IMG/VR virus record: IMGVR_UViG_3300025727_000005
From: an uncultured virus (IMG/VR IMGVR_UViG_3300025727_000005)
Lineage: Duplodnaviria; Heunggongvirae; Uroviricota; Caudoviricetes
Direction: 5' to 3' (one strand)
DNA length: 54,106 bases
Shown: positions 1 to 54,106 of the stretch, in pieces
Numbering within the stretch: the stretch's first letter is position 1
Layout of the letters: each line of letters starts with the position of its first letter
The notes under the pieces: model-generated
Seen by the model: the letters and a program-made list of their open reading frames with translations, nothing else
Databases searched by the model: none
Told to the model about the DNA's origin: nothing
Program-made: the position numbers and the translations under genes

Positions 1-541
1 CATCACAGTCATAATTCTCTCCAACATAATGGTCGAGTCTATGTCTATTCATAGGTTCTATCCATAGGAACCAGGTATCTCCATCGTCACTTAGATCCAT
101 ACCACTCATACGACTGCCATTCGGGGTCCTTGATCTAATCAAGAAATCGTATACCTCTTGAGCTGTCGGTAGTTGTTCTTCAACTGTAGGTCGAGATCGA
201 GGTGTTGATCTAGTAGGTGTTGGTTGTCGAACAGCTCTTGCACTTGGAACAGAGGGTTGTCTACCTGTTGGGTTGGATCTAAATGAGTCAGCCAAGTCAG
301 ATGCGTTGTTTCTGTGCATCATCTTTCTGATGTTTTTTAGATCACGATCACTAAGATCTCCACCGTCTTTGAGGATCTGAAGGTATCCTCCAAGTTCAAT
401 GACCATTCTCGTGTCAGTTCGGTTTTGAGCTATGAAACCCCTAAGAACTTCATAAGCCTCTGTCTTAGTAGTCGCTTGTTTTTCAAGCCTTGCAATCCTC
501 ATCTCAAGACTTCTGATTATTTCTGAGGCTGATCTTCTCAT
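1..541 (-). CDS. Leader-cassette protein (MRRSASEIIRSLEMRIARLEKQA...), 3' end beyond window; absent from ORF track
   Basis: Manual translation from ATG at 541 is open to position 1; GGAG RBS upstream; same N-terminal leader as other cassette genes; Pro/Arg-rich middle region. Confidence 0.85.
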   Translation of the reverse strand, partial: MRRSASEIIRSLEMRIARLEKQATTKTEAYEVLRGFIAQNRTDTRMVIELGGYLQILKDGGDLSDRDLKNIRKMMHRNNASDLADSFRSNPTGRQPSVPSARAVRQPTPTRSTPRSRPTVEEQLPTAQEVYDFLIRSRTPNGSRMSGMDLSDDGDTWFLWIEPMNRHRLDHYVGENYDCD

Positions 542-594
542 AAGTGTTCTCCATTGATTTAGGTTAGTTAAGATCTAGTATAATGAAACTATTA
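473..594 (-). repeat. Cassette head copy A (promoter box + UTR + leader codons)
   Basis: Sense: TAATAGTTTCATTATA...AACCTAAATCAATGGAGAACACTT-ATGAGAAGATCAGCCTCAGAAATA...CTTGAAAAACAAGCG. Confidence 0.85.
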
Positions 595-1494
595 AAAGCG
601 ATCTCTATCAAAAGAATCGCTATCAAAGTCTGCAATCACATCATATTCAATTTGAGCAACGACAATAACAGTTAAATATCTGTCATCATCTCGAAAGATG
701 TCTCTAACTTCATAATCATACTCGATCACTTCGATTTGAGAGATGTTATGATAGCTAGGGAGTCTCTGTTTTATCTCATATTCAACTTCACCAAAAGCTA
801 AGTCAATTTCTTCTGATCCCATATTTCTCAAGATGTTGTTCTCAATGTTCTTAGTGAGAGCATCACACAAGATTTTAGTAGATTTATCTTCTGGAGGATA
901 GAAGTCATCTAAGTTCATCTTAGCTAGTTTCTCAAGGTCTTTTAAGTCAACTTTGAGCTTCATCTTGGTCTTTGATCCTACGACACCCGAAACTGTGTCC
1001 AATTCGGGATAAGCTGGATTGCTAGGGTGTAGCATAGAGTTTGATTCAACTTCGATCTCACCTTTCATAAGTTTTTCATTCTTATTGATGACTTCACCAT
1101 CAAGAATAGAAGCAGACAAAGCATGGAGGAAATGATTTGCTTGTCGATCAGAAACACCTGGCATCATTGCTTGAACAGACTTTAATCCTGTACCTGCTTG
1201 TTTCAGACTCGCATTACGATAACTCGATGTTATCCGATCTGCATCACGATCTGACAGATACATATCTGTATCCCGATCATAATACTTGCCTGCTTTCGGG
1301 TCGTAGTAAAGAACTTCACCACCTTTAAACATGAAAGGCCCTTCAAGACCTTGATTGGAAAGATCTGTGTACCGATCACGATCAAGACGGGGCAGACGAT
1401 GTTTAGCCATCATTTCTTCATGGTGTCTCTTTGCAGAGGATCTCTTCTCAAGGTTCGCAATACGCACCTCAAGATTTCTGATTGTATCTTTCAT
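592..1494 (-). CDS. Leader-cassette protein with shortened leader (MKDTIRNLEVRIANLEKRS); aromatic YYDP/YYD repeat segment, internal ASLKQA motif, acidic C-terminus
   Basis: ORF track 592..1506; start moved to ATG 1494 behind AAATGGAGATACTA RBS; UTR shares GATCATTAACC with other heads. Confidence 0.8.
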   Translation of the reverse strand: MKDTIRNLEVRIANLEKRSSAKRHHEEMMAKHRLPRLDRDRYTDLSNQGLEGPFMFKGGEVLYYDPKAGKYYDRDTDMYLSDRDADRITSSYRNASLKQAGTGLKSVQAMMPGVSDRQANHFLHALSASILDGEVINKNEKLMKGEIEVESNSMLHPSNPAYPELDTVSGVVGSKTKMKLKVDLKDLEKLAKMNLDDFYPPEDKSTKILCDALTKNIENNILRNMGSEEIDLAFGEVEYEIKQRLPSYHNISQIEVIEYDYEVRDIFRDDDRYLTVIVVAQIEYDVIADFDSDSFDRDRF

Positions 1495-1538
1495 TAGTAT
1501 CTCCATTTATTTGGTAGGGTTAATGATCTAAAATTTGA

Positions 1539-2654
1539 CTATCTAAGAGAGACTGCTTCCATTTTATAAGTCAAATAAGTGATTGCAGGGTATCGACTCG
1601 CTGTCTTACCCTCTACCATCTCATCATATTCGTCAGTATTAACCACCCAGCGATACATCGCTTTCTCTAAGAGAGCTAAAAACCCTGTTATGATGAGTGG
1701 TGCAAAACTACCTATGTTTTGTTTTAGATAATCCTTAACCTGATCTGCATTTAAACTGATCGGTTGGTATTGAGATATTGGAGTCTCTATCGTTGTATGC
1801 TCAATTTGAAGGAAGTTATTATCTGAAGCAGGGATAGCGTCTAATGTAAGATCTCCTTTTGACATTGCTACTTCCATTTTTTTAGCAAGGTCTTGGGCTT
1901 CTTCTATCGTGGGGAGCTGTGTGGTCGGAGGAACTTCTTGAACAATACGAACCCTTGTATTTTGACTCAAAGCGGTATACTCAGTCATATCTGCTAAAGT
2001 GGTTCTTAACCCAGAGGCTTGGACAATCAAACGAGCTAACATCACAATGATCGTGGTCACTACTGTGCCTTTTAAAGCCATTATCCCCACTACCCCTATG
2101 AGAGATGTGAAAAAACGATAAAGTACCTTAGAATACCTTTTAAGAGCGTTCATGAATATCTTAAAGCTATCCCCTTCACTAATCTTCTTAGGGTTAAGGA
2201 TATGCTTAAAGTCTGAATACCATGAAAGGTATGCACTTTTCATCCTCGTTTGGTTTTCGCCCACATACTTTTTAACAAGGTCTTTTAAAGGAATCTTTTT
2301 ATCCTCTGCCTTACCCCCTGTGAAGATAGATTTCAAAGGGTCTGAAGGATTAAAGGAAACGATCTTAGGTAAGCCAGCTCTTGTGGTTGTCACACCTGCC
2401 ATAGCTCTAAAAATCCTTGAACCCAACAACGCCCCTAAAGAGTCGTTAATCTTGGATTTATTTCCCTCAACTTCAAGATTGACCGTATTGTATATGTCAG
2501 CAAATCCATTGATGATCTTCTTAACAATGTTCTTAGGGATATTAACAAGACCTTTAAATGTACTTGAAATATCATCTATGAACCCTGCTTGACGCTCTAA
2601 GTTTGCGACTCTAATTTCAAGCTCTCTTATGGTTTCACTGGCAGATCTTCTCAT
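1539..2654 (-). CDS. Leader-cassette protein with long hydrophobic segments (putative membrane-inserting virion protein)
   Basis: MRRSASETIRELEIRVANLERQA leader; hydrophobic stretches FFTSLIGVVGIMALKGTVVTTIIVMLARLIV and IGSFAPLIITGFLALL. Confidence 0.8.
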   Translation of the reverse strand: MRRSASETIRELEIRVANLERQAGFIDDISSTFKGLVNIPKNIVKKIINGFADIYNTVNLEVEGNKSKINDSLGALLGSRIFRAMAGVTTTRAGLPKIVSFNPSDPLKSIFTGGKAEDKKIPLKDLVKKYVGENQTRMKSAYLSWYSDFKHILNPKKISEGDSFKIFMNALKRYSKVLYRFFTSLIGVVGIMALKGTVVTTIIVMLARLIVQASGLRTTLADMTEYTALSQNTRVRIVQEVPPTTQLPTIEEAQDLAKKMEVAMSKGDLTLDAIPASDNNFLQIEHTTIETPISQYQPISLNADQVKDYLKQNIGSFAPLIITGFLALLEKAMYRWVVNTDEYDEMVEGKTASRYPAITYLTYKMEAVSLR

Positions 2655-2715
2655 AAGATTTCTCCATTTGATTTAAGGTTAATGAGATCACTTATGAGAA
2701 CCTATAAAGAGATTA
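2586..2715 (-). repeat. Cassette head copy C
   Basis: Sense: TAATCTCTTTATAGGTTCTCATAAGTGATCTCATTAACCTTAAATCAAATGGAGAAATCTT-ATGAGAAGATCTGCCAGTGAA... Confidence 0.9.
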
Positions 2716-3147
2716 CAAATCTATCACCACACAAAGACCAGAGCTAGGGTACTTCCTTTTAAGAGAATCCCACACCCTCATGGCTTGGTCGCTAGTAGAA
2801 CCCGATATGCTACATTTTTCGGGTATGATGACAAAGGGTTTCCTCACCCTTTTCGACCAACCCTCTATGAGCCTTTGATAAATCTCTGACCCGATTCTCT
2901 TGCCATGATAGTCTTTACTAAGACTAACCACAGTTACTTCAAGAATTCGTATCTCCTCACCCTCCATGACTTGAGGGTATTCATAACTGATGTCAATGAG
3001 GTCATCAGAACAGTGGTAGGTATGTACTACTTCCATCATAGAGATAGAGTCTCCATAAGCCCTAGCAAGCCCGATGACATTACCTTGATCTTTAACCTCT
3101 ACAAAAACAGAGGTTGGTGTGGTTTTGACAGAGAACTCTAACATCAT
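2713..3147 (-). CDS. GNAT-family acetyltransferase-like protein
   Basis: Motif A-like LSKDYHGKRIGSEIY and A.RVW..L C-terminal helix; paralogous to both halves of 30867..31862. Confidence 0.6.
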   Translation of the reverse strand: MMLEFSVKTTPTSVFVEVKDQGNVIGLARAYGDSISMMEVVHTYHCSDDLIDISYEYPQVMEGEEIRILEVTVVSLSKDYHGKRIGSEIYQRLIEGWSKRVRKPFVIIPEKCSISGSTSDQAMRVWDSLKRKYPSSGLCVVIDL

Positions 3148-3148
3148 C

Positions 3149-3709
3149 TTAGTATTTGAGATCTAGTCCGAGTTTGCCATCCGTACCTGGTACTTTACAG
3201 CAGATACCTACGACTGTTGGGTCAACACCTAAATTGGCGTTAAGATTAGCGTCTGGGTCATTACATAACAACCCATTTTCGCTTATTTTGAGAGGGTCAT
3301 TAAGGTTATATGTAATAGGGCCAGCGTTGCGAACGCCATTAACTGCTAAGGCTGTTGTTTCAAACTCTTTGAACAGAACTCTAGCACCCCCATTAATGAG
3401 AGTCAGAACAGCCGCACCCGAAGCTGAAGCTAATGCACCCGTGTTCTGATAGGATGTGAAGTTTCTGTATGTGGATTGTCTAGCGTCAGCGTAGTTTTCT
3501 GATCCATAGAGAACGAAACCCGCTACATATTGACCATTGGATTTTTCAACGGTAAATTCAGCCACGCTATTTTCGTTTTCTACATAGTGAACCCAAGTGC
3601 CACCTTTCCAACCTGTTTGACGCATGATCTGTCCTGCGGTGCAAGGTGTTTTATCGCCATTTTTTAAGACATCAATGTCATCCATAGTTAAATTAAGATC
3701 TATTGACAT
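3149..3709 (-). CDS. Putative virion structural protein (head decoration/cement-like)
   Basis: 186 aa, Gly-rich and beta-rich; C-terminal YNLNDPLKISENGLL...VVGIC...LGLDL pattern resembles capsid cement proteins; downstream of class-L promoter box. Confidence 0.4.
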   Translation of the reverse strand: MSIDLNLTMDDIDVLKNGDKTPCTAGQIMRQTGWKGGTWVHYVENENSVAEFTVEKSNGQYVAGFVLYGSENYADARQSTYRNFTSYQNTGALASASGAAVLTLINGGARVLFKEFETTALAVNGVRNAGPITYNLNDPLKISENGLLCNDPDANLNANLGVDPTVVGICCKVPGTDGKLGLDLKY

Positions 3710-4212
3710 TAGACTTCACCTTTGTCTTTTTTATCTTGTAAGACCTTCTTGACTGCTTTAGCCATTTCTTTCTTGTCTAAGTGTCTTTCAACAACCTTCT
3801 TTACAAGATCCTTTTTCACCTCAGATTTGGTCTGTACTTTGGGTGTAGGGGGTTTAGCTTTAGCTAACTCATCAAATGAATTAGGTACACCCTTAATCGG
3901 TTCTTCTGTTTTCACAATGAACTGATTGAGGGTACTGAACTCTTTACCTCCAGGTCTCTTGACGATCTCATCGGGAGGAGGGGGTGCAATCACAGATTCG
4001 CTTTGGATGAGATCGTCATCTTTTTTCATCTCACCCGACTGTATCGCTTTTTCGGCTGTGTCTACTTTGTTTGTGATAGCTTTCGACTCTGCTAAGTTCC
4101 TCACTGATCTTTTGGTTGGGTTGTCAAAGAAAACAGACTCGGCTGACTGTGCCTGTTCAAGCTCTGCTACTCTCCTCATCAATGAGGCTATTTTATATCT
4201 AAGATTGCTCAT
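3709..4212 (-). CDS. Hypothetical protein with divergent leader-like N-terminus (LRYKIASLMRRVAELEQA)
   Basis: ORF track; AAGGAG RBS; perfect class-L box upstream; Lys-rich C-terminus. Confidence 0.75.
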   Translation of the reverse strand: MSNLRYKIASLMRRVAELEQAQSAESVFFDNPTKRSVRNLAESKAITNKVDTAEKAIQSGEMKKDDDLIQSESVIAPPPPDEIVKRPGGKEFSTLNQFIVKTEEPIKGVPNSFDELAKAKPPTPKVQTKSEVKKDLVKKVVERHLDKKEMAKAVKKVLQDKKDKGEV

Positions 4213-4245
4213 ACTAAACTCCTTGAGGCTTTAGTGTACGCAATT

Positions 4246-4261
4246 TATAAATAAACTATTA
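4246..4261 (-). promoter_or_regulatory. Class-L (putative late) promoter box TAATAGTTTATTTATA
   Basis: Identical to copies at 12023-12038, 17852-17867 and 18337-18352. Confidence 0.7.
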
Positions 4262-4413
4262 CTTTTTACCTATAGCGTGGGGAATCAAAACTTTTTAGAT
4301 TCAACTCTATTTCCTGTTTAGGGGCTAAGTTAGGGTCTTGAGTAAACTCGTGCCACAGGTTGATCTTGACCCATGTCGGGTATATGATTAAGGGTCATAC
4401 GGTATTCGACAGG

Positions 4414-5040
4414 CTAGAGGGTGCTACGAAGCCTAATGTTCGCTCGAATATCCCAGTAGGCTTTAGAGATCTCCATTTGAGCCTCATACTCCTCTTGGGT
4501 CATGGAGGTCTCTGTGCCACCACTCAAGTTGTTGTAGTTAGCGTGTAGAGCGTTAGGGGTGATGGGAGGTGCTTCCATATTGTCGTCCTCACTTGCGTTG
4601 ATGCTCACAAGTTCCCAGTTATCGGGAGACAACTCCATGATATTATCTCCATCTTGGGCGAGAGCCACACTATTATAAAACACCAAGTCCACAACCTTTG
4701 CGACAGGCTTAAAAGAACGCACGACCTCCCGAAAGGGTCGGGGATCTTCCCCCTCGACTCGACTGCGAAACCCCTCGATCACTTGCTCTCCCTCTCTGAT
4801 GAGAGTGATGGCACTGAAGAACTGATCCATTACTTGCTCCTCTGTAAGACGAGCGAGGATCACTCGTCCACCTTGATTATAAGAGGCAGGCTTGTAGCCT
4901 TCGGACAAGTTCTCCTCCTCGACCTTGTGGAGAAGGAGAGCGACCTCCTCAAAACTGAGGCTTGAGTGAGAGTAAGGACTCTCAGCTGTTTGGCGTTGGC
5001 AGAAAGGATTTACTGTAGCTGAGTTGATTGTGATGTTCAT
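4414..5040 (-). CDS. DUF3228-like protein
   Basis: Motifs EGYKP, PVAKVVDLVFY, WELVSINAS, PPITP, GGT and YW resemble DUF3228 as I recall it; GGAG RBS. Confidence 0.5.
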   Translation of the reverse strand: MNITINSATVNPFCQRQTAESPYSHSSLSFEEVALLLHKVEEENLSEGYKPASYNQGGRVILARLTEEQVMDQFFSAITLIREGEQVIEGFRSRVEGEDPRPFREVVRSFKPVAKVVDLVFYNSVALAQDGDNIMELSPDNWELVSINASEDDNMEAPPITPNALHANYNNLSGGTETSMTQEEYEAQMEISKAYWDIRANIRLRSTL

Positions 5041-5084
5041 CTTGTTCTCCCTTTCGTGGAGTTTGGTTGATGATGATGTTTTGT

Positions 5085-5101
5085 AATAAATAAAGGGTTA
5101 C
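5085..5101 (-). promoter_or_regulatory. Class-E promoter-like motif GTAACCCTTTATTTATT
   Basis: One of 8 related copies, 45 nt upstream of ATG 5040. Confidence 0.7.
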
Positions 5102-5123
5102 GACTTAGGACAACAACTTAGTT

Positions 5124-5288
5124 TTAGCCTAGCTCGTTCTCTTCAATCTCATGCTGAATCTCACATTGTGTGAAGCCGATAATCTCATTACGAGCCTTCT
5201 CTCGCATCTCTGCTATAGTGAAAGATTCACGAGTATGGAAAAGGAAAAGTCTTACTAGTGCGTTTATCTGTGTGATTGTGTATGTCAT
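5124..5288 (-). CDS. 54-aa hypothetical protein (MTYTITQINALVRLFLFHTRES...), below ORF-track cutoff
   Basis: Manual translation; CTCCCAATGGAGAACC RBS identical to that of 5507 gene; class-E motif upstream. Confidence 0.7.
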   Translation of the reverse strand: MTYTITQINALVRLFLFHTRESFTIAEMREKARNEIIGFTQCEIQHEIEENELG

Positions 5289-5348
5289 AGGGTTCTCCAT
5301 TGGGAGTAAGTTATTGAGGAGTGAATGTCAGCCCCTCTACACAACACT

Positions 5349-5365
5349 AATAAATAAGGGGTTAC
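5349..5365 (-). promoter_or_regulatory. Class-E motif GTAACCCCTTATTTATT
   Basis: Repeated motif upstream of 5288 start; divergent from the copy at 5441. Confidence 0.7.
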
Positions 5366-5440
5366 GGTTTGGTTTTTATTAAGTAAATCAAACACTTATG
5401 TCTGAAGATGGTTCTTACAGTTTGGGTTCAACAGATAAGC

Positions 5441-5457
5441 GTAACCCCTTATCTATG
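5441..5457 (+). promoter_or_regulatory. Class-E motif GTAACCCCTTATCTATG
   Basis: Repeated motif 50 nt upstream of ATG 5507. Confidence 0.7.
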
Positions 5458-5506
5458 TACCTAACATAAGGGCAACCAAGCCCAACACTCCCAATGGAGA
5501 ACCAAC

Positions 5507-6142
5507 ATGGACGCAACAACAATCCTTTATATAATCCTTAGTCTGCTTCGTGCAGACAACGCAACGAACTTGGACACCCCAGTGGTTCACAATCACTTGG
5601 TCGAGGTGAGCCAATCGATTGAAGCTCACGCTTCACGCACAGTACCTGCTGTGAGACTTATCTCGTTAGCATATAACGAGAGTCGCTTCGGCTATCGCCA
5701 TGTTCAAAAGGGTAAGTACCCTAAGTCAAGTTGGGGTGCTTGCGGTATATACCAACAAGTAGTGAAATACAGCAAGATTAAAACTACCTGTAAGAAACTA
5801 GGGACTGATGTTGATCATGCGACACAGGCGGCTGTGGCTTACCTCTCCTACATGATTGATCGTTGGTCAATCCGAGGTAGTAGTCGTATGGACGAGCGTA
5901 TGTGTCATTATTTCAGTGGTAATGACTGCGATGACAATAAAGATGGGAAGTTGAACCTTAAAGATGACGCTATGCAATACGCATCACGACATCGTAAGAT
6001 ACGCTTAAAGGCTCATAAACTACGCTCTAAGGCTAGTAGGTCTTTGAAACCACGCACTACTACTCGCAGAGCTAGAAAAGCTCGTAAGATCACATTAGAG
6101 AGCCTTTTCGCAGGTGTTCGCAAAAAGTCCCGTGAAGACTAG
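5507..6142 (+). CDS. Lytic transglycosylase (SLT-like) domain protein with N-terminal hydrophobic segment and basic tail
   Basis: LAYNESRF (catalytic Glu-Ser), GACGIYQ and HYFSG match SLT motifs I-III. Confidence 0.6.
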   Translation: MDATTILYIILSLLRADNATNLDTPVVHNHLVEVSQSIEAHASRTVPAVRLISLAYNESRFGYRHVQKGKYPKSSWGACGIYQQVVKYSKIKTTCKKLGTDVDHATQAAVAYLSYMIDRWSIRGSSRMDERMCHYFSGNDCDDNKDGKLNLKDDAMQYASRHRKIRLKAHKLRSKASRSLKPRTTTRRARKARKITLESLFAGVRKKSRED

Positions 6143-6215
6143 ATATATGACGCAGGTATATTAACTGTTCTTTTGCTTTGGTTTGTAGACTGTTAAGAAC
6201 CTTAATCTAAAAGGC

Positions 6216-6635
6216 ATGAAGATGTATACGAAAAAAGTAGGATCACAGAGAGGGATGAAAAAGATTGAGGATTGGTATGGGGTCAATAAGAGCACCCCAG
6301 ATCAGTGGTTTCATCGTTGGGAGCAGTTCTTAGTATCGTTAATGTCCGAGTTGGGCTATCAGTGCGTGGGGAATGAGTCTGTAAAAAAGCCGAAGGGGAA
6401 GCATTGGTCTAAGACGATGAAGTTCACCCACTCTAGCCTAGACGATATTATCCTTTACCTTAGTCGTAATCGTAGACAGGAAGGTGGTAGTCTCTGCCTT
6501 GTGTATGATACCTACGAAGCTACTATTGAAACATTAAGTGATGAGGTTATGTCGAGGCAAAAAGTCGGGGGCCAGATCTTAGGTCATATCCGAGAGGGAT
6601 GGTCTAAGAGCAAAAATGTTAACCAAGAAGATTAA
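6216..6635 (+). CDS. Hypothetical protein, paralog of next gene
   Basis: VNKSTPDQWFHRWEQFL..ELGY vs VNKTTPFIWFEKYERFL..ELGF. Confidence 0.7.
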   Translation: MKMYTKKVGSQRGMKKIEDWYGVNKSTPDQWFHRWEQFLVSLMSELGYQCVGNESVKKPKGKHWSKTMKFTHSSLDDIILYLSRNRRQEGGSLCLVYDTYEATIETLSDEVMSRQKVGGQILGHIREGWSKSKNVNQED

Positions 6636-7020
6636 GGGCAAGAGAGTAATGAGAGTTCTCCCTGTGTGGAGATGCGTCAATAAAACCACCCCTTTTATCT
6701 GGTTTGAGAAATATGAAAGGTTCTTAACTGATCTAGGATATGAGCTTGGTTTTATCTCTATAGAGATCAGTGGAGTACAAACCATAAGCGATAGCTTCTA
6801 CCTCACGATGACTTTTCGCCATATTGAGGGTAAAACTTTTATGTTTATGCTCATGAGGAGCAAACAGTTTTTTGGTGGTGGGATAACACTCAAACAAGAC
6901 GGTGTGAAAACCGATTTCTTTATGACTGCTACTCCCTCACATGGGTCATTTCAAGAGTCTAGGACTGACATCGGGAACTGGTTTATTGAGCAGATCCGAG
7001 ACTCTTGGAGTTTATTCTAG
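6616..7020 (+). CDS. Hypothetical protein, paralog of previous gene
   Basis: Shared motifs with 6216..6635; true start may be slightly downstream. Confidence 0.7.
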   Translation: MLTKKIKGKRVMRVLPVWRCVNKTTPFIWFEKYERFLTDLGYELGFISIEISGVQTISDSFYLTMTFRHIEGKTFMFMLMRSKQFFGGGITLKQDGVKTDFFMTATPSHGSFQESRTDIGNWFIEQIRDSWSLF

Positions 7021-7593
7021 TCCAAACTTTTTACGAGATACTGGGAGAAATCCGAACCCAGGTGATATGGAGTCTCCTGTTGAGATTTGATTTCCCTTAT
7101 CATCGACTTTCATATTAAAGGTCGCCTTCTCTACAGTTCCTGGAGAAAAGGTAGCGACTTCTTCAATATGGTCAGCCCATGCGAGGAGATACCGACTACC
7201 TTCAAATGGTTCACCCTTAAAGTCGGTTCGTAGTCCATAAGCAAACACAGGTATTTCGAGCAAGTCAACGACCTTTGTTAGACCGAGAACTTGCTCACGA
7301 CTAAAGAACTGAGCTTCGTCAACAAAGACGACTTGGATACCCTCTGATCCGACATCTTTTCTGAAGATCACCTCTTGCATAATGAGGTTGTAGGGATCTT
7401 CACTTGTTCCGACTGTGGTAGCTTTCTGCTCAAAGCCGATCCTTGAGGCGACTTTTGATTTCCCATCCCGACCTTGTGCCACTTCTGGTACAAGGATACG
7501 AAACTCTATTTCTCGCTCTTTACAGGAATGTGCTCTCATGATGAGGTTAGCAGATTTACCTGCGTTGACAGTGGAGTAGATAAAGTTTAACAA
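7012..7593 (-). CDS. tdk: Thymidine kinase
   Basis: P-loop YSTVNAGKS, SRIG, VFVDEAQF, YGLRTDFKGEPFEGS. Confidence 0.95.
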   Translation of the reverse strand: MLNFIYSTVNAGKSANLIMRAHSCKEREIEFRILVPEVAQGRDGKSKVASRIGFEQKATTVGTSEDPYNLIMQEVIFRKDVGSEGIQVVFVDEAQFFSREQVLGLTKVVDLLEIPVFAYGLRTDFKGEPFEGSRYLLAWADHIEEVATFSPGTVEKATFNMKVDDKGNQISTGDSISPGFGFLPVSRKKFGLE

Positions 7594-8192
7594 GGTAATA
7601 AATCCTCTCGTTCAAGTAAGTAAGCGACCTTTTCACGCACCTGCTTTACATACTTATTAACGAGTCTAATTTCCCAACCATATTCACGACTGATATGGGC
7701 TTTCTTTAGTCCGTTTATAAGGGCATCATACACTTTGAGTAAAACTCCTGAAAAACTGGCTCTGATTTCTTCTGCGAAGATTGCGTCTGAGGGGTCTTCC
7801 TCATAAGACGCATTATATGAACAAGCCACATCCTCTTCCACACCAGGTACAAATCTATCACCCACACGATTAAATTTGTTCATGAAGTTCATGGTGATGC
7901 AATCAACCACCATAACAATATAAGTAGACAACGCAGATTTATCTGGGTCATAAGGACATGACCCTCTATTTCGGATGAGTAGCCCTTTGTATACCTCTTG
8001 TAGTACCTCTTCGGTATCGACTCCCGTTTTCATCAAATTCACCCCTTGTCTTTTGTAGAACAGCTTTTTGATGTCTTCTTTGTGTTTCCCTATATCAATA
8101 CCCAGTGCTTTTACTTTGAAAGTATATGAAAAAATAGTAGGTAATCCCTCTTGCCACTTATATTTGGGCGAGAGGTCAGTATAATCATACAT
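7587..8192 (-). CDS. ECF-type sigma-70-like factor
   Basis: Region-2-like DTEEVLQEVYKGLL...YDPDKSALSTYIVMVV; C-terminal region-4-like HTH (GLKKAHISREYGWEIRLVNKYVKQVREKV). Confidence 0.75.
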   Translation of the reverse strand: MYDYTDLSPKYKWQEGLPTIFSYTFKVKALGIDIGKHKEDIKKLFYKRQGVNLMKTGVDTEEVLQEVYKGLLIRNRGSCPYDPDKSALSTYIVMVVDCITMNFMNKFNRVGDRFVPGVEEDVACSYNASYEEDPSDAIFAEEIRASFSGVLLKVYDALINGLKKAHISREYGWEIRLVNKYVKQVREKVAYLLEREDLLPC

Positions 8193-8250
8193 TAAGCCCC
8201 CTTTGCGTTTGGTCGGTAGATGTACTCTTCATGTAGAAAGGTTGTTGTCA

Positions 8251-9237
8251 ATGAAAAAGACATTTCAAATCGAAATACTACATTGGGCTAAGACAAAGCA
8301 CAATGTAGACACTAAATATATACATAAATCTTTATCTGACAAGGATTTTAATAGTCTTTGCTTACTTTTGCACAAAAATAGGGGTATTGGCTCGGTGGTA
8401 GACACCAAAGAGATGGTGAGCGAGTACCTCAAAGAACATGGCATACAGTATATACCTCAATCTTTTAACGGGGTCGATGTAGATCTAAACTTCTTCTTCA
8501 ACACCCACCCTCTCCAAGAAGATGGCTCGATTGAAGTTGATCTGTACCATATACTCTTACATTCGTGGTGTAAACCGAGTAGGATAAACTACAGAATACT
8601 TAAAAAACATCTTAAAGAACTAGGGTATGGTTTAAAAACTTCATCTCCTACCTATTCTAATCACACAGAAAACTGCGTAGTTTCTCTTAAAACCAACTAC
8701 CCTTTAAGTTTACCAAAGACTCTGACACGCAATACCAAATCTATTAAGTGGTATGCAGAAGTACACCGTTGGATTTATTTGGAGTCCCCTAAAATCGAAC
8801 TGAATGGCGAAACCTATACTTTGAATAGTATAGGTGAGAGGTGGGAAGCGTACTTTACAAAGCGTTTAATCGATCTTTTTGTCATGTCTGAAACTCCTTA
8901 TCTACATAAGCACCCTCAAGTGAGAGGTGCTTACGAAAACGCCCCCCCTGTTCTTGCCCTGTGTGAACTGACACTTCGAGATGTTTTTAAGCCGACTAAG
9001 TTAAAAGACTGGGTAAATACAGCTTTAAGGACTTCTGACCTTGAGACTTACGGTAAAGAGTCGGAGGTAGATGAGGTCTTTTTAGATACTGTTTATGATG
9101 AGGTTTGTGGCAAACTATCTAAAACTATGATAAAAGGCAACCCCATTAAAAGTTTTGATGTCGTTGGGGGTTGGATTTCTATAATAGTGATTGCTTACCT
9201 CAATGATATTTTGAGTGAATACCGATCACTATTATAA
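8251..9237 (+). CDS. Hypothetical protein
   Basis: Long ORF (track start TTG 8203; ATG 8251 more likely); no recognised motif. Confidence 0.7.
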   Translation: MKKTFQIEILHWAKTKHNVDTKYIHKSLSDKDFNSLCLLLHKNRGIGSVVDTKEMVSEYLKEHGIQYIPQSFNGVDVDLNFFFNTHPLQEDGSIEVDLYHILLHSWCKPSRINYRILKKHLKELGYGLKTSSPTYSNHTENCVVSLKTNYPLSLPKTLTRNTKSIKWYAEVHRWIYLESPKIELNGETYTLNSIGERWEAYFTKRLIDLFVMSETPYLHKHPQVRGAYENAPPVLALCELTLRDVFKPTKLKDWVNTALRTSDLETYGKESEVDEVFLDTVYDEVCGKLSKTMIKGNPIKSFDVVGGWISIIVIAYLNDILSEYRSLL

Positions 9238-9245
9238 GGAACAAG

Positions 9246-10040
9246 ATGAATCTACTGATATTTTTAGGACTCTCTTTTCAGTGTATGTTGAACCATATGT
9301 CTTATGCGTCCTCTATCCACATAAGACCTGGATGGGATGTGGTTCAATCAAGACCAGCTTCAGAGAGGCAACTTAAGAGGTTTCTAAGAGAACTGACAAA
9401 GAACGAAGAAGAATATATTGACCCTCGCATCCTAGCCTTATCTTGGGTTGAGTCTCGTATACGACCAAGAGTACGAAGAGGAGATCGTGGTAAAGCCTGT
9501 GGGATGTTTCAAATCCATGCTCGCTACTCTTATCCCATGTTCAGAAGACGAAGGGGATTCAACGGTTGGGTCGAGGAAGAACAAAAAGAGGTGATTGGTA
9601 AGGAATGTCGCAAACTCGAATCTATAAGGTACTCTGTAAAGACCGTAGAGAAACTTTTAGGTATGATGGATAAGAGAGACTTACACCCTTGTCATCATAA
9701 CAGTGGCTTCTATGGTCGGTGTAATACATGGTATAAACAACGAGTAGATTACTGGACTGCGTACTTTAAATTCGCCAACTTTATATGCAATGAAAGGATA
9801 GTGAAGATTATGGCTATGATGAGAACAGGAAATCCCATACCCACAGCACCCGCTACAATGATACAAGGATACCTAGACGCTATGGGAGGTAAAGAACCCC
9901 ATAGCGAAGATACGACTTATAAGTCGGGGTATGATCTAGCCAAACTCGTACAAGAGGGGAAGGCTCAAGCACCCTCTTGGGCGACTGAAGACTCAAACAG
10001 CACCTCGACAACAAGCGAGGGAACTGAGCGTGAGGGATGA
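9246..10040 (+). CDS. SLT-like transglycosylase domain protein with N-terminal hydrophobic segment and extra C-terminal domain
   Basis: LSWVESRI, GKACGMFQI, HHNSG; AAGGA RBS. Confidence 0.6.
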   Translation: MNLLIFLGLSFQCMLNHMSYASSIHIRPGWDVVQSRPASERQLKRFLRELTKNEEEYIDPRILALSWVESRIRPRVRRGDRGKACGMFQIHARYSYPMFRRRRGFNGWVEEEQKEVIGKECRKLESIRYSVKTVEKLLGMMDKRDLHPCHHNSGFYGRCNTWYKQRVDYWTAYFKFANFICNERIVKIMAMMRTGNPIPTAPATMIQGYLDAMGGKEPHSEDTTYKSGYDLAKLVQEGKAQAPSWATEDSNSTSTTSEGTEREG

Positions 10041-10701
10041 TTGGATAAGGCAAGGATTAATAGGGACACACCCTATACACCTACCTTATCTAGTATCAAG
10101 AGGGGTGAATGAAAGTTGTCTAGTAGATTTCTACTCATGGCAACCCCACACCAATGTTCAATGTCCAAAGTTTAAAGCTAACTTTGGACATTCAGGTGAG
10201 CGTATTAAAGACTCACTCATAATCCCTATTACTTCCCCACGAGGGGAGATCTTAGGGATGGAAACACGCAGGATCAACGAGGACGGGTCTAAAAGAGTAC
10301 ATCAGTACCGAACCCTCAATGCTCAATGGAATCCTTATGCTTTAGGTGCAGAGGAAGGTTTTAAGGCATTGTGGGAACTAGGAGATTTATGGGTTGTTGA
10401 GGGGATCTTTGATAAGATCTCTCTCGATAAGGTCATACCTAGTTGTGATGCCTGTATCTCAACCTTGAGGGCTGGTATGGATGCTATCACAATGGACATG
10501 ATAGAGCGTTTCTACACACCTGCCTCAACCATATACATCTGTTATGATAATGATGAGACAGGTCAGAAGAAATCATATTGGCTTCAGCGTGAGATGAAGA
10601 AGCGAGGTATGAGGGCTGTTATCTGGAAGTATCGAGGGAAAGACCCTAACGATGTGTGGACACAAGGAGGAGATCAAGCTCTAAGGAGAATGTTCCTGTA
10701 A
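10030..10701 (+). CDS. DnaG-type primase catalytic (Toprim) domain lacking Zn-binding domain
   Basis: LIIPI..RGEILG..R, VVEGIFD, CYDNDETG, KDPND. Confidence 0.85.
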   Translation: MRDDWIRQGLIGTHPIHLPYLVSRGVNESCLVDFYSWQPHTNVQCPKFKANFGHSGERIKDSLIIPITSPRGEILGMETRRINEDGSKRVHQYRTLNAQWNPYALGAEEGFKALWELGDLWVVEGIFDKISLDKVIPSCDACISTLRAGMDAITMDMIERFYTPASTIYICYDNDETGQKKSYWLQREMKKRGMRAVIWKYRGKDPNDVWTQGGDQALRRMFL

Positions 10702-11975
10702 TCTTCTTCAATATCTCTTACTTCTAAATCCATGATTGCGTAAGAAAGCCCATCAACACCTCTCTTACTTTCATTTAGATTTATAGTAAAGTGTTTAGTT
10801 CCTGTTGTGATGTCCTCATCTTCTTCATTCTCAAAATATTCAATAACACATTGAATGTCCAAACGAAAATCTTCTTCATCGAAGAAAATCTTATCCCTTT
10901 CGAGATAATAATCGGAAAGCTCATATACCTCTCTACCTAGTTCAGTGCTTATCCACCTATCCACAACCTTAATCAAATGTTTTAATGCTTTCCCACTTCT
11001 ATCTATTAAGTTAAGATTAATCGCCTTACGAGCGTTACCGTAGGATTGTTTTTCGAGTCTTGCGATCCTCATCTCAAGAGGATTAATGATTTCTGATGCT
11101 GATCTTCGGTTAGAGGTACTTTTCAGATGTTTTACCACTTCTTTACGATCATGCTTTCCATCTACACTCCCTACTTCAACCCCGACAGGTTTTGCATCGG
11201 GAGAGCTAAAGTAAATGTAAGCCAAAAAGTGTTCATCAACCATACCCTTCTCTTCACAAAAGTCATCATAGCATATTTCTTTCTTTTGACCCTTATCAAT
11301 CAAAAGCTCATAAAGACCCTGCTCGGATTTGATTTGCACAGCTTTGAGAATCTTTGGTCTGCTTTTGAAACCTTTGATAAATTTGGCTCTTTCAGCGGCT
11401 TTAATGACTTCTGTCTCCGTTAAACCAAAAGAGTCTTTTACCCATCTTTGAGAGAAGAAGTCTTTAACATCTTTAAAGTTAAATGCTTGTTTTTCAAGTC
11501 TAGCGATACGACCCTGTTTACGAAGCCTATCTCGCTCTTGGTTGACCATTTTTTGATGCTCCTCTACTTCTTTACGAGCACTCTCTTGACCTACACGATA
11601 AATAACTTGATCAACGACTCGTTTAATGAAGTTTCTTTCGCTCATCTTTGAGTCATTTGCACCACTCAGTTCAAAGTCTACTTGTCTAAAGTCTCTGTTT
11701 CCACCTGTGATCTTGTACTCAGCAGTATCTTTCCCTTCTCTTTTTAGAGAGACTTGGTACACCTCACCTTCAAATTTGAACTTCCCTGATAACCGATTGT
11801 CCTTATCCATTTTCACATCAGAATTGACTGCTCTGTTGTCTTTTAGTCCTTTTAAAAACCACCCATGTACCGTATCTAGGGGGTTTTTTTCAAAAAGTCC
11901 AAAGATTGCTTGTTTTTCAAGACGAGCAATCCTCATCTGAAGGTTATTAATAATTTCACTGGCAGATCTTCTCAT
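10674..11975 (-). CDS. Leader-cassette polyprotein-like protein (three leader-delimited modules)
   Basis: N-terminal MRRSASEIINNLQMRIARLEKQA plus internal GRIARLEKQA and RRSASEIINPLEMRIARLEKQS; start moved to ATG 11975 behind GGAG. Confidence 0.85.
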   Translation of the reverse strand: MRRSASEIINNLQMRIARLEKQAIFGLFEKNPLDTVHGWFLKGLKDNRAVNSDVKMDKDNRLSGKFKFEGEVYQVSLKREGKDTAEYKITGGNRDFRQVDFELSGANDSKMSERNFIKRVVDQVIYRVGQESARKEVEEHQKMVNQERDRLRKQGRIARLEKQAFNFKDVKDFFSQRWVKDSFGLTETEVIKAAERAKFIKGFKSRPKILKAVQIKSEQGLYELLIDKGQKKEICYDDFCEEKGMVDEHFLAYIYFSSPDAKPVGVEVGSVDGKHDRKEVVKHLKSTSNRRSASEIINPLEMRIARLEKQSYGNARKAINLNLIDRSGKALKHLIKVVDRWISTELGREVYELSDYYLERDKIFFDEEDFRLDIQCVIEYFENEEDEDITTGTKHFTINLNESKRGVDGLSYAIMDLEVRDIEEDYRNILLRA

Positions 11976-12038
11976 AATGGTTCTCCATTTGATTAAGGTT
12001 AGACTGATCACTTATGAGAACCTATAAATAAACTATTA
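11907..12038 (-). repeat. Cassette head copy D
   Basis: Sense: TAATAGTTTATTTATAGGTTCTCATAAGTGATCAGTCTAACCTTAATCAAATGGAGAACCATT-ATGAGAAGATCTGCCAGTGAA... Confidence 0.9.
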
Positions 12039-12041
12039 AAG

Positions 12042-12374
12042 TCACCACCATGAGAGGTAAACGATCTCATACCCATCGTCTATTGCCTGTATAGCCGATT
12101 CTATGAACCTCCCTGTTTGAGTCTCCTCATATTTGCCACTCACTCCCCAAAAAGACCCTTTCGCTGTTTGTAAATTTTGATATTCATCTTTGAGTCTTAA
12201 CAAGTCATCTTTGTCTAGGGAAAGCTCAACGCAGTTGAAACTCTCAGCGTTACCTCCTTTGGCATAGTATAACTCAGACATCCAGCCTTCAAGGTTGGCG
12301 TGTTTACGCCACTGTATGATGTAGGTGTCTTCTTCGTCTTGTCGTCTTGTGAACGCATATTGATCTAATCCCAT
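12042..12374 (-). CDS. Conserved phage hypothetical protein (MGLDQY...WRKH family)
   Basis: MGLDQYAF, WRKHANLEGWM and terminal Y.SWW are typical of a widespread phage protein family; GAGGAG RBS. Confidence 0.75.
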   Translation of the reverse strand: MGLDQYAFTRRQDEEDTYIIQWRKHANLEGWMSELYYAKGGNAESFNCVELSLDKDDLLRLKDEYQNLQTAKGSFWGVSGKYEETQTGRFIESAIQAIDDGYEIVYLSWW

Positions 12375-12390
12375 TTATTGCTCCTCTGTG

Positions 12391-12663
12391 TTATGGTTCA
12401 TTTCTATCAAAGTATTTGGGTAAGTCTATGATCTCGATAACTAAGATACCCTCTTGATCCGTAGTTAAACCCAAGCGTTTTGAGGGGTCATAAGCCTCAA
12501 CCAAATGGTACTCTTTTTCAGGTCTGCTCATGTCGTAGTAAAGGCTTATTCCGTATCCGTCATAGGTCTTTGCTAGCCAGCTATAGTTGTGTTGACCATT
12601 GGGTTTTGGGTCTTTGCCTATCAGATAGCTGATAGTTTCGATCTCTCTCATGATGACCTCCAA
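12391..12663 (-). CDS. Hypothetical protein
   Basis: ORF track; co-oriented in a minus-strand run. Confidence 0.55.
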   Translation of the reverse strand: MEVIMREIETISYLIGKDPKPNGQHNYSWLAKTYDGYGISLYYDMSRPEKEYHLVEAYDPSKRLGLTTDQEGILVIEIIDLPKYFDRNEP

Positions 12664-12725
12664 GTTTTCACTAAGGCGACAATAATAGCCACCTCAATGA
12701 GTCCACAGATTAAAGCGTATGCCAT

Positions 12726-13088
12726 TTATTTGTCCTTTCGAGTCCAAGAGCCTGTCCAACTAGACTCTGTTGAGTTAAAGCCCCATTGGGGTGTTCCCAA
12801 AACAGGTGCAGGAGCTACGGTTTTACCGAGAGCTTTACGCTCCACCTCCCAAGACGATGCTCCTGTCTCATCACAGATGTACTTGAAGCTCACATAGCGA
12901 TGCTTTTGACCCTTCTTGATGTTGAACTTAGGGTGGTCTTTACGAGCGACCACCACTTTGTTAACAAAGGTGGCGTACCAATAACCATCCTCGTACTCGT
13001 ACCCACTACAAGTGAGATGACCACGATTCAAGCCGTCATAACCTTCTTCAGCCATGTAGTCGTTGTATCTGTCCATTGCTAAACTCAT
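12726..13088 (-). CDS. Hypothetical early-type protein
   Basis: Start moved to ATG 13088 behind AAGGAGAAC; class-E motif upstream. Confidence 0.75.
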   Translation of the reverse strand: MSLAMDRYNDYMAEEGYDGLNRGHLTCSGYEYEDGYWYATFVNKVVVARKDHPKFNIKKGQKHRYVSFKYICDETGASSWEVERKALGKTVAPAPVLGTPQWGFNSTESSWTGSWTRKDK

Positions 13089-13141
13089 GTTGTTCTCCTT
13101 AGTGGAGTCTTGGTTGATGAGGTTCATTCCTCATGTAGTCT

Positions 13142-13158
13142 TATAGATAAGGGGTTAC
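13142..13158 (-). promoter_or_regulatory. Class-E motif GTAACCCCTTATCTATA
   Basis: Identical to the copy at 25112-25128. Confidence 0.75.
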
Positions 13159-13169
13159 AGTTTCACCCC

Positions 13170-13730
13170 TTAGTCCTCATCTTCCTCCTCTCGCTCCTGC
13201 TCCTCACGATCAGCGGTACACCATTTACAAAGAGCTTCATCATGGTATTCGTACTCGCTGATCTCATTCCCACAGTCCTCACACTCGTACTCCTCTTCGG
13301 GATCAGTCTCGATCTCAAGAGCACCCTCTGAGGTGTAGAAGGTGAAAGTACCATCATAGTAGTCAGCTCTACTAACTTGATCTTTTGTCATGGACACTGC
13401 TTTGACCCCACTGTCTTTGAGTTTCTCTTGGACTACCTCGTCCTCGATAAGCTCGACAGGGATTGCCCCAATGAGTCCTGCGTCAACAGGATAAGAGCGT
13501 CCGTCAGACCCCACATAAAATCCATCGCCATGAGCTGTGGAATGCACAAAGATGGGATGACCCATGTAAGTGAGGTGTCCGTCAAAGTCCTCTTTGGACT
13601 CTGCCTTTTCAAGATCCTCGCAGAAGTTATTAACCCAAAGAGCATCGTTAGTCGCCCCTCCTGCCTCGATGGTGTGGAGGAAATAACAAGGATCTCCGAT
13701 AAAGTGTGTTGGTGTTGGTGTCGCAGTCAT
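13170..13730 (-). CDS. DUF4241-like protein with C-terminal CxxC...CxxC and acidic tail
   Basis: IGDPCY, STAHGDGFY, VDAGLIG motifs; start moved to ATG 13730 behind GGAGAA. Confidence 0.55.
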   Translation of the reverse strand: MTATPTPTHFIGDPCYFLHTIEAGGATNDALWVNNFCEDLEKAESKEDFDGHLTYMGHPIFVHSTAHGDGFYVGSDGRSYPVDAGLIGAIPVELIEDEVVQEKLKDSGVKAVSMTKDQVSRADYYDGTFTFYTSEGALEIETDPEEEYECEDCGNEISEYEYHDEALCKWCTADREEQEREEEDED

Positions 13731-13779
13731 TTTTATTCTCCGTTTGGGGGAGTGATGAGGTAGTGATTCTGCCTCCATA

Positions 13780-14013
13780 CTAGGCAATAGATAAGGGGTT
13801 ACAATCACACATTCGGGATTGGTTCTCCATATATAGACGAGCAGACTTAGAGATCTCAACGACATCAATCCTTGCTGTCTTTAAGTGGTTTGCTTGATCC
13901 ACCTTCTCGGCTTCGATTTCTGCCACGATGCGTAGCGAATATACCTTCTCTACCTTGCCTTTGTGCGTGTAGTAGAGTGGCTGTCCTGTAGCTTTATTCT
14001 GAACATAATACAT
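13780..14013 (-). CDS. Hypothetical protein (MYYVQNKATGQ...)
   Basis: ORF track; likely start ATG 14013. Confidence 0.55.
   Translation of the reverse strand: MYYVQNKATGQPLYYTHKGKVEKVYSLRIVAEIEAEKVDQANHLKTARIDVVEISKSARLYMENQSRMCDCNPLSIA
13786..13802 (-). promoter_or_regulatory. Class-E motif GTAACCCCTTATCTATT
   Basis: 56 nt upstream of ATG 13730. Confidence 0.75.
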
Positions 14014-14017
14014 AACT

Positions 14018-14034
14018 GTAACCCCTAACCTATA
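14018..14034 (+). promoter_or_regulatory. Degenerate class-E motif GTAACCCCTAACCTATA
   Basis: Two mismatches to consensus; upstream of 14141 gene whose UTR carries the CATCAACCAAGACTCC element. Confidence 0.5.
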
Positions 14035-14140
14035 AGAGATTGTGAGCGATCTCACTTGAAAGGATATTATACATGAAAATCTTAGAACAGAATAATATAA
14101 CTACACTATCCATCAACCAAGACTCCATGAAAGGGGTAGC

Positions 14141-15352
14141 ATGAATCAGAACACATTTGTTATAGGAGGTGAATCTAAGTTCGCCTCTAAGTTTGTTGAA
14201 CGCCTTAACAAACGCTTTGGTGATGAGTTGAAACTCATCATATCTAATCACAAGACATGGGATCAATCAGGAGATCGCAGAGAGGACATCCCCTCTGGCA
14301 CCGACTTGGTTCTTGTCCTCAAGTCCAACTGCAACCACTCTTTACGAAACTGGGCAAAACAAGAGACCCTAAAAGAGGACATCAAGTTCATCGAATGTTC
14401 ACACAAGACTGCCATAGCTGAGATGGACATAAGACACTGTTATCAACTACCCATGAATACAAACCTTGATACGACTCAAGAAGAACTTGATCTGTATGAG
14501 ACTTGGGGTAGTTTCTTGGGTGAGCGTATCTTTATCCTTCCCCTTCTCGGCATGGAAGACGAAGGAATCTTTAATGGAAGAGATGCTTATGAGCGTATGC
14601 CTTGGGTGAAGACAGGTAAGAAAAAGATGGTAGCCAAGTGGGATCGTCTTTGGGTGTCTTACTCGAAGGATAGCTCGGAGGGTCTTCGTGCGATTCTCAA
14701 TCGTGTTGCGAAAACTGAGGGTAGAAAAGCAACTCTTGAACCTCTCCATTTAATGAATAAGGGTAAGTCTCCTTACTTCAAACTCATTGAGATCTTTAAG
14801 TCCTTTAAAGATGGTAGCTTAGGTCGAGGTCAAGTAAATATGGTCGCTGATCAATGGGTTCGTGATGCGTATCTTGGCACAAACCTAAGAGACTTTCAAA
14901 GCAAGTCCAATCTCAAATATGCCTTAAACTTAATCTTTGGTGCAGGTCTTGATGGGTTATCGCCCGAAACCTTAGAGGTCGTAGAAGAACACTTCCCTAA
15001 GCGTGGTAGACCAAAGGCTAAGAAGAGTTTGAAGACATCCACTCCAGTGGTTGAAACTACAGAGCAGGATCAAAACGAGACTCTAACCCCTATCCTTACT
15101 CAAGAGGATTGGGATGACTATGTGGCACAAAACCCAATCATCGAAGAGGAGATTGAGCAACCTGTTGAACAACCTGTATCGGTAGACTCTCATGTACTTC
15201 TTGGTACTCTTAAACTCACACCTAACGATAATGTGATCTGTATTGGTGAGGTACATCTTGAGGGGGATGTTCACATTTATGGTGACATCTCTCTTGAAGT
15301 TGATCGCATTGAAAATAACACCCTATATGGTGTTAAAATCAAGAAAGGCTAA
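14141..15352 (+). CDS. Protein with N-terminal DUF2325-like domain; C-terminal beta domain shared with next gene
   Basis: FVIGG...IPSGTDLVLVLKSNCNHSL...AK pattern. Confidence 0.6.
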   Translation: MNQNTFVIGGESKFASKFVERLNKRFGDELKLIISNHKTWDQSGDRREDIPSGTDLVLVLKSNCNHSLRNWAKQETLKEDIKFIECSHKTAIAEMDIRHCYQLPMNTNLDTTQEELDLYETWGSFLGERIFILPLLGMEDEGIFNGRDAYERMPWVKTGKKKMVAKWDRLWVSYSKDSSEGLRAILNRVAKTEGRKATLEPLHLMNKGKSPYFKLIEIFKSFKDGSLGRGQVNMVADQWVRDAYLGTNLRDFQSKSNLKYALNLIFGAGLDGLSPETLEVVEEHFPKRGRPKAKKSLKTSTPVVETTEQDQNETLTPILTQEDWDDYVAQNPIIEEEIEQPVEQPVSVDSHVLLGTLKLTPNDNVICIGEVHLEGDVHIYGDISLEVDRIENNTLYGVKIKKG

Positions 15353-15356
15353 ATGA

Positions 15357-15941
15357 ATGAAATTGTCGTCAATGGCGAAACTAATTTTACTGGACCCCAT
15401 GAAGTTCCTTGATCTCGATCATGGACAAAAGAACCCAGTAGATGCAAAGCACATTTGGACTGTTAAACACGAACAGGACAGTGCTGTCAGCGAAGGACTC
15501 TTTGTTGACGCACTAAAGTCTATCCGTAAGTTTGCTTCACAAAGGGGAGGCAAAGGTGAAGAAAAAGCCCTTATCCATAGATCCATTATCGAATACTCTG
15601 ACCTTGTGTGGTCTAGGTTCGGTTCAGTTAATCAACTGAACTATCACCTCAAGGGTCTTTACGGTTGTGAACTGCCGAAAGTGTTTAGAGACCATATGCG
15701 ACATCTTTTCTCAAATGCTCCTCAAGACACCATCGAAGAAGACCCGATTGAGGAGGTCTTAGAAGATCAGCCAAACATCTCACAAATCAGCCTTTGTGGT
15801 GTGAGTTTCAATCTCACCACAGGGTCTAGTCTCATCATCGGTGAACTGGCTACGAAGTCGCTCAATTTGAAAGGGATGAGGTCGATTAATATCGACAAGG
15901 TGTCTGAGGGTCGTTTGTTTGGGGTTAGCCTTAAAGCCTAA
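15357..15941 (+). CDS. Hypothetical protein, partial paralog of 14141..15352
   Basis: C-termini align: IGEV..EVDRIENNTLYGVKIK vs IGEL..NIDKVSEGRLFGVSLK, each after an acidic PIEE linker. Confidence 0.7.
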   Translation: MKLSSMAKLILLDPMKFLDLDHGQKNPVDAKHIWTVKHEQDSAVSEGLFVDALKSIRKFASQRGGKGEEKALIHRSIIEYSDLVWSRFGSVNQLNYHLKGLYGCELPKVFRDHMRHLFSNAPQDTIEEDPIEEVLEDQPNISQISLCGVSFNLTTGSSLIIGELATKSLNLKGMRSINIDKVSEGRLFGVSLKA

Positions 15942-16022
15942 GACTATCTTATGTGTCTCGGTTTCGTATACAGAGTAGTCGGGGTCTACCTCTTTAATAG
16001 CAAAAACCTGTCGAGTGGACGC

Positions 16023-16478
16023 TTAGTATTCCTTACCTTTGGGTTCTTTTGTGATGTCTCTACGCCTATCTTTTAAACCCGCTTCACTAGCTTGAAGAAC
16101 TAAGAATTTTTGAATGTCTCTCTTAGGGATATTTTTGTCTACACCAGTAGCTGTGACAACCGCAAACAGATCTGCCATCGAATTTTTATGCTCTCCTTGC
16201 TGATACAAATTCATTGCCACTGATACTTTAATTTTATCACCATTATGTTCAATAATGGCTGTGTTCTTTGAACCCATGCCTAGCCTTTTTTGTATTTCTG
16301 CGTACCCTATCCCATACATAGGGTTACCATGAAACCAAAGTGATGCGGTATCAAACTTGGGCCTCTTTTTTTGTTCTCTTTCAGGTTCTTTAAATAAGTC
16401 CAAGATAGCACCTAAAAAACCTTCTTTTTGCATATATCTGTACGCAACTCTACTAGCCATCTTATTACGAGTTCTCAT
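16023..16478 (-). CDS. Type-2 leader protein (KMASRVAYRYMQKEG-FLGAILDLF)
   Basis: RVAxRY leader; class-L box upstream; AAGGA RBS. Confidence 0.75.
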   Translation of the reverse strand: MRTRNKMASRVAYRYMQKEGFLGAILDLFKEPEREQKKRPKFDTASLWFHGNPMYGIGYAEIQKRLGMGSKNTAIIEHNGDKIKVSVAMNLYQQGEHKNSMADLFAVVTATGVDKNIPKRDIQKFLVLQASEAGLKDRRRDITKEPKGKEY

Positions 16479-16517
16479 GGTTTATTTCCTTTGTCTGAGA
16501 GTCTCTATATGACTGCC

Positions 16518-16533
16518 TATAAAAGAACTATTA
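16518..16533 (-). promoter_or_regulatory. Class-L box variant TAATAGTTCTTTTATA
   Basis: Two mismatches to consensus; 40 nt upstream of ATG 16478. Confidence 0.6.
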
Positions 16534-16536
16534 CAC

Positions 16537-17088
16537 TTAGTCCCAATCCTCCCAATCATCCTCTTCTTCCAAAGAAGGGTAAGACTCATTGTCCTTAATA
16601 TCGTTCTCTACCTCAGTAACACCTTTAAAGGCACTCGAACCCCAAATACAACCACTACCTACATCCCAAGGGTAGTACCAATGGACTCTCAGTCTCTCAC
16701 TCGATTGAAAGGGGCAGATTTCTATACCATCATAATCTTTTGAGACAGCAACCCAATCTATCGCATCTTCCCCACCTATTTCTATGCCATACTTCCCTGT
16801 AAACATCCATAATTCTTGTTTTATTCGTATTACACACATACGATTAAGATTTACTTCAAGTAAATATTTATGTTGGTATCCCGAAGCCCAACTAGGGTTC
16901 CGACTTTGCACCCACTCTTTCCAATCCTTATCGCAAGCATACCAAAGACCCTTTGGTTTTTGGAGGGCACTTATAGTCTTGTCCTGTCGAACATTCCGAA
17001 ATGACCCCATTGGTCTTGGAGAATACACCATACGATCATAGCTTTTCGCTTGAATGTGTAGAGTTGCGATTTTTCTGATTACATCCAT
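16537..17088 (-). CDS. Putative ADP-ribosyltransferase-fold protein with type-2-like leader (IRKIATLHIQA)
   Basis: KPKGLWY...YLLEV...IDW..V..YDGIEI...WDVGSGCIW pattern, reminiscent of ART-fold viral proteins; class-L-like TTGTAGTTCCTTTATC at 17122-17137. Confidence 0.4.
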   Translation of the reverse strand: MDVIRKIATLHIQAKSYDRMVYSPRPMGSFRNVRQDKTISALQKPKGLWYACDKDWKEWVQSRNPSWASGYQHKYLLEVNLNRMCVIRIKQELWMFTGKYGIEIGGEDAIDWVAVSKDYDGIEICPFQSSERLRVHWYYPWDVGSGCIWGSSAFKGVTEVENDIKDNESYPSLEEEDDWEDWD

Positions 17089-17139
17089 GATACTCTCCTA
17101 TATAATATATGTAAGAGATTAGATAAAGGAACTACAAAT

Positions 17140-17484
17140 ATGAGTGAATGGGTCGTATATGTCATCCAGAGTCAGCAGATCAGACGCTCTGCTAAGACAG
17201 GTAAAGAACTACCTGGTTTCTTCTATGTAGGTTGCACCACAGATGTTAACCGTAGGCTGAGACAGCATCAGGGTTTCATCAAAGGAGGCGGGAAATACAC
17301 TGCAAAGCACCGACCTTGGAAGCTCATGTGTACTTATGGCACATACGCTAATAGATCAGAAGCCATGAAAGCTGAGATGGCTCTAAAGAAAAAGCGTGGT
17401 AAGGCTAGGCTCTATTGGACAGAGCAAGAGTCTAAATGGTGTCGAGGTCGTAAAGAAATAGGACTTAAAAACGACTGTATTTAG
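17140..17484 (+). CDS. GIY-YIG endonuclease, SLX1-like
   Basis: VYVIQS...FYVGCTTDVNRRLRQH.G..GG..YT...RPW...EAMKAE. Confidence 0.9.
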   Translation: MSEWVVYVIQSQQIRRSAKTGKELPGFFYVGCTTDVNRRLRQHQGFIKGGGKYTAKHRPWKLMCTYGTYANRSEAMKAEMALKKKRGKARLYWTEQESKWCRGRKEIGLKNDCI

Positions 17485-17803
17485 CTATGTCTGAATCCAT
17501 CTGTTCATTCATCATCCCATGAGGCGGGTTTCCAATATCTAAAGCGTCACCCGTAGATGTTGTCATAAGAATATGATGATACTTTGAGTAGTTTATTTCT
17601 ACACCATTAGAAAGAGAGATAGAAACCATCTCTCGACCTGTAGGGTCCTTCCCTCTTTGCACATCAACAACATTTCTGTTTGATAGTTTTTGCTCGGCAA
17701 GATCGTGAACATAACGCAGATCTACGGCCTCACTAGCAAACCTTTCAAGTTTCGCAATCCTAGTCTCAAGGTTTCTAAGGATTTCTGATGCAGATCTTCT
17801 CAT
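17465..17803 (-). CDS. Leader-cassette protein (MRRSASEILRNLETRIAKLERFA...)
   Basis: Leader plus ~90-aa unique cargo. Confidence 0.85.
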   Translation of the reverse strand: MRRSASEILRNLETRIAKLERFASEAVDLRYVHDLAEQKLSNRNVVDVQRGKDPTGREMVSISLSNGVEINYSKYHHILMTTSTGDALDIGNPPHGMMNEQMDSDIAKYSRF

Positions 17804-17867
17804 AAGGGTTTCTCCATTTGATTAAGGTTAAGATGATCACTTAAGAGAACCTATAAATAAACTATTA
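17735..17867 (-). repeat. Cassette head copy E
   Basis: Sense: TAATAGTTTATTTATAGGTTCTCTTAAGTGATCATCTTAACCTTAATCAAATGGAGAAACCCTT-ATGAGAAGATCTGCATCAGAA... Confidence 0.9.
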
Positions 17868-17899
17868 AAGTTATGGTGTCGAGGTAGAGAACCTAGATT

Positions 17900-18289
17900 T
17901 TAGAGCCTGCGAAGAACCCTCTTAGACTCCTTGAGGAAGTCTGCCTTAACAGAGTCAGAGTCTGGTCCAACCTCGACACGACCAATGGTCAGTCTACCCT
18001 GGTTTCCTTCAGACACATCAACTAAAATGAGATATCCATTCTTCAAGTCTTCTTCATACACGACATTAACATGATTCATATAGCCATTTGTCCACCTTAA
18101 CGCTCCTGTAGGCGAAGACTCAAGAGTATAACCTAACAATTTAGTTCCCGCTAACCTTCTCACAGATTGCATGGGGGACGAGGCGAGGCTGTGTCGGATG
18201 CGATAGAGGGGATCAGGTGTAGATTGTCTTTCAAGACGAGCGACCCTAGTCTCAAGGTTACGGATGATTTCTGATGCTGATCTTCTCAT
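17900..18289 (-). CDS. Leader-cassette protein (MRRSASEIIRNLETRVARLERQS...)
   Basis: Start moved to ATG 18289 behind GGAG; unique cargo. Confidence 0.85.
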   Translation of the reverse strand: MRRSASEIIRNLETRVARLERQSTPDPLYRIRHSLASSPMQSVRRLAGTKLLGYTLESSPTGALRWTNGYMNHVNVVYEEDLKNGYLILVDVSEGNQGRLTIGRVEVGPDSDSVKADFLKESKRVLRRL

Positions 18290-18352
18290 AGGAGTTCTCC
18301 ATTTTGTTAAGGTTAATGAGATCACTTAAGATCATTTATAAATAAACTATTA
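18221..18352 (-). repeat. Cassette head copy F
   Basis: Sense: TAATAGTTTATTTATAAATGATCTTAAGTGATCTCATTAACCTTAACAAAATGGAGAACTCCT-ATGAGAAGATCAGCATCAGAA... Confidence 0.9.
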
Positions 18353-18637
18353 AAGTTTAAGGAAAGACTCTACAAGCACCTCTGCGAGATCTTCCCCCTC
18401 AACCCCATGTGAACTTACCCATACCTCCCCATCTCTCCTTACAGACCCATTATTGAGTGCGTATAGGTGGTGGAGGTACGCAAGGGTAACCGTGTCCTCA
18501 AAGTCGGGCAACCATGTTTCACTAGTAAGAGTGTATCTAACTTTTTGTTTAGGTTTGAAGTGAGGGAAAACTAGGATGCCAGTCACGCAGACCCACTTAG
18601 GGTGTTTAACTAAAAGCCTAAGACGATCAATATCCAC
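18350..18637 (-). CDS. Hypothetical protein
   Basis: ORF track; overlaps the upstream gene in an operon-like manner. Confidence 0.6.
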   Translation of the reverse strand: MDIDRLRLLVKHPKWVCVTGILVFPHFKPKQKVRYTLTSETWLPDFEDTVTLAYLHHLYALNNGSVRRDGEVWVSSHGVEGEDLAEVLVESFLKL

Positions 18638-18809
18638 CAGAGTTAAACCAACCCTCTCCCTTTAATACGAAGCTACTCTTTGAGATAAGTTTCTGGGGGT
18701 CTTCTGTCTTACATTTAGGACAAGGAGGTGATGGGTCATTCATTTTATGTGTGGCTTCAAAGTCATGTTTACATTCTTCTTGTTTACATCTGTAGTTGTA
18801 AGTCGGCAT
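18627..18809 (-). CDS. FmdB-family zinc-ribbon protein
   Basis: MPTYNYRC...C.HDFE...CPKC...KLISKSSFVLKGEGW. Confidence 0.9.
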   Translation of the reverse strand: MPTYNYRCKQEECKHDFEATHKMNDPSPPCPKCKTEDPQKLISKSSFVLKGEGWFNSGGY

Positions 18810-19063
18810 TATTTTTTATCACTTTCTTGTTTGAGTCTTTCTTCACGCTGTCTTCTTCGAGCTTGACTCTCTAAAGATTGCACATACTCTAGTAATCTAC
18901 CAAGCTCTCGATCTACTTGCTTGAGGTTTTTAGCCAAATCTTTATCGGAACATACCTTATCGTCTTTTCTATAAGTACAATAAGAAATAACCGATCTGAC
19001 AGCCTCCTTGCTTGTGAGGAGTTTTTGTTGGATAGCCCTAGCAGACCTTAATGGAGTTGACAT
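18809..19063 (-). CDS. Hypothetical coiled-coil protein
   Basis: ORF track; TAATG stop/start overlap with the FmdB gene. Confidence 0.65.
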   Translation of the reverse strand: MSTPLRSARAIQQKLLTSKEAVRSVISYCTYRKDDKVCSDKDLAKNLKQVDRELGRLLEYVQSLESQARRRQREERLKQESDKK

Positions 19064-19517
19064 GAATATATCCCCTTTTGACTTTCATAATGAAGCCTAC
19101 AATATGATAAACACAACCGTGTCTGGTGCTAAAGAGAACGGTCTTGATATATCTACATTACCTCCTCATTTATCCATAATGACAAGTGAGGAGGTACTTC
19201 ATGGAAAAAAAGTTATACTTGGATTCTCTTTACCAGAGATCCTTCAAGATGTAAGCCCTAGTTTATGGTCTTTCATTGCACATCAAAAAATGCAAGAGGA
19301 AACAAACAGTATAGGGTTCGTTTTTTGGTGCTTGGTTGAAGATTCTAAGTGTGGTGGACAATCTGTCTTTGGTATGTCCTACTTTAAAGAAGAAGGATTC
19401 AAAGGATTTATCTCGGACATCGAGTTTCAATATGAACCCGAACTTCTAACAGACCCTCATCAAATTGTTCCCTCTTTCTTAGACTACGACTTTGAAAATG
19501 AATATCTGGTTCATTAA
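19008..19517 (+). CDS. Hypothetical protein (true start probably 19062 or later)
   Basis: ORF track; abuts next gene. Confidence 0.6.
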   Translation: MLVRSFCWIALADLNGVDMNISPFDFHNEAYNMINTTVSGAKENGLDISTLPPHLSIMTSEEVLHGKKVILGFSLPEILQDVSPSLWSFIAHQKMQEETNSIGFVFWCLVEDSKCGGQSVFGMSYFKEEGFKGFISDIEFQYEPELLTDPHQIVPSFLDYDFENEYLVH

Positions 19518-19838
19518 ATGAGTTATTTAATCCCAGTTATTCTCTTGTGCCTCGCTGAACTCATTTTTTGGTTTAAGGGTAACTCAAAGGCTCTCTATGG
19601 GATAGATTGGGGACCTTTAAAATGGTGGCTCTATACAAGTTTATTCACAAACTACCTATGCCTATATGCTTGGTGGAAGCTAATAGAAATCGGAGATGTT
19701 TGGAAGGCCGGCGTAACTTGGGGGTTGTGTAGTTTCACTATAGAACTTATTCTTAACTGCTACTTTTTCGGGTTCAACTGGAAAGGTGTTGTCGCATTAT
19801 GCCTATGTGCATTAGCCACAGTCATCGTACACACTTAA
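19518..19838 (+). CDS. Small four-TM membrane protein (SMR/DMT-like size and topology)
   Basis: 106 aa, four hydrophobic segments, Glu in first helix. Confidence 0.55.
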   Translation: MSYLIPVILLCLAELIFWFKGNSKALYGIDWGPLKWWLYTSLFTNYLCLYAWWKLIEIGDVWKAGVTWGLCSFTIELILNCYFFGFNWKGVVALCLCALATVIVHT

Positions 19839-19850
19839 AAGGAACGCAAT

Positions 19851-20312
19851 ATGAAAGCTCTTTATTTCGCTTATGGTCTTTGTCTTGAAGAACACACAAT
19901 GGTTGACTACCACCCTAGTGCTAGGTTTCACCTGTTCGCAACCTTGAGGGGTTTTAAACTCATCTTCTCTGGTGATGGAGTATGTTCCATAGATAAAGGG
20001 TCATTTAATGACATTGTTGAGGGCGTTTTATACACCGTAGATCATCAAGAGTTATCCGAACCCAGAGAGGGTTCTTCACTGTCGATACTCGACATTATGG
20101 GTCATGACGGAAACTATGTCTCAGCTCATGTTTATTATACGAACCGAAAAGATCTGGTAGCCCCAACTCAAGATTATCTTATGAGAGTACATAAAAAGTA
20201 TCAAGATTATGGCTTTAACATGACACCCTTAGAGAACGCACTTGATAAATCAAACTATCAAGATACAGAGCAAGAGGAGGACACAGTATGTGGGCCATTG
20301 CTGTCTTTATAA
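19851..20312 (+). CDS. Gamma-glutamylcyclotransferase (AIG2-like) family protein
   Basis: LYFAYG, ATLRGFKLIF, VEGVLY, A.VY, P...YL. Confidence 0.75.
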   Translation: MKALYFAYGLCLEEHTMVDYHPSARFHLFATLRGFKLIFSGDGVCSIDKGSFNDIVEGVLYTVDHQELSEPREGSSLSILDIMGHDGNYVSAHVYYTNRKDLVAPTQDYLMRVHKKYQDYGFNMTPLENALDKSNYQDTEQEEDTVCGPLLSL

Positions 20313-20453
20313 CCTCCCTAATTCTCCTATATGTGATCGCAGAATATGTAGCCTAAACAAGCACTTCCAAATAAAAGCAAATACACATCATAAGCTCTTC
20401 TGAGTAGATACAATCCATCATATTAACTTGTCTTTTTGTATGTTATATCGCAT

Positions 20454-20494
20454 ATCAGCCACCTTATAAGTTTAGTTCCTATAAGGTGACTGAT
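20454..20494. terminator. Long hairpin between convergent genes
   Basis: ATCAGCCACCTTATA...TATAAGGTGACTGAT, ~15-bp stem with one mismatch. Confidence 0.55.
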
Positions 20495-20514
20495 AATAAA
20501 TAAGGTATTAAGAT

Positions 20515-20826
20515 CTATCCGTTCGACACAAAGTCATTCAACTTCTTTGCAATAGTTAAAACTTCGTCAACACCCATAGGGGGCATCTTCAACCCCTCGA
20601 TGTTTTCTTTCGCAGATGTAATCAACTCAGCGGCTGCAACACCAATCGTATCTTCATGTCGATCATAAAAGCTACCTGCAATGTCACCTTGTGTGTGCAT
20701 ATACTGAATTTGCTTTTCTACACTGTCTTCAACGATATGTTGAGCGAGATGTAAAATCTCTACACGAAGCTCATAGGGGGTCTTGTTTGGTTTAGGTGCA
20801 AGGTCACCTTTTAGACTTGACGACAT
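20515..20826 (-). CDS. Conserved phage hypothetical protein
   Basis: KTPYELRVEILHLA...EVLTIAKKLNDFVS; AAAGGA RBS. Confidence 0.7.
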   Translation of the reverse strand: MSSSLKGDLAPKPNKTPYELRVEILHLAQHIVEDSVEKQIQYMHTQGDIAGSFYDRHEDTIGVAAAELITSAKENIEGLKMPPMGVDEVLTIAKKLNDFVSNG

Positions 20827-20877
20827 AAGTCATCCTTTCTCTGTGTGTGTGTTACCCAAATGGGCGTTTATACTTTC

Positions 20878-20898
20878 GACTCTCTAATAATGAGAGTC
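20878..20898. terminator. Short intergenic hairpin
   Basis: GACTCTC-TAATAAT-GAGAGTC perfect 7-bp stem after the Hc1-like gene. Confidence 0.35.
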
Positions 20899-20906
20899 AA
20901 TAGAAA

Positions 20907-21092
20907 TTAATCGCTATTTCTAGCTTCAAGAACCGCCTTACGAATCTCTTTAGACTGAGCGACTACATCTTGTAGTGATTTACGGACTCGTGTCCCTGCG
21001 GCTTTGTTTCCATCGTCAACTTTAGAAGCGTCTGATTCGAGGTCTGCGATTACTTGTTTAAGGGTAGCGATGCGATCTGAGATAGTACTCAT
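20907..21092 (-). CDS. Histone H1-like Hc1-family DNA-binding protein
   Basis: DASKVDDGNKAAGTRVRKSLQ signature. Confidence 0.85.
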   Translation of the reverse strand: MSTISDRIATLKQVIADLESDASKVDDGNKAAGTRVRKSLQDVVAQSKEIRKAVLEARNSD

Positions 21093-21155
21093 ATTGATTT
21101 CTCCGAAGAAGGAAAAGGTTGGTTAATTGTATAGGGGTATCCTAAACAATACTTA

Positions 21156-21524
21156 TTATACTATGGGATTCTCTATTTCAGACCTTTTTTTAAGCTCTTC
21201 AAACATTTCTTTGCGTGTCCAACCCTCTCTAGTCACCCTTTGTAGAAGCTCAGTGCTAACTCTCAAAACCTGTTTTTTTAACCAATTTTTACGATGTATT
21301 TTATCAGTACCTATATACACACGATTGTCTTTACCTAGATAAACACTCTCATTACCGTAGGCTTCTCCAAGCGTAAATAATATGGTTAACCCATTCTTAG
21401 AGAGCCAAGCCTCAATCTCTTTAAGGATCTGAGCATCTTGTTCATAATAGCCTCTTATAAGGTCGGGAGGTAGGATTTTAGAAGGCTTAACAAGACGCTC
21501 ATATTTCAAAGATAATCTCGCCAT
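21156..21524 (-). CDS. Hypothetical protein
   Basis: ORF track; same operon as polymerase. Confidence 0.65.
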   Translation of the reverse strand: MARLSLKYERLVKPSKILPPDLIRGYYEQDAQILKEIEAWLSKNGLTILFTLGEAYGNESVYLGKDNRVYIGTDKIHRKNWLKKQVLRVSTELLQRVTREGWTRKEMFEELKKRSEIENPIV

Positions 21525-21736
21525 AATGAACGATCTTCGCTTGAAGCAGAGACCCAGCCGACAAACTTGATCTTATCATTAGGGTTTAACTCGGAAGGGC
21601 TAGATACAACACCTTTAGAATACTTAGGTAATATTTGTACATTCATGCTTTTAGGTAACACGACAATGTACCCATTACGAATATGATTACAAATGACTAG
21701 TTCTATCATTTTATTTTCCCATCTTAAACTTTCCAC
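21506..21736 (-). CDS. Hypothetical protein
   Basis: ORF track; fills the gap between neighbours. Confidence 0.5.
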   Translation of the reverse strand: MESLRWENKMIELVICNHIRNGYIVVLPKSMNVQILPKYSKGVVSSPSELNPNDKIKFVGWVSASSEDRSLWRDYL

Positions 21737-22304
21737 CCACAGGCAGAGTTTCGGTTACAGCCCAAGAATCTGATTGATACCTCTTAGGTCGAGATTGTGG
21801 TTGAGTAGGCTTGGGTGCTTCACCTATCGTGATTTCTTGAGGTGGCGTATTCAGTGGGTTCTGATACACCTGTGGATTAGGTAATCCGACTTTAGGTGCT
21901 GAGGTCTTCACTGAACTCTCTTCTTCTCCTTCAAACTCTGGTGTATCCACTGGAGGTGCAGGGAGCGTATCTTCTTCCCCCCTATCTATGACACCACCTA
22001 TAATCAAAGGGGATTGTGGCAGTTCTTCTGGGACTCCCCAAACCTCTATCACTTGTGGTTCTTGAAAACCTTCAAAGTCTGAAACACCCTCCCATCTGCT
22101 ACCATCTGCTTGAAGCACAATGTTAGGGTTTTCAAGGAGTCGGTCTACTTGACTGAGTATACGCCTATCCCAAGAGCTAAAAGCCATCCCTGCACGAACA
22201 CACTCTCTATTTTTACATTGGTTACAAAAGGTACGCTCGAACTCTGGTGGACTCATCATCCCACCCTCATTACAATCTACAAAGAAATCTTTATTAGGCT
22301 TCAT
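21711..22304 (-). CDS. Hypothetical protein with Cys-rich N-terminus and Pro-rich C-terminus
   Basis: C...CNQCKNREC; directly downstream of polymerase. Confidence 0.7.
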   Translation of the reverse strand: MKPNKDFFVDCNEGGMMSPPEFERTFCNQCKNRECVRAGMAFSSWDRRILSQVDRLLENPNIVLQADGSRWEGVSDFEGFQEPQVIEVWGVPEELPQSPLIIGGVIDRGEEDTLPAPPVDTPEFEGEEESSVKTSAPKVGLPNPQVYQNPLNTPPQEITIGEAPKPTQPQSRPKRYQSDSWAVTETLPVGGKFKMGK

Positions 22305-22314
22305 ATAACTGCTC

Positions 22315-25059
22315 TCATTCTAACAAGGTACTAATACTTCGTCCTTCATAGACTACATCATACCCTCCTTCTTGCACCTTAATCCACTCGGCAAGATCTT
22401 TTGCAATCTCTTCAGTTAGTTCCTCTACACAAAAAGTAGGAAGAACGGGGGTTTTCTGAACGGGTTCTTCTACGACCTTCTTTTTAACTATGTTATCGGG
22501 GTTTACTCCATAGTCTACATAAAGTTGTTCTGTCTGCCTTTTGATCTTGGCGATGAATTCCTCTGTGTAATCACATTTAATATTGCTAGATCCACAGTGC
22601 ATACAAACGGTTGGGCTAGGATCACGAGGTGTTTTCCCATCACAACCTACCTCTTTGCACTTGTAAGGTGCATTGATGATCTTATCTCCAGCCTCTCCTG
22701 CAATCACATCTTTCACATCAAAAGGCACTGTCCAATCTTTACCCAGCTCAACATCGACAAGTAAAGGCACACGCCACCCTAAACGCTTAATGACTTTGTT
22801 GCGAGTCATTAATTCAGAAATGATGTCAATCGCTTCTTTCAAGATTGATTTGTGAATCTCAAAAACGATTTCGTCATGTACTGTTAAGACCATCATCAGT
22901 TTGTCTTGCCAGCCACGCTTCTTAGTCTCTTGATAGATGAAGCTCATCGCCAACTTAGTCACATCAGCACTTGTACCTTGAACTGGTCCATTCACTGCCT
23001 TACGCTCATCTTTGGACTTGAACCTAAAGTCATCAGATTTGATGTCGGGTAAAGGCTGAACACGACCCATTCCTGTCTTTACATAACCATGTTTACGACC
23101 AAAATTGTGTTGCTTAGACCACCATTTAGTCAACTCACTATAAGTTGCTGTAAACTTCTTAAACTTCTCGTCTGCTTCTTCCGAAGTGCAACCAATAGTA
23201 CGCTGAACAGCTTTACCTGTACCCCCATAGGATAGAGCAAAGTTGCACCCCTTACCATTGCCCCTCAACGCTTTCCAATCATCACGCTTCTTAGCTCCCT
23301 CACCATAAAATGCAACTGCTGTGATTGTATGTAAGTCTCCAATCTTGTCCGACCCACAACCAGTACAGTTTGAAGGTGGTGCTTTAGCGAATCCATCCTC
23401 TTGGAATTCTTGTGGGTAAGCTGTGCCACATTCAGAACATTCAAAGAAAGCCTTGATCCATTTAGGCTCAAGACTAAGATTGGTTACTAACCGAAGCTCT
23501 ACACCTGCATAGTCAATGGCCGCTAACCACCAATCATCATCTCGTACAGACACACATGAACGCATCTTAGAAATCGCTTCGGGTTTGTTTGGATCATAGG
23601 TAGCAGGTATGCCTTGAAAGGGTACACGACACCCTCCATCTTTGACCTTCCAAGGCTTGCTATTCGTCTTACAGGAAAAACGACCTGTGTCAGCGGCGAA
23701 CTGATCAAACTTAGGTTTAAGCGTACCATCTGGTCCAACATCTTCTACAAATGGAATGAGATACTGACCCATTGCCTTCCCAAGCTCTCGAAAGGTCTTA
23801 ACCTTAGCCATAAAAGGAAAGTCTTCAGCCGCATTTTTAATCACATCTTCAAGAATGTCCTTAGAAGTCACGACCTGACCCGACTTTTCACTCGCCTTAA
23901 GCCCTGGTACACTCAACTCTCTAAATAACAGACCGAGCTTTTGAGGAGATAAAATGTCATAGGTTAATGGAAACTCAATCTCTTCTGTACCTACACTCTT
24001 ACCGAGAACCGTTACAGCCTTAGTAACAAAACCCTTTTCATCGGGATAAAGTCGGAGTGCTTCTTTACGAGCTTCATCAACACGAGTTTTATAACTCATG
24101 CCTTCTACTTCCATGTGATTAAACTTATTCTCTCCTTTAAGAGCACCCTTAAGGACACGCACATAGTTAGGGGTGATGTCTCTCCCTAAAATATCTTTCG
24201 CACCGTTGTAAACTTCAATCAAAGAGTCAAACCATAGCTTCTGACCTTGCTGACTATATTTCAATGCAGTATCTCGATCTATGTAAACACGATTTCTGTG
24301 CATCCACCGAGTCGCAAGTAAACACATACGCTCTAAAACATACATCGAGTTAGTGTGTTCTTTAGCTTCACTGTACTTCTTATACAAAACTTCCCACAGC
24401 CCAAGCGTACACATTGCATCACTAGCGGCATACCAAACACAGGGTTCCCAGCTCACATCAAGTTTAGAGTAGTTTTTGTCGGGAGCATCGGGCATGAGGT
24501 CTGATAACTCAATCATCTCACGATCAAGGTGAACATTGGTTAAATGCTTTAGTCCTCGACCACCTTTTTCACGAGGGTTCAAGAGATACTGAATGATGTA
24601 AGTGTCATGCCACTTGAAGGAGTCCCATCGAGCTTCACCGAGTCCTTTTTTATACTCGTTAAACTCCAAGAACTCTTGATCAAAACCTGCGTTATGGAAG
24701 ATAGGTTGTGCTTCTACTCTTGGGTCAAGTAATCGCTCTAGTGCAGGATACATTAAACGCCAAGGAATGTTATGCTCAACACCTTCTTGATGACCAACAG
24801 GGAAATAATAGCCTTTATCTTTGTGTGCTGAGAGGCATACACCCACAATCGTATCTCTCGTGCGACCATTAAACACACGATTATCAAGACCTGTTGTCTC
24901 AAGGTCAAGCCCATAGGCAACGCTGTTAATACACTCGTCAATGCACTCATCAAGGTTCTCTTTCGTACCTAAGATCAGTTCGGTGTCTTTCATCCACAAC
25001 TTGGGTTTGATATTTGGTCGTCTTAATGATTCAAGCATATCTGCAAACATTGGTTGCAC
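22315..25059 (-). CDS. polA: Family A DNA polymerase with 3'-5' exonuclease domain
   Basis: Exo DLETTGL, HNAGFD, YAASDA; TGRFS; motif A DYAGVELR; motif B KGCNFALSYG; motif C VHDEIV; AGGAGG RBS. Confidence 0.95.
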   Translation of the reverse strand: MQPMFADMLESLRRPNIKPKLWMKDTELILGTKENLDECIDECINSVAYGLDLETTGLDNRVFNGRTRDTIVGVCLSAHKDKGYYFPVGHQEGVEHNIPWRLMYPALERLLDPRVEAQPIFHNAGFDQEFLEFNEYKKGLGEARWDSFKWHDTYIIQYLLNPREKGGRGLKHLTNVHLDREMIELSDLMPDAPDKNYSKLDVSWEPCVWYAASDAMCTLGLWEVLYKKYSEAKEHTNSMYVLERMCLLATRWMHRNRVYIDRDTALKYSQQGQKLWFDSLIEVYNGAKDILGRDITPNYVRVLKGALKGENKFNHMEVEGMSYKTRVDEARKEALRLYPDEKGFVTKAVTVLGKSVGTEEIEFPLTYDILSPQKLGLLFRELSVPGLKASEKSGQVVTSKDILEDVIKNAAEDFPFMAKVKTFRELGKAMGQYLIPFVEDVGPDGTLKPKFDQFAADTGRFSCKTNSKPWKVKDGGCRVPFQGIPATYDPNKPEAISKMRSCVSVRDDDWWLAAIDYAGVELRLVTNLSLEPKWIKAFFECSECGTAYPQEFQEDGFAKAPPSNCTGCGSDKIGDLHTITAVAFYGEGAKKRDDWKALRGNGKGCNFALSYGGTGKAVQRTIGCTSEEADEKFKKFTATYSELTKWWSKQHNFGRKHGYVKTGMGRVQPLPDIKSDDFRFKSKDERKAVNGPVQGTSADVTKLAMSFIYQETKKRGWQDKLMMVLTVHDEIVFEIHKSILKEAIDIISELMTRNKVIKRLGWRVPLLVDVELGKDWTVPFDVKDVIAGEAGDKIINAPYKCKEVGCDGKTPRDPSPTVCMHCGSSNIKCDYTEEFIAKIKRQTEQLYVDYGVNPDNIVKKKVVEEPVQKTPVLPTFCVEELTEEIAKDLAEWIKVQEGGYDVVYEGRSISTLLE

Positions 25060-25111
25060 CTCCTTATAAGTATCGCTCTCTCCCTCCTATTATATGAGAG
25101 ACACACAAAGC

Positions 25112-25128
25112 GTAACCCCTTATCTATA
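25112..25128 (+). promoter_or_regulatory. Class-E motif GTAACCCCTTATCTATA
   Basis: 58 nt upstream of ATG 25186. Confidence 0.75.
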
Positions 25129-25185
25129 GAATAGTGTAAGAGGTTCAGAATCATCACGAACCCCACACTCCTCAAGGAGAACCAA

Positions 25186-25527
25186 ATGACAGCCAAGAAG
25201 ATCAAAACCAAGAAGGTCAACACCCTCCGCCATCAGCCCGATGAGCACACCGTCCTCGCTTACACTCCCTTTGAGGATGGGTGTGATGAAGGGTGGTACG
25301 AGCCTGTCGGTAATGTGCGAAAGTTTGACGCACACTACTCAGCGACCCCACTCTGCCTTGAGGAAGATCCTCGTAGGATGACTCAGAGGAAGCAGTTCAA
25401 GACACGCAAGCTCGCTTGTGAGTGGCTTCTCAAAGTCCGAAATCTCTCTTATTGGGATGAGCGTGATGCCGTCCTTGGAGAGTACGGAATGGATTCTGAC
25501 GAGTTCCGTCAAATCGACAGCCCATGA
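25186..25527 (+). CDS. Hypothetical early-type protein
   Basis: AAGGAGAAC RBS; class-E motif. Confidence 0.75.
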   Translation: MTAKKIKTKKVNTLRHQPDEHTVLAYTPFEDGCDEGWYEPVGNVRKFDAHYSATPLCLEEDPRRMTQRKQFKTRKLACEWLLKVRNLSYWDERDAVLGEYGMDSDEFRQIDSP

Positions 25528-25538
25528 AAAGATGGGGC

Positions 25539-25555
25539 GTAACCCCTTAAGTATA
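25539..25555 (+). promoter_or_regulatory. Class-E motif GTAACCCCTTAAGTATA
   Basis: 45 nt upstream of ATG 25600. Confidence 0.7.
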
Positions 25556-25599
25556 CCCTTATGTCATCAACCAAAACTCTCTTGGAAGGAGAACCTAAT

Positions 25600-25992
25600 A
25601 TGACTATCGCATCAATCCTCAAAACACCAACTACTCGTGTAGTCCTCAGTTCGGCTTTCAGCAATCGTATGCTAGCCGAGAACGCTCTTGTCCACAAGAT
25701 CGACCTTGATGTCGATCAAGCTAAGGCTATCATCTCTCTCGCAGAGATGGCAAGCAACATCACCTTCGAGAACGCTATCAATCCACGCCACGAGTCCACT
25801 GTGGCTCTCGCTCAAGGACTTACCAAGTCCGAGTGTGTCGGTGGCAATGTGAGTCTCAACGATGGTGATGTGGTGGTCATCATTCAGCCCTCAGCATCGA
25901 GTCGAAACGACACCGAGTTCGAGGTCGAACACTTTAACGAGTGTATCTTCCAAGTCCTTCAATGTCTACCCCTCTCAATGCTCCAGAGTTAA
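25600..25992 (+). CDS. DUF1874 (STIV B116/AcrIII-1 ring nuclease)-like protein
   Basis: LSSAFSNRML, DVDQAKAII, FENAINPRHEST, VSLNDGDVVVIIQ follow the DUF1874 pattern; start moved to ATG 25600 behind AAGGAG. Confidence 0.55.
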   Translation: MTIASILKTPTTRVVLSSAFSNRMLAENALVHKIDLDVDQAKAIISLAEMASNITFENAINPRHESTVALAQGLTKSECVGGNVSLNDGDVVVIIQPSASSRNDTEFEVEHFNECIFQVLQCLPLSMLQS

Positions 25993-26003
25993 AGGGAGGG
26001 TGT

Positions 26004-26231
26004 ATGTTGATCTACACAGATGTGGATCAGTGTGGCTTATTCGGAGCTAAATACTTTGGTCTTAACGAGATGCTTGTCTGCTCTGCTGATGCTCTCTTAC
26101 GCTCCAAAGGTGGCGATGGATACGACAAAGAACACCGAGACTTTCTTGAGCCACTAGGTTCACAAACCTTAGTCCTCCAGCGTACTGAACAATGTAGTCC
26201 AGGTTGGTGGGAACTTATCAAAACACTTTAA
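26004..26231 (+). CDS. Hypothetical protein
   Basis: GGGAGG RBS before ATG 26004. Confidence 0.6.
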   Translation: MLIYTDVDQCGLFGAKYFGLNEMLVCSADALLRSKGGDGYDKEHRDFLEPLGSQTLVLQRTEQCSPGWWELIKTL

Positions 26232-26240
26232 AAAAGGAGA

Positions 26241-26438
26241 ATGGATATGCCTTATAAACGAATGGAAAATGGAGAACGAGTATGGGTCGAAGTCGGTGGT
26301 CGTTATAACAACGAAGTCACCTATCACAGCCGACCCCCAGCACCCGCCCCTATGCCTGTCTTTCGGGTTCGTGAGAACATCGACTACAACACAGGTAAGA
26401 CAACACGAGAGATCGTAATCGTAGAAGATAAAGAATAG
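26241..26438 (+). CDS. Hypothetical protein
   Basis: AAGGAG RBS; ORF track. Confidence 0.65.
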   Translation: MDMPYKRMENGERVWVEVGGRYNNEVTYHSRPPAPAPMPVFRVRENIDYNTGKTTREIVIVEDKE

Positions 26439-26470
26439 CCTGTCAGCAACCACTCTGAAAGGATACCTCT

Positions 26471-26794
26471 ATGTTAAATTCAAGAACCCTTAAAGTTAAT
26501 ACGATGCAAGATCGTAGTTTTAACGAGCTACTGGGTGAGTTTACTCTACACTGCCGAGATCTACTCGAAGAATATAACTTCAACAGAGTAGATGTATCAA
26601 CTCTCATACCACCATACCAAGTACATGACGGTGGTTATGTTGAGTTTACTGTCGCAGATCATTTCGATCAAGTTAAGTTTGAGCGTATCCAAGATGAGAT
26701 TGCTCGAAAACTACACCTAACAGCTCAAAAGATAAAACTAGGTGGGTGCTACTTTATAGGAAAGACTTACACACTACGAGTGTTTGCTCACTAA
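26471..26794 (+). CDS. Hypothetical protein
   Basis: AAAGGA RBS; ORF track. Confidence 0.65.
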   Translation: MLNSRTLKVNTMQDRSFNELLGEFTLHCRDLLEEYNFNRVDVSTLIPPYQVHDGGYVEFTVADHFDQVKFERIQDEIARKLHLTAQKIKLGGCYFIGKTYTLRVFAH

Positions 26795-26823
26795 CACTCC
26801 ACATCTCTTGAAAGGAGAACAAA

Positions 26824-26973
26824 ATGGACACAATCAAAGACTTAAAGGCACTAAGGTTGAGTGATAATGAGAACCATAATAGTGGCTTGTCTTTGCTTCG
26901 TGTGTTTAAACACACAAACCTAAAGTATATTTTAATCTTTGTGCATGGGCAAGGCAGAACAAATAAGAGTTAG
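26824..26973 (+). CDS. 49-aa hypothetical protein (MDTIKDLKALRLSDNE...), possibly a remnant
   Basis: Manual translation; AAAGGAGAAC RBS. Confidence 0.45.
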   Translation: MDTIKDLKALRLSDNENHNSGLSLLRVFKHTNLKYILIFVHGQGRTNKS

Positions 26974-27038
26974 AAGTCTCATTCGTTTGCTTCATGTAGT
27001 ATGGTATAGTATCTCCATCTAAACAAAGGAGATTAACT

Positions 27039-28127
27039 ATGTCTGAACTATACTTTAAATACGCCCTGTATGGACTTGCAAGCCTCTTTCTTGTATCGGT
27101 GGGGGGTAATGCTTGGACTGTCTATAAAATGCAACGAATGGACGCTACAATACAAGATCAGATTGCAGGTGTTCTTAGTGAGAACGCTACAAAGATAACC
27201 AATATGAATGAGACTTTAGGTACTGTGAAATCTCAGATGGTTGATCGTGCCACGCTTGAACAAAGAGCAAAAGAAATCATTAGTGGACTTGACCAAAAGA
27301 CCCAAGACGCTATAGGGAAGTATACTTCTGAAACGGGAGCAAAAGTAGACTCAATCAGCAAACGCTTTGTTAGAATGGAAGCAAGACTCGATCAAGGGAT
27401 CTCTCGCATAGGTAAAAAAGTAGATCGCCAAAGAAAAACCCCTCCACCACCTAAAAGCTGGAAAGGTGTGAGTGGACAAGATCAAACCCGATGTGCAGAC
27501 CACCCAGAGAGATGTGAAACATTTGAGTTTAGCTGGCACTCACCTTTCTCTCTAAAAGGTAGACCCATATATACTTTCTCAAGTAGAAATATATGGGAAG
27601 GAAAAGGGAGTCTCGATCTCAACTTAGCATTTAAGGTGGTGGCGATCACTTATGGTGAGGACCAATCCAAACTCGGTTCGGGTGCAGTTCAAAATCAAGG
27701 TATGCACATTTATGGTGGGTACTTTGATGAACAAGGAGAGTTTGTGGAGATAGAGGGTCTTGAGAGTAAACTCATGAAAGGAGATAAAAACTTAGATCCT
27801 AGACTGATTTATGTCCCAAAGGTTGATGCACCTATTGGGCGTTTAGGGTTAAGTTTGTTTGAACCAAGTTTACTTGTAGGCTCAACATATCAAGCTGGAG
27901 ATTTTGGTCTGTCTATTGGAGGTAGCTTTTTGAATCTCCGTAAAGGGGAGTATCGGTTAGGTGGGAACTTTGCCCTTACAGAATCTAATCAGTATCTAGG
28001 ACTGATGGGAACATGGCATCCATATATAGCGGGTAAGAACCTCAACATCGCTCCTGGTCTTGGTTGGGTATTAGGTGCAGATGGTTCTAACACATGGTCG
28101 TTGGGAGTCCACTTTCAAGTTTGGTGA
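27039..28127 (+). CDS. Membrane-anchored coiled-coil protein with beta-strand-rich C-terminus ending in Trp
   Basis: N-terminal TM, heptad region, C-terminal alternating Gly/aromatic strands (...WSLGVHFQVW). Confidence 0.7.
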   Translation: MSELYFKYALYGLASLFLVSVGGNAWTVYKMQRMDATIQDQIAGVLSENATKITNMNETLGTVKSQMVDRATLEQRAKEIISGLDQKTQDAIGKYTSETGAKVDSISKRFVRMEARLDQGISRIGKKVDRQRKTPPPPKSWKGVSGQDQTRCADHPERCETFEFSWHSPFSLKGRPIYTFSSRNIWEGKGSLDLNLAFKVVAITYGEDQSKLGSGAVQNQGMHIYGGYFDEQGEFVEIEGLESKLMKGDKNLDPRLIYVPKVDAPIGRLGLSLFEPSLLVGSTYQAGDFGLSIGGSFLNLRKGEYRLGGNFALTESNQYLGLMGTWHPYIAGKNLNIAPGLGWVLGADGSNTWSLGVHFQVW

Positions 28128-28128
28128 G

Positions 28129-28503
28129 TTAAAGTCGGTAAAACTTTTTAAACCCTCTCCAATCTTTGGGGTGCATCTCACTAAACATACTTGGGATCTT
28201 AGAAATCAAGATCCATTCCCATTCAGTATGCTCATGGTCTAAAACAGGTTCTATCTCTGTTTTACATACTCCGACATACATGGTGTAAATCCTGTCCTCA
28301 ACATGATCGACTACCTTGTATTGGTCGGGAGTTATACCAGTCTCTTCTTCAGTCTCCCTAAGAGCTGTCTGATAAGTCGTTTCATTTGGTTCGCCCTGTC
28401 CTCCTGGGAAGTCCCAATAACTCGACCATTTATCATATTTATAATGTGTTCTTTTCATTATGAGGGTCTTATTACCGCATAATAGCATTATTCCAGCACC
28501 CAT
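28129..28503 (-). CDS. Nudix hydrolase
   Basis: Nudix box GGQGEPNETTYQTALRETEEETG. Confidence 0.92.
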   Translation of the reverse strand: MGAGIMLLCGNKTLIMKRTHYKYDKWSSYWDFPGGQGEPNETTYQTALRETEEETGITPDQYKVVDHVEDRIYTMYVGVCKTEIEPVLDHEHTEWEWILISKIPSMFSEMHPKDWRGFKKFYRL

Positions 28504-28609
28504 AGTGGTTCTCCTTTTGTAATTTGTTTATTAGTACCTCTACTGTACTTATTAAAGGAGTATAAAATGAAGCCGAACCAACAAGTAGCTTTGAGATTAG
28601 GGGCAACCC

Positions 28610-29113
28610 ATGAGTGATGGAAACATATCAGGCACTACACCATTACCTGAACACTGTCACTTTGTTGGCAGTGATAAGATAATCTGCTCGGACAACGATG
28701 GCGTTGATCGAGAATGTGAATTTTTCGAGGGTGAATTAGGATGCAAGGTGACAGCACAACTTGTGGATGTAAACCCAACAGGTGCGGAGATGAAAGATGT
28801 CTTTATAGGTCATGCTTATCTTGTAGTGGTTGTCGCTATTTTGAGTTTAGCCTTAACTCAAATCATTAAACCTTTCATTTGGAAAACCTGCACCGAAAAG
28901 TCGGATGCTGTGATTAGACTATTTGCGATACTCACGGGTGCGGGTATTGCCTACCATTTATCAAACCCACTTAAGATGATTGATGTCTATATGGGAGCAA
29001 GTGCGGGAGCTATCAATGCTTTCGTGATAAAAATGTTTAAAGCTAAAGTCAAGAAATCACTAGGTGTTGAATCAACACCAGACCCACAAGATAAGGAAAA
29101 AGAAGATGAATAA
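28610..29113 (+). CDS. Holin-like three-TM membrane protein with Cys-containing N-terminal extension
   Basis: Three hydrophobic segments, basic C-terminus; paralog of 29490..29873. Confidence 0.5.
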   Translation: MSDGNISGTTPLPEHCHFVGSDKIICSDNDGVDRECEFFEGELGCKVTAQLVDVNPTGAEMKDVFIGHAYLVVVVAILSLALTQIIKPFIWKTCTEKSDAVIRLFAILTGAGIAYHLSNPLKMIDVYMGASAGAINAFVIKMFKAKVKKSLGVESTPDPQDKEKEDE

Positions 29114-29462
29114 ATCAGTACAACGAGTTGCTTCAAAATATATGGAAGCAAGATTATTTGGAATACTTAGTACTCCTGTTAGCAATCAGGAAATAAGAAG
29201 AGCAGTTAAAAGATTACAATGGGCTTTCCCAAAAGGTGAATACAAAGTCATGTCCATTATGGGGCAAGACAGGAAGAAAGTGATTAGGACTACTACACCA
29301 GATGGTTTCTTGTCTGAGATTACTGGTCTTGAAATGGACAAAAAAGGGAATCTATCTTATCGGGTCTTAACTGTGTCTAACCCTCATGGCAGAGACATTA
29401 AAGTTGATAGTTTAGACGAAGCGACAGATACTGTATATAGATTATTAAAGAATCACTTGTAA
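29106..29462 (+). CDS. Type-2 leader protein (MNKSVQRVASKYMEAR-LFGIL)
   Basis: Start moved to ATG 29106; RVASKY leader. Confidence 0.7.
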   Translation: MNKSVQRVASKYMEARLFGILSTPVSNQEIRRAVKRLQWAFPKGEYKVMSIMGQDRKKVIRTTTPDGFLSEITGLEMDKKGNLSYRVLTVSNPHGRDIKVDSLDEATDTVYRLLKNHL

Positions 29463-29489
29463 GGATGCTTTGAAAACCATAGGAGGCTT

Positions 29490-29873
29490 ATGAGTAACGA
29501 GACTAAAAAAACTGAAACGACCGAGACTCTGATGGGACCGCCTGCTCCTAAAATAGAAAAATATGATCATATTGGTCATGTGTATCTTATAGTCGTGGCG
29601 GCTATTGTTAGTTATGCAGTCACTGAAATTGTAAAACCTTTCATCTTCAAAACCTGTGCAGAAAAATCTGAGGCTGTTATTCGCCTCTTTGCTGTTATTA
29701 CAGGAGCGATTGTAGGGTACTCTTTAAGTAATGATATTCTTGACCTATGGCTTGGAGCTTCGGCAGGGGCATTAAATGCTTATGTCATCAAAATCATCAA
29801 GTCAAAAATTAAATCCACAGTGGGTGTCGAACTCACACCCACTCCCTCCGAAGAGGGGGGTAAAGAAAAGTAA
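29490..29873 (+). CDS. Holin-like three-TM membrane protein
   Basis: GHVYLIVVAAIVSYAVTEIVKPFIFKTC closely matches 28610 gene; AGGAGG RBS. Confidence 0.5.
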   Translation: MSNETKKTETTETLMGPPAPKIEKYDHIGHVYLIVVAAIVSYAVTEIVKPFIFKTCAEKSEAVIRLFAVITGAIVGYSLSNDILDLWLGASAGALNAYVIKIIKSKIKSTVGVELTPTPSEEGGKEK

Positions 29874-29989
29874 TAGTTTATTTATCATTCACTCTTTTGA
29901 AAATGAAATGGAGAAATAAAATGAGAAGATCCGCATCAGAAATCATCCGTAACCTTGAGTCTAGGATTGCTCGTCTTGAACGACAATCG
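29871..29989 (+). repeat. Cassette head copy G
   Basis: TAATAGTTTATTTATC...AAATGGAGAAATAAA-ATGAGAAGATCCGCATCAGAAATCATCCGTAACCTTGAG; coding part near-identical to copy F. Confidence 0.85.
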
Positions 29990-30370
29990 GGTCGAGGATC
30001 AAATCGTCTTGAAAGACAAGCAAGACCAAATGAGAAAATAGAAAATGAAACATCAAAAACAATTCTCACTAAGAAGCAATGGGCAGGGATTGCAAAGACA
30101 CACGCCCCAAAACCTTTTGAGAATCCTCTTGGAGATCAAGAGGTGTATTATGACTATCGCAGAGGAGGTATAATCGTTGATGATCGTGATGAGCATGGTG
30201 ATGATGGAGAAATATTTCTAATCAAAGAGATTAAGGGGGGCGGGGCTGAGGGTGCATTTCAAGTCTATCAAGAGGTTTATCCAGATGCTAGACTGGGCCA
30301 AAATGGCTGGAATTTTGATGATATGAAGTATTTAGGGAAGACACTAGATCAACGAGCGAGGAGGGGATAA
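29921..30370 (+). CDS. Leader-cassette protein (MRRSASEIIRNLESRIARLERQSGRGSNRLERQA...)
   Basis: Start moved to ATG 29921 behind GGAG; duplicated RLERQ. Confidence 0.85.
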   Translation: MRRSASEIIRNLESRIARLERQSGRGSNRLERQARPNEKIENETSKTILTKKQWAGIAKTHAPKPFENPLGDQEVYYDYRRGGIIVDDRDEHGDDGEIFLIKEIKGGGAEGAFQVYQEVYPDARLGQNGWNFDDMKYLGKTLDQRARRG

Positions 30371-30449
30371 AAGATATTTTATCCAAAGGCTAAAGGACTT
30401 GAAGACTATCGAAATGAAACTCAACAAAGCAGGTTTAAAGCACAAGTCT

Positions 30450-30465
30450 TAATAACTTATTTATA
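30450..30465 (+). promoter_or_regulatory. Class-L box variant TAATAACTTATTTATA
   Basis: Two mismatches; upstream of 30502-32920 gene run. Confidence 0.55.
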
Positions 30466-30501
30466 TCTCACATTACATGAAACTAAATGTGAGGAATAAA
30501 T

Positions 30502-30870
30502 ATGAGATACCTATACCACTACAAAGCTGAAGTCCTCTCCGTCTATGATGGAGACACCGTTACCCTTATGATTGATCAAGGCATGAAACACTTTGCTAGG
30601 GTCAAGGTAAGAATGATTGGGATTGACACGCCCGAAATACGCACTAAAGACCTCGAAGAAAAGAAGCGAGGTTATGAAGCTAAGGACTACCTAAAGTCCC
30701 GAATCGAAGGTAAAACCATTATCGTACAAACCCTTAAAAAGGGTAAGTTCGGTAGGTGGCTTGGCGTTATGTGGGATTACACCGAAGATGCAGATGATCT
30801 AGGTGAATCACTTAACGATGAAATGATCCGCATGGGTCATGCTAAAGCCTATGACGGTGGTAAGAGATGA
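30502..30870 (+). CDS. Thermonuclease (SNase-like)
   Basis: VYDGDT, VRMIGIDTPE, KFGRWL, LNDEMIRMGHA. Confidence 0.92.
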   Translation: MRYLYHYKAEVLSVYDGDTVTLMIDQGMKHFARVKVRMIGIDTPEIRTKDLEEKKRGYEAKDYLKSRIEGKTIIVQTLKKGKFGRWLGVMWDYTEDADDLGESLNDEMIRMGHAKAYDGGKR

Positions 30871-31862
30871 GTATCACTATAGAGAAAGGTAGTAAAAGCT
30901 ATCCTCCATCTAATATACAAGTTCTTCTATGTAAGGATAGTGTAGTCTTAGGTGAAGTTAATGGGTATAGTGTGAACATGGAATACTCAGAGGTCGATGG
31001 CTCTGAATGCTATGAAGAAATATACGACCTTATTGAAAGATACCCTCAAGTCCTAGATGAAAACGGTAAACCTAGAATATCTGAAATTTACCAATCCGAT
31101 ATAGTTAAGTCTTTTAGAGGACAAGGCTTCGGTGTTGATATGTATATAGAGTTCATGCTTCGGTGTTGGGCTGAAAATAGTAAGGGCAAACCATTTATCC
31201 TAATCCCTAACGGTTGCAACTTAGATATGGAGGGGAACAACTCAGAGGACTCTATAAGAGTTTGGGAATCTCTAAGTCGTAAGTTTCCGAGTTCGGGAAA
31301 AAGCTACTCAACTTGCATTGCAGTGTTAAGGAAACCATCCTCAAGTAAAATGGCTCAAAGAGTTGCGAGTAGACATATCGCTCGTCTTGATATTAAGTTC
31401 GTAGAAACGGATGACTTCACTAATACAAATTCAACTCATTCGATAGAGATTGTAAATAATAAAGTGAAATTATATAGGGATGTTGTAGGTTTTATAGAGG
31501 GTAAGTTTGGAACCCATACTTTAGAAGAACTATATGAATATGCCTGTTCTGAAGATATTTTAGCCCTTTATGAACTATGGGCGATAGATGCTGAATGGCA
31601 CGATGAGATCCCTGTATTTGAAGTCTTAGAGAGCAGTGTCGATGAGGAGTATCGCTCAAAAAAGTTAGGTCTTCAAATGTATAAAGAACTCGCCAACTTA
31701 GCTAGGGAAGAGTCTAGGACACCAATGTTCTTTATCCCTAACTACTGCAATACGAGGTCTACAACCCCTTCAGCACTAAGGGTTTGGAAATCCTTAACAA
31801 AATCAAATGCTCCGACCAGCTCTGGTGATGTTGTTTTGATGGTAGATCGAAAGTTGAGATAA
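30867..31862 (+). CDS. Tandem two-domain GNAT-like protein with internal type-2 leader
   Basis: SFRGQGFGVDMY and EYRSKKLGLQMY motif-A copies separated by KMAQRVASRHIAR. Confidence 0.65.
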   Translation: MSITIEKGSKSYPPSNIQVLLCKDSVVLGEVNGYSVNMEYSEVDGSECYEEIYDLIERYPQVLDENGKPRISEIYQSDIVKSFRGQGFGVDMYIEFMLRCWAENSKGKPFILIPNGCNLDMEGNNSEDSIRVWESLSRKFPSSGKSYSTCIAVLRKPSSSKMAQRVASRHIARLDIKFVETDDFTNTNSTHSIEIVNNKVKLYRDVVGFIEGKFGTHTLEELYEYACSEDILALYELWAIDAEWHDEIPVFEVLESSVDEEYRSKKLGLQMYKELANLAREESRTPMFFIPNYCNTRSTTPSALRVWKSLTKSNAPTSSGDVVLMVDRKLR

Positions 31863-31864
31863 CG

Positions 31865-32920
31865 ATGAACAGATATGCAAGTGTAAATAGAGTCGCCCGT
31901 ATCCATACAGCTCGTATGCAAAAGAGAGCGATGTTCTTTGATAATGTCAAAGAAGATGTAGCTTCAGCCTTCATGCAAAATGAAGCGTCAAAAGAACGAA
32001 AGAAGATTTCTAGCGAAGGTAAGTCTGGATTAAAGTTCTTGCAGAAGCAGTTTGGACTAAACTCAATGGATTCCTTCATCAAAGCGATTGGGCAATCTAA
32101 ATATGATCCCAATGACCCAATACAAAAAATGATTGCAGAAGCTGGGGCTAAAACTAACTCGCCAGGTGAAGCAGGTGATATGTTAGGTAGGTTCGCTAAT
32201 GCTTATCAGAAGCAAGACATTGAGGGGATGGCTAAAGAGGTAGGAGTTGAAAAAGAGACTATGGCTCTCGTCCTGCTCTGGTATGTGAGAGACAATAAAA
32301 ATGTGAAACTCAAAAATGCTTCCATGAACAAAAATGCTTTTTGGAATCCATTTGCCGTTGCTCCTGTCCCCCCACTCCCCCCTTTCCACGCACAATCTGT
32401 TGTAGTGGAAAATGTACTAAATATAGGTGGTGGTGTGGTTAGCCAAGTATCTCACTATACAGGTGAAGGGATTTCATGGCTTTGGTCTATAATCCCTTCA
32501 GGGTATGCTCCAACTTTACCCACAGGTAAAGTGTGGACTGCAATATACTTCATTCTGAAGAATGCATGGCTAGGGATTATGAAGGCAGGTGGCCTAGCTA
32601 TAGGGGCGATTAAAGCGTCAATAGTTAAAAGCACAGCGACATTCGGAATCATCGCAGTGCTGAAAGTCATAGGGATTGCACTTATTGTATATTACGCCAT
32701 AATAGGTTTGTCTTGGATGAGTTATCAGATCACAAGACTACCTGCTAGGGTACTAATAGAGTTCCCTGTACAGGTCATATGGAAGATCCTTAAGATGGTT
32801 GGAAATGGTGCTATTAAACTCACCACATGGGCTTATGATAAGATCAAGTCAGTAATCTATGAAAATGAAGACCAAATAGAGCCAAGTGACCCTATGCTCC
32901 CCGCAGTCCAAGCGATTTGA
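31865..32920 (+). CDS. Type-2 leader protein with long hydrophobic C-terminal hairpin
   Basis: VNRVARIHTARMQKRA-MFF leader; internal KNASMNKNA-FW; hydrophobic TFGIIAVLKVIGIALIVYYAIIGLSW. Confidence 0.75.
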   Translation: MNRYASVNRVARIHTARMQKRAMFFDNVKEDVASAFMQNEASKERKKISSEGKSGLKFLQKQFGLNSMDSFIKAIGQSKYDPNDPIQKMIAEAGAKTNSPGEAGDMLGRFANAYQKQDIEGMAKEVGVEKETMALVLLWYVRDNKNVKLKNASMNKNAFWNPFAVAPVPPLPPFHAQSVVVENVLNIGGGVVSQVSHYTGEGISWLWSIIPSGYAPTLPTGKVWTAIYFILKNAWLGIMKAGGLAIGAIKASIVKSTATFGIIAVLKVIGIALIVYYAIIGLSWMSYQITRLPARVLIEFPVQVIWKILKMVGNGAIKLTTWAYDKIKSVIYENEDQIEPSDPMLPAVQAI

Positions 32921-33003
32921 AATGATTAATGAGGTAGACCTTTTAATCCAAAGGACAGTTCCAGCAGAGAGGTCATCCAAAGCGTCATTGATCGAAGCTA
33001 CAG

Positions 33004-33939
33004 TCAATGACCAAAGTCTGCTTGGTTCTCGATAAATACTTCTCTAATTTGAGTGATTTGAGAGGTCAAGACTTTGTAAGACACCGAACGAGCCGAAGCC
33101 CACTTCTTCTTACTCTCATACTCTGCATATCTAAGCTCAAGCCAAAGCGAGTAGTACATATCTACCTTCGCTTCACCGAAACGATCAAGTAAAAGAGATC
33201 TCATGTACGCATTAGTGGACTTTTCTTCAAGAGAATGATTTTCGTCCTCATGCACAAAGTAGTCTGGCTCTCCGACTGACACACCAGTATCTGCGTCAGT
33301 CTTGGAAACCACTTGAGCGATCTGCCAACCTTGCGACTCAAGATTCTGTATATGATGGACAGGAACATAATCTGTGTTCGACTCTTTAGAAGCGTATGCT
33401 TTGACTTTCGTAACCTCTGATTGAGTCCTCGCACCACGACTCCGTTGTAGAGCATCTGCACCCTCTTTGTACTTTTCACGCACTACATACTGCAAGAACC
33501 ACTCATAGACCACAGAGGGCTTGATTCTCTTGCCTTTATCAATCTCAGTTTTGAGCTGATTTTTCTTGATAAAGTGTTCAGATAGGAAGCTATGGAAGTA
33601 GCTTACGATCTGATCTTCGGGTAGAGTGAAACGCTTGTTGTAAGGGGTTCTTCTCTGAACCATCCCCAACACTCGTTCGTAGTTCTCACACTTAGCATTA
33701 TAAAGCCAATTTTCAGTCTCATTTCGCACCCTAACAGGTTTTTTTGGCTGTGAGTCTGATAAGATCATGTCAAAGTGATCATCTGCTGAAGTGTCGTAGA
33801 TCATATCGAAGTGATCATCTGCTGATGTATCGTAGATCATATCGAAGTGATCATCTGCTGATGTATCGTAGATCATATCGAAGTGGGCATCTGCACCACT
33901 CCTTATAGGGTAAGCTAAACCCTTAGTTATTCTATTCAT
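33004..33939 (-). CDS. Divergent sigma-factor-like/HTH protein with N-terminal 12-aa tandem repeat
   Basis: C-terminal region-4-like helix pair (SKKKWASARSVSYKVLTSQITQIREVF); helical N-domain. Confidence 0.45.
   Translation of the reverse strand: MNRITKGLAYPIRSGADAHFDMIYDTSADDHFDMIYDTSADDHFDMIYDTSADDHFDMILSDSQPKKPVRVRNETENWLYNAKCENYERVLGMVQRRTPYNKRFTLPEDQIVSYFHSFLSEHFIKKNQLKTEIDKGKRIKPSVVYEWFLQYVVREKYKEGADALQRSRGARTQSEVTKVKAYASKESNTDYVPVHHIQNLESQGWQIAQVVSKTDADTGVSVGEPDYFVHEDENHSLEEKSTNAYMRSLLLDRFGEAKVDMYYSLWLELRYAEYESKKKWASARSVSYKVLTSQITQIREVFIENQADFGH
33763..33894. repeat. 36-bp in-frame tandem repeat (~3.7 units; ADDHFDMIYDTS)
   Basis: Units start at 33763, 33799, 33835, 33871 (GATCATATCGAAGTGATCATCTGCTGATGTATCGTA); no spacers. 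Confidence 0.95.
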
Positions 33940-34117
33940 TTGTGTCTCCGACAGGTCGGGTTAAAGTTTGACTTATTGGACATCTATCCAAGTCAGCAGA
34001 TACCTTACCACACACCAACCGACCTAGCAACGATTTTGCCCCCAAATATGAATTTGTAGATCGTTTATATATGGTATATCTTGTAAACCTTAGCCCACAT
34101 CTGAAAGTGTGAGAGAT

Positions 34118-36460
34118 ATGAACATAAAACAAGCAAACGAGATGCTAAATCAGATCAAGAAATCTGGCCTTCATACCAAGACCAAAGTTGCTCAAGAACT
34201 TGTAAGAGAGCTTGAAATGTTCCTCAAATCAGCGGGCATGAAAAAGCAAGCCGATCTGAGGTTGCTGTCTAAAAGAGATGATGATCTTAAGAAGATCTTC
34301 TTCTATTGGGCAAGTGCCGCTCTCTCTGAAATGACTAGTGAGACAGAACTGCAAGGTATGACTATCCCCCCTGTTGGGTCTGATACTGGAGACATCTATG
34401 GTGCAAAGATCCTCAACCAACTTGGTGGTCGAATGAAAAGAAGGCGACAAGCGAGTGTTGCAATGTACGCAAACTTTTTGAACAATCTATATGAGGAACT
34501 TAAACCACTCCTTATCAGCGGTATCAACAAAGCCTATACTAAATTTGCTTATAATAATAAAGAATTTGAGAGACTAAACAGCGACATTCTTGAAGATCTT
34601 TGGCAGAGAGCTACGCTGTGGGCTGTGACTGGTACAAGAGATAGTGCAATAAGAGATACAGAGGTATCCCCTTGGAAAAGGATCGAGGGAAATGTCGAGG
34701 GGGGAGGATCTCTCGCTGAGAGAGTTATGAAAGCTATCCGTAAGGGTGTATTCAGTGCTATGACTTCTAAAGGACGCTACCTAAGCCTTGATGAAAGAAG
34801 ACGACTAGGACTGGCTAAGGTAGATGGGGAAAAAATCAGACAAGAATCTATCGAGGGGCAATCTTCGTCTGGTGAAGAATACAGCAAACTCGATCAGTTT
34901 TCAGCTCAAGGGTTCATTGAGAATATGGATGGAGTGGGTGATACTGAGAAGTACATAAAAAAGCATAAACTAACGGAGGAAGAATTAGAGACTCTAACAG
35001 GTCTATTGACTGATGGGACTTACGAAGATAAACCTTATCAGAGGGCACTCGTACTTGAGATACTTGTAAGGTCAGGTCATATTCTCAAGGACGATGCCTT
35101 TATAAGAACCTTAAAACTCGACTTCATGGATGGTAAGTTTGAGGGTACAGAAGCAATGGAAAAAGCGGTAGAGGTACTTGAGTTGACAGGAAACCCCATC
35201 ACTAAGGAACTTGTGGATCTTCTCCAAAGTTATGCTTCGGGTGAACTCGATGAAGATGCTTTTGAGGATCTTGAGGGTAACTTGATAGCTGACGGTTGGT
35301 TGGTTGATAACATAGAAATAGAGATAGAATCCGAAGAAGCTGTTAAGATGATCAATGAGAAAGCTGAACAAATGGCAGAAATAGCTGTTCAAGCTATTAA
35401 CTTACCAGAAGGTGAGCTTGGAGAAGCCATCGGTGACCTAGCTAAAAAAGAACTAGAAGTGAAAGAGTTAAAGAAGCTCTTAAAGCTGTTCACCGAAGAT
35501 GGTTTCCATTGGATGCTTGACGCTAATCTGTATCTTGATGACGCAGAATGGGCTAAAGCTCTGAGGGAGTCGAACCCTAAAGCTTTGAAAGCAATCCAAG
35601 AAGCCATCGAAGAACACCAAGAGCCTCTTCTACCTCTAGGGTTGAAGAATGTTCTCAATTCATCTGTCTTTGAGGACAAGCAAAAAGTGATAGCAATCAA
35701 AGAGTTTGTTGATCAGTGTATGAATAGTGGTGCTATTAAAAAAATGTTCGGTCAGTCTAGGGGGCCTCTTGGTTGGTTCATTGAGTTAGCTATCGTTTTA
35801 AACGGAAAGTCTATCACAGGGAGAAAAAATGGATCTCCTTTTACACTAAATATTGAGAAGGTAAGATTCTTTGACCTCACCCAAGACTTTTATGCTCAAC
35901 TTGCTGAATTTGTTAGAGTGGCGACTGATGGAGAGATAGACGCTCTTGTGGGTAAGCTTGATGAACTCGTTGAACCATATAGGCCAAAAGGGTTGACTTA
36001 TTCAGTATCAGATTGGTTAGAAAAGATAGTGGTGACCTGTAAAGAAAGAAAGAAATCTGGAAATCAAGCATGGAAAGAAGCTCGGACAAGTGGGATTGGG
36101 ACAATGAAAGGTTTCTATAGCGTTGTCGCTAGTGATCTTGTTCGGTATCGCTTCTATCTCGACATTGGTCTTACTGAGGGGGATAACTTACCAGAGGGTC
36201 TAGGTAATCCAGATTGTGATAATCGTGTTCTAGGTCTAATGAGACCGATCCCCACCAACGCTGTTAATGAAGTTAAGAGCGAGGGTTATGATCTTATGTT
36301 AAGGTCTTGGCAAGCTGAAGTAACACAGGCCACTCAAAGGCGAGTTGATTTGAGGATTACTGAAAAAGCTAAACTTAACCAACAAGTAAAAAAGGTATTC
36401 AAAGAGTTCGGTATCGAAGAGGGTACAGAGCTATATGAGGCATTTGTTAATCTCGGTTAA
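34118..36460 (+). CDS. Large helical protein with leader-like N-terminus (KVAQELVRELE...MKKQA); possible sigma-like segment
   Basis: Long ORF (track start GTG 34109); KQA/RQA motifs near N-terminus; acidic centre. Confidence 0.75.
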   Translation: MNIKQANEMLNQIKKSGLHTKTKVAQELVRELEMFLKSAGMKKQADLRLLSKRDDDLKKIFFYWASAALSEMTSETELQGMTIPPVGSDTGDIYGAKILNQLGGRMKRRRQASVAMYANFLNNLYEELKPLLISGINKAYTKFAYNNKEFERLNSDILEDLWQRATLWAVTGTRDSAIRDTEVSPWKRIEGNVEGGGSLAERVMKAIRKGVFSAMTSKGRYLSLDERRRLGLAKVDGEKIRQESIEGQSSSGEEYSKLDQFSAQGFIENMDGVGDTEKYIKKHKLTEEELETLTGLLTDGTYEDKPYQRALVLEILVRSGHILKDDAFIRTLKLDFMDGKFEGTEAMEKAVEVLELTGNPITKELVDLLQSYASGELDEDAFEDLEGNLIADGWLVDNIEIEIESEEAVKMINEKAEQMAEIAVQAINLPEGELGEAIGDLAKKELEVKELKKLLKLFTEDGFHWMLDANLYLDDAEWAKALRESNPKALKAIQEAIEEHQEPLLPLGLKNVLNSSVFEDKQKVIAIKEFVDQCMNSGAIKKMFGQSRGPLGWFIELAIVLNGKSITGRKNGSPFTLNIEKVRFFDLTQDFYAQLAEFVRVATDGEIDALVGKLDELVEPYRPKGLTYSVSDWLEKIVVTCKERKKSGNQAWKEARTSGIGTMKGFYSVVASDLVRYRFYLDIGLTEGDNLPEGLGNPDCDNRVLGLMRPIPTNAVNEVKSEGYDLMLRSWQAEVTQATQRRVDLRITEKAKLNQQVKKVFKEFGIEEGTELYEAFVNLG

Positions 36461-36461
36461 T

Positions 36462-36477
36462 CTGTAGTTTATTTATC
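36462..36477 (+). promoter_or_regulatory. Class-L box variant CTGTAGTTTATTTATC ahead of baseplate operon
   Basis: TAGTTTATTTAT core identical to cassette heads. Confidence 0.65.
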
Positions 36478-36521
36478 ATCGGTAGTTTAGTATCAAACCC
36501 CACTAGACTACTGGTGATAAC

Positions 36522-37562
36522 ATGAGCGAAGACCTACAGATTTCTTATGCCTGTCCTCATTATCTTCGATATGAGAGGGTAGGACTACAAAACAGTATCT
36601 ACATTATACCCGCATCACCAATCAATGGTGAGGGTCTTGTAGTGATTAGACGAGATGGTGTCGTCCTTGAACCTCAAGGTAATTACCGAGAAGCGACTAT
36701 CACCACTCCTAATGTGTCTCCTTTTAGGGTGAGAAGTACCTCCAATGTGCTTACAATAACCACTACAGAGGGGTACTCAAACACAATCACCTTACCCTCG
36801 AAGATATACAAATCAAAGACCTTGATCTCCGAAATACAAAGCCAAATCGGAGCGATCATTGTTGAAGAGACTACATCAAAAGCGTTGAGGTTTTCTGATC
36901 GAAAATTAGGTATTGGGTTTACCCTCACAGGAAGCCTATTAAAAGCACTTGGTTTCAAGAAGCAAAAGCAAGTTATTAAAACGAAAAAGTCTACTCCTGC
37001 TTGGGGGTTAGTTTCACGACTCAACGGACATGATATACAGTTCAAGAGCAGATTAGAACCTGAAGGTTTACTAGAAATATCTTACACTACCGAAAAGCGA
37101 TACTGTAGAAGATGTGGTGGCACAGGGGTTGAAAACGACTTTAGATTCGGTACTGATGGAGACATTCAAAAGATACAAGACACTGATCTACTCTATCAGA
37201 ACATAGCCAAGACTCTTTTGACTGAGATCGGGTCGAACCCTTACCACGCTTGGTATGGATCAAACGCTAACCGACTCATAGGTAAAAAGAATAATGCTTC
37301 GGTTGGGGTCGCTTTAAGGATGAGTGTACAACAGGCACTAGATAAGTTGCAGAAAATCCAACAAGATCTCAAGAGGGTACAATACCTTAGCCAAGAAGAA
37401 AGATTAATGAGCGTTCAGTCTGTGGAAGTTTCTACACTCAATAACAATGCGACTGCATTATTGTGTAATGTGGTTGTTCGTAGTGGAGCAAATCGTCAAG
37501 TGAGCGTAAATATAGTCTTTGAAGTACCTGGTAGCATTTCATTAGATGGGAGTTTGACATGA
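36522..37562 (+). CDS. Baseplate protein with C-terminal gp25/GPW-like domain
   Basis: LYQNIAKTLLTEIGSNPYHAWYGS matches the gp25-like pattern; directly upstream of baseplate J; CPH...CRRC motif. Confidence 0.75.
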   Translation: MSEDLQISYACPHYLRYERVGLQNSIYIIPASPINGEGLVVIRRDGVVLEPQGNYREATITTPNVSPFRVRSTSNVLTITTTEGYSNTITLPSKIYKSKTLISEIQSQIGAIIVEETTSKALRFSDRKLGIGFTLTGSLLKALGFKKQKQVIKTKKSTPAWGLVSRLNGHDIQFKSRLEPEGLLEISYTTEKRYCRRCGGTGVENDFRFGTDGDIQKIQDTDLLYQNIAKTLLTEIGSNPYHAWYGSNANRLIGKKNNASVGVALRMSVQQALDKLQKIQQDLKRVQYLSQEERLMSVQSVEVSTLNNNATALLCNVVVRSGANRQVSVNIVFEVPGSISLDGSLT

Positions 37563-40500
37563 GCTATAGCTTAAAAATTGTAAAGCCAGATGGAGTTAGT
37601 TCCACTGTTTCAACAAGTTATTCTACAGATAAAGAAGAAGTATTCATTCATGGTCTTGTTGAGGGGTACGATCAAATCACAGTGTCATTCTTAGATGAAG
37701 TATTCACCTCCGTAGGACAAGAAGCAGACATCACAATTAGTAATGGGACTTGGGTATTCCCGAATCCAGACACGACACAAGAGGGGATAGACTTAAATCA
37801 AGGGGCTAACAGCTTCTTTATCACAGCAACAGATGGGTCAAACACTACCTCTTTAACACTCATCGTCATCTCTAGTCTTGACTCAAATACTGCTAAACCT
37901 CAGCCCCCTCTCAATATAAAATCCGAGAGAGCGGATGATAATGTAGTTCTTAGTTGGTTACATTCAGACTCTGAGATTATCTCTTATAATGTGTACGCTT
38001 CTACTGTAAGTGGAGGGGGTGATGGTTATCGACAGATCAACAAGATACCTATTGACCCGATTTCTTATGGGTTTAAGTCTGAGAAGGTTACCTCTGTAGT
38101 AGATTTCTCTAGTGATCTTAAAACAATCGAAGAAGACCCAAATGTCCTTACGATAAAAGCCTTACAGAACACCACATCAAGTGATATAGGTACACAAGAA
38201 ATTGCTGAGAGCATCAGTCGATTAAGAGTGTCAACAAATGTGTCTGCAATCGAGTTAGAAACAAAGGTGTCTTTCAAACATAATCGTAGTATACCAGACC
38301 AAGCGAATACAATAGATATAGGCGATTTTTCTTCTCTCAATGCAAACACACCTCTTTACTATGTCATTACAGCAGTCAAGGTCGTGGATAACCAATCGGT
38401 TGAGTCCACTTTTAGTGTTGAAGTTGGATCCGCACCGATTGACTTACAGATTGTCAATACAATCCTACCCAATGTGACTGATGCACAGATTACAGAGAGT
38501 ATGATCTCAGCTATTTATGATGCAGACTCCACAGCGAGTGTCCATGCTGGGTCTGCGATAAGAGACTTGTTTATAGACCCAGTAGTGTCAGAGATCTCTC
38601 GCATGAGAGTCCTCTTAGATTTCTGCTACAAAGCTACCAACTTTGTGTCTCTTAACGACATTGATGACCCAACAGGATTGGGTGAGTCCATCTTCGTATC
38701 TAACTCAAGTTATAAACAGCTCTTAAAAGAGGCTTACTTCCTTGATACCGACACACAGGTACAAAACCTTATCGACATCTGTTTTGATCGCCTAGCGTCT
38801 AATCTAGGCATTGTTAGGTTATCAGGTCAGGTGGCTAGAGGTGAAGCAACTTTCTTCTCAAGAAGTCTGCCTACTTTTGATCTGATCGTACCTATAGGAC
38901 AGATCCTCTCTAGTGGTGGTGTGAGATTTAGAACTCTTCAAGGGGGGACAATCACAGTTTCTGAAGCACCTAGCTTTTACAACCCAATCACACGCGGATA
39001 TGAGATCACCTTACCAATCCAAGCTGACACAGCAGGTCTTAGTGGGAATGTTACATCGGGTCAAATCACAACTGGTGCTCCTTTAGGGTTAAGTGTAATC
39101 AATAACTCATCTACATTTGGAGGTTCTACTAGAGAGACAAACCAAGAAATGATGACACGAGCAATGACTTACATATCTTCTGTAGATGTAGGCACAAGAG
39201 CTGGTTATGAGCGAGTGGCTAGAGAGTCAGCAGGTGTTTTAGGCTATGAGGTTATAGATGCTGACAACCCATATATGCTTCGAGATAACGATCAAGGGGG
39301 GAAGGTAGACATTTGGATTAGAGGTGAACTGTTGAGCCGAGTAACTGATGTATATGCTCCGTCCTATAGGTCAAGAAAAGACTCAAGGTTCATCCCTATA
39401 CAATCGGAGGGTGCATATAGGTTTCAAGCCTCAGATGCCACCTCAGAGAACCCTCTCTTTCAAATGATTGATCGAACTAATACCTTTGGACTTAAAAACC
39501 AAACCAATGGTGAGTTCTTCGACCTTACAGGAGCAACTATTTCTGAAGGTAAGATCCTTCGACTCAATACAGACATATCCCAACCCACATATCGCATGAC
39601 CGACATTATCTTGGGAGACTATAGAACTGATGTTACTAATAAAGTCGTGCTTGATCGACAACCTGTTCGACAAGTCATTTCTGTCCGTAAAGCAGATGGT
39701 ACTGATCTGACTTTCACCTTCTATAAAACCGAAGATCCTCTTGTGCAAGGACAGTCCTCAAAATCTCAAGACTATATCATCCTTGATAACGATGGATTAG
39801 AGAAGATCATCTCAATCACAGCCGAGCAACAAACCCTTAATGAACTCTACACTGAAACGCTATCAAATCGTGGGGTAGACATCACTACCATTGTAGTCAA
39901 AGACTCAAATGGTAATACTTTTGCAAGCCCATTGACCTCTGCAACGCCAGATTATGTTATCGAAGTTAATGGTGATCTGACAACGATTAAGAGGACTACT
40001 TCAAGTACAATCACATCGAGTCAAACAGTCCTTGTCGATTATGAATACCTAGAAAACATTACAGTAACCTATCAGACAAACCTAGTTGTATCTAACCTAC
40101 AACTAGAAGTTGATGAACAAAAACACATGGGTGCAGATGTTCTTATAAAAGAAGTTTCTCCTGTTCGAGTTAATGTAAAAGGTCTTGTCTACTTAGAACA
40201 AGGGACATCAGCTACTAGTGTTGACTCAATAATCAAAGCCTCTTTATTCAATCGCATAACGGAAACAACTCTTGGTGGGAGTCTTTACCCATCCGATTTC
40301 ATTCGGGAGATTGACTCTGTACGAGGTGTTTCTTATGTCTCTGTTCCTTTGACAGAGCTTTCACTGACTGAAGGAGATCAGATCCTTCGTGAAAAAGTGA
40401 ACCCAACAGTGCCTGTGGAAGTCACAGAGTTTACAAGCTCTAGTCATAAAGTATGGCTCATGGATGTTCAACTAGATCATGTACCTCAACAAAGTGGGGG

Positions 40501-40834
40501 GTCAAATGCTAGGGTGTTTTTAAATCGAAAAGAAATCGAAACGCTCAAGGTCGGACAAAGAGAAACAGCCTCAAACTGGATCGGTGAGAAAGGGAGCATC
40601 GTAGGTTTAGAGAAAGCCTCTGTTAACTCTAACGGAGTTCTCACAGAGATACCAAACTCCACTCGAAAACTTATGATCTCATTACCTTTGGGGGAAACTC
40701 CTTTAGGGTATGAGATTGAGGTCAACTACACTTGTGGTAATGGGACTGGAGTAGTAGGTGAGATCAGATTAAATAACTTTAGCTACTTTCAAGTGGGAGA
40801 TCTCAGCTTCACTTATGAAGAGGAGAGAAGATAA
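37559..40834 (+). CDS. Baseplate J/gp6-like wedge protein with N-terminal Ig/FN3-like extension
   Basis: GSAIRDL, FDRLASNLGIVR..A.G..TF, GGSTRETNQE...GTRAGY, GKVDIWI; FN3-like PPLNI..V.LSW..SYNVY..YYVITAV. Confidence 0.88.
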   Translation: MSYSLKIVKPDGVSSTVSTSYSTDKEEVFIHGLVEGYDQITVSFLDEVFTSVGQEADITISNGTWVFPNPDTTQEGIDLNQGANSFFITATDGSNTTSLTLIVISSLDSNTAKPQPPLNIKSERADDNVVLSWLHSDSEIISYNVYASTVSGGGDGYRQINKIPIDPISYGFKSEKVTSVVDFSSDLKTIEEDPNVLTIKALQNTTSSDIGTQEIAESISRLRVSTNVSAIELETKVSFKHNRSIPDQANTIDIGDFSSLNANTPLYYVITAVKVVDNQSVESTFSVEVGSAPIDLQIVNTILPNVTDAQITESMISAIYDADSTASVHAGSAIRDLFIDPVVSEISRMRVLLDFCYKATNFVSLNDIDDPTGLGESIFVSNSSYKQLLKEAYFLDTDTQVQNLIDICFDRLASNLGIVRLSGQVARGEATFFSRSLPTFDLIVPIGQILSSGGVRFRTLQGGTITVSEAPSFYNPITRGYEITLPIQADTAGLSGNVTSGQITTGAPLGLSVINNSSTFGGSTRETNQEMMTRAMTYISSVDVGTRAGYERVARESAGVLGYEVIDADNPYMLRDNDQGGKVDIWIRGELLSRVTDVYAPSYRSRKDSRFIPIQSEGAYRFQASDATSENPLFQMIDRTNTFGLKNQTNGEFFDLTGATISEGKILRLNTDISQPTYRMTDIILGDYRTDVTNKVVLDRQPVRQVISVRKADGTDLTFTFYKTEDPLVQGQSSKSQDYIILDNDGLEKIISITAEQQTLNELYTETLSNRGVDITTIVVKDSNGNTFASPLTSATPDYVIEVNGDLTTIKRTTSSTITSSQTVLVDYEYLENITVTYQTNLVVSNLQLEVDEQKHMGADVLIKEVSPVRVNVKGLVYLEQGTSATSVDSIIKASLFNRITETTLGGSLYPSDFIREIDSVRGVSYVSVPLTELSLTEGDQILREKVNPTVPVEVTEFTSSSHKVWLMDVQLDHVPQQSGGSNARVFLNRKEIETLKVGQRETASNWIGEKGSIVGLEKASVNSNGVLTEIPNSTRKLMISLPLGETPLGYEIEVNYTCGNGTGVVGEIRLNNFSYFQVGDLSFTYEEERR

Positions 40835-43800
40835 TGGTATATGATTTCGACCCACGCACAAATAGAGAAAACTTAAACTCAAAGTCCTACCCTAGACGAC
40901 TCCTAGAGGACATAATTACCAACAAAATCGTAGACTCCATGTCCTTCGGGACTGCCTCAAACTACCTCACTCGTAGCTATGGCCCGAACCATAGGGTTAT
41001 CTACGAGGGTGTAGGCCGACTCCTTGCAGGATTATTAGTAGACACCTTAGATAACCTAGAAGATGTTGAATACTCCCAACTAAGAGCTGAGTTTATTGCT
41101 ACTCGCCTCATGTACCTTGTGTTCCCCGATGAGGACTCTGTACCTGTCGGGGATACACATGAAGAGACTATCTCTTTTCTCCTACAAACCTATGAAGCTC
41201 TATTAAAAGGGGCGACTAAAAAATCTGTCGATGAAGTGTTGAATGACATCGCTGAAGGAAATGCCGTTGTACTTAGCAACATCGAGGGATATATCGCTAA
41301 CATCAAGTCCTCTATCCTCGCTACAACAGAATACAACACAGATGGGGTGTTTTCCAAACACAGACACTTTGCCTTCACTGATGAATCTGGACTAGGTTCT
41401 ACCAACAAGCCGATTGAATATAAATGGGGAGATGAACTTCATACACACGACATTATTGACGGAGTTATTCAGCCACACATAGATGCTGACGGAAACTCTC
41501 ACTCCCATGAGGTTTATCTTGGGATACCAGAAAACATCATAAGATTACAAACGAACTTACGCAAGGTTTTAAGGGTAACCAAACCCGCACATATTAAAAC
41601 AGGTGAGGTTTCCTCAGTCATTGATGAGGACATACCTATTCTCTCTAAAGGGAAAGGAGATGTGTTTAGCCCTATTCTCGGAATCGACCCTGCTCAAACA
41701 GATGCTCTGATAATCGAGGGCAACAAGATTGACGCAACACTACCATATTACAACCAAAACGCACAGTATGGGCTTGTTGGAGTCTCGCTAGGGTCTTTCT
41801 TCCAAGAAGAGATGAGGAAGGCTAGGGAGGGTGTTTACGAAGAATATTTCTACGGGTATGCGTCTGGTAATACCATTCGTGTATGGAGGACTAATGTCCA
41901 AGTAGCAGACAACCTCGTCCTCAGTGATGATGACTCCAACACAGCAGATCAAAAGTTTAGGGTCATAGAGGTCGAAAGTGGTATTAAACCAGTAGATGGC
42001 ATCTATCAGAAAATGACTGGTAGTGATGGAGTAGAATACACAACTAAAACAATACGGGATTTGAATCGTGGTGCGAGTTCTTCACTGAAACCCATAAATG
42101 TCGCTGATGTAGAGATCATTAATGGGAGTATGTACCCAATAGAGGAAAACGGTATAAGAGAGGGTCGGGCAGGTGATACACAATCCTTAAATGATGGTGA
42201 GCCTATCTTCCTAAAAGATAAAGTGTACTTCTGTGAGTTAAAATCTGACTTGGGTCAATACCTTTTGAGTTTTGATTCTGTTCGTGAACCTATGATGTCT
42301 GGTCATAGGGTAGGTCTTGTAGCGACTGTCATCACTGTAGATTCTAGGATACAACAAGAAGGGTTGATCAAGTTCAAAAACAACTCATCTCCTTGGAATG
42401 TTAGAGATGAATTAAAGTACGAGACAGTTACCTTCACTAACACTTTTGATGTGGCTAGATGGGGTGTAAACTACAACTACGCTATAAACCTACCCAACTT
42501 TATCGTGAAAGATATGCTCAAATCTATAGGCACACTGCCTGTGTCTATGAATGACATCACCATAAAAATAGACAAAGGAGCAGGGTTCGTAGATCCCGAT
42601 TACTCTTATTCTAACCTATTCTTAGAATCTATCAACTGGTATACATACTCAGATAAAGATGGGATCATGCGTATAAGTGATCGGACTTATACCACTGTGG
42701 GGGCTAATAACTATAATAACCCACTTATAAGTTCGGGACATAAAGTTTCAATCACATATCCCAAATCCAAATCGGAAATCAGACGCTTCAGAGAACTTAA
42801 TAGTCTTGAGATGACCCTCAATGCCACAAGACCAGCTCGTAAAGTCTCCGACTCTGGTAGAGGGTTATTAGGTCAAAACAGAGTCATTGGGACAACATCA
42901 CCAATCTCTTATGTACTTAATGAACCACAACCTGTCACCCCTTTCACACAAGAACAAAAGACTGCTACCTACTCTGCGGGTAGTTCCGACCTGCTCAATA
43001 CAAAAAATCAAAATCTATATGCAAACACAATCACAGACCCTTTAGTCTTTAATAGCACATACACCCTCAATAACTTCTCACTCAATCAAACAGCAACTCA
43101 AGATCAAGTCTTTAAGCCGTCTACGAAAACCATCACTACATCAAACCCTAAGATTTCTTTTTATCTCCTGGGATTTAGACCCTCGTACATCACCTCCGTG
43201 GTCGATAGTAGTGCTGTGTCTTATGCCTATACACTCAATCAAGATCATGTCTTAGTCAGTGGATTAACAAGTGAAAAAACACTGACCATTACTGGTATCT
43301 CTTCTAACCCATTCTCCTCTGATCTTGATTGGTACAAAGGAGAAAAGTTAGCAGAAGGTCAAGCGTTCTACAAACACACCTCCACTAATGAATTAGATGT
43401 CTTCTCGGAGTCTACTCCTGAAGAATACATGACGAACCCTCTAGGTCTTGCATACGACAAAAACGGTGTTGTATCCGATCAAATACGCTCTGTATACTCT
43501 ATGGAAGACACTAAAACATCGGGTATAGAGGGTGAACTAGACTTTTATGAGGACAAGGTTACAGGGTATGAGTTTAAGCAAGATGAAGACGGAAGGGATG
43601 GGTTTGCTAGTGAATATAATACGCAATGCACACAAGATGAAGTTCTTTACCCAGATCCGACTCTATATGTGTTAGGCCCAATATCCACATTAACAGGGGG
43701 TGTGCCTGTAAACACGATCCCCACATATCTCTTCTTTGGGTACTTTATGCTTATTGACCAAGATGGCAACAATGATATTGTATACTACCTCTCCATATAT

Positions 43801-44412
43801 CGAATAGATGCTAATGGGGATAAGCAATATCAAACACTAACACCAATACAAGACCCAAATGGAGATGACGCTTTACAGGTGTCGGGAACACTACCAGAAT
43901 CTAATGGCTCTCCACTTGCATATAGATTCTTAGGGAATAATGGGTTTGGAAGTCTTGAATACAACCAAATGAGTTCTACTGCTTACGCTAATATCTCATT
44001 TAATCACATACCTAATGAGACCTATTATATGGAAGTCTTCTTTGAACGATCACCAGCAGGAGGGGCTTCTTTTCTTGGTTTTACAGCCAGAGGTTCAAAC
44101 TCAGATGTAAACCTCTCTGATACTTGGTTTAACTTAAATCAAGACGCAAATCAGAATGAAGTTGAGTTCTTAGGTCAAGGTGGCACAGATGTTTCGGAAA
44201 CATACGAAGTCACATTCACTAATAATCCTGGTGGGGGTGAGATAGATACGATCAGTAATATCGCTGACCCAGACGCAGGGGCAACAAAAGACACCGAAAA
44301 TGTAGGGGTGACTCACACCACCACTACTACTACTTATTCCGCTACGGACTACTATCCTATCAGACCCTTAGAATATGACTACGGGTATAAAAGACTATTC
44401 ACTGAGAGTTAA
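40834..44412 (+). CDS. Large baseplate wedge subunit (gp7/P2-I-like position)
   Basis: Follows baseplate J; LLKGAT and LRVTKPAHIK motifs typical of this subunit. Confidence 0.65.
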   Translation: MVYDFDPRTNRENLNSKSYPRRLLEDIITNKIVDSMSFGTASNYLTRSYGPNHRVIYEGVGRLLAGLLVDTLDNLEDVEYSQLRAEFIATRLMYLVFPDEDSVPVGDTHEETISFLLQTYEALLKGATKKSVDEVLNDIAEGNAVVLSNIEGYIANIKSSILATTEYNTDGVFSKHRHFAFTDESGLGSTNKPIEYKWGDELHTHDIIDGVIQPHIDADGNSHSHEVYLGIPENIIRLQTNLRKVLRVTKPAHIKTGEVSSVIDEDIPILSKGKGDVFSPILGIDPAQTDALIIEGNKIDATLPYYNQNAQYGLVGVSLGSFFQEEMRKAREGVYEEYFYGYASGNTIRVWRTNVQVADNLVLSDDDSNTADQKFRVIEVESGIKPVDGIYQKMTGSDGVEYTTKTIRDLNRGASSSLKPINVADVEIINGSMYPIEENGIREGRAGDTQSLNDGEPIFLKDKVYFCELKSDLGQYLLSFDSVREPMMSGHRVGLVATVITVDSRIQQEGLIKFKNNSSPWNVRDELKYETVTFTNTFDVARWGVNYNYAINLPNFIVKDMLKSIGTLPVSMNDITIKIDKGAGFVDPDYSYSNLFLESINWYTYSDKDGIMRISDRTYTTVGANNYNNPLISSGHKVSITYPKSKSEIRRFRELNSLEMTLNATRPARKVSDSGRGLLGQNRVIGTTSPISYVLNEPQPVTPFTQEQKTATYSAGSSDLLNTKNQNLYANTITDPLVFNSTYTLNNFSLNQTATQDQVFKPSTKTITTSNPKISFYLLGFRPSYITSVVDSSAVSYAYTLNQDHVLVSGLTSEKTLTITGISSNPFSSDLDWYKGEKLAEGQAFYKHTSTNELDVFSESTPEEYMTNPLGLAYDKNGVVSDQIRSVYSMEDTKTSGIEGELDFYEDKVTGYEFKQDEDGRDGFASEYNTQCTQDEVLYPDPTLYVLGPISTLTGGVPVNTIPTYLFFGYFMLIDQDGNNDIVYYLSIYRIDANGDKQYQTLTPIQDPNGDDALQVSGTLPESNGSPLAYRFLGNNGFGSLEYNQMSSTAYANISFNHIPNETYYMEVFFERSPAGGASFLGFTARGSNSDVNLSDTWFNLNQDANQNEVEFLGQGGTDVSETYEVTFTNNPGGGEIDTISNIADPDAGATKDTENVGVTHTTTTTTYSATDYYPIRPLEYDYGYKRLFTES

Positions 44413-44425
44413 TAACTCTTTTATA
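44410..44425 (+). promoter_or_regulatory. Class-L box variant TAATAACTCTTTTATA
   Basis: Overlaps the stop codon of the wedge gene; upstream of 44466. Confidence 0.45.
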
Positions 44426-44465
44426 CATTGGTAATATGTAAACAAGACCCCCCACAATTTTTAGA

Positions 44466-45119
44466 TTGGAGGACAATATGATACACACGAAAATCCCACC
44501 ACCAAAAACGACTGCTATTAACTTTGGATTAGGTTTCTCAGAAGGAATCGGAGTTAAAATCAAAGGGGATGTTTTTGGGGTTCTCCAACATAAAGACGGT
44601 CAAGAAGAAATCGTCTTAGATAAATCAAATATATACACACTAGATGGTGGGATTTTAGCCGCTATCTTGTTTTCCAAAAACTTAGGTGTGGGTAATTTTC
44701 GTGGCATTGATATGTTAGCTGTTGGAACAGGAGCATCGGGATCAACTGCGAGTCCCGACATCGCTGATTATAGGCAAAGAATTATCAACACACCCCTTTA
44801 TCGTAAAGAATTTTCAAGTGTTGTTTATCGAAACTCTAACGGTACTCTAGCTTCAGTTCCCACAAACATCGTAGACTTCACAACTACATTTGATGCTTCG
44901 GATGCTGTTGGTGCATTAACTGAGATGGGGTTGGTGTGTACTACTGACGGTATAGGAAATGCCCCACAAGACTTCGATCAGTTAGCGGATGCTTTTCCTG
45001 TTCGCACATTGACTACAGACATCACCACAAAAGACATCTTAGTAAATTACCTCACTTTTCCAGTAATCAATAAACCCGCAGGGTCTATATTAGCGATTAC
45101 TTGGCGTTTAACATTCTAA
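44466..45119 (+). CDS. Baseplate/tail-fibre attachment structural protein
   Basis: LAVGTG, F..S.A.G.LTEMGL, TFPVINK...ITWRLTF pattern typical of myovirus baseplate-associated proteins. Confidence 0.7.
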   Translation: MEDNMIHTKIPPPKTTAINFGLGFSEGIGVKIKGDVFGVLQHKDGQEEIVLDKSNIYTLDGGILAAILFSKNLGVGNFRGIDMLAVGTGASGSTASPDIADYRQRIINTPLYRKEFSSVVYRNSNGTLASVPTNIVDFTTTFDASDAVGALTEMGLVCTTDGIGNAPQDFDQLADAFPVRTLTTDITTKDILVNYLTFPVINKPAGSILAITWRLTF

Positions 45120-45134
45120 GAGAGGGTTTAAGTA

Positions 45135-48100
45135 ATGTCACAAAAGTATTTACCCTCTACAAGTAGAGATTTAGACCCCACAAATTATGCGTGGGACTCC
45201 ATTGTATATCAAGCTGGGAGACCCATGCTTGATAGTGAACTTAACCTCACCCAAGATATCCTCAATAAGAAAAACACCCTCCCAAGTGGAATGATTTCTT
45301 ATCAAGGTGAAGATGACTCTGTGGGTTCATTCGCATATGAAAAACCGTATGTTGAGGGTGTTCTAAACGGCAACTTCACTGCTAACACCTTCATCATTAA
45401 TCCGTTCAAAGCAATGGTAAATGGAATAGTGATTGATGTACGAAACACAAATGCTACCGATGGTACGAATAAAATCACCCTACCAGCACCAGATGCAGGG
45501 TCTGGGCCAGGTGATCGTGGGGATTTTGTTTTCCTTGAAGTATGGCGAAAAGATGTGACTCCTGCCATGCAGTCAAAGTCTAGGATTAAGTTACTTTCCC
45601 CCCAAGCTAATGACACATTCACCTTTAAAAAGGGTGGTGGAGCAAATGATGTAGTCCTCACTGTGGACACTACTTTTGCAATAGGGGCTTCTCTAGCTCA
45701 CACAGCTCGCAATATGGCTTCATACATAAATGATCATGGTGGGGCAGGGTTAGGACTCACTGTTGATGGTGTTACCACATTTGCCGAAACTAGAGGTACA
45801 GAGTTTGTATTCCTAAACCATAATGGTGGAGCTAGTGGGAACTATACTGGTGGAGCTAGCTTTACCTTAGCCTCTTCAGATGTTACAGGGATTGAAATCC
45901 AAATACAACCTTCTGGTGGTTCTGATGGTGACGGAAAGCCTTCTGCTACTACAGTTTATTATGCAGGGAATGTACTATCTGATATTTCAACGCACCTACC
46001 TGATGATATACAAGACCCAAATGTAAATGTATCTTCTACTCGAAGGATACAAGTTCAGTATCGTATCAGGACTCAACAAAATCTTAATCTTTCACATCAG
46101 ATTTTCGGGTTTGAAAATGGAATCCTCTACGCACAAGGGTCACAAGGTGCTCCTGTAAACACAAAATCTTTTAGTAAACATTCTACTGACACAGGTTTAT
46201 GGTATGCTGGAGATGGTTCAGAAGCCGATGCCACTGCATTAGGTACTGTTGATGGGTATGTTTACGCTATCCCTCTCTGTTATGTCTTTAGGAGACAATC
46301 TCCAGGTGGTGGAAACGCAGGATTCAATGCGAGTGGTTCATTCAACACAGGTGCATTACATGATCATGACGGAAACACCTTAGCGAGTAATGACTATGTG
46401 GATAATGTAGCAATTAAAGAATCTGATCGACCCGATGGGTTATTTGCAGATGAAGTCGCTCAAAGTGATGTACTTGATCTTAGACGCAGAGTTTACCCTA
46501 GAGGAATAGACTTCTCGGCAGAGCTTGAGTATCAATATCATACTCTACTCGATAATGAGAATCGGACATGGTTTGCTAAAGCACACTCTCTACAAAAAAC
46601 AGGGAATACTTCGGGAGGTGCAAGTTCTACCCCTCTAGTTTGTGATGTCTATGGTGGAGTTGCAAATTTAGAAGGTGAACATAGAAGAACCTTTGACCAT
46701 ATTGCTCGTAGGTGGTCAGACACACCTACAACTGAACGCATATATATCGTAGCCAAGCCCTTTACCACATTAACTCAACCCTCAACAGGTGTCACTGTAA
46801 CAAGAGGAAACAATACGACTACGGGGGACTATTGGTACGCAGGAGATAAAATCACAATAGACTTAACAAATCTTAAAGTCTCAAGTCACCTTCTTTGGGC
46901 GACCAATGGAAATCAGACCTTTGATCAAGAGGCTGACGATTTTGCACCAAAACTCTTAGATATAGGGTTCTGTTGGCATAACGATGGTCATTACACTAAC
47001 GCTATCGAACAACAAGTCAAGATATCAAGTGTTGATGGGTTAGGTTCTAATACAATCAACATCACCCTAGAGGAAAACCCTAACATCACAGCTAATGGGG
47101 GTATGTCGGCAGGGGCTGATTACGACCTTGTTGGGGATGATACCAATGGTGAGTCCACAGGGAGTAATAAAGAAATCTTCATCGAGTTAATCTTTGACTA
47201 TGCGTCTTTTGATCGAGGGTTGAGCGGGGTTGCTATTGATGTCCCTACACCAGATCCTTCGGGTTACCCAACAGGATCGGCTGTCCTCATTGAATCCGAT
47301 CCTGCATTTGCGTATGACCTTTACCCAGGTCAAGGGAATGGTAATGCACCCCCTATAAGTAATGTCATACCAAAGACAAAACAAGTGTCTCTTGAATATG
47401 TGTACGAACAACAATCTATAGATATCGTGTCTAATACCAAGCTCAGTGCTTATCTACCTTGGAGACTTTATTATAGATCAGGATTAGCTCCTGGGATAAC
47501 AGACAGTAGTGGTGTAGGTGCGACTATCTGTACTCTTGATAATGCAACCACAAAGTATCAACACGCTGAATCAAAGATAGGCTGGACTAACTCAGTGAAT
47601 GGTTGGGCTACAGGACAAAGGAAACTAACGATCTCAGCTTTCCCAATAGAACCTTACCCTGCGGATACAGTCACAGATAGTACTCTGTTAGTTTACTATA
47701 ACCGATCTGCACCTATGACTGCGGGTTCAGATTTCGCTATTCCAAATACCGTAGCAGTATCAAATATTGGTGTTGTACCCGATGAGTTGAACCTTCAACC
47801 TTTAGCCATAGGTAAAGAAGTTAGTGTCTTTCTCAAAACAAACGACCACTACCCATTCTTTAACCCCACAGATCAGTTAGGTACTCATCCTAACGCTTCT
47901 AATTATGCTGAGTATGAAACTCTCAGTAATCCTGATGTTTTCCTTGATGACTTAAAGATCAACACAGGGTCAGTTGTCCTACCCTCATTCGTACCTTTTG
48001 TATCCTCTGTGAACATCACTCTTGGAGATACAGGTCCAGGCCAACCTCCAGTTAAAGATGATTATAGTCGAGTGGTATACCCCACTATGGAGGACTCAAG

Positions 48101-48353
48101 TTATTTCCCATCAGCTTTCGCTAAGAATATGAGTGGATACCATAGTGCTTATAAAACAGCTATCCCATGTCTTATGAAGATTGTTGATGATACCCATACG
48201 CTCTATCGTAAGGGTGAAGTCGTGTTAGTTGTCTTTGTTAAAACGAATACTTGGGGTCAAGGTGTTTCTGTAGACATGAGATCTACCCTCGCTGATAACT
48301 ATGTAGTCGCTTGTGTTTATCGCACAAAAAACCAGCTTTTGCTCGGAGAATAA
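45135..48353 (+). CDS. Large tail/baseplate structural protein (DUF4815/DUF6519-like N-terminus)
   Basis: IVYQAGRPMLDSELNLTQD; DFVFLEVW; RPDGLFAD. Confidence 0.7.
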   Translation: MSQKYLPSTSRDLDPTNYAWDSIVYQAGRPMLDSELNLTQDILNKKNTLPSGMISYQGEDDSVGSFAYEKPYVEGVLNGNFTANTFIINPFKAMVNGIVIDVRNTNATDGTNKITLPAPDAGSGPGDRGDFVFLEVWRKDVTPAMQSKSRIKLLSPQANDTFTFKKGGGANDVVLTVDTTFAIGASLAHTARNMASYINDHGGAGLGLTVDGVTTFAETRGTEFVFLNHNGGASGNYTGGASFTLASSDVTGIEIQIQPSGGSDGDGKPSATTVYYAGNVLSDISTHLPDDIQDPNVNVSSTRRIQVQYRIRTQQNLNLSHQIFGFENGILYAQGSQGAPVNTKSFSKHSTDTGLWYAGDGSEADATALGTVDGYVYAIPLCYVFRRQSPGGGNAGFNASGSFNTGALHDHDGNTLASNDYVDNVAIKESDRPDGLFADEVAQSDVLDLRRRVYPRGIDFSAELEYQYHTLLDNENRTWFAKAHSLQKTGNTSGGASSTPLVCDVYGGVANLEGEHRRTFDHIARRWSDTPTTERIYIVAKPFTTLTQPSTGVTVTRGNNTTTGDYWYAGDKITIDLTNLKVSSHLLWATNGNQTFDQEADDFAPKLLDIGFCWHNDGHYTNAIEQQVKISSVDGLGSNTINITLEENPNITANGGMSAGADYDLVGDDTNGESTGSNKEIFIELIFDYASFDRGLSGVAIDVPTPDPSGYPTGSAVLIESDPAFAYDLYPGQGNGNAPPISNVIPKTKQVSLEYVYEQQSIDIVSNTKLSAYLPWRLYYRSGLAPGITDSSGVGATICTLDNATTKYQHAESKIGWTNSVNGWATGQRKLTISAFPIEPYPADTVTDSTLLVYYNRSAPMTAGSDFAIPNTVAVSNIGVVPDELNLQPLAIGKEVSVFLKTNDHYPFFNPTDQLGTHPNASNYAEYETLSNPDVFLDDLKINTGSVVLPSFVPFVSSVNITLGDTGPGQPPVKDDYSRVVYPTMEDSSYFPSAFAKNMSGYHSAYKTAIPCLMKIVDDTHTLYRKGEVVLVVFVKTNTWGQGVSVDMRSTLADNYVVACVYRTKNQLLLGE

Positions 48354-48354
48354 A

Positions 48355-51300
48355 ATGCCAAAGAAATCCATAGAGAAAAATAGAGTCGTTATCTCATCAG
48401 GTCAAGGTACTGATGGGTCTAGTAATGACATCACCATCATTAGTGGCTTAGATGTAAGCGTTACTGCTTCAGATGTGATCTCATCAAATGATTTAGGTGG
48501 GTATCTTGGCAATAATGTACAAATAAATCTTGATGACTTGACCTCTGATGCACGAGAGGGGCAACCCCCAAAGATTGGATATGAAGCGATCACATTTAGT
48601 AATGGTGAGACAACCACCACACATGAGGGTCGCCCCGATTGGGGACAAGCAAAAATTGTAGACACTCCACCTTGGACTGCGAAGCAACCAAGAAAAAAAT
48701 GGACTGCTCAATATGAGATGCCACATTATGGTGTAGGCAAGAAAACAGACGAAGCAAACACCCCTAGTGACAACCTGTTCCCTAAGTATGTTAATGATAG
48801 CGGAGCATATGACACAATCAATCTAAACTACAGAGATAATAGTGATAATAGTTACTATGGACTAGCTCTTTATAATGATTTCCCCTTTCTTGTGGATGCT
48901 CCTCAGTTCACACAAAGCAACTACCCACACATTGCACAATCAGTTCCAAGATCTGCCTTCCAAACTAATCTCCAAGACAATTTAAGATTCCCATTTTTAT
49001 ATCAAAAACCGTTCATCGCAGAAGAGAACAACAGAGATTTTTTCAATACCTCTGACTATAAGTTAGGGTTTAATGCTGGTGAAGGAACTTCATCTTTAGG
49101 TGTTAAAAACGGTCAAGCCTCAATAAGTCTCTCTTCGCCTTTTAGCACTGAACTATTTGACCCTAGAAAATCTCATGAAGCATTAGATGCCACAGATGCA
49201 AATAGCCCACCCTTTGATGTAGGGTTAATTGTTTCTGGTCTTTTATTCCCTGCCGATAGAGGTGTTCTTGCACTCATCAGATTTCCTTCTGATGATAACA
49301 ATGTGGCACAGGGGTTCAACAATCCTGCTACCACTGTGGACATCATTGAAAATAGAGTTTTAGCGGCCATAAATCTCGGTGTTGGTGCAGGAGTCAACGA
49401 TGGTGCTTCGGGTGGAGTCATCTTCAATAACTCTGATAACAATACCTTCCCTTCAAGAGTTACAGGACAATACGATCTGTATGAGCTACACACAGGGAAC
49501 TATGTACCGAACTCTACTAGAATTGGGGCTAATGGGGATTTAACTGCTGACCCAAGCATAGGGAAAGTAAGACTGCTTACTAATATAGATGCGTTTTACC
49601 CTTCAAGTGGGTCTTCTGTTAGACCTGGTGGTATTCCCGTTCTGTTTTCTCCTTATGAGAAACATAACACAAGTATATCTGCGGATACCATTTCATTTAA
49701 CTCATTCTACTCCGAAAGTGACCCCATAAGTGATCTAAAAGCTTATGCTATAGATGACGCGGGTGTTTATTATGACTGCACAATCAACACCCAAGGGAGT
49801 CAAATAGAGGTTAATAACCCAGCAGGAATCACAGACCCTACAACATTTTATGCTCATGTCTTAAAGCAAAATCGTAGCTTCTTATCTTACAGACTCCCCG
49901 CCTTAAAAGATTACTCGTCAGAAGGAATCACTACTCCATTTGCTGAACGAGATCGCTTCTTCGTTAAAAACACACCTAATGAAGATGAGTTTAAAGCAGA
50001 TTACAAATCTATCTTTGACACAGCAGGTGGATACATCACATTCGGTGAAGAAGATAACTATTCATATCAAGTTGCACGATACAGGCAAGTGGTAAGGTTA
50101 GTGCAAGATTATATTAAAACTCTTTCTCAAGGGGAATCCACCACAGACGATGAACCCGAATATAACTTTGGATCATTTGCTCTGATACACTTTAAAACTG
50201 AAAAAGCATTTGAATCTCTTGTTCGTGATGGTATCGCACCTAGTGATGATGAAGTGTACAGTAGAAACCTACTCGATTATTCCAACCTCAATAATAACTT
50301 AGGGTCTTCCTTAAGCACTGTTGGTGGTGATGGGTTAGAAGATGGAGTGGACTCTTTCACACCAAGTCCTTCAATGTCTATCTTTAGACCTAATGTTAAC
50401 TTTGAAAAAAGACTTGATGGATACCCTCAAGACTTAGTGATCAAAACAAAAGCACAGGCATGGGGTTTATACCCCAGCGTTCAAGCAAATGAGTTGAGGG
50501 CAAACGATACTTACTTCATGTGGACATCGGGTGTTATTTATGTCAATCCAACCACTTGGAGAGCCTATAAAGGACACCCTAGTGATAAAGGTGGTGCGTC
50601 TGCTACTCATTCTACTGACACACAACACTCAAGACTACAGACTATCATTGAAATCACGCAGAAGTCTGTACAAGGAGATGACCACATTTCGGAGTTTGAT
50701 CAAGTTAAACCAACAATCTCTAAACCATTCCACACAGTTAGACCCACAGCTCAAATACTAACAAGTGAGCTATCCGCTTCGGATAACCTTTTTGCGGGTA
50801 AATATGAAAGGTTATCTAATAACGCTCTAACTGAATATGAGACAATACCAAAACATCAACAAGTTTGGGTTACAACTAGTGGTCTCGGTGGAAACCTTGC
50901 AGGTAACATCACAGTCATACCTAAAGGTGATGCAGGTGAGGCTCTCGATGATCTTTCTTTATACAACCCTAAAGATGGTCTTTGTTCTTTCACAACCGTT
51001 GGATTAAGACCTTCGGTGATGATTAATAAACCTCACAGGCAGTTTAATAACTTAGGTGTTGAGTACATTAAAGATAACATCAACGATAACAGCAGTTCCA
51101 CCATCAAGAAACTTCTCTATCACTCTGCAAGAAAGATCTCATTACTAGAACTATATGGTGAGAAGTTAAGCCCTAATGGAAAACTCATAAAAGATGAGTC
51201 CTCCATCTCAAGCATTAACAATATTTATACAGGGATTGACCTTACTAAAAATCGTGTCGGTGAAGACTATCGCTCAAATAATAACTTTGCCTATGGTTAT

Positions 51301-54106
51301 ATTTGGGCTGATTGGGAAAATACTAATGTAGGGACTCAAACTTATACCCCAAGGTCATCTGGACAAGCGTTCTCTATTTATAGGTATGATGTAGAAGGGT
51401 ATAAAGTTTATCAAGAACTTGAGCTACTACCCATAGGTGGTGATGTTGTAAATGGTTACGCTTTAGAGTTATGCACAGGTTGGGATTGGGTAAAGAACAG
51501 TGATGATTCTGACGCAGGTGTTGGGTTATCTTTTAAGTATTCTCGATATGTACCTGTTTATCGCCCTGTAGAACCAAACCACACAAGAACAACACTTGAG
51601 ACTCATGCCGATGCAAAGTTCCTCGTAATCAAAGGTGTTGACTACTATGTGGAAATGCACCCTTCAATCCCTTATAATTGGAATACAAACACGAACCCCG
51701 CAGTAGGCGGACACGACCCGACAAACTTCATAAACTACACAGAGCCTAAAAATTCTATTGGAGATTTAGGTGGGGACGCTACTTCTGATTTGAGTCTGAT
51801 CTTTAGCCCAAGTCTGACAGATAAAACCACAGCCGCTACTGCATTAACTTCTTTGTACGACTTTATGGGTACTACAACAAATAATCATGGTGAATATGTA
51901 GGGCATGGGGTGTCTCCCATTGACGCGGCCTCAGCTAACGCTATTGTAAACCCTACAGTTGGGAACACATATCACTTAGCTAAACTATCTCTTAGTTCAC
52001 TCGCAGTATTCTCCATTACAACAAACCCTCAACACCCTCACCCTACGACAAGCGTAAGGGTGGACACTGGTGGGTTTGTCGCAGGTACTAGAGAGTTTGG
52101 TGATGTTATTGTTGAAGCGATACCTACAGGGCGTAGACAACTTCCAGAGTATGGAAACTATACGATGGATATTAGAGGGTATATCACCGTTAGTGGTATG
52201 GGGAATACTAGTGTTTTCATTTCGGATCAACTACAAGCAGTATCTACTATCTCAAGACTCCCTCTTGTTTCTCTTTTCACACCTAGAAAAGACACCCAAG
52301 AACGCTTCTTAGACGAATCTTATCGCATAGAACATAGCCTCGCTCACCTTTTCTTCATACAGGGCAATGACCCTGATTTTAACTATCAATTTGGCAACCA
52401 TCAAGACACTAGTGGTGTCACTCCAATCACAGGGAATACCGAGTTAAGAGATAACTTAATCGGCCCAGGCATCCCTAACTTCGGATCGGGTTATAATGGA
52501 GGCTATATTTCATTCCCTGTGAGAGATGAGTCAAATGTTTCTCCAGAAGGTTGGTTAGCTAACACAACTAACTTAAGATTGTATAGCTTTCATGGGTTCG
52601 CAGGATACTTACGAAACAGTTTACACATGAGAAGGATACAAATCACAAGCCCTCTTATTTTCTCTGACTGGTTAGAAGCACAAGTGAGTGGATTCCCTAA
52701 CATGACGAGAAATCACTTGTCGGGAGCTAAATATGGAACGCCTCCAAGAGGTGTCTTAATTTACCCTTATCAAGACTTTGATGGTAACACGATAAGTGCT
52801 TTTGGATATAACCTCAGTAATAGTGGTCAAGCCACAGTCAATCCTCTTGTTGATTCGGAGTCGGGATTCTATCTACCTAACTCTAATGCAGGTCTTTCGG
52901 CTTATGACGATGTAGCTAACAACATCGCAGGGAACTATGGCAATAATGGAACATGGCTTGATGACGATGCAGGAGGTGTGGGAGTTTCTACTGACCCTAT
53001 CCTAAGACACGCACAACCCACCTATTCTGGAGGTGGTTTTGTGGCATCTAATGATTCTCCCGATGTGGGCTACTTGAGAGCCTTCGATCTAAACTTTGGA
53101 AAGAGCGTAGAACGATCTCCCCACCTCCCTTATTGGGATACAGATTGGACAGAAACAACTGCAAGTGGAGAAGAAAAAGATCGACTCTCCACAAGTGCTA
53201 CACCTAAAGGTTTGATAGAATCAAAGGAATGGGAGAGAGTTAAGGGTGATGAATTTGCACCCATTAAGTTAAGGCTAGTAGGTGTTGATTGGGATATGAT
53301 CTCTTATGTCGATCCTCAGTTCCCAAATGCTAGAAGAGATGGCACAGTTTATACGATTGACAATAAACAACACCTCATGCGTAAGAGGGTCATGAGAGTC
53401 TTTGTAAAAGTACCAGGTCTAACCACATGGCTTGATGTTGGTGTAATGAACGGAGAAGTCGGTGAGTCTTATGTGCAGTATGCAGGAGACCCCACAGGCA
53501 CATTCGGTGTGATGAGTGAAGGGGGTGCAACCTCTGACAAAACACACCCAAGTCTTGATGGTGCAGGGTGTTGTGTTTCATACAAAGAAACATTCCTTGT
53601 TGAAGAAGGATTAGTCGCTCTTGACCTTGAACTTGATGTTGGTTTTGTACCTGCTTTTATGAGCGTAGGTGATGATACAGTATCTACTGACACCATAGCT
53701 TCTTCGGATAACTTCTTAGGGCAAGAAAAAGTTATTTATGTGAATAACTCTGACAAATTCTTTAGTGCGAGTAAATCTGATGACCTCGCTTATGGTAAAG
53801 GTGGCACAGAAGCACCTATCCTTGTCAAAGTTATCTTAGGTAATCCCGATTTCCCTAAGTATGAAGTCCACCCTGAAAATGCATTTGCTCTTGTAAATCG
53901 AGATGACTTAGCAGACCAAACAACTTTAATCGCTAATGTGTACGGAGGTGTGGGTACTAACGCTATATACGATATATGGCCTTCACCTAATAAGTCTTAT
54001 CGAGGTCATTCATTCCCACCCGATGATCGTGCTCCAACATGGTCGAGAAGAGGGCTGATGGGTATTGAAGTTCTTAGACCAGATGGATCAAACTTTGATC
54101 ATGACC
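48355..54106 (+). CDS. Very large (>1900 aa) putative virion structural protein, 3'-truncated; absent from ORF track
   Basis: ATG 48355 (MPKKSIEKNRVVISSGQG...) 1 nt after previous stop, GGAG upstream; frame reads open at both ends and the track lists no terminated ORF in this frame; Gly/Thr/Asn/Asp-rich. Confidence 0.85.
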   Translation, partial: MPKKSIEKNRVVISSGQGTDGSSNDITIISGLDVSVTASDVISSNDLGGYLGNNVQINLDDLTSDAREGQPPKIGYEAITFSNGETTTTHEGRPDWGQAKIVDTPPWTAKQPRKKWTAQYEMPHYGVGKKTDEANTPSDNLFPKYVNDSGAYDTINLNYRDNSDNSYYGLALYNDFPFLVDAPQFTQSNYPHIAQSVPRSAFQTNLQDNLRFPFLYQKPFIAEENNRDFFNTSDYKLGFNAGEGTSSLGVKNGQASISLSSPFSTELFDPRKSHEALDATDANSPPFDVGLIVSGLLFPADRGVLALIRFPSDDNNVAQGFNNPATTVDIIENRVLAAINLGVGAGVNDGASGGVIFNNSDNNTFPSRVTGQYDLYELHTGNYVPNSTRIGANGDLTADPSIGKVRLLTNIDAFYPSSGSSVRPGGIPVLFSPYEKHNTSISADTISFNSFYSESDPISDLKAYAIDDAGVYYDCTINTQGSQIEVNNPAGITDPTTFYAHVLKQNRSFLSYRLPALKDYSSEGITTPFAERDRFFVKNTPNEDEFKADYKSIFDTAGGYITFGEEDNYSYQVARYRQVVRLVQDYIKTLSQGESTTDDEPEYNFGSFALIHFKTEKAFESLVRDGIAPSDDEVYSRNLLDYSNLNNNLGSSLSTVGGDGLEDGVDSFTPSPSMSIFRPNVNFEKRLDGYPQDLVIKTKAQAWGLYPSVQANELRANDTYFMWTSGVIYVNPTTWRAYKGHPSDKGGASATHSTDTQHSRLQTIIEITQKSVQGDDHISEFDQVKPTISKPFHTVRPTAQILTSELSASDNLFAGKYERLSNNALTEYETIPKHQQVWVTTSGLGGNLAGNITVIPKGDAGEALDDLSLYNPKDGLCSFTTVGLRPSVMINKPHRQFNNLGVEYIKDNINDNSSSTIKKLLYHSARKISLLELYGEKLSPNGKLIKDESSISSINNIYTGIDLTKNRVGEDYRSNNNFAYGYIWADWENTNVGTQTYTPRSSGQAFSIYRYDVEGYKVYQELELLPIGGDVVNGYALELCTGWDWVKNSDDSDAGVGLSFKYSRYVPVYRPVEPNHTRTTLETHADAKFLVIKGVDYYVEMHPSIPYNWNTNTNPAVGGHDPTNFINYTEPKNSIGDLGGDATSDLSLIFSPSLTDKTTAATALTSLYDFMGTTTNNHGEYVGHGVSPIDAASANAIVNPTVGNTYHLAKLSLSSLAVFSITTNPQHPHPTTSVRVDTGGFVAGTREFGDVIVEAIPTGRRQLPEYGNYTMDIRGYITVSGMGNTSVFISDQLQAVSTISRLPLVSLFTPRKDTQERFLDESYRIEHSLAHLFFIQGNDPDFNYQFGNHQDTSGVTPITGNTELRDNLIGPGIPNFGSGYNGGYISFPVRDESNVSPEGWLANTTNLRLYSFHGFAGYLRNSLHMRRIQITSPLIFSDWLEAQVSGFPNMTRNHLSGAKYGTPPRGVLIYPYQDFDGNTISAFGYNLSNSGQATVNPLVDSESGFYLPNSNAGLSAYDDVANNIAGNYGNNGTWLDDDAGGVGVSTDPILRHAQPTYSGGGFVASNDSPDVGYLRAFDLNFGKSVERSPHLPYWDTDWTETTASGEEKDRLSTSATPKGLIESKEWERVKGDEFAPIKLRLVGVDWDMISYVDPQFPNARRDGTVYTIDNKQHLMRKRVMRVFVKVPGLTTWLDVGVMNGEVGESYVQYAGDPTGTFGVMSEGGATSDKTHPSLDGAGCCVSYKETFLVEEGLVALDLELDVGFVPAFMSVGDDTVSTDTIASSDNFLGQEKVIYVNNSDKFFSASKSDDLAYGKGGTEAPILVKVILGNPDFPKYEVHPENAFALVNRDDLADQTTLIANVYGGVGTNAIYDIWPSPNKSYRGHSFPPDDRAPTWSRRGLMGIEVLRPDGSNFDHD

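Follow-up and report, generated by a model that had tools for sequence, protein, structure and literature searches.

Modules of a 433-aa protein (P0001), encoded on the minus strand of the window (i.e. the whole 54,106-nt stretch of DNA that was analysed), are exchanged, gained and lost through in-frame recombination within leader copies, and several alleles of this protein segregate within one population. The leader belongs to a DNA cassette of promoter motif, RBS and 23 leader codons that dozens of small, variable genes have in common. On the strength of the sequence patterns described below, we consider it probable, though by some distance short of certain, that the leader is a T4-like capsid-targeting propeptide processed at a basic-x-Ala/Ser motif, which would make the fused gene the source of a cuttable cargo polyprotein.

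The leader was located at the N-terminus of the ORF and twice internally, as claimed by the first-pass annotation (whose coordinates were off by at most one base), although the second copy comprises merely the 3' half of the leader. The three blocks thus delimited, which had been described as unrelated, indeed show no mutual relationship (132, 125 and 122 aa without leader; best pairwise BLASTP E 0.36), and the number of additional RIARLEKQ occurrences expected by chance from composition is 3e-7. The locus is arranged as follows:

10674..11975, minus strand: three-module ORF, 433 aa (P0001), with the leader at its start and two internal copies
11907..11975, minus strand: leader copy 1, MRRSASEIINNLQMRIARLEKQA (aa 1-23), an amphipathic heptad helix with R-h-x-x-h-E that ends in K-Q-A; proposed capsid-targeting propeptide
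11511..11906, minus strand: module A (aa 24-155, 132 aa), basic
11484..11510, minus strand: half leader RIARLEKQA (aa 156-164), without RBS or ATG; recombination joint and proposed cut site
11109..11483, minus strand: module B (aa 165-289, 125 aa)
11043..11108, minus strand: full internal leader, RRSASEIINPLEMRIARLEKQS (aa 290-311), without Met or RBS and with a Pro at leader position 11
10674..11042, minus strand: module C (aa 312-433, 122 aa), acidic, and stop codon; its final 28 nt overlap the opposite-strand primase gene
11976..12022, minus strand: conserved 5' untranslated cassette with the RBS GGAGA at 11982-11986; similar DNA lies before most N-terminal leaders
12023..12038, minus strand: promoter-like motif TAATAGTTTATTTATA, found upstream of most leader genes; probably a late promoter
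10030..10701, plus strand: Toprim primase gene (Pfam Toprim), the convergent flank, which marks a variable insertion site

Considering that the identical protein is present on 49 contigs, and that a contig from an independent run (X10 record 2; positions 10626-11531, 0 differences) bridges both internal copies, the ORF is not an assembly artefact; the A-B joint is also spanned by a variant fragment (P0013), and an assembly chimera was on these grounds ruled out. The A-B-C allele was detected in 20 marine runs (80-100% of sampled words; 13 named studies plus four unnamed rows), nine of which are possible source runs; no RNA data set was among those listed. Translation initiating internally, at copy 2 or copy 3, was likewise ruled out, since neither has an RBS or an ATG at the leader start.

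Each of the three blocks is viable alone as a gene. Module A stands alone behind its own leader in P0014 (80%) and P0188 and is fused to other modules in P0006, P0007, P0009, P0010 and P0189; module B stands alone in P0017 (72%, 28 contigs) and occurs as the first module of P0008, P0015 and P0016; module C stands alone in P0174 (module identical) and P0018 (69%), and has a distant family, C' (P0023, P0185 and P0186). The search for stand-alone homologues with leaders of their own, which the first-pass annotation had called for, was thereby successful for all three blocks. Its further expectation of independently folding domains was upheld by structure prediction for block C, while for A and B the indication is of low confidence and comes from within the full-length model. 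Predicted alone by AF2 (pLDDT 78, pTM 0.71), module C forms a helix over a three-stranded sheet; it had no Foldseek match at E 0.001, and its best fold likeness was a cystatin/NTF2-like topology (Z 6.5, rmsd 2.4, 81 aligned), which names no function. The full-length AF2 model is poor (pLDDT 48, pTM 0.31) and depicts three separate alpha/beta blocks joined by helices, so that fold searches started from it say little. Pfam returned 0 families for P0001; PHROG yielded no match for blocks A and B, a weak one for block C (E 0.022, a family of unknown function) and, for the full-length protein, matches to the leader helix only. In the ESM Atlas block B had no usable match and P0018 reached only scores of 0.78 and TM <0.5, while a further homologue search with block C recovered P0018 only and a viral-contig scan with block B the identical locus only.

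The module combinations comprise A-C' (P0006), A-X (P0007), B-Y (P0008), A-Z (P0009), C-V (P0011), A-B-C' (P0187) and C' alone (P0185, P0186), and near-identical alleles (A-B-C, A-B-C', A-C', A-X and C alone) switch exactly at leader copies. Allele L002 differs from the window at two of 465 nt in block A and then continues into another module, its breakpoint falling within the half leader, in the codons for R-I-A; allele P0187 equals the window through the RLEKQ of the third copy, and passes from there into module C'. The assembly graphs branch at 11502-11531, and the A-C' joint co-occurs with A-B-C in three of the four seawater runs examined, with contig depths (not to be read as cell shares) of 4.9, 16 and 14.5 for A-C' versus 4.5-11 for the B-containing allele. 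One joint (11507-11983, leader straight to B), found in a single run with just 21 bases on one side, was set aside. The complete relative (G001, 375,691 bases) has a different fusion, in which an internal leader without Met precedes a C'-family module. The earlier proposal that the cassettes were concatenated by recombination between leader copies is therefore well founded, as stand-alone forms of A, B and C exist and the allele breakpoints fall inside leaders.

Another argument of the first-pass annotation, that internal retention of the leader points to a cleavage or binding site, turned out to be weak by itself: a crossover inside the leader leaves its 3' part internal anyway and, the fusions being recent (the two differences in block A), retention alone proves little. 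This bears on a reading which we hold to be fairly unlikely, namely that the N-terminal leader is a real propeptide and the internal copies are passive recombination scars, the chain being loaded and trimmed at its N-terminus only, or else cut inefficiently, and the fusion near neutral. The youth of the fusions agrees with it, as does the kept 3' half, which recombination alone predicts; moreover, the Pro at position 11 of copy 3 occurs in none of 169 N-terminal leaders, and a cluster member (P0175) has an E-to-G change within the same third copy. The A-B-C allele is nevertheless widespread (49 contigs; 20 runs), and fusions that arose independently within the clade have retained [KR]x[AS] ahead of their downstream module, both of which speak for the internal copies being more than scars.

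The virus record that carries the three-module ORF (G000; 107,480 bases, 34% complete) encodes DNA polymerase A, primase, thymidine kinase and baseplate genes, and holds 15 leader copies: 11 N-terminal, one frameshifted remnant, one internal with RBS and ATG, and the two internal ones of the three-module ORF. Leader matches numbered 31 in G001 and 11 and 12 in two further relatives (G002 and G003, respectively). G000 and G001 have 81 of 94 non-leader ORFs in common (median identity 80%), while most G000 leader ORFs match G001 through the leader alone, their cargo being different; G001 possesses the primase, followed by a different gene, and has no such three-module gene at that place. Other leader-tagged genes of the window, with the neighbours of one of them, are:

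17465..17803, minus strand: leader-tagged gene, 112 aa
17900..18289, minus strand: leader-tagged gene, 129 aa
1539..2654, minus strand: leader-tagged gene, 371 aa
592-1506 and 1-541: neighbours of the gene at 1539..2654, the former with a degenerate leader, the latter with a full leader and running past the window end
29921..30370, plus strand: leader-tagged gene, 149 aa

Beyond the window, the short frameshifted leader-gene remnant (G000:C1:24203-24301) retains an intact upstream cassette. A leader profile built from seven window copies (threshold E 0.001) retrieved 991 protein clusters (50% identity); at least two leader matches were present in 14 of the best 150 of these clusters (a share inflated by score ranking), and one of the 150 leader-bearing clusters scanned had a Pfam match above the cut-off. 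Across 235 parsed leader proteins this one short peptide forms the N-terminus of small proteins that otherwise show no relationship, and these resolved into 256 modules and 178 families (145 singletons; median 121 aa). Twenty-one of the 235 were multi-module, most of them found since the search started from the three-module locus.

The leader is under protein-level selection, i.e. it acts as a peptide, which follows from its low pN relative to pS (0.21 vs 0.60 across 12 copies in G000 and 0.24 vs 0.65 across 27 copies in G001, both uncorrected; pN/pS 0.36) and from the existence of internal copies without RBS or start codon. Synonymous sites are near saturation and the residues are kept, also across Ser AGT/TCA and Arg AGA/CGT switches. 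These values disfavour the notion, in our view a very improbable one, that the leader is a DNA-level cassette for expression or recombination (a promoter plus translation start in the manner of PeSL) whose peptide has no function of its own. What speaks for it is that promoter, untranslated region and RBS are conserved along with the leader, that PeSL offers a precedent (PMC2839356, PMC4122927), and that some internal copies keep RBS and ATG; both internal copies of the three-module ORF, on the other hand, lack an RBS and a start codon. The in-frame internal leaders with RBS and ATG (G000:C1:24332-25393; G001 ORFs at 78106 and 274815) are possibly dual-start genes or first-stage fusions.

The motif in front of the 5' cassette is probably a late promoter, and the leader genes would then be expressed late, together with the morphogenesis genes. 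A matrix made from the motif copies of ten G000 leader genes recognised 72 sites in G001, giving an upstream site to 61 of 371 ORFs, and the motif precedes 25 of the 33 G001 leader ORFs as well as the first genes of the head, terminase, tube and sheath operons. In the same scan of 371 ORFs it was absent before the DNA polymerase, primase and thymidine kinase genes; as exceptions, two apparently metabolic genes also carry it.

The circumstantial evidence for processing stems from the triplet [KR]-x-[AS]. Among 63 full leader copies in four genomes, 41 end in it directly after the core (33 [KR]xA and 8 [KR]xS), and 14 of the other 22 have [KR]xA within eight residues (background 3.5% per 7-residue window); the eight leaders with no nearby [KR]xA include seven from the 22 copies of G002 and G003. 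Since the position of [KR]xA shifts between leaders, a linear protease motif fits better than a helix register. At fusion joints without a leader core [KR]xA was present in six of six cases (background 5.4%), which derive from two downstream module families only.

The head genes point in the same direction. By [KR]xA excess, the top three of the 372 ORFs of G001 were a scaffold-like protein, with 19 triplets where 7.1 were expected, a protein of the terminase operon, with 20 instead of 8.7, and the protease, with 11 instead of 4.3, although no single enrichment passes the correction for 372 ORFs (best 1.6e-4 x 372 = 0.06). By group (labels partly assigned by eye), the excess was 1.03x for replication, 1.02x for tail and 0.42x for capsid plus decoration, and other spacings were near 1. 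This enrichment was computed for Ala only, and the third leader copy ends in K-Q-S; the major capsid protein has no such propeptide. In the G001 head cluster lie the protease, the capsid protein, a decoration-like protein and an acidic protein which owes the label scaffold-like solely to its position. The protease (L073:14634-16082, minus strand) matches the PHROG head maturation protease (E 5e-14) and is 38% identical over 128 aa to gp19 of phage G, with the His/Ser motifs FVEH and SMGC kept, while no significant match was found among solved sequences; the gene is present in the complete G001 and was not found on the 34%-complete G000 fragment. In Tunturi_5, gp332, encoded between the protease and capsid genes, has 20 [KR]xA vs 7.7, and among the 671 ORFs of phage G the [KR]xA excess is highest in gp19.

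General [KR]xA tails at the C-termini of modules were considered as second propeptides and rejected for want of enrichment: 19 of 204 modules have the triplet among their final 15 aa, and control windows gave 19, 7 and 16. Other proteins of the window (16023-16478, 29106-29462 and 30867-31862) share another basic motif, RVA-x-[RK]-[YH], often followed by [KR]-x-A, which is frequent in G001 too.

The shape of the leader lends itself to yet another explanation. Its heptad positions are A5, I9, L12, I16, L19 and A23, with L12, R15, L19 and E20 near-invariant among 148 sequences (themselves selected by the leader profile), and within this repeat RIARLE fits the definition of R-h-x-x-h-E, described as a trimeric coiled-coil motif (Arg(g)-h(a)-x-x-h(d)-Glu(e); PMC3653964). 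The leader could hence be an uncleaved coiled-coil assembly tag, by which tagged proteins homo- or hetero-oligomerise, or bind to one partner shared by all, and the fusion works at full length like beads on a string; AF2 renders all three copies as helices (at low confidence), and the scaffold-like protein has weak leader-like stretches. We judge this explanation unlikely, as it leaves unexplained the out-of-register [KR]xA, the [KR]xA at leaderless joints and the enrichment in scaffold and protease, and as neither the half copy of nine residues nor the copy with the Pro makes a good coiled coil. Coiled-coil docking is compatible with our preferred explanation, as its targeting step.

We reason that under this preferred explanation, a cleavable capsid-targeting propeptide, the three-module gene would represent a natural fusion of three head-cargo cassettes in a jumbo myophage of the phage G/Bxz1 type. 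Leader genes would be expressed late, the leader helix would address the protein to the prohead core, and the head maturation protease would cut after [KR]-x-[AS], taking the leader off and splitting the chain at the internal copies. Because one N-terminal leader would load all three modules, the internal copies would need only a cut site. Three proteins of 14-16 kDa would remain in the head, and these would probably enter the host along with the DNA, to serve in host takeover or counter-defence. The release of three proteins by a protease, already suggested by the first-pass annotation, is plausible. More [KR]x[AS] triplets are present inside the modules (aa 61, 110, 180, 192 and 316), for which reason the mature N-terminus of C could also lie after aa 318.

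The closest functional parallel is found in T4, from which the combination of targeting propeptide and protease is, as a concept, already known: the capsid targeting sequence (CTS) is borne by IPI-III and Alt, and is described as being removed by the prohead protease gp21 (PMC9026906). Like the CTS, the leader is a common short N-terminal peptide on unrelated, small and variable proteins whose cargo varies between close relatives, and we propose prohead loading and removal by a head protease as further likenesses. Unlike the CTS (about 10 aa, ending in Glu), it has 23 aa, is helical and ends in [KR]-x-[AS]; the head genes belong with those of phage G and Bxz1, 15-31 genes are tagged per genome record, and natural multi-module chains occur. 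From the sequences, the leader system appears to work like the T4 CTS/IP system without being a member of it, given its other peptide, motif and head lineage. Shuffling of the T4 IP locus was reportedly treated by Repoila in 1994. For that locus such shuffling is proposed without a mechanism (PMC4122927), and PeSL are presented as mobile, promoter-containing regulatory cassettes before ORFans (PMC2839356, PMC4122927). Repeated promoter-containing cassettes before ORFans that act as sites of gene exchange, insertion and deletion are common to PeSL, the T4 IP locus and the leader genes. In our case, unlike in PeSL, the crossovers lie inside the coding leader (and so yield in-frame fusions) and the promoter appears to be late; an early sigma-70-type promoter, a stem-loop in non-coding DNA and mini-circles are features of PeSL.

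Head ejection proteins of SPN3US are described as processed by gp245 at A-X-E (PMC10052503). What is alike is that head proteins of a jumbo phage carry propeptides which the prohead protease removes at a motif of three residues, self-cleavage included (for the leader, this cutting is a proposal); motif and head lineage differ, and the SPN3US paper reports N-terminal propeptides besides self-cleavage, not chains of modules joined by leaders. Polyvalent proteins, which occur in phages and in conjugative elements, similarly carry several unrelated conflict-type domains on one polypeptide, for which packaging, processing and injection are predicted (PMC5512222). By contrast, no MPTase, MuF or other catalogued domain was found in the three-module protein (0 Pfam), and its joints are genome-wide leader copies.

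The capsid protein of G001 shares 46% identity with its counterpart in Tunturi_5, 38% with gp27 of phage G and 29% with those of cluster C mycobacteriophages, and Bacillus (Lysinibacillus) phage G (NC_023719) has a homologous capsid protein and protease. Taken together, the G001 capsid protein and protease find their matches in phage G, Tunturi_5 and cluster C mycobacteriophages. The RRSASE..RIARLE leader is absent from phage G and Tunturi_5. In phage G, 17 of 671 ORFs begin with a shorter basic leader, M..[KR]RL[IVK], and [KR]x[AS] falls in residues 4-14 of 12 of these 17 (vs 96 of 654 others). This shorter leader is a candidate for capsid targeting in a phage that has been cultured. The tagged genes comprise deoxyribosyltransferase-like, SLOG and GNAT genes and one with a weak PARP-like match; tagged ORFs (L095-L121) lie, for example, at positions 11937, 28218, 35181, 178671, 244460, 245994, 254652, 388147 and 446709. 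In passages of three phage G publications (PMC12484599, PMC8570332, PMC11924767) neither a leader nor a cleavage motif or site is reported, and our literature search, run with terms other than the literal motif and with few subscription papers in its scope, did not turn up this leader, or any processing at basic-x-Ala, for the lineage.

A broader possibility, to which we would give slightly less than even chances, is that the phage G/Bxz1 lineage has its own cargo code: a head protease cutting after basic-x-Ala/Ser, and leaders particular to each clade through which dozens of ORFan effectors reach the capsid, with the leader doubling as a recombination site that gives rise to combinatorial cleavable polyproteins in a wild population. 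If true, it would offer a rule for telling which of the hundreds of jumbo-phage ORFans are virion-delivered effectors, and would predict where the members of an uncharacterised family of head proteases, that of cultured phage G included, cut their substrates. The allele series itself catches module shuffling under way in a natural population.

Several minor observations were made in the same genomes. An actin-like gene lies at G000:C1:19142-20146, and its G001 copy (L081:4483-5481) matches Pfam Volactin (E 1.6e-75). A cluster of paralogues of about 400 aa, starting with MFF[DE]Y, occupies G000:C1:7457-16286, while the G001 terminase large subunit (L071:3255-7340, minus strand) contains an intein and LAGLIDADG domains. 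Within the window, the proteins encoded at 5507-6142 and 9246-10040 have hydrophobic N-termini and look lytic-transglycosylase-like by eye (with no Pfam match), and the one at 33004-33939 (minus strand) bears a tandem DTSADDHFDMIY-like repeat near its N-terminus.
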